Positions 1 through 64,000 of a stretch of 64,000 bases of DNA are shown piece by piece. The notes beneath the pieces were generated by a model. It was not told the DNA's origin, searched no databases, and was given only the letters and a program-made list of their open reading frames with translations. The first letter of the stretch is position 1. Each line of letters opens with the position of its first letter. Source of the DNA: Octopus sinensis (lineage: Eukaryota); contig NC_042997.1 in assembly GCF_006345805.1 (NCBI RefSeq), forward strand, positions 171,120,001 through 171,184,000. Direction: 5' to 3'. The position numbers and the translations under genes were made by a program.

Positions 1-114
1 ATGTATGTATGTATGTATGTATGTATGTATGTATGTATGTATGTATGCATGCATGTATGCATGGATGGATGGATGGATGGATGGATGGATGGATGGATGG
101 ATGGATGGATGGAT
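1..114 (+). repeat. Compound (ATGT)n/(ATGG)n microsatellite
   Basis: Direct tetranucleotide repeats. Confidence 0.95.
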
Positions 115-129
115 GTAAAATTTGTTTCA

Positions 130-358
130 AGCCTGCAGGATCACGTGGCCGGAACTTACCCGAGTGGCAGAGATGTTTATGTGATTAAAACTTCTCCTCC
201 CCTGAACGGCGCGCTAGTCCGTCGTAGGGTTATCTCACTTTTCAACCGTGTGGCAAAATGCCTTGCTGAAGGACACAACACACCACTCAATCTGGAAATC
301 AAATGCATGAGCTAACGATCGTTAGTTGGACACTCTAACCACTGGACCTCGCGTCTTC
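130..358 (-). mobile_element. Degenerate tRNA-derived SINE
   Basis: Minus strand starts AAGACGCGAGGTCCAGTGGTTAGAG (A-box-like), followed by a GTGTTGTGTCCTTCAGCAAGGCATT central segment like the other SINEs here. Confidence 0.6.
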
Positions 359-1134
359 ATACATACGCGCGCGCACACAACACTTTTCGAATATCCTCAC
401 TTTTACTGCCTTTAATTCAAATTGGTCTATTGACTGCGCCTTTATGGTCCAATATCATAATTTGTTGCATGGTTGGATGTCCACGTGCAAAAATTGCTGT
501 TGTTGACCCAAACAAAATACTGTACATTGCTGCTACACGTTGAGAAATTTGTACATTTTTTTTCTATATTTATTTAACAAGTGCTCCCGACTTAGATGTT
601 ACTGTCTTGAACGGATCATAAAGCGTGTCATTTTATTCGCAACAGTTGCGCATGAACGGCGCGGGGAGTCTTACTCGGCTAATTTCATATAAGGAACATT
701 GTGACCATTACTGACCGGAATGAAGTGGGGGCAATAATGTAAAAATACTTTCATTAAGAATCGATTTTTACTCAGTCGCATTTTTTGAAAAGGAAACACA
801 AGCGCTCTCATATTGGTGATACAGAGAACTTCCTCAAAAGTATGTTGCTAATTAAAAAATACATTACGATATTCTTTCTTATTGATAGAATGTAGCACAC
901 AGTTTATGTGTACAGTGGGATATTTCAAATTTTAGTTTCTCTGAAACAATTCAGAGCCATCGCTTTTTCTAGTTGAATTTTGGGACCGTAAAAGTGTGGA
1001 CACCCCGATTTTCCAAAATACAAAATGAAGAAAAATCATTTCCATATAAATTTTGAAAATTAAAAAATTGTCTATTGATGACCAGGTAGTTTTTGTAAAA
1101 TAGTAGAGGGTATCATACACAACCATTATTAACT

Positions 1135-1365
1135 GTGGTTAGGGTGTCAGCATCATGATCGTAAGATTGTGGTTTCGATTCTTGGACCGGGCGACGCGTT
1201 GTGTTCTTGAGCAAAACACTTCATTTCACGTTGCTCTAGTCCACTCAGCTGGCAAAAATGAGTAACGCTGCGATGGACTGGCGTCCCGTCCAGCTGGGGA
1301 ACACATACGCCATAGAAACCAGGGAAACCGGGCTCATGAGCCTGGCTAGGCTTTAAATGGGCGCA
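1135..1365 (+). mobile_element. tRNA-derived SINE (family E)
   Basis: GTGGTTAGGG...GGTTTCGATTC box motifs; TTCTTGAGCAAAACACTT core; GCGATGGACTGGCGTCCCGTCCAG module. Near-copy at 16980-17208. Confidence 0.85.
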
Positions 1366-1654
1366 TTCTATTCTTCATTATTAACTATACACAGCTGTTC
1401 TAACTATGTTAGAAAGTTGCTGCTAATGGTTAAACTTAAACCAGCTGCAGTATTCGAAGGAGGAAAAAAAAAACCTAGTTTATTTATCTATGGATGTTAT
1501 TGAAGACATTAATATTTCGAAATATGTACCAATTATTTATTGTTTAGAACTAAACTGCTTGTAACCTACATGCGATCCATTCGTTAAGAACGTATGCCTC
1601 TTTTTTCACAGAAATAAGAATTCTAAAAGGACTTATGCTATTCATATCCAATCC

Positions 1655-1894
1655 GATATTGTTGTTGAGACAACGGCAGTAATTTTATTCAGCTGAATAC
1701 ACGTCATTGATTGGTTGAAATTACCGAAATACGACTACTTTAACCCGAAATAACTTTGAAAATATAAACTTTTCTTAACAACACTAAGAGTAAAAGATGT
1801 TTTATATGACACACTCTACCAGTGTCCGAAGTTTGAAAGTGTTTAGTAAAAAAAAAATTAATTTCTCGACCTGCCGTTCAAAAGGAAAAGATCC
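1655..1894 (+). mobile_element. Right arm of GGATC-ended foldback/MITE family
   Basis: Ends CTGCCGTTCAAAAGGAAAAGATCC; homologous to 6222-6711, 28925-29190 and 39153-39588. Confidence 0.75.
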
Positions 1895-1904
1895 TTAGCT
1901 TGTG

Positions 1905-2072
1905 AAAATTCTTAGCAGCATTTCGTCCGTCGTTATGTTCTGAGTTCAAATTCCGCCGAGGTCGACTTTGCCTTTCATCCTTTCAGAGTCGATGAAAAGA
2001 ATACCAGTTGAGTGCTGAAGTTGATGTCATCACCTTCGAAATCGTTGGCCTTGTGCCAAAATGTAAAAATCA
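1905..2072 (+). mobile_element. SINE-A' (older subfamily) fragment
   Basis: GAGTTCAAATTCCGCCGAGGTCGACTTTGCCTTTCATCC body. Confidence 0.8.
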
Positions 2073-2184
2073 TTGCTATTATTAGTGGCTGTTACTTTAG
2101 ATAGAGCGATAATTCTTTTTAATTAAATTAAAGGAAAAAGTTCACTGCTCGTGAATATGAAGGTTTTTTTTATTTTTTAAGTAA

Positions 2185-2210
2185 ATTATTATTATTATTA
2201 ATATTATTAC

Positions 2211-2271
<61 letters not shown>
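2185..2271 (+). repeat. (ATT)n microsatellite
   Basis: Direct repeats. Confidence 0.95.
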
Positions 2272-3391
2272 AATACATTGACGTGAGGTTGATACCACTA
2301 TCTTTAATTTGCGGTGTAATTGACTTGAAAAAAAAAAGCGAAAAGGAGAAACGGACAGCTTGTCCATTTTTAAATGTTTATTTCAATTTTTTAAAAGCTT
2401 TCTCGTCTGTTGGTGTTCAGTAATTTCTCTGTTTTAATTAGCGATGGGACAAATTTTTACTCTAGCTATAGCAGAAGCAGTGTCCGTCTATTGTAATATT
2501 TTATTTAATCTTATTAACAGCTCTTCACAGTAGAAAATGGAACACTAATAATGGGAGACTGTATGACAAAGATTGGCTAAGTCAGTTCCAGTGGCTTTAT
2601 CTAAAAGAATGCAAGTGTTGTAACCGTACTAGCAAGCATGTGTAATAGTGGCGGTTGTGGTGGTATGATGGATTGCCGTCGTTTCAACGATAAGGGTTCA
2701 CAGTTCTCCGATCGAACTGAATAATCTGTTAACGTACACGCTGTACGTAATTCTCCAACTGAAAAGCGTGGCACAATGTGTGTGAAAAGGCTTATACTGT
2801 TTATATTATGAGTAGAATCCACCCGGCATGCTTTTTTTTTACCGTTTTCATCAACCTAATTTCATTCACAACGTGTGGGTAGAAAGAAAATGACTTAATA
2901 ACAAATGCTCAAGATGTGCAGCGTTGGATTAACCATTAAGCAGAATAAACAAGCGTTTAGAGCATCAAGGGAAGAAGAGAACGACAAAAATGAGAAATAG
3001 TATACGGCACAAAAGAAATCATTTTGAACTTGTTAAAATAATATTCGAGATACCTCATCCCTACTAAGTATAGAAGATGTGTAACGTAAGATTAATTTTG
3101 AAGATCTGATCAAAGACTTTGCAATTAAAAAAAAAGTAAGAGAAAGTTTTTCAAATATAAATAAAATGTAATTATACAAAAATAAATATTTCACATCTTA
3201 CTGTTAGTTTTGTTTCATATTTTAAAATAGATTATATTACGTTTATTTCGTTTTTGCATTTGGTTTGCAAGATTCTTTAAGTGAATTCGTACGTTAAAGC
3301 ATATTTTATTGTGTTTGAGAAGAATCGTTCTCTTTTAGTGCCTTATTACTTAACACACTCAAAAATTTTAGAAAAAATAAGTAAAAAATAT

Positions 3392-3800
3392 AGGCGCAGG
3401 AGTGGCTGTGTGGTAAGTAGCTTGCTAACCAACCACATGGTTGCGGGTTCAGTCCCACTGCGTGGCATCTTGGGCAAGTGTCTTCTGCTATAGCCCCGGG
3501 CCGACCAATGCCTTGTGAGTGGATTTGGTAGACGGAAACTGAAAGAAGCCTGTCGTATATATGTATATATATGTGTGTGTGTGTGTGTTTGTGTGTCTGT
3601 GTTTGTCCCCCTAGCATTGCTTGACAACCGATGCTGGTGTGTTTACGTCCCCGTAACTTAGCGGTTCGGCAAAAGAGACCGATAGAATAAGTACTGGGCT
3701 TACAAAGAATAAGTCCCGGGGTCGATTTGATCGACTAAAGGCGGTGCTCCAGCATGGCCGCAGTCAAATGACTGAAACAAGTAAAAGAGTAAAAAGAGTA
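3392..3800 (+). mobile_element. Full-length SINE-B (tRNA head, CORE-like centre, internal TA/TG microsatellite, (AAAAGAGT)n tail)
   Basis: Head AGGCGCAGGAGTGGCTGTGTGGTAAG; many paralogues in the window. Confidence 0.9.
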
Positions 3801-4229
3801 AATGAGTGGAAATCGAACCGGTGAGTGTATTGAGTAATAAGACACTAAAAAAAGAACTATTTTCCCCAGACAGAATAAAATATTTTATGTTTAGTTATTG
3901 TTTATATTACCTATATATGGGGACACCAAAATCTTTTAAGGGCTTAGAGCCTCTATGGGTCTTAATCCGGCCCCGAAGATGCCGCGTAGTGAGATCGAAA
4001 TCGAGACCTTGATGTTGCAATGCAAACATCTTAACCATTCGGCCAGAGTGTTCCGAAAATAAACATGAAAAAAAAATCCGTTGTAAGTGATCATGAGAAA
4101 TCTATAAAACATAGAATAACTGCTAATAGTTGTACAAAAAGAAATATTAGATTTCTTTTTCAAACTTGTTGACAAAGGCTAGTACTGAAAATACGAAAAT
4201 GTAAATATTTGAAATTTACTGTAGAGTAC

Positions 4230-5400
4230 AAACGGCATGTCGCTGAAGTCAGTAGCATTCAATTGACGGATCACCAAATTGTTCCAATAACAATTTAATA
4301 AAGGAAGTGAACTTGAAAAGGTTAAAGTCACATCAAACAAAATTCATGGATCAAATTAATTATGTTATTGCTCAAGCTTTGAGTGTGGAGCTCGTCGATG
4401 ACTTAGAAATGACAAACATACGCTTTATCAATTGACGAACCAATTAGTATAAGCGTCATAAAAAGTGATGCCTTTATGAGTGAATATTTTTTTCCTACAA
4501 AAAACGAAGAATTCAAAACAATTTATTTAGGCTGAACAACTTAACGAAATTTTTTTATAATGAAACTCTTTTACTCTTTTACTTGTTTCAGTCATGTGAC
4601 TGTGGCCATGCTGGAGCACCGCCTTATAGTCGAGCAAATAGACCCCAGGACTTATTTTTTGTAAGCCTAGTACTTATTCTATCGGTCACTTTTGCCGAAC
4701 CGCTAAGTTACGGGGACGTTGGGAGGACAAACACAGACACATAAACATATACACACGCATACATATATACATATATACGACAGGCTTCTTTCAGTTTCCG
4801 TCTACCAAATCCACTCACAAGGCTTTGGTCGGCCCGAGGATATAGTAGAAGACACTTGCCCAAGGTGTCACGCAGTGGGACTGAACCCGGAACGATGTGG
4901 TTGGTAAGCAACCTACTTACCACACAGCCACTCCTGCGTTAAAGTTTTTAATAACAAACAACTTGTTGCAAATAATTACGTTGGATAAGAAGTAGATGGA
5001 GTAAATGCTGTTGATGTGCAGAATGCTTTAGTATTTTCGAAATTTGAAGAAATATGAGCCCCAAATATATGGCTGGGATTCGCTTTATGAAACCAAAAGG
5101 AAAATTTGTTTTGAGTTTGCGTCCGTCATCGAGACGACTACAAGAAAATTTAATACATGCTACAAAATTAGCCCGCCCCATGCATGACTCGTAGGTCGAT
5201 CGAAGGGAAATAAGTGTATACTAATGATCCAACGGCAACGGATGGATCACGTGGTCTGTATTATGTCAATTGCTGAATTACATGTTGCATACTCTTAGTA
5301 TTGAACTTCGGGGCACAACTAATAAATTTTATCATAATTTCACTTGCCATTTTATCTTGAATTTCGAGTCTATAAATGTAGCCTTTGAATTATCCTTCGT
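4230..5400 (+). pseudogene. Highly degenerate hAT-like transposase relic, split by a SINE-B
   Basis: Frameshifted peptides LKSHQTKFMDQINYVIAQALSVELVDDL / LSIDEPISISVIK (cf. FSLLIDESTDIS), VG*EVDGVNAV (cf. GIGTDGAS), FESINVAFE. Recognised by eye. Confidence 0.5.
4565..4938 (-). mobile_element. Full-length SINE-B
   Basis: Reverse complement of the 3392-3800 family. Confidence 0.9.
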
Positions 5401-5511
5401 TTGGGGTAGAGAGAACGTGGTGTAACGTGATCCAAGCAACGGAAAATTTAAAAGTCCGATTCAACTGTTGTTGAGATGGGATCCTATTCTACCAGAGTAA
5501 GTGCCAAGAGT

Positions 5512-5864
5512 CTGGGAATCTGGGACCCCCTTCGGTCACGACACTGACCATGGGATTGCACCTAGAAAGTTACCCTCCTAGTCACAAGTCTGGGCAAGGT
5601 GGTTGGTTTATGGAAGACCAGCAGTCGCCCATGCATACCGGCCTCCCCTCTCCACGCCACCAGTGTTATCCAAGGGAAAGGCAAAGGCCGATACAGCTTG
5701 GCACCCGTGACGTCGCAACTCATTTCTACAGCTGAGTGAACTGGAGCAACGTGAAATAAAGTGTCTTGCTCAAGAACACAACACGCAGCCTGGTCCGGGA
5801 TTCGAGCTCACAACCTCACGATCGTAAACTCGACGCTCTAACCACTGAGCCATGCGCCTTCACA
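5512..5864 (-). mobile_element. tRNA-derived SINE (family D) with 10-bp TSD
   Basis: TGCCAAGAGT at 5502-5511 and 5865-5874; paralogue at 52616-52945. Confidence 0.85.
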
Positions 5865-6221
5865 TGCCAAGAGTAGAAGATACTATAAAAGGAGTGAACA
5901 TCTTCAGTTTCACTATCTCCCAAGTAACAGATTGAGTTTATCTCAATTTTCTAATCTAGTGAAAGTGATCTCAAAAATATTTCGCCATTATCGTGAATGA
6001 AATTCCAAACATCTCCCACTTTGAGCAGATAATATATAAGTCCGAGGTATGTTAATTTAAATGACGGTAGGTACAAAAAAGATTTCTGAAGTTTGCAGAT
6101 TGCATCAGTAAATCGAAGAGATTATTCAGTTTATCATGGGTGCCTTCGAAGAACGTGCCTTTCCTCTCAGTGACTGAAAGGCGCACGCTTATAACAACGA
6201 TGCAAACATGGCAGAAAAGTG

Positions 6222-6711
6222 GGATCTTTACCTTTTGACGGTCAGATTTTAAAAATAATTTTTTGTAACTAAACACTCTTAAACTTCGGACACTGGTAGA
6301 ATGTGTCATATAAAATATCTTTTACTCTTAGCACTTTTGAGAAAAACTTATATTTACGAAGTTATTTCACGTTAAAGTTGTCGTATTTCGGTAATTTCAA
6401 CCAATCAATGACGTGTATTCAGCTGAATAAAATTTCTGCTGTTGTTTGTCAACAAGAACTTCCGGTGGTGTATATTTCGTTTGTCACTGCTATTTATGAC
6501 AACCCTAACCCTAACCTTAAAACATTAACCCTAACACCCTAACCCTAAAACCCTAACCCTAAAACCTTAAAGCTAAAACCAGCACAAACGCACGAACGAT
6601 GTCATGAATAACAGTGACAAACGAAATATACACCGCCGATAGTTGTTGTTGACAAACAACGGCAGTAATTTTATTCAGCTGAATACACGTCATTGATTGA
6701 CTGAAATTATG
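6222..6711. mobile_element. Foldback element with (CCCTAA)-like loop, right end truncated
   Basis: Starts GGATCTTTACCTTTTGACGG; arms about 6395-6500 and 6600-6711 are inverted copies; loop contains AACCCTAACCCT repeats. Confidence 0.8.
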
Positions 6712-7282
6712 TTTGAGAATATTATTAACTATTGTAGTTACGGCAACCGCAGCGGGGAAATAAGATCTTTTAGCAGATTCAAAAATCTCAAAAATTGTTG
6801 AAGTCCATTATGTCTAAAACTCGGTTTGTTGATTTTAGCAAGGTAGAGAGAATTGACTCAAATATTGCCAGGGAAATTGGTTTTGGCAGTATTATTAGAA
6901 GTGTTGCAGAGACAGGAAGCTCATTTAATTAGCTGATTAGGCTTATCGTCGTTTTGTATAGAGTATATAGCTATCAGTATTTAAGAAAGTTTATCAGTGA
7001 TCATATCAAGGTAGCCTGAGATTAGCCACGATGTCGAATTATACTTTCATTATAGAGCGAGCAAAAGCTCATATTTAATCGGGTTTTATGTCCTGTATTT
7101 CTCTCTTCCATCCTCTCTCTTTCTCTCTCTCAGATTTATATAAAAAGTTGGCAATCTACTCAGATTCGCCTTGAGTTGAGTTGTCAATTGGTGAAACTCT
7201 GAGTAAACTGTCAAACTTATGACCTAATTAACATATCTAACCACTATATCAAATAGAGTGTTTGAACTACGTAAAATATACA

Positions 7283-7447
7283 AGGCGCGGGCGTGACTGT
7301 GTGGTAAGCAGCTTGCTTACCAGCCACATGGTTCCGGGTTCAGTACCACTGCGTGGTACCTTGGACAAGTATCTTCTACTATAGCCTCGGGCCGACCAAA
7401 GCCTTGTGAGTAGATTTAGTAGACAGACACTGAAAGAAGCCCGTCGA

Positions 7448-7522
<75 letters not shown>

Positions 7523-7540
7523 CGTGCGCATGTGTGTGTG
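7283..7540 (+). mobile_element. SINE-B 5' half ending in (TG)n
   Basis: Head and core match family B. Confidence 0.85.
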
Positions 7541-8290
7541 CAGGAGGGAGTTCTGGAAGTCATCCATAGGCCCAGGCCTGAAAGTTCTCCGAAGCAGACC
7601 GGTTAGTTGATTCTCGTCGACGGCTAGAGTTTCTCCGAGTACGTCGTCGCACTTCCCCTCCACTAACCCTCTATAGAACACTAGAGTGTAACTACCACCG
7701 GCCCCATTGCCCCGGCTGGTGGAGGGCTGTGAGCGCTTGACGGGTCTTGAGGTGCCAAGCGCTCCTCCTCGGTCTACGCCTAATCCAGGTTTGCAGCCCA
7801 GTCAAAAAGACTAGCTGTGGAAAAGTGAGTCTTACAAACGGCGACCACGCCTGCTCACCGTCAAGGAAACGCTGAAGATGCCGTAGCCTGAGCGCATGTC
7901 TGCGCTTCAGTAACAACAGCATTCCCAGCCCTCCATTCAGCGGCTGTTGACAGCAGATGGACACTTGACAGGTGGAATGCGCCTCTTCCACAGAAAGCGG
8001 AAGATTAAGCGTACCAGCTTGGTCAACCAGCAAACGCGGTAAGGAACGACGGTCAAGTGGTAATAGATGGCAGAATCGATGTACGCATTCACCACCTCCG
8101 CTCGACCTTTGAGGGACAGCTTCCTCTCGACCCATTTCTGGGTGAGATTGACTACCCTGCTCGTCACTTCGTCCCAGTTTTTCTCCACCTGGAGGTCTGG
8201 ACCGAACCAGACCCCGAGCAATTTAACCGGGGCCTCTGTCCAGCGCCCCACAACGCTGTTGGACGGCATGGACTTGCCGACTTGCCGAGC
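7541..8290 (-). pseudogene. L1/Tx1-like LINE ORF2 fragment (post-RT region)
   Basis: Peptides VKLLGVWFG, W..RKLSLKGRAEVVN, QQPLNGGLG; frameshifted; overlaps the homologous region of 44583-45790. Confidence 0.8.
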
Positions 8291-8609
8291 TGCAAGCCCA
8301 CTGAATTTTCAGCGTTGATTTTTGTTCCTACCACGTCCACTACCCAACCTCTTTTATGGTAGCTACTAAACAGAAGACTACCGCCTGCCCTGCCTTGTTA
8401 AAGGTTGGTGATGGGGCGATCCTCACGACTGAATCGACCGATAGTCGGATTCAAATTTTGGTACAAGGCCAGCAATGTTTCAGAGGAGAGTAAGTTAATT
8501 ACATCCCTCTCAGTGCCCAAATGATGCTACCTGCTCTGGCTTGTTAAAGGGTGTTAACTCTGGCTTGTTAACTCGACAGATAGTCGGATTCTTCATAATT
8601 ATAACAATG

Positions 8610-8820
8610 CAAAGGTTTCAAATTTTAGTTTAAGGACAGCAATTTTTTAAGGGGAGGGGCAAATCGATAACATCGACCCCAGTGCTCATCTGATACATTA
8701 CTTTATCGACTCTGAAAGGCAAAGTTAAGTTAATCTCGGCGGAATTTGAACTCGAAACGTAAAGCCGGAAAAAATGCCGCTAAGCATTTTGCCCGGCGTG
8801 CTATCGATTCTGTCAGCTTA
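8610..8820 (-). mobile_element. SINE-A' degenerate copy
   Basis: Family-A body with the CCCCTCCCC...AAATTGCTG-type tail. Confidence 0.75.
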
Positions 8821-9029
8821 CACGATTAGATAACAATAAACGAAAATACATAAATATAAACAAGTTTAAAGACGGATAATGTGTAAAGGCCTCCGTGTTT
8901 CTTTCATGGATTTCTTACTGAACAATACCAAGGAATAGGACTGGCCGCATTCGTTCATGCTCACGTAAGTGATGTCTGTCAATCTTACGAAACATAAGTA
9001 CATTATTATATAAAGCATTAACACTGACT

Positions 9030-9422
9030 GAATCCCTTTTCTTCTCTAGGCAAAAGGCCCGAAATTTTGGGGGAGGGAGCCAGTTGCTTAGATCGACCGC
9101 AGTACGCAACTGGAACCTTATTTATCGACCCCGAAAGGATGAAAGGCAAAGTTGACCTCGGCGGATTTTGAACTCAGAATGTAAAGACAGATAAAATACC
9201 TATTTCTTTACTACCCACAAGGGGCTAAACACAGAGAGGACAGACAAGGAGATTAAGTCGATTACATCGACCCCAGTGCGTAACTGGTACTTATTTAATC
9301 GGCCCCGAAAGGATGAAAGGTAAAGTCGACCTCGGCGGAATTTGAACCCAGAACGTAACGGCAGACGAAATACGGCTACGCATTTCGTCCGGCATGCTAA
9401 CGTTTCTGCCAGCTCGCCGCCT
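9030..9422 (-). mobile_element. SINE-A nested in SINE-A'
   Basis: Head, A body and tail, then AAAGAAATAG|GTATTT junction, then A' body. Confidence 0.85.
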
Positions 9423-9654
9423 TCTTTTCTATTACATATTACATGCATAGATACACATATGGATACACGTACGCACGCACATACATACATACATACATAC
9501 ATACATACATACATACATACATACATACATACATACATTCATACATACATACATATATACATACATACATACATACATAGAGACGCTGGACTATTGAGAA
9601 ATCTGCAGTTACTCTATCCAGATTACAAGTTCAGGTTTATATTGGGACACTAAA

Positions 9655-10108
9655 GTGAGGAAAGGCTGTGCACTGAGTCAATCCCACTCACTAAGCAACA
9701 GCAGCCATAATCCGAAAAGAAGAACAAGTCAACATCATCGGTAACCACTGAGCCGCAGTTTTATGTCGGAGTTATCCCAGTTACTTGAGTTACCTTCTCC
9801 TAGAAGGATGCCCTAACAAAGGCTAGGAGTCCTTCACTCCCAATGGTTTAACCGCGCGATCAGGTATTCAGTCCGATTATTTCTATGTCCCCACACATGA
9901 TACAGCCTTAAGACATTTATTGGATGGCCGTTGACTTTCAAGAGTTCCTCCGCCCTTTGACGGGTTTTGTTTTTCATCCCGCAGGGTGACCAATAAACAC
10001 CCTCCTCACCAAGCAAGCTTGGTGGGGTTGCCAGTTTAGTCACCGACGACCCGACGATGCAACAGGTTGTACTGGGTTACATGTTACCAGTAGCACTCGA
10101 AAGTGACC
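9655..10108 (-). mobile_element. Probable RTE-clade LINE 5'-UTR fragment
   Basis: AAACTGGCAACCCCACC and CCTTCTAGGAGAAGGTAACTC motifs resemble RTE 5' regions (recollection only). Confidence 0.4.
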
Positions 10109-10110
10109 TG

Positions 10111-10141
10111 ACATACATACATACATACATACATACATACA

Positions 10142-10175
<34 letters not shown>

Positions 10176-10322
10176 CATACATACATACGTACGTACATAC
10201 ACACATACATACAAACAAAATGCTCTGTTGATGTTGAAATTCGAATGAAGGAGCCTAGTTAGAAACCGGCTCTTTCTCTGTTGGCAAGAAATCCTGAAAT
10301 AAAACTGAATAATGACATACAT

Positions 10323-10359
<37 letters not shown>

Positions 10360-10811
10360 ACACACACATACATACATACATACATACATACATACATACA
10401 TACATACGTACGTACGTACGTACATACATACATACATACATACATACATACATACAAACACACAAACATACATACATACATACATACATTCATACATACA
10501 TACATACACACACACATACATACATACATACATACATACATGCATACATACATACATACATACATAACATACATACATACATACATACATACATACACAC
10601 ACACACAAACATACATACATACATACAACATACATACATACATACATACATACATACACACACACAAACATACATACATACATACATACATACTACACAC
10701 ACATACACACACATACATACATACATACATACATACATACATACACACACAAACATACATACATACATACTACATACATACACACACACATACACACACA
10801 CATACATACAT

Positions 10812-10855
<44 letters not shown>

Positions 10856-11309
10856 CACACACACATACATACATACATACATACATCATACATACATACA
10901 TACATACATAATACATACATACATACATACATACATACATACATACATACATACATACAAACACACAAACATACATACATACATACATACATACATACAT
11001 ACACACACACAAACATACATACATACATACATACATACATGCATACATACATACATACATACATACATACATACATACATACATACATACATACACACAC
11101 ACACAAACATACATACATACATACAACATACATACATACATACATACATACATACACACACACAAACATACATACATACATACATACATACTACACACAC
11201 ATACACACACATACATACATACATACATACATACATACATACACACACAAACATACATACATACATACTACATACATACACACACACATACACACACACA
11301 TACATACAT

Positions 11310-11353
<44 letters not shown>

Positions 11354-11966
11354 CACACACACATACATACATACATACATACATCATACATACATACATA
11401 CATACATAATACATACATACATACATACATACATACATACATACATACATACATACAAACACACAAACATACATACATACATACATACATACATACATAC
11501 ACACACAAACATACATACATACATACATACATGCATACATACATACATACATACATACATACATACATACATGCATACATACATACATACATACACACAC
11601 ACAAACATACATACATACATACATACATACATGCATACATACATACATACATACACACACACAAACATACATACATACATACATACATACACACACATAC
11701 ACACACACATACATACATACATACATACATACATACATACACACACAAACATACATACATACATACATACATACATACACACACATACACACACACATAC
11801 ATACATACATACATACATACATACATACACCACACACACACACACACATACATACATACATACATACATACATACATACATACATACATACATACATACA
11901 TACATACATACATACATACATACATACATACATACATACATACATACATACATACATACATACATA
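10111..11966 (+). repeat. About 1.85-kb compound (ACAT)n/(AC)n microsatellite with 498-bp internal duplication
   Basis: Variant TACTACACAC recurs at 10691 and 11189; ORF-track frames also recur at 498-bp offset. Confidence 0.95.
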
Positions 11967-12240
11967 ACTCGCGTACCGTTTGCATTAGACTGAATTGAAC
12001 GGCAAACTAGATTCATATTTTGGTCATAAAACTATAACAGCATATGTCTGACTGATGAAAAATTTAGGTATATATATATTATTAAGTAGTTCAGTGAGTG
12101 AAAGCACATTTCACGTGTGGAACATTAAATTAAAATAATGGAATAAATCATTAAAGCTATCATATAGTCAGTGAGATAAAATATCTGTTAATGGCTATTA
12201 AGTAGCGGAGTCTAAGAACTATATCGGTTCTAGTAAACTA

Positions 12241-12452
12241 AATAAATGAATGAACGAAACAAGCTTATGCGAGATTTTCACCTTATTTGTAAATTCAGCA
12301 AGCGTGTCTGTATGTGGTCGCTCAATCTGCTAGGAATAGCAGCCGAATAAATGAATAAACGAAACAAGCTTATGCGAGATTTTCACCTTATTTGTAAATT
12401 CAACAAGCGTGTCTGTATGTGGTCATTCAATCTGCTAGGAATAGCAGCCGAA
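12241..12452 (+). repeat. Tandem duplication, 105-bp unit x2
   Basis: AATAAATGAA...AGCAGCCGAA at 12241 and 12346, few substitutions. Confidence 0.9.
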
Positions 12453-12571
12453 TTTTGTATAGATAACGCTGTAATCACAGCTGGTTACTATCATAGATAC
12501 TTGGTCTTCTTGATCGATGCGGACCAACTAAACCAATTTTTTTTTTACTTATAATCTTTTACTTGTTTCTT

Positions 12572-12803
12572 ATTTCTTTATTGCCCACAAGGGGTTAAAC
12601 TTAGAGGGGACAAACAAGGACAGACAAAGGGATTAAGTCGATTACATCGACCTCAGTGCGTAACTGGTACTTAATTTATTGATCCTGAAAGGCTGAAAGG
12701 CAAAGTCGACCTCGGTGGAATTTGAACTCAGAACGTAACGGCAGACAAAATACCGCTAAGAATTTCGCCCAGTATGCTTAACGTTTCTGCCAGCTCGCCG
12801 CTT
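12572..12803 (-). mobile_element. SINE-A inserted in the tail of an older SINE-B
   Basis: Full head and tail; flanking TTTTACTTGTTTCT repeat; SINE-B remainder at about 12805-13290. Confidence 0.85.
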
Positions 12804-12952
12804 TCTTTTACTTGTTTCTGTTGCTGGACTGCAGCCATGCTGGGCCAACATTTTGAAGGATTTAGCCGAAGAGATCAACCCCAGTGCTTTTATATTTTTT
12901 AATAAAGTTTAGTACTCATTCTGTCGGTCTCGTGTGCCAGAATTGCTATTAA

Positions 12953-13090
<138 letters not shown>

Positions 13091-13361
13091 TGAGTGTATG
13101 TATGTGTACGTATGTGTGTGTGTGTGGGCTCCATTCAGTTTCCATCTTCCAAATTTACTTACAAGGTCTAAATTCAGCCTAAAGCTATAGAAGAAGAAAA
13201 TACTTACCCAAAGTGTCGTGTAGTGGGACTGAACTGCAAACACGCGGCTACAAACTGGGTTTCTTAACCACACAGCTACGCCTGCGCCTAGCTTTTTTCT
13301 CTTTCATTTTTTTTTTTTTTTCACAGCCCTTGTTCATTTGCTCTTCAGTTTAGTTTAGCCA

Positions 13362-13622
13362 TCACAACCAAAGCCATGCTGGAACCCCTCTTTTATGTGT
13401 TGCTGCAATAGGAAATATCACAAGTAAGTTCTGCACGACTTCCCTTTCTACACGAGACAAAGTACGATTCGACCGGACAGAAATAGGAGACTGCACAAAT
13501 TTCTCCACTGTTCGGTGATCCCTTCCAACTATTCTTAAAATTTCTATGGTCGTTTTTCCTTTTCCAAGCTCTGACACGATGGTAGACTTCTCATTTGAGG
13601 TAAGATCACGATTCTGACCCAT
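13362..13622 (-). pseudogene. Tc1-like transposase N-terminal HTH fragment
   Basis: MGQNRDLTSNEKSTIVSELGKGKTTIEILRIVGRDHRTVEKFV. Confidence 0.7.
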
Positions 13623-13745
13623 AATTACTCTTAGATGAGGCACGTGCCTGATAATTTGGGACAGCAGAAATGATGCTACTACACAATAATAGCCGCCATT
13701 TGTTTTCTTCTGCGCAAATCCGATTCATTTTAACAAAATGTGCAC

Positions 13746-14428
<683 letters not shown>

Positions 14429-15166
14429 TAGGTGTTGCCAATAGTCAGTGGGAAAACATCCGGTTTTGAACGAATATACATTTATCTATTGAGAGAAGGA
14501 TGATTTGCCTAATAATATGGGATGCAGTGTATTAAGTTTCTTTTCTGAACAGGTTGAATGGGCGGTCACAGGCAAATTGCGGGACGTGACACTTTCTGAA
14601 TAGCACGCCTAACGAAAAATTGGACGTGCGATCTGCCTGATAATGAACCTTGTTTCATACGGCCCGCTTCTCGAATAAGGTTACGCGTGCCTGGACTAGG
14701 GTCTAATAACTTTTTATTCTTGTGGGATTGTACGAGTGTATAAAGCGAAAGAAAATTGTAAGAAGCAGCAGTGAAATTAATTGTTAAACGAAGATCAAAT
14801 CGGTTAAATGAGGCGCGAAGCTGTAATATCATCTAAGCCTGTATAAACCTTCGATTGCAATAGTCAAGTGATTTCCGCTCTTTTTCAGCAATCTGAACTC
14901 TATGCTTTCTATTTCGTGCAGTGGCATAACAATGAATGGAAATTTTATCTTTTCTTTTACTTGTTTCAGTCATTTGACTGCGGCCATGCTGGGGCACTGC
15001 CATGAAGGAGTTTTTGTCGAATGAATCGACCCCAGTGCTTTTTTTTTTCTTTTTAAAACCTGGTACTTATACTGTTGAGCTCTTTTGCCGAACCGCTAAG
15101 TTACGGAGATGCAAACACATCAATACCGGTTGTCAAGCGGTGGTGGGACACACATACACAATATAT

Positions 15167-15200
<34 letters not shown>

Positions 15201-15205
15201 TGTGT

Positions 15206-16083
15206 GGTCTGATCAATAAGTATCCGGTATGATGCTGTAGTAACGAAGTTAATGCAAGCAGAGTGAAGCCACTTGGCACATATTGACCGCGAACTCTGCT
15301 GTGCGTGCGCACTAAGTTCAAAGGTTCTAGCTTACTTCCGCTGTATACAGCAGAGCTTAGTAGGAACATGTGTAGCGTATGGTCATCGCATTGACCATGA
15401 CAGAGAAAGTTGAACAGAGAATCTGCATCAATTTTGTCAAAATCATGGCGATACCAGCTCAGAGGCCTACGCAAAGTTTTCAAAAAGTTTTCATCATTCT
15501 CGATACAATCAAGAAGATCTTGTGCTACTGAAATCCGAGTGTTTTTTTTCCCCCAGCTGAAAGCAGTTTAAGCACAAACTTGGCAGATACGCGGCTCATA
15601 CCCAAATCTTCAGTGATAATGGACTGAACTGAACCGTAACTAATCTACACATCCTCTGATAACTCACGGATGGTGGTTCGACGATTTCCTCTCATGGCTG
15701 CACGCACATGTGCAATGTTTTTCTCAGTTCTGCTGGTTGCGAGTCTCCCAGAACGTTCGTCAATATCGACACTTTTCGGCCATCATGGAAACGTCTGAAC
15801 CACTCGTACACTTGTGTGCGGTTCATACACTCCTCTCCATACACTTTCTGCAACTTTGTGCAGGTATCGCCATGAAAATTTCTCTCTCATGGTAAATGTG
15901 ACGATCAGATGCTACACACGTTCCTTCCAAGCACTGCTGTAAATAGTAGAAGTGAGCTAGAATGTTAAATCTTAGTGCGCATGCACAGCAGCGTTCAAGG
16001 TCATTCTGTGTCAAGCGGCTTTACTGTGCGTGCTTTAGCTTCGTTACTATAGCAACAGCTTGATACTTGTTGATCAGACCTCG
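15206..16083. mobile_element. Mariner relic made of two inverted 5' ends
   Basis: GGTCTGATCAATAAGTATC at left and its inverse at right (followed by TA). Plus strand MTEKVEQRICI; minus strand VYGEECMNRTQVYEWFRRF...RVSAKFV. Confidence 0.8.
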
Positions 16084-16187
16084 TATATATGCATATACTT
16101 TTATATATATATATTTATTTTTTATTTTATTTTTTTAATTTTATCTAGTTTCAGCTCACGCACTGTGGCCATACTGGGGCACCGCCG

Positions 16188-16238
<51 letters not shown>

Positions 16239-16979
16239 GTATGACGGCATTCTTTCAGTTTCCTTATACCAAATTCACTCACAAGGCCATTGACCGTCCT
16301 AAGACAATAGTGGAAGATCAGCGTGATTGATCCCGGAACCATTTGGTTGAGAAGCAAGCTTCTTACCATATAGCTATACCTGCACCTATAATTTTAATTT
16401 TGTTTCCTTTTACCTAGTATAAAGTATGATTTGATAATAATAAGGTGACACTTCCACACTACTCAGACGTTTTCAGTTTTGGAAAAGCTTTGTGCAACGC
16501 TAAGGTAAGGGTCTGTGTTGAATTCCCAACCTCTGCACACATCTTTATTACAGCTATTTAACATTTATCTTTTATCATTTTATTTGCCTAGTTTTCTTAA
16601 AGATTTTAATCAATATTGTTGGATGAATAAAAGTAACCTCTTTCACGCAAAATAGGAATTGTAAAAGAGAAAGGGTTGTAAATATAATGTTCTGTATTCG
16701 ATGAAAAATTACTGACTTTTTTTCCATATAAGTAAATGGAAACTTTGTCTTAGTTGTAATGATTCGGTTTTAGCTTATTAAAAAGTGCAATCATAAACAC
16801 AACTTTTTGACCAAACATAAGTGATACAAAAAAAAAAAAGAAAAAGCTGCAAAGGAATATGAAATTAGTCAGCTTCGCATTGTTAAAAGAAACTTTCTGC
16901 ATACAGCAATCTATTTTCAAAAGATTTATTAATGAAAATACCTCCGTAAAACAATATTATTGAAGTATGTAAGGTTGTT

Positions 16980-17208
16980 ATGTGGAGTCGCGTGGCTTAG
17001 TGGTTTGGGTGTCAGCACCATGATCGTAAGATTGTGGTTTCGATTCCTAAACCGGGCGATGCGTTGTGTTCTTGAGCAAAACACTTCATTTCCCGTTGCT
17101 CCAGTCCACTCAGCTGGCAAAAATGAGTAACGCTGCGATGGACTGGCGTCCTGTCCATACGCCATAGAAACCGGGAAACTGGGCCCATGGGCCTGGCTAG
17201 ACTTTAAA
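16980..17208 (+). mobile_element. SINE family E
   Basis: Paralogue of 1135-1365. Confidence 0.85.
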
Positions 17209-17439
17209 AGTCATTTATTTTTTATGTAAGGTTGTTAGCTGGTAAAATCGTAAGCACGTCGGGCAAAATATTTAGCAGCATTTGTTCTGAGTTCAAATTC
17301 CGCTGAGGTTGACTTTACCGTTCGTTCTTTCGGCGTCGTTGAAATAAGTACCAGTTGAGTACTAGGATCGATCTAATCAACTTGCATCTCTCCCAACATT
17401 TCTGGCCGTGTACCAAAATTTGAAATCAATACTTTTTTC

Positions 17440-18600
17440 AGTGTGTGAGCTAATTACGAAGAAAGTGAAATTACATATTCAGCGTGAATATGTTGCAGCT
17501 GCACGAATTTAAACACCAGCAAAAGTCAAATATTTGATAATATTAGTTTACATCGGAGGACAATTCCTCTCCTCATAAACGACACGGTTAATGCTATCTA
17601 AGCATCCTTGAAACAAGTAGCATCAGGATTTAATTATTCAATAACTGTAAATGGGATATTTGATAAAATAAATGCAACACAAATGTCTGTCTTTGTATAC
17701 ACGATAACGGAAAATTTTACTTTACGAGAACGTATATTTGTTTTAAAATCGATTAATGGGATTGCTGAAGGTAATTTTTTTTTTTTTACTGGGTCGAATC
17801 ACCGATAAGTGATTTCGATTTGCTCTCAGCGAAGTCGATGCCATAAGTTGCACTGTCCTGAGTATGATCTCGTAAAGGACGTCTTGTTATTAATCAAGCA
17901 AGAACTGGACAACTGCCAAGCGGATTCTAATATCTTGATATTGTGTCTTTATCGTATTAACCAACAAAACATGAATACATTCTCTGAGAATGAACACTAT
18001 GAAGCGCTAGCAAAATGATGAGCTGAACATAAAGAATTTGCAAAAATTTTGAAGAAAATCGAAGCAGAATCTGGTGACTTACTGTACCTATTTCTTTACT
18101 ACCCACAAAGGGTTAAACACATAGAGGACAAACAAGGACAGACAAAGGGATTAAGTCGATTATATCGACCCCGGTGCGTAACTAGTACTTATTTAATCGA
18201 CCCCGAAAGGATGAAAGGCAAAGTCGATCTCGGCGGAATTTGAACTTAGAACGTAGCGGCAGATGAAATACCTATTTCTTTACTACCCACAAGGGGCTAA
18301 ACACAGAGGGGACAAACAAGGACAGACAAACGGATTAAGTCGATTATATCGACCCCGGTGCGTGACTGGTACTTATTTAATCGACCCCGAAAGGATAAAA
18401 GGCAAAGTCGATCTCGGTGGAATTTGAACTCAGAACGTAGCGGTAGACGAAATACCGCTAAGCATTTCGCCCGACGAGCTAACGTTTCTGCCAGCTCGCT
18501 GCCTTGGTGACTTACTGTACCACTGTTAGGTTCGTTGGAAAAGCAAAGAGCGCATGCTCAAGATGACTGAAATTCTTTATGTAAGTTAGTCGTTCTTGTT
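17440..18600 (+). pseudogene. Degenerate hAT (Charlie/SPIN-like) transposase relic
   Basis: Removing the SINE joins KIEAESGDLLY to H...VRW.S...ML (cf. EYGDLLYHTEVRWLSRG). Confidence 0.6.
18089..18504 (-). mobile_element. Dimeric SINE-A with about 16-bp TSD
   Basis: GGTGACTTACTGTACC at 18073-18088 and 18506-18521. Confidence 0.92.
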
Positions 18601-19524
18601 ATGGAATCAAAAGGATGAAAAAAAAATGGCTGTGATTTGGTATTTTCGGTTGCTATTACTAACCACTTAAATTATCAAGGTTTGAAATTACAAAGTTCGA
18701 ATAAGCTAATCACTTACTTTGGTCCATGAACAAATTTTTCAGAGGCTATTACACACGGACTACATGGGCGATCTTCAGCGTCAGCTGAATATAGAAATTA
18801 CCAACGAGTAACCCTATATCAACTACTCCACTTCATCTGACGAACAGAATAACAGACACTAACTGAAACTTCGAAAATTTCCAGCCGACCAAATCATCAT
18901 TTGAGAACCAACCAATGGAAGGATAAACTGTGGGTGTCTTTCCAAAGCAACGCTTAAGATCTTGGAGGATAATGGTACCATGACTGCGCATGAACCTAGG
19001 ATACCAGTGGTGATAGCACGGAAAATGAGACACGTTCATCATCGTGCCTGATTCGAGAGTAAGTTGTAATCAATAGACGATCATTATACGTGGTGATGAT
19101 AGTAATGATGATGATAATGATGATGGCGACGACGACGACGATGATGATGTCGACGACGACGATGATGATGACGTCGACGACGACCACGACGACCACGACA
19201 ATGATGATGATGATGATGATGATGATGTTGACGATGACGATAACAATTCTGTCGCTGCTATTGCTGCTGACGACGACGACGATGATGAGGATGAATGCCA
19301 ATATCGGGAGTCTGAATCGTTGCAGCAATTGTCCGTAACTCAACTGTAAAACAAAACATGCCATGGTACATTTTCCAACAGTGAAACAACAGTAACCAGA
19401 ATCTATAATGGAGGGTGCTTCAATTTTTCAGATAAATTTCCAGAAGTTTCGCGATTCACAAAATCACGAACTATATGCGAAACTCCGAAACTTGTGATAA
19501 CTCACAACTCGAGTTATCGGATAA

Positions 19525-19797
19525 TACTTTGATATCACGCGATCACACGACCGACCAGGCTATCAGATGATATTACACATCGCTGGTCAAAATGCGCATT
19601 GATTTAGCCTTCAAATGACGCCACTCCGCTGGCTAGGCGAGCAGGCCAACATTCCCCACTGATAGAAGAGGAACTGGAGCTATGTGAAATGAAGTGTTTT
19701 GCTCAAGAACACAACGCGTTGTCCAGTCAGGGAATCGAACCCACGATCTGGCGATCATGAGTGCAACAGCCTAATCACCAGTCCATGCGCCTTCACA
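19525..19797 (-). mobile_element. SINE with E-type head and C2-type tail
   Basis: TTCTTGAGCAAAACACTT core plus GTGGCGTCATTTGAAGGCTAA tail shared with 27146-27426. Confidence 0.8.
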
Positions 19798-19851
19798 AAC
19801 TTTGATATAGTCAAACTTAATAGATTTTCTATTTTGGAATTTTATAAATCT

Positions 19852-20246
19852 TTTTTTGTTTTTGGAAGCACTCCGTCGGTTACGACGATGAGGGTTCCGG
19901 TTGATCCGAATCAACGGAACAGCCTGCTCGTGAAATTAACGTGTAAGAGGCTGAGCACTCCACAGACACGTGCACCCTTAACGTAGTTCTCGGGGATATT
20001 CAACGTGACACAGAGAGTGACAAGGCCGGCCCCTTGAAATACAGGTACAACAGAAACAGGAAGTAAGAGTGAGAGAAAGTTGTGGTGAAAGAGTACAGCA
20101 GGGATCACCACCATCCCCTGCCGGAGCTCGTGGAGCTTTAGGTGTTTTCGCTCAATAAACACACACAACGCCCGGTCTGGGAATCGAAACCGCGATCCTA
20201 TGACCGCGAGTCCGCTGCCCTAACCACTGGGCCATTGCGCCTCCAC
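19852..20246 (-). mobile_element. Full-length SINE family C with 11-bp TSD
   Basis: Head GGAGGCGCAATGGCCCAGTGGTTAGG; TTTATAAATCT at 19841-19851 and 20247-20257. Confidence 0.88.
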
Positions 20247-21211
20247 TTTATAAATCTACATACAAATTGAAAAACATATTAAAAGTGTTCACTTTGAAGC
20301 ATCATGCCTTGAAAACTGCATAACTGTTTCTCACACTCATGTAAACAGGTAGGTATTCTCAGTATTACATTTAACCAAGAACCGCTTGCGTGTTCGACTT
20401 GGGGATGATAATCATGCAAACCAAATACGAATTTCCGCATCATCCAACTTCCCATTAAAACACAAGATAAGAAGTCTTATTAAATTTAAACCATTATACT
20501 GCGTGGCATATTTAGTGTTTTGGTGTTTGAGGCATTATATAGCATCTGTTTAATCAATACTTTAAAACATTTTAATTAATATTGTCTAGTGTGAACGGGT
20601 TTATCAAAAAAAAAATTATGACACGTACGATAAACTCAGGCATTTTGGCTCCGAAAATTGAGAAATACTTCGCTACCAAATCTCTTAATCTAAACAATCT
20701 GTGAGACAATCTTCGATCATATCACGTCTTGTCTCGTCTGTACCTTTAAACTTGCCTTTGCATGCAATCATACAGCTTGGTCGTCGTGGATAACAAAGCT
20801 ATTTTGATATATTAATTTATTTTGTTTTAAATCAAAGGCGTGGGTGTGCGGCAAGAAGTAAGCTTTTCAACCCGTGGCCGTGGTAGAAGACACTTGCCTA
20901 AGGTCCCATTGCATGGCATCTTGGACGAGTGTCTTCTGCCATACCCTCAGGCCGACCAAAGCTTTGAGAGTGAATTTGGATTTTATATATATAAAATATA
21001 TATATTTATAAATGTTCTAAAATCTACAGAGTCTTGGTTTTTTTTTATCTCATTAGGAAAAAAAAATTATATACACACGCTGACATATGAACAACGTTGA
21101 ACCTCTTATTCGCATAATCACCGAACTTGGAACTTAACTATGGTGTATCTACAGCATTTATTCAGCATTACCTGGCATTTTGGGGTCTCAATGACACCAT
21201 TACCTCTCTTA

Positions 21212-21249
<38 letters not shown>

Positions 21250-21332
21250 ATATATATATATATATTTATGTATGTATAGGAGGAAAAAGGGAGGAGAATT
21301 TCAATTACCCCCGCATTGTGAGTTGTAGTGCA

Positions 21333-21670
21333 ATATATATATATATGAAATAAAAGAAAGAAAATGCACACAGTTAACATAGTTTTAATATATTTTATAA
21401 GTGAAAGTGTATTGTGTTTGTTGACCAGTTTCACTTTTGCTAATCATGACATTGAAATTATTGTAATTTTGCATTTTTTTAATAAGATTTTACACACCAT
21501 GGACTAAAATCTTCTTAAGAAAATACGAAATTACAATAATTTCAATGTCATGATTAGCGAAAGCGGAACCGGTCGACAAACACAATGCTGTTTCACATAA
21601 AAAATATATTAAAACTATTTTAACTATGCGCATTTTCCTTCTTTTATCATATATATATATTTCATATATA
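21333..21670. repeat. Foldback (about 160-bp arms, 12-nt loop) between (TA)n tracts
   Basis: 31-bp perfect core GCTAATCATGACATTGAAATTATTGTAATTT with its inverse at about 21528-21558; arms extend imperfectly. Confidence 0.9.
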
Positions 21671-22636
21671 TATATTTCATATATATATGTGTGTGTGTGT
21701 GTGTTTGTAAGGGCTAGTTGAATATCAGTTATGCGATGATGTTTGATCGCGTACATATTTAATACTAACACTCTCAAATTTATATTTGAAATGCTGCACT
21801 GATGAGGTGAAATAAGTAAGTAAATATAACTTTACTTTGATCCCAAAATGCGTATGTAGCCAATCTAAATCGTATGGATTCGTTATTTTTTCTCTTTGTC
21901 TACGTAAAAAAAGTGTTTTATTGTCTGTGAGATATTTATGGTAGCGGAATGGTATTTTAACTGTTATTTCTAAATTCGGTGTGTGGCGAAGCAATTAGCT
22001 AACCCCTAATTATAATTATGCTTATAATCATAGACTATATATGTATATATATATTTTATAAATATATATATATATTCTATAATTATATATATACTAATAA
22101 TATAAGGGAGTATATCCAAATTACAAGGAAAAATTATCTCTAATTTATATATATCTCTTATTATAAAAGGCAGATTTTATCTGCCTCCCTTTGTCACTTA
22201 TAGAAATCTACAATATAGGATTTCTTCAATTACAATTTACCTAGCATTTTTAAGAGTAGAATGCATCGGGTCATGCCAGGTCCAGTTTTTAAAATTTAAA
22301 CTCCAATTAAGCAAAATTTACAGAAAACTCACATTCTGGTGTGTATGTCAAATGCTTTTCTTAGTCTGGTTTACAGCACACGCAAACGCACACACACAGT
22401 GTGCAACGAATAAAGTGAAACTAGATGTAATATTTGTTTCTGTCTATCACGCTGATAGATACATGAGTAATGTATGGCAAGCTAAGAGATAAGAGTGAGT
22501 GAAAATGTTCTTGGAAGAGAGTAAATAGCGACAGAGTGATTTGAGGAAGACTAAACTGAAAGTATGAAACAGTGTTTATGTATAACAGACGACACTGACA
22601 CTTTATATAGTTATTAAAATGTATGCATCCGTTTAA

Positions 22637-22958
22637 CCCTTTCGTTACCAAACCGCCCGAATTTACCTATTCATATTTAAATGAGAATATCAGAGTAAAT
22701 CTCTTTAGTACATTCGTGAAAACACGTATTATACTTCGTAAACACTTCAAATACAGTTTTGTACAAAAATCGAGTGTAATTTTAATTCCGTGAATTATGG
22801 GAGATTTTTTTCCGAAATTTGTTCCTATTGTGTTTTCAAAATTTGTAATTCTGACAAAAAATGGATACGAATTTCATTATATCAAGCAGCGAGTCAGAAT
22901 TCGAAGGATTTTCTACTGAAGACCTTCATAAATCTAACTCTATGACTGAAAAAAAAGC
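22637..22958 (+). mobile_element. piggyBac-like 5' end fragment
   Basis: TTAA|CCCTTTCGTTACC start; MDTNFIISSSESEFEGFSTEDL at 22861, an acidic N-terminus typical of piggyBac. Confidence 0.6.
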
Positions 22959-22959
22959 A

Positions 22960-23360
22960 TCTTTATATAAGAGTGAAGTTGTGTGTCTGTCTCCTACGAT
23001 TTAGATTCGTAACTACTACTCCCACATTTTGCGGTGCAGTTTAACCAAAAGCGGGTATCTTATAGTCGTGATTCATATCGAGCCCTTCTGGGTATTAGCG
23101 CGCGTCTACGATAAGTCTACGATTTAAAAAAAATTACCATCATATTTTTCCATTTTAATGCATTTTTTTCGCTTTTATATATAGGAGAAGTAACTCTCTA
23201 AAAATATCTACGATGTGTCAACGATTTAAAAAAAAAATTTACCTTAATTTTTTTTCAATTTTTAATGCATTTTTTTGCTATTTTTTGGGCTATAACTCTC
23301 TAAAAATGCTTATATAGTTATTTCCCTTACAACCCGAGCAACGCCGGGCGATACTGCTAG
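22960..23360 (+). mobile_element. Non-autonomous Helitron
   Basis: A|TC start, CTAG|T end, subterminal hairpin CCCGAGCAACGCCGGG (23333-23348), internal ~100-bp tandem duplication. Confidence 0.88.
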
Positions 23361-23548
23361 TATATATATAAATAGATATATTTATTTATATGTATATATA
23401 TATAAATTAGAGATAATTTTTCCTTGTAATTTGGACATACTCCCTTATATTATTAGTATATATATATTCTATAATTTATATATATATATATATAAATAAA
23501 TATATTTATTTATCTATCTATATATATATGTATACACACATATAATAA

Positions 23549-23618
<70 letters not shown>

Positions 23619-23619
23619 A

Positions 23620-23960
23620 TGTCCTCACCTTCGAAACACGCATGGAGTCGAACTAGGGACAGCTGATGAAGGGAATTTTTCCTTGTGTAGTTTGTCTTGT
23701 ACTCTGTTTTTTTTTCGTTGTTAAAAAAAGGTCCGTTTCCATGTTTGTTTTTACGTTTTGTTTCTCGTTGAGTTCTACGTCTATTTGTGGTGTCCTGTAC
23801 TCACGTATATATATTTATATACGCATGTATATATACATGTAGATGTAGGTACGTACATATATGTATGTATGTATGCATATATTTTATTTATCATATTATT
23901 GCATGACTGAGCGCCCTCGCGTCGTTTCGTTTCGTTTCGTTTCCTTTCTGTTCTCCCAGT
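23620..23960 (+). mobile_element. Interspersed repeat related to 32800-33075 (pseudo-LTR-like)
   Basis: CCTTCGAAAC...CTGATGAAGGG...GTCCTGTACTC...GTAGGTACGTACAT shared with 32800-33075. Confidence 0.65.
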
Positions 23961-23964
23961 AAGT

Positions 23965-24010
<46 letters not shown>

Positions 24011-24200
24011 TAAATAGATAGATAGATAGAAAAATATATTTATTATATGCCAAATATATACGTTTTTATTATTATTTTGCAATTTACTTAATCATCGGTA
24101 TATTATTGTTATTTTATTTTTTATATTTTTATTATATGTAATTTTCTAGATGGTGTATTTAATTGTTCATTTTGAATTGATAAAAGGTTTTTTTTTTCTA

Positions 24201-24244
<44 letters not shown>

Positions 24245-24271
24245 ATATATATATATATATATAATATAGAT

Positions 24272-24303
<32 letters not shown>

Positions 24304-24349
24304 CAGGCATACTTTGGCTTCAGTCGTTTCGATTTAAGTTGTTCTCGAT

Positions 24350-24385
<36 letters not shown>

Positions 24386-25136
24386 ACGGCATACTTTGGC
24401 TTCAGTCGTTTCGATTAAGTTGTTCTCGATTATACATCGGTTTTCAAAAGTAATAGAAATAGAAATCAATTTAAGTAATTTTACTCGACTTTACGTCGGT
24501 CCGCCACAAATATTGGAATCGTAAAATCACTAGAAAAGCACATAAAATCATGTTACTGTACAATAAATAAGATTAAAAGCATATAAAATTATATTAAAAC
24601 ATGTACAGTAAATGTTAAGATACACACCATAAAGAAGTGTAGCTTAGTGAACGACATCATGAAATCACGATATCACTTAATTGTATGTACGTATTGGTAA
24701 ATTTACAATAATTTAGTTTTTTTTTACAATAGCGAAATAATAATAATTATTATTGAATTTGTTTTTAAAGCTTAAAAAAGGTTTTTATTTTACTGTTTTA
24801 TTGCAAACTGCCTTCATAAATGAAGCGTCCGTGATGTACAGTAAACACTGCCAAATTGTATTCGTAAATCTAGATTACTTTTTTTTACTGTACTGTATTA
24901 AAAAATAATTATTCGTTTTGTTTGTAAGCTTAAAATAAGCTTTTATTAACCATATATTAGTAGAAATGCATTCATAAATAAAGTACAGAACTGGGAATGG
25001 TTATTATCGGTTTGGCCTGGAGATAAGTAAATTCGACCTAGCCTAGCCTAGAGACAAGTTAATTCACCTTAAGTCATTTTACGACTCAAGTCGTGTCCCC
25101 CGGAAACAATTAATGACGTAGGGTGAGGTATGTCTG
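24304..25136. mobile_element. Possible Tigger/pogo-like MITE
   Basis: TA|CAGGCATAC...GTATGTCTG|TA degenerate TIRs; left end duplicated (about 24302-24350 and 24385-24432). Confidence 0.45.
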
Positions 25137-25160
25137 TATTTGGACTTTCTTTCGTCTCCT

Positions 25161-25195
25161 GTTCCTGACGAAGTTCTTTGCTCGAAACGTAAAAC
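25161..25195 (+). ncRNA. Degenerate minimal type I hammerhead ribozyme motif (Penelope-associated type)
   Basis: GTTC-CTGACGA-AGTTCTTTGCTC-GAAA-CGTA-AAAC: full core, palindromic ACGT in place of helix III; helices I and II carry mismatches. Confidence 0.55.
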
Positions 25196-25614
25196 CATCT
25201 TTCTTTTTTTTTACCCGAGTGTCTGCTAATACTTTGCATGTGCTACGTATCACGTTGTTGTCTTTTTCTTGTGCTTGTTTTTCGTTTTAATGTTTATATG
25301 CCAACAGAATGTGGCAGTCCTATAAAGGACGATGCTACTGTTGTTTTAGCCCCAGGAAAACATCTTTTCCAGCTGGCTATCGACACACAATTTGTGTACG
25401 TAGAGCATTTGCTGTGAGGTCATCGCTCCCATCTCTAGCCTTACGTGATGCTCACAGACCTAGGTTTCTGAATGTTATCCGTCCTCATTGTGAGACAACC
25501 ACAAGTTTGTCATGAACGCTCTCTCCACTTGCAAATACTATATATTTTGAAACGACACACAATCTCTGATCTCATATATACATATATATTTATAATGTCT
25601 GTGTGCGCGCGCGC

Positions 25615-25688
<74 letters not shown>

Positions 25689-25708
25689 ATGTATCTATAT
25701 TTCTAATT

Positions 25709-27120
25709 TACAATATTTCTAGAAGAATTTCTGCCTTATCTTCTTGTAAGGAAGTTTTCGATAGCAACTCGGATTACTATAATCAGGCTGATTGCAATAT
25801 GAAAATAGAATGTCTAGATATTTCTAGCAATGAATATACTGATAAATCGAAACTTACTAGTAATGGTTATGGATTTGATTTTAAATGTCCCAAATCTAAA
25901 CGAAAGGGTAAATATGAATCAGAAAGTGGGCATAACTACTGTGAGAGTAATCCTCTAAGTCCAGTTACTAATGTCCGCAAATATAAATATAATTATGTGA
26001 TAAAAGGTTATAATTCTAAATTGGTCTATAAGGTGAATAAGCTAGGCCATTCTAATTTAGTTTTGGACAAGAGTAACATTATATGGTATGTTATTCCCTA
26101 TGCCAGTTAATTAAAAAGAAACTTAGTTGGAGCCGTGTATCAATTGTTTCTAAAACACTTTAATAAAAAAGGAAATGTAATGAGGTTTTGAATCCGAGAT
26201 CCATTAAGGTTGCTTTTTCGGTCTCTCAGAATTGATCTCAGATTATTTCTTCTATTAATGGAAAGAAATTATCCAGTTTTTATCTTCGCGATAACTTGGT
26301 TAATTCTAGCGAGACTGATTCCATGAGTACCAATGTTAATGACTTTCCTAATAGCCGGTTTGGTAACGATAGTTTGAATTCTTATATAAATTTCAATAAT
26401 AGTGGAGGTAATAGCCTTTCACTTAATGGATAATTCAATTGTTGAAGGTGCAAGTAGGGGTGAGAATTTCCTTTGTGATTGTAAAAACAAAGAAAATTGT
26501 TTATTTGGTCATTTTTGTAAGCGTAAGGAAGTCGTCTATCAAGTTAAAGTTATTTCTGAAGGCGGCGAGCTGGCAGAAGCGTCAGCACGCCGGGCGAAAT
26601 GAGTAACCATATTTCGTCTGCCGTTACGTTCTGAGTTCAAATTCCGCCGAGGTCGACTTTGCCTTTCATCCTTTCGGGGTCGATAAATTAAGTACCAGTT
26701 ACGCACTGAGGTCGATGTAATCGAATTAATCCGTTTGTCTGTCCTTGTTTGTCCCCTCTGTGTGTAGCCCTTGTGGGTAGTAAGAAATAGTTATTTCTGA
26801 GGGTAATGATTACTTTTATATTGGTTCCTCTGCAAATTATATTAAGAAGAGGGTTCCAAATCATTGCCATTATTTTAGGGACAGAAATAGGGCTTCTACT
26901 AGTTTTAGTAATTTTATCTGGAATCTTAAAGATAATAAATAAAACGTACTTTATTGAATGGAGCATTTGGGGGACGGCCCCGGCTTATAGGATTGGTAAT
27001 AAGTTCTGCTCTCTTTGTTCTGAGGAATTATTTTTTATTCTTTTTTCTAGAAGAAGGCTGTTAAACTCTAAATCTGAAAAGAGTTTTTTTCTATATTCAT
27101 AGGAATGAATATGTGTTTAA
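25709..27120 (+). pseudogene. Penelope-like element relic (RT C-terminus plus GIY-YIG endonuclease)
   Basis: RRISALSSCKEVFDSNSDYYNQA; NIIWYVIPY; CDCKNKENCLFGHFCKRKEVVYQVKV; YFYIGSS; IEWSIWGTAPAYRIGNKFCSLCSEE; LLNSKSE. Confidence 0.85.
26560..26788 (+). mobile_element. SINE-A with 12-bp TSD inside the Penelope endonuclease region
   Basis: AGTTATTTCTGA at 26548-26559 and 26789-26800. Confidence 0.92.
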
Positions 27121-27145
27121 ATATTTCAATTAAGTATGTCTATTA

Positions 27146-27426
27146 TGGAGGCGCAATGGCCTCGCGGTCGTAGGATCGTGGTTTCGATTCCCAGACCGGG
27201 CGTTGTGAGTGTTTATTGAGCTAAAACTCCACGAGGCTCCGGCAAGGGGTGGTGGCGATCCCTGCTGTACTCTTTCGCCACAACTTTCTCTCACTCTTTC
27301 TTCTGTTGGCCTGCTCGCTTAGCCAGCGGGGTGGCGTCATTTGAAGGCTAAAACAATGCGAAGCGCATTGTGACCAGCGATGTGTAACAACATCTGATAG
27401 CGTGGTCGGTCACGGTGATCACGGTG
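27146..27426 (+). mobile_element. SINE family C (C2 tail) with 10-bp TSD
   Basis: ATGTCTATTA at 27136-27145 and 27427-27436. Confidence 0.9.
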
Positions 27427-28924
27427 ATGTCTATTAGAGGTGTTATATTCTATCTAGTTTTATTTTGATTTAGTGGTTTTTGAGAGTTTGATAATTTCGG
27501 TTTCACCCTTTGTATTTAGTACTCAAGTTGGTTCCTCTCTCATTGTTTCTTTTATTAAAAAAATTTTTTTTTAATTTTATAATTTTTTTAATCTAAAAAA
27601 AAATTAATTTAATTTTCAAGATATTGTGAGTATTTTTAATTTTGGTTCATCTGTGATTGGGAAACGGTGGATTTTTACATTTAATTCATTTAATTATCTA
27701 TTATCTTACTACCGTTTTGATATTTCTATATATGTATCTATTTATTAGTTGACCCCGTGCCGTTTGTAATTGAAGGCTAATTGTTATTTAAACAAGCTAC
27801 AAAATGCAGTACAGAATTTTTACAGATACAACGCTCACATATTTCCCAAACGCACGCATACACACACATACTCAAACAAAATTGGAATGATGTCAGACTT
27901 TTTTAATTTTCAGAGTTGTACGTTTCCATTACGCACGCACACACTGACTCACACACACACATACACACAGATGCACGCGCACACACAAACATTCACATAT
28001 CTCTCTTTTTCATACACACACATATACGCATATACTCACACAGAGTTGAATGGAGGTTTTCACTTTATTCGCCCCTTCCTTTCTCATTCATATGTTAAGA
28101 ACAGAGGATACACTCCGCGTTCTTCTTTCTCAAACGGTTCTTATCTTCTCTCACTCTATCAGTCATGGCTATTACTCTCTACCTCTCCTTCACTGTATTA
28201 CTATTTTTCTCTCCTCTCCCTTCACTGATGCTACTCTTTCTCTTTCTCCGTTCTACTGTTTTACTTGTAGAAGGCTATTTTGTAAACAAAAGAATTGTTT
28301 TTTTTGTTGTTTTTCTTTTGTTTTTATTTTTATTTTCAATTTCGTTTTATATTACAATATTTTAAACTTTGAATTAGGACATTTATTACTTTTTAGTGGA
28401 TAATATATCGGTTTGTAGTTATTAATTTTAATTTTTGATTAGATAACACTCTTATTTTTTGTAGTTAATTTTTGTTTCATTAAATTTATCTGATTTTTCT
28501 AGATATTTACATATCGTGAGTTGTAATGTTAATAAAACGCTGGAGTGTTTTTTTTTTAATATATATATTTCTGGTTTTGAATATTTGGCGTTCTAGTTAT
28601 CTTTCATTCTATTATAATTTGTTCATTCCCGTCTGGGCTATGAAAGGTCTTTGTATATTTTTGTTGGTCGTAATTATTCATACCAGTATGTAATTCCTGA
28701 CGAAGAATCTAATTTTTATTTCTTGAAGAGTTTTTCGTTTTTTTGTCTTTGGAATTAATTAGACTCTGAAGCAATTTGTAGAATAAGTAGAAAGATATTT
28801 TTCAATACATAAATACTTAACAGTATATAGAAAGGATAAGGATCTTTTCACTTTATAAAAGTTTAATAACGATAAGCTTTTATTCATGCGAACATAACTG
28901 ATATGAAATATGTCATAAATAACC

Positions 28925-29190
28925 GTGACATTTTCGTATGACACCGCAAATTATTGTTGTTGACAGACTATGGCAGAAATTGAATTCACCTCAATAGACG
29001 TCATTGATTGGTTGAAATTGCCGAAATGCAAGAAATTAAACAACAAATAGCTTACAAACTACAGAATTTTCTCAAGAAAGCCAAGAGAAAAAGATGTTTT
29101 ATAAACACATTCTACCAGTATATGAAGGTTAAAAGTGTTTAGTTACCAAGAAATTATTTTAAAAATCTGCCGGTCAAAGCGAAAAGATCC
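28925..29190 (+). mobile_element. Right arm of GGATC-ended foldback/MITE family
   Basis: Ends CTGCCGGTCAAAGCGAAAAGATCC. Confidence 0.75.
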
Positions 29191-29221
29191 AAGGATAAAA
29201 TCCTTTTGAGAGCAGAAAAAA

Positions 29222-31930
29222 CCGGGGTTTTCCGAAAATCCGCCCATGGGCGTTTATTTGGATGGGTGATTATTTGAGGTTAAAATTTGAAACAGAGTTA
29301 GTGTTCTTGATTCCACATTCTATTTAGACGTTCATTTGCTCTACGTTTGTAGATAAATTCAAAGGATTTTTATTCCCAATAATGGAGTCGAAAGATAATA
29401 TATCAAAACGTTTTCAACGATCATATACCATTAGTGAAAAATTGAGTGCTATTAAACGAGTGAAAGAACATTCTGGCAATTCATCTGCTGTGTCAAGAGA
29501 CAGGTATTGATAGAAAGCGATTGAGAGAATGGTGCACAAAAGAAACTGAGTTAATCCATGTCAGACAAGAGGAGGTGCAGATCAATTGGTGGAGGTAGAG
29601 ATCTAGAGATTGAACTCTTACAGTGGATTGTTGTTCAGCGGGCAAACAATATAATTGTAAATTATCACTGTTTACGGGAATATACTTTTGAATTGGCAAA
29701 AAGGTTTGGAATTGAAATGAACAGCTTTAGATGTTCTGATAAATGGATTTTCAATTTCATGAAACGGAAAAAAACTGACTGTGAGAAAGATTACTCATGT
29801 TGGTAAAGCAGACAATAAAACACTTAGAGAAAAGGTACAAATTGCCAGTGACTATCTAGATAGCATTCCAGTATTAACAGCAGATAAGGATACTGACCAG
29901 ATTTATAATATGGATGAAACACCTGTATACGTAGACATGTTGAGTTCAACAACCATAGATGCTAGCGACTGTGGTGCTACCAAATTTCGTTTTACTGCTG
30001 TGTTGTGTGTTAATGCTGTAGGAAAGGTGTTGAAAATAATGATTATCCTTAAAGGATTAAAAATCATGCCTAAAATCAAGGTCCCAAAGAATATTTACCT
30101 AACAGTCTCCAACAAGGGATCAATCACATATGAACTCATGGAGCTGTGGGCTGACAAAGTGTTTGGGCAGAAAACAGCACAACTATTCTATGCTCAAAAT
30201 TCAGTGCTATTCATGGATGAATGCTCAGTGCACAAGAAAACAGAACTCCTAGAAGTGTTCAAAAGTAGGAATACAATTCTCAAACTTATACCTCCTAAAA
30301 CATCTTACTTGCAGCCATTAGATGTGTAGCGAATCTTGCATGCATGAAGTGGATTCGATCCACCACAGCCAAATTTAAATTAACACTGCTACAGAACTTT
30401 TCCCATGATGGAATAATGGTTTTTTTCTGACAGTAGTTTTACATCTTCCAAATGCCTTTTGCTAGGCCGAAATAATGTCTTCACCACTTGACCCTTTCTA
30501 ACCTCTTCTACTTCACCAAAAGCTAGAATAGATAACAAAACCACCAACTAAATCTATTGTTCTCAAATAATATATCTATCCTTCTGGATCTTTATATAAG
30601 CAAGCTTACCCCAAGCAAAAATCAGTTAGTCACCAGCCGGGTGACGACTCAACCAAGTTCGTCACAGTCGTGACAACTCAACAGAGTTAAGGAAAGGACT
30701 GCAAGAATCATGACCACAAGGAATGTAGCTACTAAAGATAATGGTCAGCGAGAGAAATGAAATTTACTGTCAGACAACATCCAACACTTCTCTCTAGCTC
30801 TAATTCTGTTCTCTTACAACATCATTCTATCTGTCTCCGCAATTACTACTAAACAATGAAGAGAACCTAAACTCAAACATTCTGCCGCATCTAACTTTCG
30901 CATGCTTTTGGCTTTATCAACCTGCCCGTCGAGGCAAGGTATTGAAACGTAACGGTAAGTAAACATTTCCTTAAAACTTCATGCATTGTTCATCTTACAC
31001 ATTTTACAACTTGCCGTTTTAATAACAAACTCTTATCGTCACAACTGCTGACTCTAACATTTCATAAAATTGTTCATTAATCAATTTCTCCTGTTACAAT
31101 TGGTAACCTAACCACACCAAAAGAAAACAATTTCTTGCCGTTACAGATGTATCAATTATTTGTTCTTTCAAGAAAGCCCTTCGTGCTGAATGGGAAAATT
31201 GGTTTTCAAACGGCAAAAAGAAGTATACAAATAAAGGATATCGCAAAAACCTTCTTATCAAGAGATAGTGAAGCTTGTGACCTAAACTGTTGTCACTTTA
31301 AATGAAGAAAGTATAAAGCGTGCTTTTGAATGTTGTAGAATTGCTCCTCGTGGACAGAATGTAGAGAATAGCCTCTTAAACTCACGCTTACAGGATGTTT
31401 TGTCTGGCCTTGAGGTAAATTCACCAGATGCACATAATGATAAAATTGAAGAAGATGAGATACAAGTAAATGAAATTTGCTATGATGTGAATTATGACCA
31501 AGCAACAAGTGAAGAAATTCATGATATTTAACTTGAAACTATTCGGTTATTATTCTACCATAAATGCCCAAGGACATTATTTGTTCATACGAGGCTTCTA
31601 TTCATGTTTTCAACAGTTTAATTTTCAATATTTCCTAATAGATCCATTGTTAACATCAGAATATTTTTTAATATGCTACTTCTTTCAAGGCTGTTTCAGT
31701 TACTTTGTGTCTGAATATCTGATAACTGAAACGATAGAAGTTTAATGGAATTGTATAAAATAAATATGGTTTTTCAGAATATCTTTGTTTTTCCTAGGTG
31801 AAATATTTTACTTCCATATTACCACCCGTGGACGCTTATTATAGGTGGGCGGTTATTTAAGCCAAAAAATTGTTTAGTAAAATAGAATTTTGCGTTTAAC
31901 AGCCCTGGGCGGATTTTCGGAAAACACCGG
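29222..31930 (+). mobile_element. pogo-family DNA transposon, decayed
   Basis: TIRs CCGG(G/T)GTTTTCCGAAAATCCGCCC, TA at right end. Broken transposase about 29382-31530: N-terminal HTH, CENP-B-type HTH (FRCSDKWIFNFMKR), NMDETP, FMDECSVH, LQPLDV, FKKALRAEW. Confidence 0.92.
30325..31145. mobile_element. 821-bp TGT...ACA insertion with 4-bp TSD (solo LTR or Ginger-type)
   Basis: GATG at 30321-30324 and 31146-31149; removal restores PLDVSI..SFKKALR. Confidence 0.7.
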
Positions 31931-32099
31931 TATATACTGTTCTGTTATTACGTGTTGAAAGAATATATCTTTCTAATTGCTCTTCAATACATTTCAACGC
32001 TTCAAAAACAAACTCATATTGTTTTTTTACATATGACGTGATTTGTAGAATGTATATTGGTTCTGTACCAACCTGGATTGTGAATTAAAGTTCGTCTAC

Positions 32100-33069
32100 A
32101 TCTACAATTTTTCCTTTCCTTACACTTCATTTATTGTGTTTGCATATACTGAAAATGCATTTTATATACTCATATATGCGTGTATATATACATGTAGAGG
32201 TAGGTACGTACATATATGTATATATATATATGCATATGTTTTATTTATTAATATGACGGAACGCACGCATCCCTTTCTAAGTAAGATTGTTCTTGATATT
32301 AATTTTGATGCGCACTCTTAACCTTTCTGTCCCCTCCCTTTCTCAGCCTTCATTCTCTGATTTCCTTTTCTTCTACTTAACTGTCTCTCCCTCTCCCTCA
32401 TTCTTCACTTTCTCTCTCTCCCTCTCTCTCATTCTACATTCTTTCTGGTTTCCTCACAACCATTCCCCTTTCTTCTCTCCCTTTCTCTTACTCCTCCTCC
32501 TCCCTCCCGCCGTTAACCCGCGACGAGAGCCTTGCCACCTTCTTTCTTGCCTGACCTTCTTGGGGTGTGGACGGCAATTTTCTTTGCTCCCTTCGCCGTC
32601 CAAAGAAATAGCGTTCGTAATACTTTTTTTCGTTCGGCTTAACAGCCCTTCTTGTCTTGTTATTTACCTTGTCCTGTCTTTTACTGCTTATATTTTGTAC
32701 TGTCGTTAAAGTCCTGTTTTTGTTACCATTTTTACCCCTCTGCAAAAAGATCTCAAATTTTATTTGATTTGCTTTTCGCAGGAAGGAAAGTTTCTATCGA
32801 AGATACGTCTCGCCTTCACCTTCGAAACGTAGAGTAGATGAAACCATGGTGACTGAAGAAGGGTTTTTTTCCTTGTGTTATTTGTCCTGTACTCTTTTTT
32901 TTTGTTGTTGTTTAAGGAAAATGTCCAGTTCCTTGGGTTTGTGTCTATGTTTTCGTTTCTCATTGTGTTCTACGTTTTTTTGGTGTCCTGTACTCATATA
33001 TGCGTGTATATATACATGTAGAGGTAGGTACGTACATATATGTATATATATATGCATATGTTTTATTTA

Positions 33070-33075
<6 letters not shown>
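32100..33075 (+). mobile_element. Non-coding element with direct terminal repeats (Penelope pseudo-LTR-like)
   Basis: About 88-bp near-identical direct repeat at 32167-32254 and 32991-33075. Confidence 0.6.
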
Positions 33076-33128
<53 letters not shown>

Positions 33129-33192
33129 TTTACTTTAAGTGTACTGGCAGACTTGGATATTTGACATTCCTTTGAAGGATTTCGGTCCTCAC

Positions 33193-33254
<62 letters not shown>

Positions 33255-33258
33255 ATAT

Positions 33259-34089
33259 AGGTAAACAGTAAAAATAATTACAGACATGGACAAGAACATG
33301 AAACACCACAGAGACGACACAAGAACCACAGGACGGGACATTCGAAGCCTTCAGTCATCAGTCAAGAACCAGATCATCTTAGCAATTTCGGCTGATTAAT
33401 CCTGAGATTGCTCCGATATGGCCAGCCCGCCAAGGGAAATCTAAGCCAAGCGCATTAGATCCCCTGGAAGAAAGCCTCGAATGTATACAACGCGAGGACG
33501 GAAAACGAACGAAGTACATAAACAAAAATACAGAATACGTGACACCAATAAGAATACAAAAACGTAAAAACAATAACGGTAAAAATAAAAAAAAAAATAA
33601 ACAACAAACAAAACCAGGACGTAGGACAAGGGTCTTTCGACAGGACGAGTTGAGTATGGGGCTGGCTTGTGAAGTTGTGCCTAATGGCCACGGGGAGACG
33701 AACAAATACGTGTTGCTTCTGCGGCTGCTGAAAACGAAAAGAGCGCTCAACAGCGGCTAGCGATCACGTGAGAACAAAAGACAGGAGAAAGGGACAGATG
33801 AAAAGAGAGAGAAGGTGGACGAGGGAGGAGAAGAAAGAGACAGGTCGAAGGGGCTGGAGGTGAGAGAGATAGAGAAACGTAGAAGGGGGGGGGAGACGGA
33901 TGGAGAGGGAAAGAAAGGAAGGGGAATAAGGGAGGAGAGAGAGAGAGAAAAAGAGACAGATTAAGAGTCGTATCAATGCTAGACAAAAAATATACTTATC
34001 GTATAAGGACAATTGTGGATACGTAGCCGCCGATTATATAGGTAAACAGTAAAAATAATTACAGACATGGACAAGAACATGAAACACCA
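33259..34089 (-). mobile_element. Non-coding element with 50-bp direct terminal repeats in (TA)n
   Basis: AGGTAAACAG...GAAACACCA at 33259-33308 and 34040-34089. Confidence 0.6.
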
Positions 34090-34090
34090 T

Positions 34091-34393
34091 ATATATATAG
34101 GATATGAAAGGTATTGGTGTACGCTACGTAAGGGCTATGGATAGACCATGGGTAAGCTCCAGTCTCGATAATTATACGAAAGAGGAGTCGAACGTGGGTC
34201 AATTTATATATATATATATATATTTATATATATACATATATATGTACATATATGCATATATATGTATAAACATATAAATTTGTATTTATACATACATACA
34301 AATATATATATATAAGAGGTATATAGAGAGCAATACGAAAATGGAGGCAATCAATATGTGCTTCATCAACTTTTAGACATTATATTATGTCAA

Positions 34394-34437
<44 letters not shown>

Positions 34438-34740
34438 TTGACATAATATAATGTCTAAAAGTTGATGAAGCACATATTGATTGCCTCCATTTTCGTATTG
34501 CTCTCTATATACCTCTTATATATATATATTTGTATGTATGTATAAATACAAATTTATATGTTTATACATATATATGCATATATGTACATATATATGTATA
34601 TATATAAATATATATATATATATATAAATTGACCCACGTTCGACTCCTCTTTCGTATAATTATCGAGACTGGAGCTTACCCATGGTCTATCCATAGCCCT
34701 TACGTAGCGTACACCAATACCTTTCATATCCTATATATAT
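34091..34740. repeat. 650-bp apparently perfect palindrome centred on (TA)n
   Basis: Arms mirror about position 34415; no difference seen by eye, including microsatellite lengths. Confidence 0.92.
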
Positions 34741-34741
34741 A

Positions 34742-34796
<55 letters not shown>

Positions 34797-34824
34797 CATG
34801 TAAACATATACATGTATGTATATA

Positions 34825-34866
<42 letters not shown>

Positions 34867-34919
34867 CATATATATATATATATATATATGTATGCATGTA
34901 TAAATGTAATATATAATGT

Positions 34920-35221
34920 GAGGTAATAGTTTCACTATAAATAGTGAAACTGTTAAAAGTGAAAATATTACAAGTGAAACTATTATCTCAGATTACAATA
35001 GGGATGTTATTGTTTCACTTTTGACACATAATACCGAAACAGTGTAAGAGATTGCCCCGGGCTCGCATTTGGCAAGAAGCTGAAAATTTTTGGCACATGT
35101 CTCTCCATGGGCCTAAGTAGTGCATCTGTGAAATTTTAATGAAATCGGTTGGGCAGGTCTCGAGTTTTAGTGATGCACACACACACACACACATACACAT
35201 TATCAGTTTTATATATATAGA
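34920..35221 (-). mobile_element. Helitron-like 5' fragment
   Basis: Minus strand A|TCTATATATATAAAACTG followed by (GT)n; no 3' CTAG end. Confidence 0.55.
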
Positions 35222-35667
35222 TATAATATGTGTGTGTGGGAGTATCTATGTATATATATGTGTGTGTGCGTGTGTATGTGTATGTGTTTGTGTGTGAGTA
35301 TCTAAGTATAAATGTATGTGTGTATGTGTGTGTGTGCGCGCGTCTTTATGTCTGTCACCTTCACCCTCATCGCTTGACAACCGGTGTTGGTTATCTCACG
35401 TCTCCATTGCATTGTGGTTCAACGAAATAGACCGACAGCATGAATGCTACACTAAAAACCAAACATAAGGTCTGGGGTCGATTTATTCGACTAAAACCTT
35501 TCAAAGTGGTGCTCTACCATGACTACTGTCCGGTGACTGAACATTTCAGTCATCTGACTGCGTTCATGGTGGGATTATCACCTTCAGATATTTCATTCGT
35601 TGTATGAAATATTAGTTGCAATATACATAATTTCATGCTTCAGTAGCAATGTCATTATGTATGAAAC

Positions 35668-36052
35668 TAAAGGCGGCGAGCTGGCAGAATCGTTAGCACG
35701 TCCGACGAAATGCTTCGCGGTAATTCGTCTGCTGTTACGTTCTGAGTTCAAATTCTGCCGAGGTCGACTCTGCTTTTCAGCCTTTCGGGGTCGATAAATT
35801 AAGTACCAGTTGCATACTGAGATCGATCCAATCGGCTGACCCCCTCCCCCAAAATTTCAGGCCTAGTACCCAAAGCAGAAAAATTACTAAAAAAGGCGGA
35901 GAGCAGGCAGAAACGTTTGCACGCCGTGTGAAATGCTTAGCAGTATTTCGTCTGTCTTTATGTTCTGAGTTCAGATTCCGCCGAGATCGACTTTGTCTTT
36001 TATCCTTCGGGGTCGATAAATTAAGTACCAGTTGCGTACTGGGGTCGCTCTA
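35668..36052 (+). mobile_element. Two adjacent SINE-A' copies
   Basis: Heads at about 35668 and 35893. Confidence 0.8.
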
Positions 36053-36111
36053 ACACTGAACTACGCCATTGGTTGTAATTGTTTTGGGAGTAACTTGATC
36101 TAAGAGCGTAT

Positions 36112-36523
36112 ACTCTTTACTCTTTTACTTGTTTCAGTCATTTGACTGCGGCCATGCTAGAGCACCGTCTTTAGTCGAGCAAATCGACCCCCAGGACTTA
36201 TTCTTTGTAAGCCTAGTACTTATTCTATCGGTCTCTTTTGCTGAACCACTAAGTTACGGGGACGTAAACACACCAGCATCGGTTGTCAAGCGATGTTGAG
36301 GGGACAAACACAGACACACAAACATATATACACACATACATATATGTATATACATATATACGACGGGCTTCTTTCAGCTTCTGTCTACCAAATCCACTCA
36401 CAAGGCTTTGGTCGACCTGAGACTATAGTAGAAAACACTTGCCTAAGGTGCCAACAGTAGGACTGAACCTGGAACCATGTGGTTGGTAAGCAAGCTACTT
36501 ACCACACAGCCACTCCTGCGCCC
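36112..36523 (-). mobile_element. Full-length SINE-B directly downstream of U6
   Basis: Head GGGCGCAGGAGTGGC abuts the U6 T5 end; tail AAAAGAGTAAAGAGT. Confidence 0.92.
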
Positions 36524-36573
36524 AAAAATATGGAACGCTTCCCGAATTTGTGTGTAATCCTTGCGCAGGGGCC

Positions 36574-36606
<33 letters not shown>

Positions 36607-36630
36607 AATATGTACCGCCGAAATGATTAC
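36524..36630 (-). pseudogene. U6: Full-length (107 nt) U6 snRNA copy, probably a pseudogene
   Basis: Minus strand GTAATCATTTCGGCGGTACATATTCTAAAATTGGAACGATACAGAGAAGATTAGCATGGCCCCTGCGCAAGGATTACACACAAATTCGGGAAGCGTTCCATATTTTT. ACAGAGA box and AGC triad intact; weakened 5' stem; 4 substitutions in the invariant core relative to the canonical sequence as recalled. Confidence 0.95.
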
Positions 36631-36934
36631 ATCATGGAAGAGCCATTTTAGCCATATAAAAACACATTTCTTATAGTAAAAGACCATAATATTCTGCGTT
36701 TAAACCTGCCAAATCGTTCTATATCTCTCTGTACACGGGTACACCGTGCAAATAACGACTTTTTAAATTTATGATTATTATGAAAGTATTATTTTAATTA
36801 CATTATAATTATTTCGCTAATTATATATTTTCCGCTCTGATTTAGCTGGTTTGACAAGTTACACTTTGGTGTTGAAACATCATAAAGAAAAAGTAGATTT
36901 TAAATTATGTGAATTGTTTGAAATATTTACATCT

Positions 36935-37650
36935 GGCGTGGCTGCGTGGTAAGAAGCATGCTTCTCAACTACATGGTTCCGGGTTCAGTCTCACTGAGTG
37001 GCACCTTGGGCGAGTGTCTTCTACTATAAGTCTCTGGCCGACCAAGACATTGTGAGTGGATTTGATAGACGGAAACTGAAAGAAGCCCGTCGCACATGTA
37101 TATGTATATATGTATTACATACAAAATTTAGAGGACTGACCATTAAAGTGGACAGCCTATATGCTAAACATAGACGTCAAATCGCCATTACCACGAAGAA
37201 TGTGCTTTCAAGAAAATCTCAGCAAAAAAATCAAAATGTAAAAATAAGCAAGACAAATGAAAATATACGAAATAAAAAACGATTACCTATGTACCATTGG
37301 TTTCACTTGTTAATAGTTACGTATATGAACGCGCAAATATCTGCAAGATCGTCAGCATAGTCAGTCGTTTACAAAACATAATTTCCAGAACTAGATACAG
37401 AACGTTACATGTATATATTTATATGTATGTGGTTGTCTTTGTGTTTGTGATTGTCTTCCCACCATCGCTTGACAACCGATGCTGGCGTGTTTACGTCCCC
37501 ATAACGTGGCGGTTCGGCAAAATAGACCGATAGAATAAATACTAGGCTTACAAAGAATAAGTTCTGGGGTCGATTTGTTCGATTAAAAATCCCTTCAAGG
37601 CGGTGCTAAGCATAGCCACAGTCTAATAACTGAATCAACTAAAAGAATAA
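36935..37650 (+). mobile_element. SINE-B split by about 315 bp of unique sequence in its microsatellite linker
   Basis: 5' half about 36935-37105; 3' half about 37420-37650. Confidence 0.8.
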
Positions 37651-38299
37651 AATAATAAAGAACCTAGGTTAAATGCAAATATTTCCCAAAATTCAGATCT
37701 TAATGTTGTCTTATTTTCCTGTTTTCTATTGTCTTCTTTAGTCTTACTTTTTACTTACTTCTTCCAGCTTTGGTAGGTGTCTTCTTTCGAACTATGTCTT
37801 GTGCGTGAAATTGGGTGGACGAAAATTCTGTGAAAACCTTTTTTTGTAATCCGTGATTTCTTTCCGATATTGATGTATTTCACACTGCAGAAATCGTTAA
37901 CTAACCGAAATGCACTTTTCATAAAAGCGACGAGCACGCATATACAACCGTACTCGCATGATCTCACATAATTTTACAGTTAGTAATTAACATAACAGTA
38001 TATGACAATTATAGAATAATCCAGTGCTTCATTCACCGCATAGCAAAAGAAATAGCATTTAGAAGAAATGTCAAAAAGTTAGAAATTAGTGAGTAAAACA
38101 AAACCAAGTAATTAACAGCACAAAATATAATGAGAAAAAAATCAAGTTATTGTTTAGCATTATAATCATATAATCATTTAAATAGATGGACGTTCTTCTA
38201 GTTCATTTTGCTGTGCTAGAATTATTTCTTGCAATTATATTAAAGTGATGAATTGATACGTCCTTATCAAGTGTTTTCGAAATTTTGCTCATTAGTGTA

Positions 38300-38311
38300 C
38301 GAGTAGTAGTT

Positions 38312-38352
<41 letters not shown>

Positions 38353-38398
38353 GGTGGTGGTGGTGGTGGTGGTGGTGGTGGTCTCGGTGGTGGTGGTG

Positions 38399-38445
<47 letters not shown>

Positions 38446-38462
38446 GGTGGTGGTGGTGGTGA
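38300..38462 (+). repeat. Compound (GTA)n/(GTG)n microsatellite
   Basis: Direct repeats. Confidence 0.95.
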
Positions 38463-39152
38463 AGTGAGAGATTAGCATTATCCATAGGTTTGCAGCAATT
38501 TCTGTTAACTTGAGTTTCGGAGAGAAGACTGACTTTTGAGTCTGTATCACGTCTCTTTCTCTGTAAAACGATTTGGGACGTGGTGATAAGAAACTATTTC
38601 AATCGCGAACACTCTTTCAACTAATGGATATTTCAGCTAGTCGAACTTTCTTTTATGATAAATCATCTGTCCTTTCTAGTACTGAACGACGTGTTAAGTT
38701 AATCATAAACGCTTTGAGGAAATTGGATCTCTAAAGTTCTAGAAGGCGATGATCTAATAATATTCAGTAAAGCAAATAGGAGTTTATTTTTGTCCTATTG
38801 TTTTATCGTTTTGTTTGTTTGCATTAGATATAATTGAAGAGGTAGTTTTCCATATGATTCCATTGTATCGGTCACTTTGTCCATTTGATGGTGGATGGTG
38901 AGGAGTCGTTTTAGGAACATGAACAATATTCCATCAACTTATGAATTCCCTAAATTCAGAGCTTTCAGATTCATTGCTACGGTTAATTTGAACAGAACTT
39001 GGAGCAACAAATAAGGTACAAGTGGGTGCTGAAAAGTTACTATCTGTCTCGAAAGGCCTGATTGGAGGCCTAACCTTCTGAGTTTTTTTAATTCCTTTTT
39101 TTTTTACAAGGGACCACTGCAATAAGTGTGTGAATCTAAGAGGAGAATATGT

Positions 39153-39588
39153 GGATCTTTTCGGTTAGAACGGCAGTTTTTAAAAATAATTTCCACGTAA
39201 CTAAGCACTTTTAAACTTCGTATACTGGTAGAATGTGTTTATAAAACATCTTTTCCTCTTGGCTTTATTGAGAAAATTCTATAGTTTGTAAGATATTTGT
39301 TGTTGTTTTTTCTTCAATTTCTGCAATTTCAACCAATCAATGACCGTCTATTGAGGTGAAAACATTCTGTGCCGTATGAAAATGTCCCTCGTTTAAGAAA
39401 CAGATTGGGTTTATTTACATTTCTGAAGAAAAAAAGATACCCTTCCCCACCCCTAACCCTAACCCTAACCCTAACTAACCCTAACTCTAACCCTAACCCT
39501 AAAATAGATTGATACTAGGGTCATAATTATGGGTGACAATTTCATATGACACCGCTAGAAAAAACTGCCGTTCAAACCGAAAAGATCC
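39153..39588. mobile_element. Complete MITE, 29-bp TIR, 8-bp TSD, Merlin/IS1016-like, with (CCCTAA)n
   Basis: TIR GGATCTTTTCGGTT(A/T)GAACGGCAGTTTTT; TSD GAATATGT at 39145-39152 and 39589-39596; telomere-type repeats about 39451-39502. Confidence 0.88.
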
Positions 39589-39885
39589 GAATATGTTGAA
39601 TAAAACCATAATTAACTGGTTCTCCTGTATTTTCTTTTACCCAAAGCCAGGAACTTTTCAGAATCCCCTCGTAAATAACGACAGGAAGCATTGAATTATA
39701 GCTTGTAAAGTTGTTTTTCTTTAAGGTAATTACGAAATGGTAACGCGTAACTTCACAGGGTACTGCCAAAATATGAGTTACTCATTTTAGCTATTGGTTT
39801 TGGCGACATTGCTTCGAAGGTTTTGTTTACTGAATAAGCTAGGCAGATGTAATTTTGGTCTACCTAAATCCTTTGAATGTGGATG

Positions 39886-40190
39886 TACATGGCCTAGTGG
39901 TTAGCGCAGCGGACTTGCGGTCGAGGAATCGCAGGTTCGAATCTCAGACCGGGCGATGTGTGTGTTTATGAGCGAAACACCTAAGCTCCACGTGGTTCCG
40001 GCAGAAGGTAATGGCGAACTTCTGCTGACTCTTTCGCCACAACTTTCTCTCACTCTTTCCTCCTGCATCTTGCAGCTCACCTGCGATGGACCGGCGTCCT
40101 GTTCAGATGAGGAACCTATACGCCAAGGAAACTGGGAAACCGGCCCTTATGAGCCAGGCATGGCTTGAGAAGGAACAAGCAAAACAACAA
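39886..40190 (+). mobile_element. SINE family C (C3 tail)
   Basis: C-type head plus GCGATGGACCGGCGTCCTG module shared with family E. Confidence 0.85.
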
Positions 40191-40504
40191 ATCCTGTGAA
40201 TATTCAACGTTTTTATGGGTTGTCAACTATATTATTAGTCTTCAGACCAATGCATGCTGCGGACAAACTCAAGCGTTGAGGTTTACCTTTCAATCCAGCC
40301 TGAAGTGACCGAAATTATGATAATGCAGACATTCTCAACAAGGCAAAGTTATGTATTTCACAAACAAGAAACCTTATCTAACGTCTTATTTTAAAGTCTG
40401 GTACTTTTTCCATCGGACAATTTAAACAAATTAACACCAATTGTCAAACAGGGAAGCGGGTACAAAGACGAACACACACACACACACACACACAATCGAA
40501 CATA

Positions 40505-40754
40505 CATAATGTGTTTGACAATCGATGGATGGCGAGTCTCAAGGCATCAGTGGTGAAGCGGGCTCGCGGGCTCGGAGTCGAACCCTCCTCCTCACTCCAT
40601 CCGTAATGTCTTCCGGTCTGAGTTATCATTCGTTTTATATTTGTTTAAAAAATTTTTTAATTCATCTTTGTGTGACTTCATTCGTTAATCTGACTCTTCA
40701 GTCAGATTGTACTGTCCAAATCTATGTTGTACTCCTGGTGGGAAATAAAAAATC
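40505..40754 (+). mobile_element. Tx1-like LINE 3'-UTR fragment
   Basis: Homologous to about 41650-41946 (ATCGATGG, CTCCATCCGTAATGTCTTCC, GTGGGAAATAAA). Confidence 0.7.
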
Positions 40755-40771
40755 TCATTCTTAGCGCATGT

Positions 40772-41946
40772 CTGTCGTGTGAACTTTTTGCCAGTGCTTC
40801 CTGTGTATTTGTTGGATCGTTATATTGTTGCGGTGAGGTGAGGTTGTTTCACGGTTGTTTTTGTTAAAAACTGTTTATTGCTTCGTTGAAGCAGCTTGTT
40901 TTCAATGCCCCAGCGTGGGGGAAATATTGTTGAATTGTGCGGCTTTGAGACAATTCTGTGAGGCATAAGTCCAAATTTTTCTGTGTTCGGCATTTTATCT
41001 TAAATTGCGTTTTGTTAAAAAAAAAAAGAAAAAGAAAAAAAAACACAGAACAGCATGGAGTCTCCACTGAGTTCAAATGACTCACCAGATAGACTAATTA
41101 TGAATATGCCTGTTATTGTAATAGGTGAAAAGCAGGAATCACCGGCGTTGTCGCCAAAAAGGTTCGCTGAGGTTGCGGGAAGAAAGGAAACTCTGATAAA
41201 CACTGAGAAAAGTAACCTGCAAAGATACATGTCAATGCTAAATAAGGAGGGGACCGAAATTCAAGTGGCTCCTCCGGAAGAAACAACAGACCAAATCAAC
41301 AGGAGAAAAATTGTGTATAAAACATACAATATAGCGGGAAAAGGGTATACGAAACCGAGGAGAAAATAGTGGAGAAATGTCTCAGACCTATTTGGTCTGA
41401 TATCAAATATATTAACTGTGGTAAAAAGATTCGGAACGGTTTAAGTCGGAGGAAGTAGCCAGGTGGTACTCCTCGGAGACCCTAAGAACGGAGGAGGTGG
41501 TACTTCTTCCTGTATATATGGGAAGAAGAACGTCAAAGGTGAAAGGGTTAAAGTCAGGCACTTTCATCTCTGGCCCTGAATTAGTTAATTACTTGACCTT
41601 TCATTTTAAAAGGAAAATAGGACTAAAAAAATGCCTGTCAAAATGTTCGAAAATCGATGGAAGAACGTAGCACGGATGTTGCGTGTGAATGTAACCTCTT
41701 GAATGCGACATAGGACGTACCTCAGGTATCAGTGGCGAGGCGGTGCTCGTGGGGTTCGAATTAAACCCGTCTCCCCACTCCATCCGTAATGTCTTCCATT
41801 TTGTTCTATCATTCGATTTCTTTATATTTTCTTATTTTGTGAATTTTTGACCTCATATTTATATTATAACCATTCGTTCATCTGACACCAAATCAGATTG
41901 TGTTGTCCCTTTCTATGTTATCCCCTTGTGGGGAAATAAAAATTAT
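40772..41946 (+). mobile_element. Internally deleted Tx1-like LINE (5'UTR and ORF1 start fused to ORF2 C-terminus and 3'UTR)
   Basis: ORF1-like MESPLSSND... from 41055, frameshifting into EKCLRPIWSDIKYI / FKSEEVARWYSSETLRTEEVVLLPVYMGRR; then GLKSGTFISGPELVNYLTFHFKRK...FENRWKNVARM*, matching the ORF2 end of 44583-45790. Confidence 0.7.
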
Positions 41947-41964
41947 TCATTCTTAGTGCAAGTT

Positions 41965-43096
41965 TTGAAGAGTATAGTTCTATTTTAACAGTTATTTTTT
42001 CAAAGCTATAATGGAAGTGACAAAGGAGCATATTCGCCATATTGTGCTTTCTGAGTTCAATAAAGGCAACAACACAACAGAGAGCGCGAGGAACATTAAT
42101 GCAGCACATAGGGATCGGATAATAAGCATAAGCCAGCGTCAACGGTGGTTCCAAAAATCCGAGCCAGAAACTACAGCCTAGAAGATGATCCTCGTTCTGG
42201 AATATCTGTAGAGCTCGACGAAGACGTCCTCCAAACCCTGGTGGAGCAAAATTCCATCGTAACTGTTGAGGAACTTGCGGAGAAGCTTGGATTTGGTCAT
42301 TTAATCATTCAGCTACACCTGCGCACCATCAGAAAAGTCAGCAAATTGGGTCAATTGGTTCCTCACAAACTTACCGAGTCTAATCGCGTGCAGAAAGTGA
42401 ATGTGTGCTCTTCTTATCTTCTTATGACCTCTCACGAATGAACCTTTTTTTTGGACAGAATAATGATTGGTGACGAGAAATGGGTTCTCTATAAAAATGT
42501 CAAGCGCTGAAGACAGCGGGTAGGGAAAAGAGAAACACCGGAACCCCAGGCTAAAAGTCTTCACCCACGTAAGGTGTTGTTATCTGTTTGGTGAGATATG
42601 AAAGGTTTAGTCCACTTTGAACTTTTAAACCCAAGCCAAACGATAACAAAGGAGATCTATTGGGAGCAGCTTGAGCGGCTTAAGTCAGCGCTGGAAGAAA
42701 AACGACTATGGTTGCTTTCAAGACGAAAGGTGTTCCTTCATCAGGATAATACTCAGCCACACACAGCGAGGATGGCATTCCAAAGGCTGGAGCAGTTTGA
42801 ATATTCGCCGGACATTGCCCCATCTGATTGTAATTTATTCCGCAGTCTTCAAAATCATTTGGGCAGAAAAAATATGAATTCTGTAGACGAGGTGAGAACA
42901 GTATTGGAGGAGCATTTTTTCGTCACGGGCAAGTAACTTTTGGAAGAGGAGCCTTGCTAGTTTAGCAGATAGAAGGAATAGAATTGTAGAAAATGAAGAA
43001 GAGTATATTTTAGATTAAAAAAGAACTTTGTTTATCTTAATTCTGAAAAATTAAAGAGGAATAAAGAAACCGCATTATTCATGGGATGACCCAATA
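41965..43096 (+). pseudogene. Mariner (DD34D) transposase pseudogene with right TIR
   Basis: ATG at 42011; LEDDPRSG, LVPHKL, IGDEKWVLY, QDNTQPH, YSPDIAPSD; stops and frameshifts; right end CATGGGATGACCCAATA; left TIR absent. Confidence 0.93.
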
Positions 43097-43583
43097 GGTG
43101 TGTGTATATATATATGTGTGTGTGTGTGTTGTGTGTGTGTGTATACAGTATGTATGTATGTATGTATGTATGTATGTATGTATATACATAAAAGCCTCTT
43201 TCGATTTTGATATACAAAATTTACGATCTTTTGATATTTGTTTAAGAAAACTGACAGTCATAAAGAGATTTCCCATATTGTTGTGCCAATGAATATAATT
43301 TTATTCGTTCACTGAGTTTATTTTTATGTTACTAGTAAATTTCGATGCGATGAAAATTTTTGCTCCTGAATAATATTGTTACACTATCTTCAGCTTCCTA
43401 TTTTCAAATTTCAGGCCATTCTATTTCGTCGTAGTAACCAGTTGTTGTATCTCCCAGACTTTAATGGAAATAAATCAGTGTTTATCATTCTCATCTGGAT
43501 TCATGACTATAAGACATGTTTCAAATAGGTAATAGAATATCTTTTAACGTAGAACAATCGATTCTTATTCATGATACAGTTTA

Positions 43584-44385
43584 ATACAGTGACATCTGGA
43601 GTATGAAAATTGTAATCTGTAATTTCAAGAAGTCAATATCTAACCAAAGACGAATTATACGCTCCGGAAACTGTTGACGAACATAAGTCACTTCGTCCAG
43701 TTTTTATAAGTAGTGAGCAAGTGTGTGCACAGGACTCTCGTGATCTCACATGATTCTATTGTATGTTACTCTTTTATCAATGTAAGACATTTAAGGTGGC
43801 GAGCTGATAGAAACGTTAGCACGCCGGGCGAAATGCGTAGCCGTACTTCGTCTGCCGCTACGTTCTGAGTTCAAATTCCGCCGAGGTCGACTTTGCCTTT
43901 CATCCTTTCGGCGTCGATAAATTAAGTACCAGTTACGCACTGGGGTCGATGTAATCGACTTAATCCGTTTGTCTGTCCTTGTTTGTCCTCTCTGTGTTTA
44001 GCCCCTTGTGGGTAGTAAAGAAATAGGTATTTCGTCTGCCGCTACGTTCTGAGTTCAAATTCCACCGAGGTCGACTTTGCCTTTCATCCTTTCGGGGTCG
44101 ATAAATTAAGTACCAGTTACGTCCTGGGGTCGATGTAATCGACTTAATGCCTTTGTCTGTCCTTGTTTGTCCCCTCTGTGTTTAGCCCCTTGTGGGTAGT
44201 AAAGAAATAGAAATAGGTATTTCGTCTGCCGTTACATTCTGAGTTCGAATTCCGCCGAGATCGACTTTGCCTTTCGTCCTTTCGGAGTCGATAAAATAAG
44301 TACCAGTTGAGTACTGTGGTCAATGTAATCGACTACCCCACACCCACGAATTTCGGGCCTCGTGCCTTTAGTAGAATGGATTATT
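43584..44385 (+). mobile_element. 209-bp unique extension plus trimeric SINE-A/A/A'
   Basis: Extension 43584-43792; head 43793; junctions at about 44026 and 44217. Confidence 0.88.
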
Positions 44386-44582
44386 GTTGCTTAAGGAAAG
44401 AAGTGCAGCAGCCATAACCTTCGCAAAGTCTCCAAGATTGGCAAGAAGTGGAGGAAAGAAAGCACTACATATGAATTGGTGCAGTTCGAAGAAACACATA
44501 AGGAAATATATACGTTACCATAAGGCTTGCTCTGACCAAACCTCAACATATCCTTCCTACTATTTAAATAAGCAAGCGATAA

Positions 44583-45790
44583 CTTATTAATAATAATAAT
44601 CTTTTCTTTACTGGCCACAGGGACGAACACAGAACAAAAAGTACAATACAAAAACATAGTACAAGTAGGGCTTAACACAAAAAAATGTGTAAACAAAATA
44701 ATTAACAAAACGGGAAGTTCATCCCAGGGGCAACCAAGGAACCTTACACATTCTGGTTACCCTGATCTCCAAGGGCCATCTTCGTCACATTTATCTACCT
44801 TTCAACAAAAATACTGGAGGGTGGGACAGCACTTCCCTCTCCACTGTCCCTTTTCTTTTTAAGTGGAACTCGAAAATGTCGATGAGAGCTTGGCTGAAGA
44901 GGAAATATCTTTCTTCAGTCCTTTCAACCTCCTTCACCACACTACCTCTTTCACCGTAGCCATCAAACAGATGAAGACTGTATGCTCCACTCAGCCAAAA
45001 GAAGGCGGCGGGGCGATCTTCGCGTGGGATTCGGCCGATAACCAGATCCACCCTACACGTGTCAACAGCTGTTCGACAAAGCACCATATGTCAGCAATTC
45101 CCGGATACTGGACAAATGCCTGCAAAGCAGTTTCATCGCACTGCGCGCATCTCGGACAGGTTCGTCTAATAGTACTTCCGTGCCTGTAGAGCTTATCCCG
45201 AACTGGCAGAACACTTCAGTAGCATTGCCCATAGATTTCTGGAGATTATCCATAGGCCTCAGTCCAAAAGTCCTCCAGTAAAGACCAGCTAATTGATCTC
45301 CCTCGGTGCCCAGAGTTTTCCCCGAGGACGTCGTAACTGTTGCGCACTATTAATCCCTATAGAGCTCCAGTGTGGAACTTGCACCGGCTGTATTTATTTC
45401 TTTACTACCCACAAGGGGCTAAACATAGAGGGGATAAACAAGGACAGACACACGGATTAAATCGATTACATCGACCCCAGTGCGTAACTGGTACTTATTT
45501 AATCGACCCCGAAAGGATGAAAGGCAAAGTCGACTTCGGTGGAATTTGAACTCAGAATGTAACGGCAGACGAAATACGGCTATGCATTTCGCCCGGCGTG
45601 CTAACGTTTCTGCCAGCTCGCCGCCTTCTTTGCACCGACTGTATTACCCGACTGGCAGAAGACTGAAAGCAGCTGCCGATACTCCAAGTGTCAAGCGCTC
45701 TTCCTGGATCTATGTTTGATCCAAAACTATGTAGTTCCGTCAATGAGACGTGCTGCGGAAACCCGAACTTTAACATTCTGACCTTTACAC
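44583..45790 (-). mobile_element. Tx1-like LINE 3' portion with intact 3' end and (ATT)n tail
   Basis: CPRCAQCDET zinc-finger region, ALIDIFEFHLKRK, VEREVLS; tail at 44583-44600. Confidence 0.82.
45395..45629 (-). mobile_element. SINE-A with 16-bp TSD inside the LINE
   Basis: TTGCACCG(G/A)CTGTATT at 45379-45394 and 45630-45645. Confidence 0.92.
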
Positions 45791-46329
45791 TCAACCCAAA
45801 TGCTAACCTAGATCAGATCATTTAGCTGCGTAAGACTAAGGACACTGCGGTAGTAACACCGACTCAAGTAACACCGACTCAACAAAAAAATGATACTGTA
45901 CAAGGCAAGGGATTGGCAAAACAAGTAAATATACTAGAAGAAAAGTTTGCTGGATTTTTCGCATCTTGATGCTATCATTTCATGAAGAAACATAACCTAA
46001 GCATGAAAGTAAAAGAAGAAGCTTGAAGAGAATGCAGAATAACTAGGGGAGTTTTTCTCGAATATGTGATCACCGTCAGAAAAGAAACAAAATATGAAGT
46101 ATAACAAGGCAAATAGACGGAACTATCTTAGTCACGTTATAGGGCTCCGGATAAATCATTTCACTGGCCCTACGCATTTAAAAGATTTTGGTGCCCCCTT
46201 TATATATATAATTCAAAATACAAAAAATAGCAAATCATGAAATAGATTTTTATTTTTCAAAATGAAACAAAACTAACAATAAGATGGAAAATAATGTTTA
46301 TTTTGTATATTTCCACTTTATTCATATTT

Positions 46330-46527
46330 ACTCTTTTCTCTTTTACTTGTTTCAGTCATTTGACAGTGGCCATGCTGGAGCATTGCCTTTAGTTGAGCAA
46401 ATCAACCCCCAGGACTTATTCTTTGTAAGCCTAGTACTTATTCTATCGGTTTCTTTTGCCGAACCGCTAAGTTACAGGGACGTAAACACACCAGCATCAG
46501 TTGTCAAATATAGACACACACACACAC

Positions 46528-46584
<57 letters not shown>

Positions 46585-46760
46585 TATATATATACACATA
46601 TACGACGGGCTTCTTTCAGCTTCTGTCTACCAAATCCACTCACAAGGCTTTGGCCGGCCCGAGGCTATAGTAGAAAACGCTTGCCCAAGGTGCCACGCAG
46701 TGGAGCTGAACTCGGAACCATGTGGTTGGTAAACAAGCTACTTCCCACACAGCCACTCCT
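46330..46760 (-). mobile_element. Full-length SINE-B
   Basis: Family match. Confidence 0.88.
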
Positions 46761-46779
46761 ATTTGAAAATTTGTCTACT

Positions 46780-46960
46780 TTTTTGTTTTAATTTGCAAAA
46801 TCTTCGATCAGATCCTCACTATGACACCATGAATACTTCGAAATTATATTTCCGATCATATATACCACTTCGAATATTATCTTAGCAAGTTTAAAGTGAT
46901 TCTTTTGTGCCGTAAACAATTTACCATTTCTGTGGCGCATCCACTGTCCTTGATGCCTTA
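46780..46960 (-). pseudogene. Possible hAT C-terminal dimerisation-domain relic
   Basis: DLIEDFAN*NKK resembles DLIDDFA.KK; weak. Confidence 0.3.
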
Positions 46961-47770
46961 TGCATGTGCTTATTTTGCTCAATGGTTCATCCAATGCTGA
47001 CTGAGCACTATGATATTGAGAGCTGGCCAAAGTATACGTAGATTAGAATTGCTCCCTAAACCCGTGTTCATGCCTTAAGACGGCACTGCAATTAGGCAAT
47101 ATGTAAACTGTAGTTGTAACTTAACGGGTATTAATCGAACACACTAAGTCATTTTCAAGATTTTTTATTTTTCTTTCTTTTTTTCTTTTTCTCTTTTGAG
47201 ATCTTTTCTGCTTGGCTGCACTTGTAAAAATTTTAAAGTTCAGTGAAGATTTTAAAATTTGATATATTGATGTAATTTTCCATGCTGAATCTATACAAAT
47301 AACTTCGTCTTCCATGCCGTAAAATACGGTAACGCATGGTGACCATCATAAATAGAAACTGTATTTTATTGACGTAAGCTAAATGTAACATAGTCAGCTG
47401 TGTGTGACACGCAAGAAAAATTTACACTAAAGAATAGTTTCAGAGAACTCCCTTTTCATGAACACACACACACACACACAATCTCTCTCTCTCTCTTCCT
47501 TTCTTTCTTTCTTTCTTTCTTTTTCTCTCAGTCACGCACATTCTCACACACCCGAATGCACGCGCTCGCACTCTCCGAATATAACGGAGCCTTGAATGTC
47601 ACCAGTCTCTATAGTAGTGCTCCGCAACCTTTTCGCATTTGCTGAACACTTATATTCTTTTCATAATTCGGTGGCACACCTGAACTAAAACTAGAAGTAT
47701 AGGGGGAAAAAATGATATTCAGGTTATACTGTGGAATACTTAGCATCGTCTCGTGGCACATCAGTATGTC

Positions 47771-48212
47771 ATACAGTGACATCTGGAGTATGAAAATTGT
47801 AATCTGTAATTTCAAGAAGTCAATGTCTAACCAAAGACGAATTATACGCTCCGGAAACTGTTGACGAACATAAGTCACTTCGTCCAGTTTTTATAAGTAG
47901 TGAGCAAGTGTGTGCACAGGACTCTCGTGATCTCACATGATTCTATTGTATATTACTCTTTTATCAATGTAAGACATTTAAGGCGGCGAGCTGATAGAAA
48001 CGTTAGCACGCCGGGCGAACTTCTTAGCGGCATTTCGTCTGCCGCCACGTTCTGAGTTCAAATTCCATCGAGGTCGACTTTGCCTTTCATCCTTTCGGGG
48101 TCGATTAAATAAGTACCAGTTACGTACTGGGGTCGATATAATCGACTTAATCCGTGTGTCTGTCGTTGTTTGTCCTCTCTGTGTCTAGCCCCTTGTGGGT
48201 AGTAAAGAAATA
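47771..48212 (+). mobile_element. 209-bp extension plus SINE-A (copy 2)
   Basis: Extension near-identical to 43584-43792; another SINE-A follows at 48281-48507. Confidence 0.9.
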
Positions 48213-49040
48213 GGTTGTAGAGCACTGCTCTATAGTATGCAGAGAAGATTATCGGGTCGCAAAGTAGTCGGAAGCTTGACCGGCGAGCTGGCAGAACCGT
48301 TAGCACGCCGGGCGAAATGCGTAGCCGTATTTCGTCTGCTGTCACGTTCTGAGTTCAAATTCCGCCGAGGTCGACTTTGCCTTTCATCCTTTCGGGGTCG
48401 ATAAATTAAGTACCAGTTTCGCACTGGGGTCGATGTAATCGACTTAATTCGTTTGTCTGTCCTTGTCTGTCCCCTCTATGTTTAGCCCCTTGTGGATAAT
48501 AAAGAAACGAATATCTCGGAAACGCCAGCACAGGTAGTCAGAACAATCTAAATAACCTCCATCCCCATTTCACCCCTACACACCCGACAGTTTAAGTAGT
48601 GAGTATATCCGGGTATGGTGTATTAAATTATGTTCATGTAAAACTATTTTGTTTGAAACCAGATATTTTTTACGAAATAAATATCTATGATAAACCGTCA
48701 AAACCTCACTTTTTCTTTTTCATTCTGCATATACTTTGCTAATTGTAGGGTGCGTCTAATCACTAGTAGCTGCTTAAAAAGAAAGGAATACGGCAATTTA
48801 ATATTTAGTTTCCACAACTATGTGAACGGTACACTCTGTATATTACACTCTGTATATTATAAAGATTATAAATGAAACATTTTCACGAGACAGACAGCGG
48901 TTATTTTTCGTTTTTTTTTTTTTTTTTGATAGTCGGAAGAAAAAAAAAGCGAAACAAAATAATTCACTAGGACACGAGGATAAATAAGATATATATCACC
49001 ATCATCGTCGTCGTCATCAGCATCATCATTTCCCACCACA

Positions 49041-49071
<31 letters not shown>

Positions 49072-49295
49072 CTTCTTCTTCTTCTCTGGTTATCTTATGT
49101 AAACAAAATTCTTTTTTTTTCCTCAACTTCTTAAAAATTCATTCGGACTGTCTTTTTATTTTTTTTTTTTTTGTAAATAAAAAGTTTTAATTATTAATTG
49201 GTAAGACGAGCAGACGACTTGCTAAAAATCACAGCGAAAATCACTCTCAAATAAAACCTTATCTTTGGGAAAAAAAGGACATATAGATTAATGCA

Positions 49296-49669
49296 CACAA
49301 GGGGCTAAACACAGAGAGGACAAACAAGGACAGACAAACGGATTAAGTCGATTATTTCGACTCCAGTGCGTCACTGGTTCTTATTTAATCGACCCCGAAA
49401 GGATGAAAGGCAAAGTTGACCTCGGCCGAATTTGGACTCAGAACGTAGCGGTAGACGAAGTACGGCTACGCATTTCGCCCGGCGTGCTAACGTTTCTATC
49501 AGCTCGCCGCCTTAAATGTCTTACATTGATAAAAGAGTAACATACAATAGAATCATGTGAGATCACGAGAGTCCTGTGCACACACTTGCTCACTACTTAT
49601 AAAAACTGGACGAAGTGACTTATGTTCGTCAACAGTTTCCGGAGCGTATAATTCGTCTTTGGTTAGATA
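49296..49669 (-). mobile_element. 156-bp extension plus SINE-A (copy 3, inverted)
   Basis: Reverse complement of the same unit, 5'-shortened. Confidence 0.9.
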
Positions 49670-49715
49670 GATATCGTAGCTCTGGCTCTTGTATAATTAC
49701 AATTTCTTGGTTCCA

Positions 49716-50026
49716 ATGAGTCGTGAATAAACAGTGGTCAATCACGTGATTGGATTGGTCCGTTGCAGGTGAGCTGCAAGATGCAGGAGGAAAGAGTGAG
49801 AGAAAGTTGTGGCGAAAGAGTCAGCAGAAGTTCGCCATTACCTTCTGCCGAAGCCGCGTGGAGCTTAGGTGTTTCGCTCATAAACACACACATCGCTCGG
49901 TCTGAGATTCGAACCCGCGATCCCCCGACCGCAAGTCCGCTGCTCTAACCACTGGGCCATGTTCCTCCACGATTGGATGGATAGCCTGCGTAAAATCAGG
50001 ATTCGATCGATGTATATACCATCACG
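49716..50026 (-). repeat. Inverted duplicate of 51574-51890 (flank-SINE-C-flank)
   Basis: About 60-bp and 40-bp unique flanks shared around a truncated SINE-C. Confidence 0.9.
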
Positions 50027-50569
50027 TGACCAGGTCATGTGACCACTTGTAAAAAAAAAAAAAAAATTACTTCGTATAAACTATTTTCCCACTATTCAAA
50101 TCTAGTCAGCCGAATGATAAGATATTTCTACTACAAGTGTGAAAATTGAGCAGGATTACAACCAATATTTCGACCAACGAAATTACATTTTCCAGATTAG
50201 TCGAGCTGCTAAAGTTTCCATCTCTTTTGATTTGAATAAAGTCGAACTCGATTTGTAAAACATCATGCAATTAACTGACTTGACCTATAGCTCTAGTTAT
50301 CATTTATCTTCTTTTTGTTTCAGTCATTGGTCTGCTGCCATACTGGGGCACCTCCTTGAAGGTTTATTCAAACAAAGCGACTTCCTACCCTACACACTCC
50401 AGAATACTTATTTACAAAAAAGAAAAAAAAAATAGTTCAGTACTTAATCTTTCGTTTTCTTTTTTTTACAGAACCACTAAATTACGAGGACGTAAACCAA
50501 CACCGGTCGTCAAGCTGTGGCGGGAGACAAACAAGCACAAACACGGATGCCATGTCGTTGAACACAAAG

Positions 50570-50600
<31 letters not shown>

Positions 50601-50799
50601 AGATAACAGCTTTCTGACTGGGTAAATAATTATCAAACTTTAAACATCTATAACTTTTATTGTAAAAGCTTTCTGGAAACAGGGAAATATCTCCTGAGAT
50701 TCGGCATAGAAATTTACATCAATACACCAACTTTTAAAATTTGCAATAAACTGAAATTTCTACAGGTGCAGCCAAACACGAAAGATCACCACACATACT

Positions 50800-51388
50800 C
50801 ATACATACATACATACATACATACATACATACATACATACATACACACTATATGCATGAGAATACATACACAAACCAAAACATACAAATCTGCACGTATA
50901 CATATTTACAAAAATACCCTCTTGATACTGTTGAAATTCTGAAATTCCATTAGGTAAGAATCTGGCTCTTTCTCTATTGGCAAGAAATCTTGAAATAAAA
51001 CTGAATAATGACACATACATACATACATACATACATACATACATACCAACCTACGTACATACATACATACAACATACATACATACACACTATATGCATGA
51101 GAATACATACACAAACCAAAACATACAAATCTGCACGTATACATATTTACAAAAATACCCTCTTGATACTGTTGAAATTCTGAAATTCCATTAGGTAAGA
51201 ATCTGGCTCTTTCTCTATTGGCAAGAAATCTTGAAATAAAACTGAATAATGACACATACATACATACATACATACATACATACATACCAACCTACGTACA
51301 TACATACATACATATACATACATACATATACACATACATACATACATACATACATACATACCAACCTACATACATACATACATACATA
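50800..51388 (+). repeat. 241-bp tandem repeat (about 2.3 units) with (ACAT)n, lying between the halves of a minus-strand SINE-B (about 50305-51521)
   Basis: AAAATACCCTC at 50911 and 51152. Confidence 0.9.
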
Positions 51389-52161
51389 CTCTTTCATCAA
51401 CCAAATTCACTCATAAGGTTTTGATCGACCCGGGGCTATAGTAGAAGACACTTTTCCAAAATGTCATGCAGTGGGACTGAAATCAAGACCATATGGTTGG
51501 GAAGCAAACCACGCCTGCACCTGGTTAGTGCAAAGGATTAAAATAGTGATTTTGCTTTTACTGTTTAATATACGTGATGGTATATACATCGATCGAATCC
51601 TGATTTTACGCAGGCTATCCATCCAATCGTGGAGGCACATGGCCTAGTGGTTAGAGCAGCGGACTTGTGGTCGAGGGATCGCGGGTTCGAATCTCAGACC
51701 GAGCGATGTGTGTGTTTATGAGCGAAACGCCTAAGCTCCACGCGACTCTGGCAGAAGATAATGGCGAACTTCTTCTGACTCTTTCGCCACAACTTTCTCT
51801 CACTATTTCCTCCTGCATCTTGCAGCTCACCTGCGACGGACCAATCCAATCCAATCACGTGATTGATCACTGTTTATTCACGACTCTAAGACTGTTGGTA
51901 GGAAGGAGGAACTTAATGTCAGAATGAAAAATCCTGCTTGAATGCTTCCAACAGAGTGGATTCTATTAAAGGTGCTGAAAGACAAAGTTCTGGTATTAAA
52001 ACAGGTGGCTGAGCACATTGTCATCAATGAAAACAAGATTCATTTGCCAACCAAAGAGGGAACTTCATCGTAGTTGCTTAGCTTGACAGAAACAACTTCC
52101 TCAAGTGATACACTGGAATCTTTGAAAGAAAATAGAAAAAGGGAGGATACATTGGAGAATA

Positions 52162-52540
52162 AGGCGGCGAGCTGGCAGAATCGTTAGCACGCCGGGCGAA
52201 ATACTTAGCGGTATTTCGTCTGCCGCTACGTTCTGAGTTTAAATTCCCCTGGGGTCGACTTTGCCTTTCATCCTTTCGGGGTCGATTAAATATGTACCAG
52301 TTACGCACTGGGGTCGATGTAATGGTCTTAATCCGTGTGTCTGTCCTTGTTTGTCCCCTCTGTGCTTAGCCCCTTGTGGGTAGTAAGGAAATAGGTATTT
52401 CGTCTGCCGCTACGCTCTGAGTTTAAATTCCGCCGAGATCGACTTTGCCTTCGCACAGGGGTCGATATAATCTACTTAATCCGTTTGTCTATCCTTGTTT
52501 GTCCCCTCTGTGTTTAGCTGCTTGTGGGTAGTAAATAAAT
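52162..52540 (+). mobile_element. Dimeric SINE-A with about 21-bp TSD
   Basis: AGGATACATTG(G/A)AGAATAAGG at 52144-52164 and 52541-52561. Confidence 0.9.
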
Positions 52541-52615
52541 AGGATACATTGAAGAATAAGGCTGATGATTGTGGTTGAAGTACCTCTAAATATTGTTTAT
52601 TTATTAATTTATTTG

Positions 52616-52945
52616 ATTGCTCAGTGGTTAGAACATCGGATTCACAATCCTAAGGTTGTGAGTACAATTCCCGGACCAGGCTGTGTGTTGTGTTTTTGAG
52701 CAAGACACTTTATTTCATATTGCTCCAGTTCAATCAGCTGTAGAAATGAGTTGCACCATCACTGGTGCCAAGCTGTGTAGGCCTTTGTTTTTCCCTTGGA
52801 TAACATCGGTAGCATGAAGAGGGAGGCTGGTATGCATAGGTGACTGCTGGTCTTCCATAAACAACCTAGTCAGGACTTGTGCCTCAGAGGGGAACTTTCT
52901 AGGTGCAATCCCATGGTCATTCATGACTGAAGGGAGTCTTTACTT
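52616..52945 (+). mobile_element. SINE family D
   Basis: Paralogue of 5512-5864. Confidence 0.85.
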
Positions 52946-53179
52946 TTATTGGCAGGTTAATGAACAGCTGGATTAAATTGTATTATCTTCATTACAAGCT
53001 GTAAGGGGCAGCATTAGGTCTGCTAAGAGTGATACTATTAGAAAGGAGAAGGGCAGATATGGCAGCGTGGGCAGAAACAGCGAAAGGAGTTCAAGGCTAG
53101 GAACAGGTGGAAGAAGGGAGAAGCGAAAGGTAACAGGATTAGATTGTAGGCAATGGAAGTAGCAGAGGGTGGTGTGTTG

Positions 53180-53485
53180 TAGACTTTATAAGCCTAGTAC
53201 TTATTCTATTGGTCTCTTTTGACAAACTGCTAAGTTACAGGGATGTAAATACACTGACATCAGTTGCCAAGCGATGGTGAGGAAACAAATATAGACACAA
53301 AAACACACACACATACATACACGATTGGCTTCTTTCAGTTTCTGTCTACCAAATCCACTCACAAGGCTTTGGTCAGCCCGAGGCTATAGAAAAAGATATT
53401 TGCCCAAGATGCCACATAGTGGGACTGAACCCAGCACCATGTGGTTGGAAAGCAAGCTTCTTACCACACAGTCATGCCTGTGCCT
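53180..53485 (-). mobile_element. SINE-B, degenerate
   Basis: Family match. Confidence 0.8.
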
Positions 53486-53546
53486 CATTCATCCTTAATT
53501 TTCCCTAATGTATAATTCTCCTTTAGGTATCATTCTATGAGACATA

Positions 53547-53600
<54 letters not shown>

Positions 53601-53635
53601 CACACAAACACAAATATAAAGAAAAATATTTTTCA

Positions 53636-55400
53636 TTTTTACTTTTATTTATTTGAGTCAAAGGCTGTGGCCATGGTAGAACAACGTCATTGATGTGATC
53701 ATTAGTTTATTCCATTTCATTTCATTTCCATGGTCTTCCTGTTTGGTCCTGATGAATGAGGGACTTTATCTATTTGTCTCCTTATTTGCTTTTCTTGTGA
53801 TATAGGTTCATCTGGTGTCTCAGACAAATATCTGTCTAAGTATTTTCAGATACATCTACATACCTTGTAGATAGATCTCTGAGAATTTTCAGCAAGATAT
53901 TAAAATGCTGTGGGGCCCATGAACCCTGTGTTTGTACAGTATAGGCTTATTTCTTGATGGTGCTTTTGGTACACTGTGGCAGCATCTAGTTTGGGGATTG
54001 GTATAGTTTTAAACCCAGTGTTAGATGCTAAACCCCACCAGAATTTTCCATATATATATCATATATATCTTTTGTGTCTTCGCTGTAGTGTAGAGTCTCA
54101 GTTGTTTAAGTCTCTCCCAGGGGCTCGTGTTGCACAGAGGCAAATTTCTTGGTATAACAGCATTGAATTGCCTTGAGCTTGGCTATTAGTTTGGCTATTA
54201 TTCTATAGATTTCTTTCGACAAACTGCCAAGTTAACAGGGATGCAAACACACCGACATCAGTTGCCAAGCAATGGTGGGGAAACAAATACAGACACAAAG
54301 ACACACACACACAAATACATACATATACATATGCAATGGTCTTCTTTCAGTTTCCATCTACCAAATATGGCAACCATAATTGAGAACAGTAGTCCAGGCA
54401 ACTGAGAATGAAATTTTCTTTATAAGATCATAAGACCAAGATGGTATCCTTTTTCTTGCTCTGAAAGATCTCAAAATTCAATAAGCCAGTCTTCTGCAAA
54501 TTGTTGCCATCTTAAGAATAGGCACACAAAATGATGCGTCATTATCCTTGTAGATTTCCAGATCATGCACTGATTCCAGTATTGCAGCATCTCCAGTTCC
54601 TGTACAATATGATTGCATTATGTTTGTGAGTTAATATCAGAGTGCTTGGAATTTTTTAATATTGAACAGCTTGTTCAGGTCTTGTAGATTTGCTTTATCA
54701 TCAGGTTCCTTGACTGCCTGTGATCCTTTTGTATTGTTAGTGAAGCTGGTGAGAATGGCTGATTGTATGAATGAGAGATTGCCTGAAAGAGTCAGCACAA
54801 ACAGTAGTGGCCCTTGTTCAGTTCTGTTATAAATTTATACACCTCAGAGAGACCACTGTTGGCTCCTTCCTTTTAAAAAGTTACTTCCCTAGTCTTCCAA
54901 CTATACTAGAGTCACCAGTTTGTAGCTTATAATTTTTGTGAGCAATTTTATTGATGCCCTTTGCAAAGCTGAGATACATTACATCCACATTTAAATGATT
55001 AGCCTGATGCTTCAGTACCCAGTCATAATGTAGCAGTAATTGTGTGAGGCAGTTCCTTCTTGGATGGAAGCCATCCTGCATATCAATGAGCAAGACATTT
55101 TTTTTTTTCTAGTGACATGATCAGCTTCCTTCTGACAAAGTGTTCCATGACTGCTGATATGTAAGGTCAATGAGATAGACCAGTAATTTTTAGCATTTGC
55201 TTTGCTTTCTTCTTTATTGATAGGGCATATTATACTTTCTTTTAACTTTTTAGGAAGTTTATTGCATACAAACAAGTTCCGGAAAAGTATCTGCAGATGC
55301 CTTACCAAAGCCTTCCCACATGTCTTGAAAAGAATTGCTGTAAAACTATCAGGGACTGTTACTGAATTCAAGCTCATCTCATCAATTCAATAGCTGATAT
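53636..55400 (-). pseudogene. CR1/L2-group LINE ORF2 relic (RT domain through 3' end), interrupted by a SINE-B fragment at about 54200-54366
   Basis: ESIICPINK...AKNYWSISLT, QDGFHPRRNCLTQLL, VDVMYLSFAK, GPLLFV, LDYCSQLW, WERLKQLRLY, PDEP. Confidence 0.85.
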
Positions 55401-55679
55401 AATACCTTTCTCTCAAATGTCACCAGGGTCAACTTTGCCTTTCATCTTTCCAGGGTTGATTAAATAGGTACTAGTTGAACACTGGAGCCACTGTAATTCA
55501 CTTACTCCTTCCACTGTGACCACTGGCCATGTGCTAAAATTAGAAACTGATATATCCCTCTGCTTTATGTCGATTACATTAACACTTACCTCTTCCTGAT
55601 GTAGAACTGTTCAGGTTTATATACATATCTCCCAGTAGGAAAGGGAAAACATTTTGACATCATTTATTTGCAATTTCGC

Positions 55680-55935
55680 TTAGGCATAGGAGTGGTTGTG
55701 TGGTAAGTAGCTTGCTTACGAACCACATGGTTCCAGGTTCAGTCCCTCTGTGTGACACCTCGGGCAAGTGTCTTCTACTATAGCTTCGGGCCGACCAAAG
55801 CCTTGTGAGTGGATTTGGTAAATGGAAACTGAAAGAAGCCCGTCATATATATGTATATATGTATGTGTGTGTATATGTTTGCATATCTGTGTTTGTCCCC
55901 CAACATTGCTTGACAACTGATGCTGGTGTGTTTAT
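55680..55935 (+). mobile_element. SINE-B 5' portion
   Basis: Family match. Confidence 0.85.
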
Positions 55936-55944
55936 GTATATATG

Positions 55945-56261
55945 TAAAATACAGTGTACATTTAAACACATTAAGAGGTTTCCATTATAGGAATCCTTTA
56001 CGCTAGAAAGAACAGCTAAAGTCCAAACCACTAATTAGGGATAAATTCTTAAAGGGAATGAAAAATAATTTACCATCTATTTCCTGGACCATGGTTTCTG
56101 ACTTATTTTAGCAAATAAAATAGATGGTAAATGTTTATATTTTTCATTCCCTTCGAGAATTTATCCCTAATTAGTGGTTTGGACTTTAGCTGTTCTTTCT
56201 AGCGTAAAGGATTCCTATGATGGAAACCTCTTCTATGAGTTTTAATGTACACTGTATTTTA
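55945..56261. repeat. Foldback, about 140-bp imperfect arms, 35-nt loop
   Basis: Arms 55945-56082 and 56118-56261. Confidence 0.9.
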
Positions 56262-56489
56262 TATGAATAATATATAGTCTATTGACTAATTTTTCTATAC
56301 GCTAGGCCACTGGTAGTAAAAATTTCCAAAATCTTTATTATTCTGATATTATTAATTATATATATATATATCCGTATACTGTAACTTTAACATATAATTA
56401 TGTAGGTATGTTTGTGTGTGTGTGTGTGTGTGCGTGTTTGTGTGTGCGTGTGTGTGTGTATGTATATATAAGCATACATATACAGGTAT

Positions 56490-56722
56490 CTTTTATTTGT
56501 TTCAGCCACTAGACTGTAGCTATGCTGGGCCGCTGCCTTGAATTTTTAGTTCAATGAATTGACCCCAGTACTATAGTTCTTTTTCTAAGCCTGGTATTTA
56601 TTTTATCAATCTCTTTTGCTGAACTGCTAAGCTATGGGGATGCAAACACACCAACACCATTTGTCAAGTGGTGGTGAGGGGCAAACACAGACAGAAAGAC
56701 ACACACACATAGATATACATGC

Positions 56723-56753
<31 letters not shown>

Positions 56754-56905
56754 ATGGGCTTCTTTCAGTTTCCATCTACCAAATCTACTCAGAAGGCTTT
56801 AGTTGGCCTGAGGCTATAAGCAGAAAACACCTGCCCAAGGTGCCACACAGTGGGACTGAACCTGGAACCATGTGGTTGGGAAGCAAGCTTCTTATCACAC
56901 AGCCA
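56490..56905. mobile_element. Rearranged SINE-B pieces (minus-strand tail, then TCTTTCAG...GTGGTTGG segment)
   Basis: Family match, degenerate. Confidence 0.7.
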
Positions 56906-56913
56906 TGCATATA

Positions 56914-56952
<39 letters not shown>

Positions 56953-57407
56953 TTGTGTGTGTGTATTTGTATATGTATGTATTCATGTATACTGGCAATA
57001 CTTGTATCCATGGAAGTTCTACAGTTATATTGCAAACAGTGAGATTACTGGAAGTTTATTGGGAGCAAAAAACACATCATTTCTTTTGAAAATTTCTTAT
57101 TTGGGAGTGTTTCATCCTTTTGAAGACATTGCAGTTCATATATAAAGAAAGTGAAGACACAATCTTAGGAAAGATTTCTTCTTGAAGACTATACATATAT
57201 ATCACCTCTTCAACCTTGAAAGCTGTTATATATTATCATCATCGTTATCCGTATTATTTTTATATTGATTTCAAAAATGAAAAGCAAATTACAATCTATT
57301 TATAACAATTTTTTCTCTATGGCATGACTACATTGGGGTCTTAACCCTTTTAATACCAACCTGTCTCAGACCATGCCTATTTCTATGATACAAACTTCCT
57401 ATTTTAA

Positions 57408-57615
57408 TCCTTTAGCCTTCAGATTATTCTGGTCAAACATAATGTATATATATTCACATTATTCTGAATCACTCATGCATTATCTTGTAGCTTTCAAATT
57501 TAAATGATGTGACTGTTTAATGTTTAGAATGGCCATGTTGGGCAGGTATGATAGGCTAGATCTGGCCAGTTTGCAGATAAAATTGAAGGATATTACTGGT
57601 TTAAATACTAAAGGA
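57408..57615. mobile_element. piggyBac-like MITE nested in a related TTAA|CCC element starting at 57345
   Basis: TTAA|TCCTTTAG...CTAAAGGA|TTAA. Confidence 0.7.
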
Positions 57616-57796
57616 TTAAAGTAGTTTAAATTAAAAACTTGAAGTAAAACAGATAAAAGGTGTCAATATATGTTAATTGCACAAGAAAGATAATTCATCC
57701 GAATTTATAGGGGAAGACAAAAAAAATGCGTTTTTTTTTATGAATTACCTTAGTATCTTGCTTGAGATTGAAATCAGAACCTCTAGATGACTGGGA

Positions 57797-58030
57797 AAGG
57801 TGGCGAGCTGGCAGAATCATTAGCACGCCAGGCGAAATGCTTAGCAGTATTTCGTCTGCCGTTACGTTCTGAGTTCAAAATTCCGCCGAGGTCGACTTCG
57901 CCTTTCATCCTTTCGGGATTGATAAATTAAGTACCAGTTACACACTGGGGTCGGTGTAATCGACTTAATCCATTTGTCTGTCCTTGTTTGTCCCCTCTAT
58001 GTTTAGCCCCTTGTGGGCAATAAAGAAATA
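57797..58030 (+). mobile_element. SINE-A with 18-bp TSD
   Basis: AGAACCTCTAGATGACTG at 57776-57793 and 58031-58048. Confidence 0.92.
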
Positions 58031-59113
58031 AGAACCTCTAGATGACTGCACTACATTAACCGATCCTAGGCAAGGCACTAAAGTGAATCACAAGAAACCT
58101 GAAGAAGGCTGGAGCAGTCTGACTAATATAAACAGTGTACATAATATAAATTCCACTTCGCAGAAGTATAGAACTGTACAATAGGCTTCTTTAAGTTTCC
58201 ATCACTCAAGTACTTCACTGGTTGAGATGAAAAGCAAGGCCAACACTAGTAAATCTAAATTCTTAAGCGTATCTAGCTATGGTGCTTTGCATTGATTTTT
58301 AGTATCATGGAGGTCAACTTTTCCTTTTATTCTTAACATGGTTGATGAAATAAATTACAAGTCAAATATTGGAATCAATATAATCAGTTGTTCTTTGTCC
58401 AACATTTCTGGCAGTGTGCCTCTGTAAGAAAATATCTAAGAGTGGCAATCTTAGATAACCAACTTAACACGGATGTCATATTAGAACACTAGATACTGCA
58501 TTATTTATCTAGAGAGAACCTCTTACATGGACTCATGGTGCATAAAAGAACTTGTATATAAATCAAAGAGAAACAAGAACTGTCTGCTACAGTCACTGTA
58601 ACAACCAGATCATGTGATTTTGCCCAGTTTTGACTCCTCAGTTGCTGACATCCAGTAGCAACATAACAGTCAAATTTCATTGTCAACAATATATAGATTA
58701 TTAAAATCCATATAAAGATTTTAATATATATTAAATATATATTAATATATAGATTATTAAAACATAATTAATAGTGACAGAAAATGTACTAATACCAAAA
58801 TGGCAATCTTTATATCCAACTTAATGTGGAAGTTAAGATCCCCGTTTAAGTTGCCCTCTGGTAGTAATACTGCTTCTGTAACTGTTAATTATTATCTATG
58901 GTATTATTTTGTATACCATGATGTGTTTATGCTTTAACAAGCATAATTCACAAGTATTTAGGTATTTCAGCCATCTTTATGTTCCGAGTTCAAATTCTGC
59001 CGAGGTCGACTTTGCCTTTCATCCTTTCAAGGTTGATAAATTAAGTACCAGTTGAATACTGGGATTGATATAATTGATTATCCCCCTCCTCCAAATTTAT
59101 TATTATTATTATT

Positions 59114-59625
59114 GAGAGAGTAGTGCATACTATCAAAATGGTACTGGGATAAAATATACAAAGCTCTATATACCCATCATGACAATCCATTAGAGAAGGA
59201 TATACCAGGCACTTGCATCACAACCATATGTGTGCGACATGGTGATCTTATATTAAGATAAACAGTGCATGACCTTGCAGGTTAGAATTTTCTTCAGGTT
59301 GAATAGCCCACCCTAAATAAGGTTTGTTTAAGGATGATGAACAAAACACCCATGTCTCCAAACCCCAAAGAATTCCTCTCAACACACGGTTTTGATGCAT
59401 CCCCCACTATTTCTGCTCATGACCAGAGATGCACATATTGTCAGCCACTAAGGGACATGATCAACTGGTTAAGGTCAAGCAACTGACAAGTAAATCTGTG
59501 GTATGGAGCAGAATATTTGTTGTAGCCAATCTTTTACACCAACACAAAACAATGTACATGATAACACTTCCAATCAGCTAAGATCAAAAGCCATGAGAGG
59601 CACTGCCTGGTACTGCATCAGGGCA
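59114..59625. mobile_element. Non-coding interspersed repeat bounded by (ATT)n
   Basis: Both ends abut ATT repeats; I recall it as a common octopus repeat, class not assigned. Confidence 0.5.
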
Positions 59626-59646
59626 TTTATTATTATTATTATTATT

Positions 59647-59858
59647 CAGAAGTTTGTTTTTATCTCTGCTTTCACTTCACTAACGAGCGCAACTCTGTGT
59701 GCCTTGGGTATCTGCTGTGGTTTGTTGTGATGCTCTAATGGTTACTGTATTGAAAGTGTTTTGTGTAGGATGTGCGCAGTGCCCAGTAGTGCAATTTTCA
59801 GTATGTTGTATATATTTGTAAGTCCTGGTGTTTTTGTTATGTATTTGTCTGAATATTT
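59647..59858 (-). mobile_element. R4/Dong-like (RLE-type) non-LTR 3' end
   Basis: C-terminus KIALLGTAHILHKTLSIQ* plus 3'UTR, flanked by (AAT)n on both sides. Confidence 0.65.
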
Positions 59859-59862
59859 ATTA

Positions 59863-59906
<44 letters not shown>

Positions 59907-61350
59907 AAGGTGGGGGCAGTGAGCTAGCAGAATAGTTAGCATGTTGAATTGACTTTTACATTCTGAGTTCATATCTCTACAAGGTTAACTTTGCCTTTCG
60001 TCCTATGAAGGTTGATAAAATAAAGTATCAGTCAAGTACGAGGGTCAATGTAATCGACTAGACCCTTCACAAAACTTCAGGCCTTCTGCCGATAGTAACA
60101 AGCAAGCAAACGAGTTGTCAAGTAAGCAAGCAAGGAAGCGAGCAAGCAATGAAGCAAGCAAGCAAGCAAGCAAGGAAGGAAGGAAGGGAGGGAGGGAGGG
60201 GGGAGAAAGAAAGAAAGAAATTATTATTAATAAGGCACTGAAGTGGTAGGTATTTCTTCTGGTTCATTACGTTCTGAGTTCAAATCTCGCCTAGTTCAAC
60301 TTTGCCTTTCACTCGTTCGGAGTTGATAAAATAAAGTACCAATCAAATACTGGGATCCACAGAATTGACTTCCCTCCGCTTCTTGAAATCGTTAGCTTTG
60401 TGCCAAAACGTGAAACAATTATAATATATCATTAAAAACAAACGGAGGTGTAGAACGCAGTAGTTGGCTATTTAATGTCGTTTCATCCCCAAGTGAGCAG
60501 ATGTGACACTCCTATATTTTAATATATCAATGACTACGTTTGTTCAATGTCCCCTTTATCGGTAGCGAATACGTTTTGAGACCGATTTGTGTGATATTTA
60601 TAGTAAGTCGAGCGTACGCGTAGAGACTCTTTTTGTTAATTCGGATACGCTCACTGCACACAAGGATAACGCCGTACTAAATACTCCGAAACTGACAGGA
60701 TGGTCACAGCTGGAATGCTTCAACAACTGTATTTTTTTCCTCCCCCTACGTGAATAAGAAAATCCACATTTTCCTTAATAAAACTGAGTAATAATATATA
60801 CCTCCTCTCGCTTTTAGAGAACATGTTTATCAATAAATAATACAGCATACAGCTAGCTTTTTCGAATATTTCTATAATTCTGTTTGTAGGCGAGAGTATC
60901 TTTAACAAACAAAAGTACTGTCTCCTCTATTTATTTTCTGGGTATACAGAATTCTAGAAATTAGCTGGAAGGTGATTGACGTGTGGGACTTACGAGAAGA
61001 AGCTAAATCGCGTCAAATGTGCGTATTCTTGAGGTGGAAAGAATAATAATACACAGAAAGAGAAAGCAGAAAAAAGAAGTTAAAAAAATGAATAAATAAA
61101 GAGAAAATAGGTAAACGTTATGTTGTATACCTCGTGGTAATTTAGCAAGCTTTGTTGACGATTAAATCAAAACATGAGAAAACAAACTACAAATAAAAGC
61201 GTGGAGGACAAAACAATTAACGAGAAATACAAAATAAATACTTGAAGGATTTCACATTTTTTTTCTCTCGCTATCATAGCCTTGCTGTATGTAAGTATTA
61301 TTGTAACATACACACACACACGTATATACATATATACCCAAACATACATA

Positions 61351-61422
<72 letters not shown>

Positions 61423-61974
61423 TTGCTACGGGTGATGAGTTTGTAGTGTGTGATGTGTGCTTTCAGATGCATAGGCCTTACAGTATGTGAGTGAGCTCGT
61501 GCCAGCTTTTGTGTGTGTGTGTGTGTGTGTATATAGTGGTAGATATACATGTACCTTAAGTATACAAAACACACAAATGCGAAATGCATTATGACAAAGA
61601 TCACTATTATCATATAAAAAAAACAACAGCTCATACTGTGAATAATTGTGTACATAAATACACACACATACACACACACACACAAATGTATGCATGTGGT
61701 GTACATTCATTAATACATACCATTCATACACACAAGCATTCACACATGAACATAACTGGTTGCACACAACATTATATTATGTATGTAATGTATGTATGTA
61801 TGCATGCATTCATGCATGTATGTATTCGAGGGCTTGTGTGTGCATACGTACGTAGATATATACCAGTGCACAAACATTTATCCGTGTTACGATAGAGAAT
61901 TAGAGCACTGCATGTGTATTTTAGATCGCGAGCGTGTGTGTATTTGAGTATATCATGTTTGACTTTCTGCCTGT

Positions 61975-62250
<276 letters not shown>

Positions 62251-62407
62251 TCTATAGCGCTAGTCTCTCTCGCCTTCTTTTTCTTTGCCATAGGCTATCA
62301 GGTCTTAGGGCCTGAGGATACGCCATAAAGGAACCCTATAAACCGGTCTTCACCAATAATTGATACACACACACACACACTAATACACACATACAATCAT
62401 ACATATA

Positions 62408-62461
<54 letters not shown>

Positions 62462-62664
62462 CTGTTGTGTCTGGGGAGAGTCATTTTCCTTTTGTGCCTT
62501 ATAATTTACCACACGCACCGGTAAAATTTCAAGACTATTGAAAAGGTTGCAAGACGCAACGAAAATTTTAGGAAAATAAAAATAAGAAATAAGTGGGAAT
62601 TTTACCGGTGAGTGTGTTACATTATAAGGCACAAAAAGAAAAAGACTCTCCCCAGACACAACAG
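62462..62664. repeat. Foldback, about 68-bp arms, next to (TA)n
   Basis: CTGTTGTGTCTGGGGAGAGTC...ACCGGTAAAATT and its inverse at 62598-62664. Confidence 0.9.
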
Positions 62665-62766
62665 AATATGCTTCAACACACGAACTCAGAGAAAGAATAT
62701 TGCAAATCAAGTCCCAAAATGAAATATATATATATATATATATATATACACAGGATTGGTTCACTA

Positions 62767-63135
62767 GGCGCAGGAGTGGCTATATAAATAACTTTCTGAC
62801 CAACCACATGGTTCCGGGTTCAGTCCCACTGCGTGGCACCTTGGGCAAGTGTCTTCTACTATAGCCTCGGGCCGACCAAACCATTATGAGTAAATATGGT
62901 AAAAGAAGCCCGTCGTATATATAATATGTGTGTGTGTGTGTATGTTTGTGTGTCTGTTTGACACTCCCACCATCGTTTGACAACCGATGCTGGTGTGTTT
63001 ACGTCCTCGTAACTTAGCGGTTTGGCAAAAAATGCCGATAGAATAAGTACTAGACTTTCAAAGAATAAGCCCTAGGGTCGAGTTGTTCGACTATAGGCGC
63101 TCTTCCAGCATGACTGAAACAAATAAAAGAGTAAA
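62767..63135 (+). mobile_element. Near full-length SINE-B
   Basis: Family match. Confidence 0.88.
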
Positions 63136-63642
63136 TGAATATATATATAGATTATAGATATTGATTGATAGATAGGTAGATTGATCTGTATGTGAGTGTG
63201 TTTATGGATATACAGCATATCTATATTTGTAATATGTATGTAATGTATACACGCTCACATGGCACACACGTGTACTCATGCCTAAATCTAAATCTTTCAA
63301 GCTTCTTTTACCTGACTGACTACCGTATTTTCAAAAATACACACAAATTATTCTCTTTCGATCCGAGCCGAGTGGAGCCGAGATTGATGGCTTCTATGCG
63401 GTCGTTTTGATATGCTAGAAATAGGCAAATATCCTTCAAGTCATTTGCTGTCCTACATAAGAACAAACATGTTAGACCATGTAGTTCTAGATGTTTTACG
63501 CCTGTAAATAAAACGAGATGGTCCGCTCAATTGGGGTGGAGTTGGGACTAAACAACAGCAGTCGAGCCCCACAAGTAAGCTTGCATGCGGTCGTTCGACC
63601 TACTAATTATAGTAGCTAACGTTCCTCAAATACACACTTTAC

Positions 63643-64000
63643 CAGTGGCGGCGCGTGTATAGGAACTGCGGAACTGCAGCACCCCACTATTTCCATTCGA
63701 TATTATCGGTAACATTCAATATAATGAGTCCTTTTTTCTTTAATTCTTTCTTTATACTTGTACATTATAATCTTTAAACTTAATGTCAGTAGCCATCCCC
63801 TAGTTTATGAAAAAAAAATCTTGTATAGATCTGTGCGCTTCACAGTTCCAGCAACGCGGTGTTTAGCTATTGTGCGCATGCTTACATGTCCGAGATAGGA
63901 AGCTTCACACTAGGGAGAGAGAGAGAGTACTGCGTGCCAGATGAAAGGGTGTGCTTAAAAACGTGTTTATATTCTTGAATGTGATAAAGTGTAGAATTAG
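63643..64000 (+). mobile_element. Possible left end of a hAT-like DNA element
   Basis: CAGTGGCGGCGCG...GGAACTGCGGAACTGCAGCACCCC terminus; partner end not in the window. Confidence 0.35.

Follow-up and report, generated by a model that had tools for sequence, protein, structure and literature searches.

A full-length U6 small nuclear RNA (snRNA) sequence that is joined, on the same strand and without spacer, to the 5' end of a full-length SINE was identified in the window (the whole 64-kb stretch of DNA analyzed here), and this U6-SINE unit is probably a dead, one-off chimeric retrocopy that arose in a single retrotransposition event, when a reverse transcriptase switched template from SINE RNA to mature U6. 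Both parts are complete, they meet at an exact junction and they have decayed to an equal extent.

The complete window was compared with Rfam (cmscan) and a single match above the gathering threshold was obtained, namely U6 (RF00026) at positions 36524-36630 of the minus strand, with a score of 104.1 bits (gathering score 44) and an E value of 5e-26. The match covers positions 1-105 of the 105 positions of the model and is not truncated, which bears out the statement of an earlier note on this DNA that a complete U6 of 107 nt is present. The U6 RNA sequence, 107 nt in length, reads GTAATCATTTCGG...GCGTTCCATATTTTT, and its 3' end, CCATATTTTT, closes with a run of five T (36524-36528). The permissive Rfam mode, applied around the locus, returned just microsatellite-driven microRNA look-alikes far under the gathering score, and with these two Rfam searches no second U6 or U6-SINE junction was detected within the 64 kb.

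U6 genes for comparison were reached by way of protein collections. Across U6 and the SINE head, the sense strand has an open frame of 62 aa (an antisense ORF over the junction has 37 aa), and the chance-open U6 frame, used as protein query, returned approximately 600 spurious ORFs, all of them translated U6 genes of other eukaryotes; the DNA behind five such ORFs led to real U6 loci in ENA and JGI assemblies. These approximately 600 entries of the public protein collection are registered as "hypothetical proteins" with the core ...KIGTIQRRLAWPLRKDDTQIREAFHIF, and some bear NCBI names from plant genomes, an annotation artefact; the entries can be used to track down U6 loci. Two of the loci are tandem arrays of identical U6 genes: L002 (1-14435, ENA ERZ25072740) has a period of 1677 bp and at least 8 units, and L003 (1-7495, ENA ERZ25084518) has a period of 1981 bp, the units of both arrays each having a TATA box near -30.

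The U6 RNA is identical in L002, L003, L005 and L006 (GTACTCGCTTCGGCGGTACATATAC...), and GGCGGTAC, the distinctive 3' arm of the 5' stem, is common to these four loci and the window U6. Relative to this RNA, which belongs to other invertebrates and not to the host species, the window U6 shows 7 differences in 107 positions (6.5%): C4A, G7A, C8T, A24T, G75T, G80A and T89G. The ACAGAGA box and the AGC triad are both intact on direct reading; C4A, G7A and C8T fall within the 5' stem-loop, where two non-standard pairs were flagged by cmscan, and G75T, G80A and T89G are located in the conserved 3' domain of U6. A working U6 combines its invariant core with a 5' stem-loop that is intact, and this combination is absent here. 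Because of the seven substitutions, including three in the 5' stem-loop and three in the 3' domain, the window U6 is, to judge from its sequence, a pseudogene (36524-36630, minus strand) and not a working gene.

The U6/SINE junction lies at 36523-36524 of the minus strand, where the last base of the oligo-T (36524) adjoins base 1 of the SINE (36523). The base that follows U6 on the same strand opens GGGCGCAGGAGTGGCTG (in a longer reading, GGGCGCAGGAGTGGCTGTGTGG), the head of the repeat, and the order at the junction is CCATATTTTT and then directly GGGCGCAGGAG, with a spacer of 0; the junction-spanning sequence is CGTTCCATATTTTT, followed by the SINE head. This direct reading agrees with the earlier description of a SINE head starting at the next base of the same strand without spacer. 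U6 is therefore found in sense, immediately 5' of the SINE and joined to it at its 3' oligo-T; U6 in sense directly 5' of a retroelement is the architecture of the U6/LINE and U6/SINE chimeras (PMC4476161; PMC11838501). The window contains 8 full-length 5' ends of this SINE over its 64 kb and both strands, which puts their same-strand density at only about 6e-5 per base; at any given locus, random placement would therefore not be expected to set one exactly against the U6 terminator.

The SINE, called SINE-B in the earlier note, extends over 36111-36523 of the minus strand and consists of a head, an internal TA/TG microsatellite, a conserved 3' domain and a short-repeat tail. Its family is represented in the window by 12 aligned copies, plus more fragments elsewhere, and the full-length copy nearest to the U6-linked SINE is 90% identical to it. 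All seven SINE copies with an intact 5' end (7/7) begin AGGCGCAGGAG behind unrelated flanks; the U6-linked SINE is complete to base 1, which is G in this copy and A in the family. The head contains an A-box-like element, TGGCTGTGTGG, at 36502-36512 (minus strand; SINE positions 12-22), which agrees at 10 of 11 positions with the Pol III A-box consensus TRGCNNAGTGG, and a B-box-like element, GGTTCAGTCCT, at 36459-36469 (minus strand; SINE positions 55-65), which resembles the B-box consensus GGTTCGANNCC. None of the SINE heads was called as a tRNA by ARAGORN, and the putative tRNA origin of the SINE is drawn solely from the resemblance of the two boxes. A multi-copy repeat with defined ends, an A-/B-box-like head and a LINE-type tail is nonetheless what is expected of a tRNA-derived SINE.

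The tail of the family, AAGTAAAAGAGTAAAGAGTA, located at 36111-36130 (minus strand) in the U6-linked copy, was defined by aligning the 3' ends of nine copies and is built of short repeats, not poly(A). The U6-linked SINE reaches this tail, as the 3' partner in target-primed reverse transcription (TPRT) should. Because the tail is devoid of poly(A), it points to a stringent, tail-recognizing LINE as the probable partner of this SINE. With respect to the window consensus built from the other copies, the U6-linked SINE diverges at 13 of 166 positions in the head and at 9 of 189 in the 3' domain, which amounts to 22/355 or 6.2% overall.

Other repeats are present in the window. A second SINE copy, of another subfamily and approximately 14.5% diverged, occupies 36928-37659 on the plus strand, inverted and 304 bp upstream of U6; its 5' end points toward U6 and its internal microsatellite has grown to about 280 bp. 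The internal microsatellite of the U6-linked SINE family is cross-matched by an (ACAT)n microsatellite of 1.65 kb at 10315-11966 (about 420 units, 90% match), and two repeats of a 105-bp unit with 96% identity are located at 12241-12453.

Judged by their decay, 6.5% in U6 and 6.2% in the SINE, the two halves look equally old, and a single event would have made both, by way of a template switch. In the proposed sequence of steps, a LINE-encoded reverse transcriptase would start TPRT at the tail of the SINE RNA, copy this RNA up to its extreme 5' end, jump onto a mature U6 snRNA at its 3' oligo-U and copy this second template through to its 5' end, so that the joined cDNA, once integrated, would read U6 and then SINE. 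End-to-end jumping from the 5' terminus of a Pol III transcript would leave a SINE that is intact to base 1, as observed. The major 3' end of mature human U6 has 5 U (PMC6789731), and the five-T end of the window U6, which matches it, would by analogy support the chimera. In genomes with stringent LINEs, moreover, U6 is retroposed solely as a chimera with the LINE or its SINE (PMC4476161). The unit is not known to have a function; it lacks a self-made U6 promoter and has decayed at a neutral rate. The earlier note had already proposed a chimera, and this reading stands as the best explanation in view of the exact junction, the equal decay and the LINE-type tail, although it is not proven, a target-site duplication (TSD) not having been found.

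The same note had mentioned ligation of U6 to the retroelement RNA by RtcB as a route to such chimeras, and for a full-length Pol III transcript this route is less likely. The substrates of RtcB are U6 molecules with a terminal 2',3'-cyclic phosphate and RNAs that begin with a 5'-OH, and ligation is strongly reduced when the latter carry a 5' triphosphate instead (PMC6789731). The SINE RNA, being complete to base 1, corresponds to a primary Pol III transcript that presumably carried a 5' triphosphate, and for this reason template switching appears to be the more economical route.

The U6 part is preceded by a feature that argues against the chimera. A TATA-like element, TTTTTATAT, is located at 36654-36662 of the minus strand, -32 to -24 from the U6 start, exactly where it had been placed before; as written in the window the motif is TTTTTATA(T), and its reverse complement TATAAAAA is the canonical box. 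The TATA 8-mers of the fetched U6 genes occupy -32 to -25 in L002, -31 to -24 in L005 and -29 to -22 in L003, and the window element, which is followed by G, stands in register with them, at the spacing of a type-3 Pol III promoter. A chance test, in which a TATA-box-like 7-mer had to lie wholly inside -34 to -21, gave such a motif at 3.9% of all window positions and, when the flank (72% A+T) was shuffled, in 3.5% of the shuffles. In a retrocopy the element would be expected only by this chance of 3.5-4%, and owing to such a low rate the TATA feature alone favors a genomic U6 locus roughly 15-25 fold. The TATA box has been described as apparently universal among metazoan U6 genes, with a proximal sequence element (PSE) centered about 50-55 bp upstream, and the U6 promoter is an external, type-3 Pol III promoter that is not carried along by a retrocopy (PMC1761439).

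These observations agree with a different history, in which a dead genomic copy of U6 (an orphon) retained remains of its type-3 promoter and a SINE inserted later and independently, by chance right behind the five-T terminator. Such a decayed locus, offered as the alternative in the earlier note, gains weight from the register of the TATA-like element and its low chance rate; it is nevertheless ranked below the chimera, as a serious but distinctly less likely explanation. The run of five T is consistent with a type-3 terminator, for which at least four to five T are needed and which comprises 5-7 T in the fetched real genes. Genome-wide, given numerous U6 loci and the very high abundance of the SINE, one exact abutment is not impossible, and a scan that flags oddities would pick precisely such a case. 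The coincidence required is, however, base-exact, at about 6e-5 per base per strand, and the match between 6.5% and 6.2% decay would be a second coincidence. The seven substitutions leave no working U6. The orientation of the SINE is also wrong for a first nick targeted to the T-run: from the mechanism of TPRT, an endonuclease nicking T-runs would leave at the T-run the tail of the element, in antisense, and not its 5' end in sense. With regard to the promoter, the TATA-like element is not fully diagnostic, since a clean TATA is absent at 2 of the six fetched U6 loci (a weak AT-rich motif in L006 and none in L001), and no PSE was recognized upstream of the window U6, for which a position of about -45 to -70 would be expected. 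Outside the TATA box, no motif common to the upstream regions of L002, L003, L005 and L006 was seen, and PSEs are known to evolve fast (PMC1761439). Resembling upstream sequence was nevertheless noticed between the arrays and L005, a lone U6 locus obtained from the L003 sample, in a block at about -68 to -48 that may be the PSE. A search of the literature for cephalopod or mollusc U6 promoter sequences yielded nothing usable.

The flanks of the unit were examined for TSDs. The 5' flank of U6 (36631-36934, minus strand) comprises 304 nt with 72% A+T and is unique in the window, with 0 repeat matches in a self-BLAST; the 3' flank past the SINE tail (36054-36110, minus strand) is likewise unique in the window and stops at a second SINE type. 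Just past this flank, at 35657-35845 and 35892-36053 on the plus strand, two copies of another tRNA-like SINE (about 20 copies window-wide) sit in tandem. Ungapped and gapped searches compared the 30-35 nt before the SINE, or before U6, with the 45-60 nt past the SINE tail, covering the SINE-only and the outer configuration, and shuffles and random genomic pairs served as controls. For a duplication of the SINE only (U6 3' end versus 3' flank), the highest local score, 8, was reached by 499 of 500 shuffles; for an outer duplication around U6 plus SINE, the best candidate was the 6-mer GCTCTT, equalled or beaten in 155 of 500 shuffles (31%) and in 36% of random genomic pairs. The two negative statements made previously, that the U6 3' end is not repeated past the SINE and that no outer TSD is evident, thus hold for this locus. 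A query of the joined flanks, aimed at a paralogous empty site in the window, retrieved just 11-12-mers at chance level.

The argument that the earlier note built on the absence of a TSD is weak, because recognizable duplications are rare for this SINE family in the window: a plausible one was found for 1 of 7 other copies tested, hence the low power of the test. This sole plausible case, the copy c4938 (4565-4941, minus strand), has a candidate TSD of about 18 nt, GTTTGTTATTAAAAACTT versus GTTTCATTATAAAAAAATT, with 41 of 500 shuffles as good, and it may hint at the TSD length of the partner LINE. In vertebrates, stringent LINEs leave TSDs of 1-9 bp or none (PMC4476161). The missing TSD hence carries little weight toward either side: it counts against the chimera that no duplication was found around the whole unit, at the single locus examined, and the dead-gene history predicts this absence of an outer duplication; that history is in turn disfavored by the lack of a copy of the U6 3' end past the SINE, with the reservation that duplications of the family are rare.

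A history of two separate retropositions that happen to abut, either a SINE landing on the 3' end of a U6 retrocopy or a U6 cDNA inserted upstream of a resident SINE, would likewise accommodate the missing TSD and also the G at base 1 of the SINE, where the family has A. A two-step reading of this sort was considered by Doucet et al. (PMC4476161) for a U6atac/Alu pair with no TSD and an extra junction base. For the present locus it seems improbable: retroposition of a lone U6 RNA is not expected in a tail-dependent, non-poly(A) LINE system (PMC4476161), the positional coincidence needed equals that of a dead gene hit by a SINE, and the G at base 1 amounts to one transition among the changes of a 6% decayed copy.

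The layout of the unit, with a small-RNA head, a SINE body and a LINE-type tail, is that expected of a composite SINE, and SINEs headed by an snRNA are known, namely SINEU, in which the snRNA is U1 or U2 (Kojima, 2015, PMC4494074). The unit could in principle have founded, or belong to, a U6-headed SINE family that propagates, and the earlier note had raised the idea of a seed for such a SINE. This suggestion is unsupported and is the least credible of the explanations considered. The 64 kb hold a single copy, with no second U6 or U6-SINE junction, and this copy is itself 6% decayed; the external U6 promoter is lost by a retrocopy (PMC1761439), and the A and B boxes, which lie over 110 nt past the U6 start, would not be expected to drive the U6 part. 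The U6/L1 chimeras have also been reported as not propagating once inserted (PMC11838501). A recurrence of the junction in the genome, either because the LINE of this SINE habitually switches to U6 as its acceptor template or because a U6-headed composite is copied repeatedly, is considered unlikely.

Further occurrences were looked for in public collections. An exact scan of metagenome contigs with a 26-mer spanning the junction gave 0 matches, as did the SINE-head control in the same contigs, and the SINE-head control scan of GTDB genome contigs also gave 0 matches. Among proteins, other chimeras were sought through the 62-aa ORF in a collection of 5.8 billion proteins, where 0 of 55 inspected ORFs run into a SINE and the SINE-ORF control matched 1 protein. 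The metagenome, prokaryote-genome and protein collections searched are essentially without octopus DNA, and consequently these negatives say nothing.

In weighing the explanations, the prior was taken from vertebrates, in which exact abutments of U6 and a retroelement are overwhelmingly chimeras; the TATA-like element moves the balance about 15-25 fold toward a gene and the equal age about 3-4 fold toward a chimera. The standing given to each explanation is a matter of judgement, not computation, and on this basis the chimeric retrocopy is preferred.

Mammals, platypus and lizard already provide examples of this kind of event, and a cephalopod-type case would add one to these; no report of invertebrate U6 chimeras was found in the open-access subset of the literature. 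If the unit is a chimera, template switching onto U6 also took place in a genome of cephalopod type whose SINE/LINE system does not use poly(A), which would provide a lophotrochozoan case for the "general property" of non-LTR retrotransposons proposed by Doucet et al., and the unit would serve as a dated marker of past LINE activity. If it is instead a dead U6 gene followed by a SINE, the locus is ordinary, and if the junction proved recurrent by habitual switching, a first invertebrate catalogue of U6 chimeras would become available. The finding does not open a new mechanism. For annotation, the lesson is that the Rfam score alone is insufficient to call a full-length, repeat-adjacent U6 a gene.

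The closest known systems are the U6/Mon-1 chimeras of platypus and the U6/AnolisSINE2 chimeras of Anolis (Doucet et al., 2015, PMC4476161), with which the window unit shares the sense U6, the direct join and a non-poly(A), LINE-type tail. These vertebrate U6/SINE chimeras have very short TSDs or none, and none was found around the window unit; they are single events that were dead on arrival, as is proposed for the present case. The platypus chimeras, however, mostly contain a 5'-truncated U6, whereas U6 is full length here (PMC4476161), and the window unit differs further in its cephalopod-type host and in the TATA-like motif upstream. The human U6/L1 chimeric pseudogenes (PMC6789731, PMC11838501) are alike in the full-length U6, its oligo-U end and the sense join 5' of the retroelement, but their partner is a 5'-truncated L1 and they are flanked by TSDs of 7-20 bp, while the window unit has a complete Pol III SINE and none; human U6/L1 chimeras may form by template switching or by RtcB ligation, the latter being less likely here in view of the 5' triphosphate of a primary SINE transcript. 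With the type-3 U6 genes of the L002 and L003 arrays, the window U6 has in common a TATA-like element at about -30, a run of five T and an RNA that is 93.5% identical, and it differs from them in its seven substitutions, in being a solitary copy and in having a SINE in place of the 3' flank. Finally, SINEU (Kojima, 2015, PMC4494074) also places an snRNA 5' of a SINE-like unit, but it is multi-copy and headed by U1 or U2, in contrast to the single copy found here, whose U6 head needs an external promoter.
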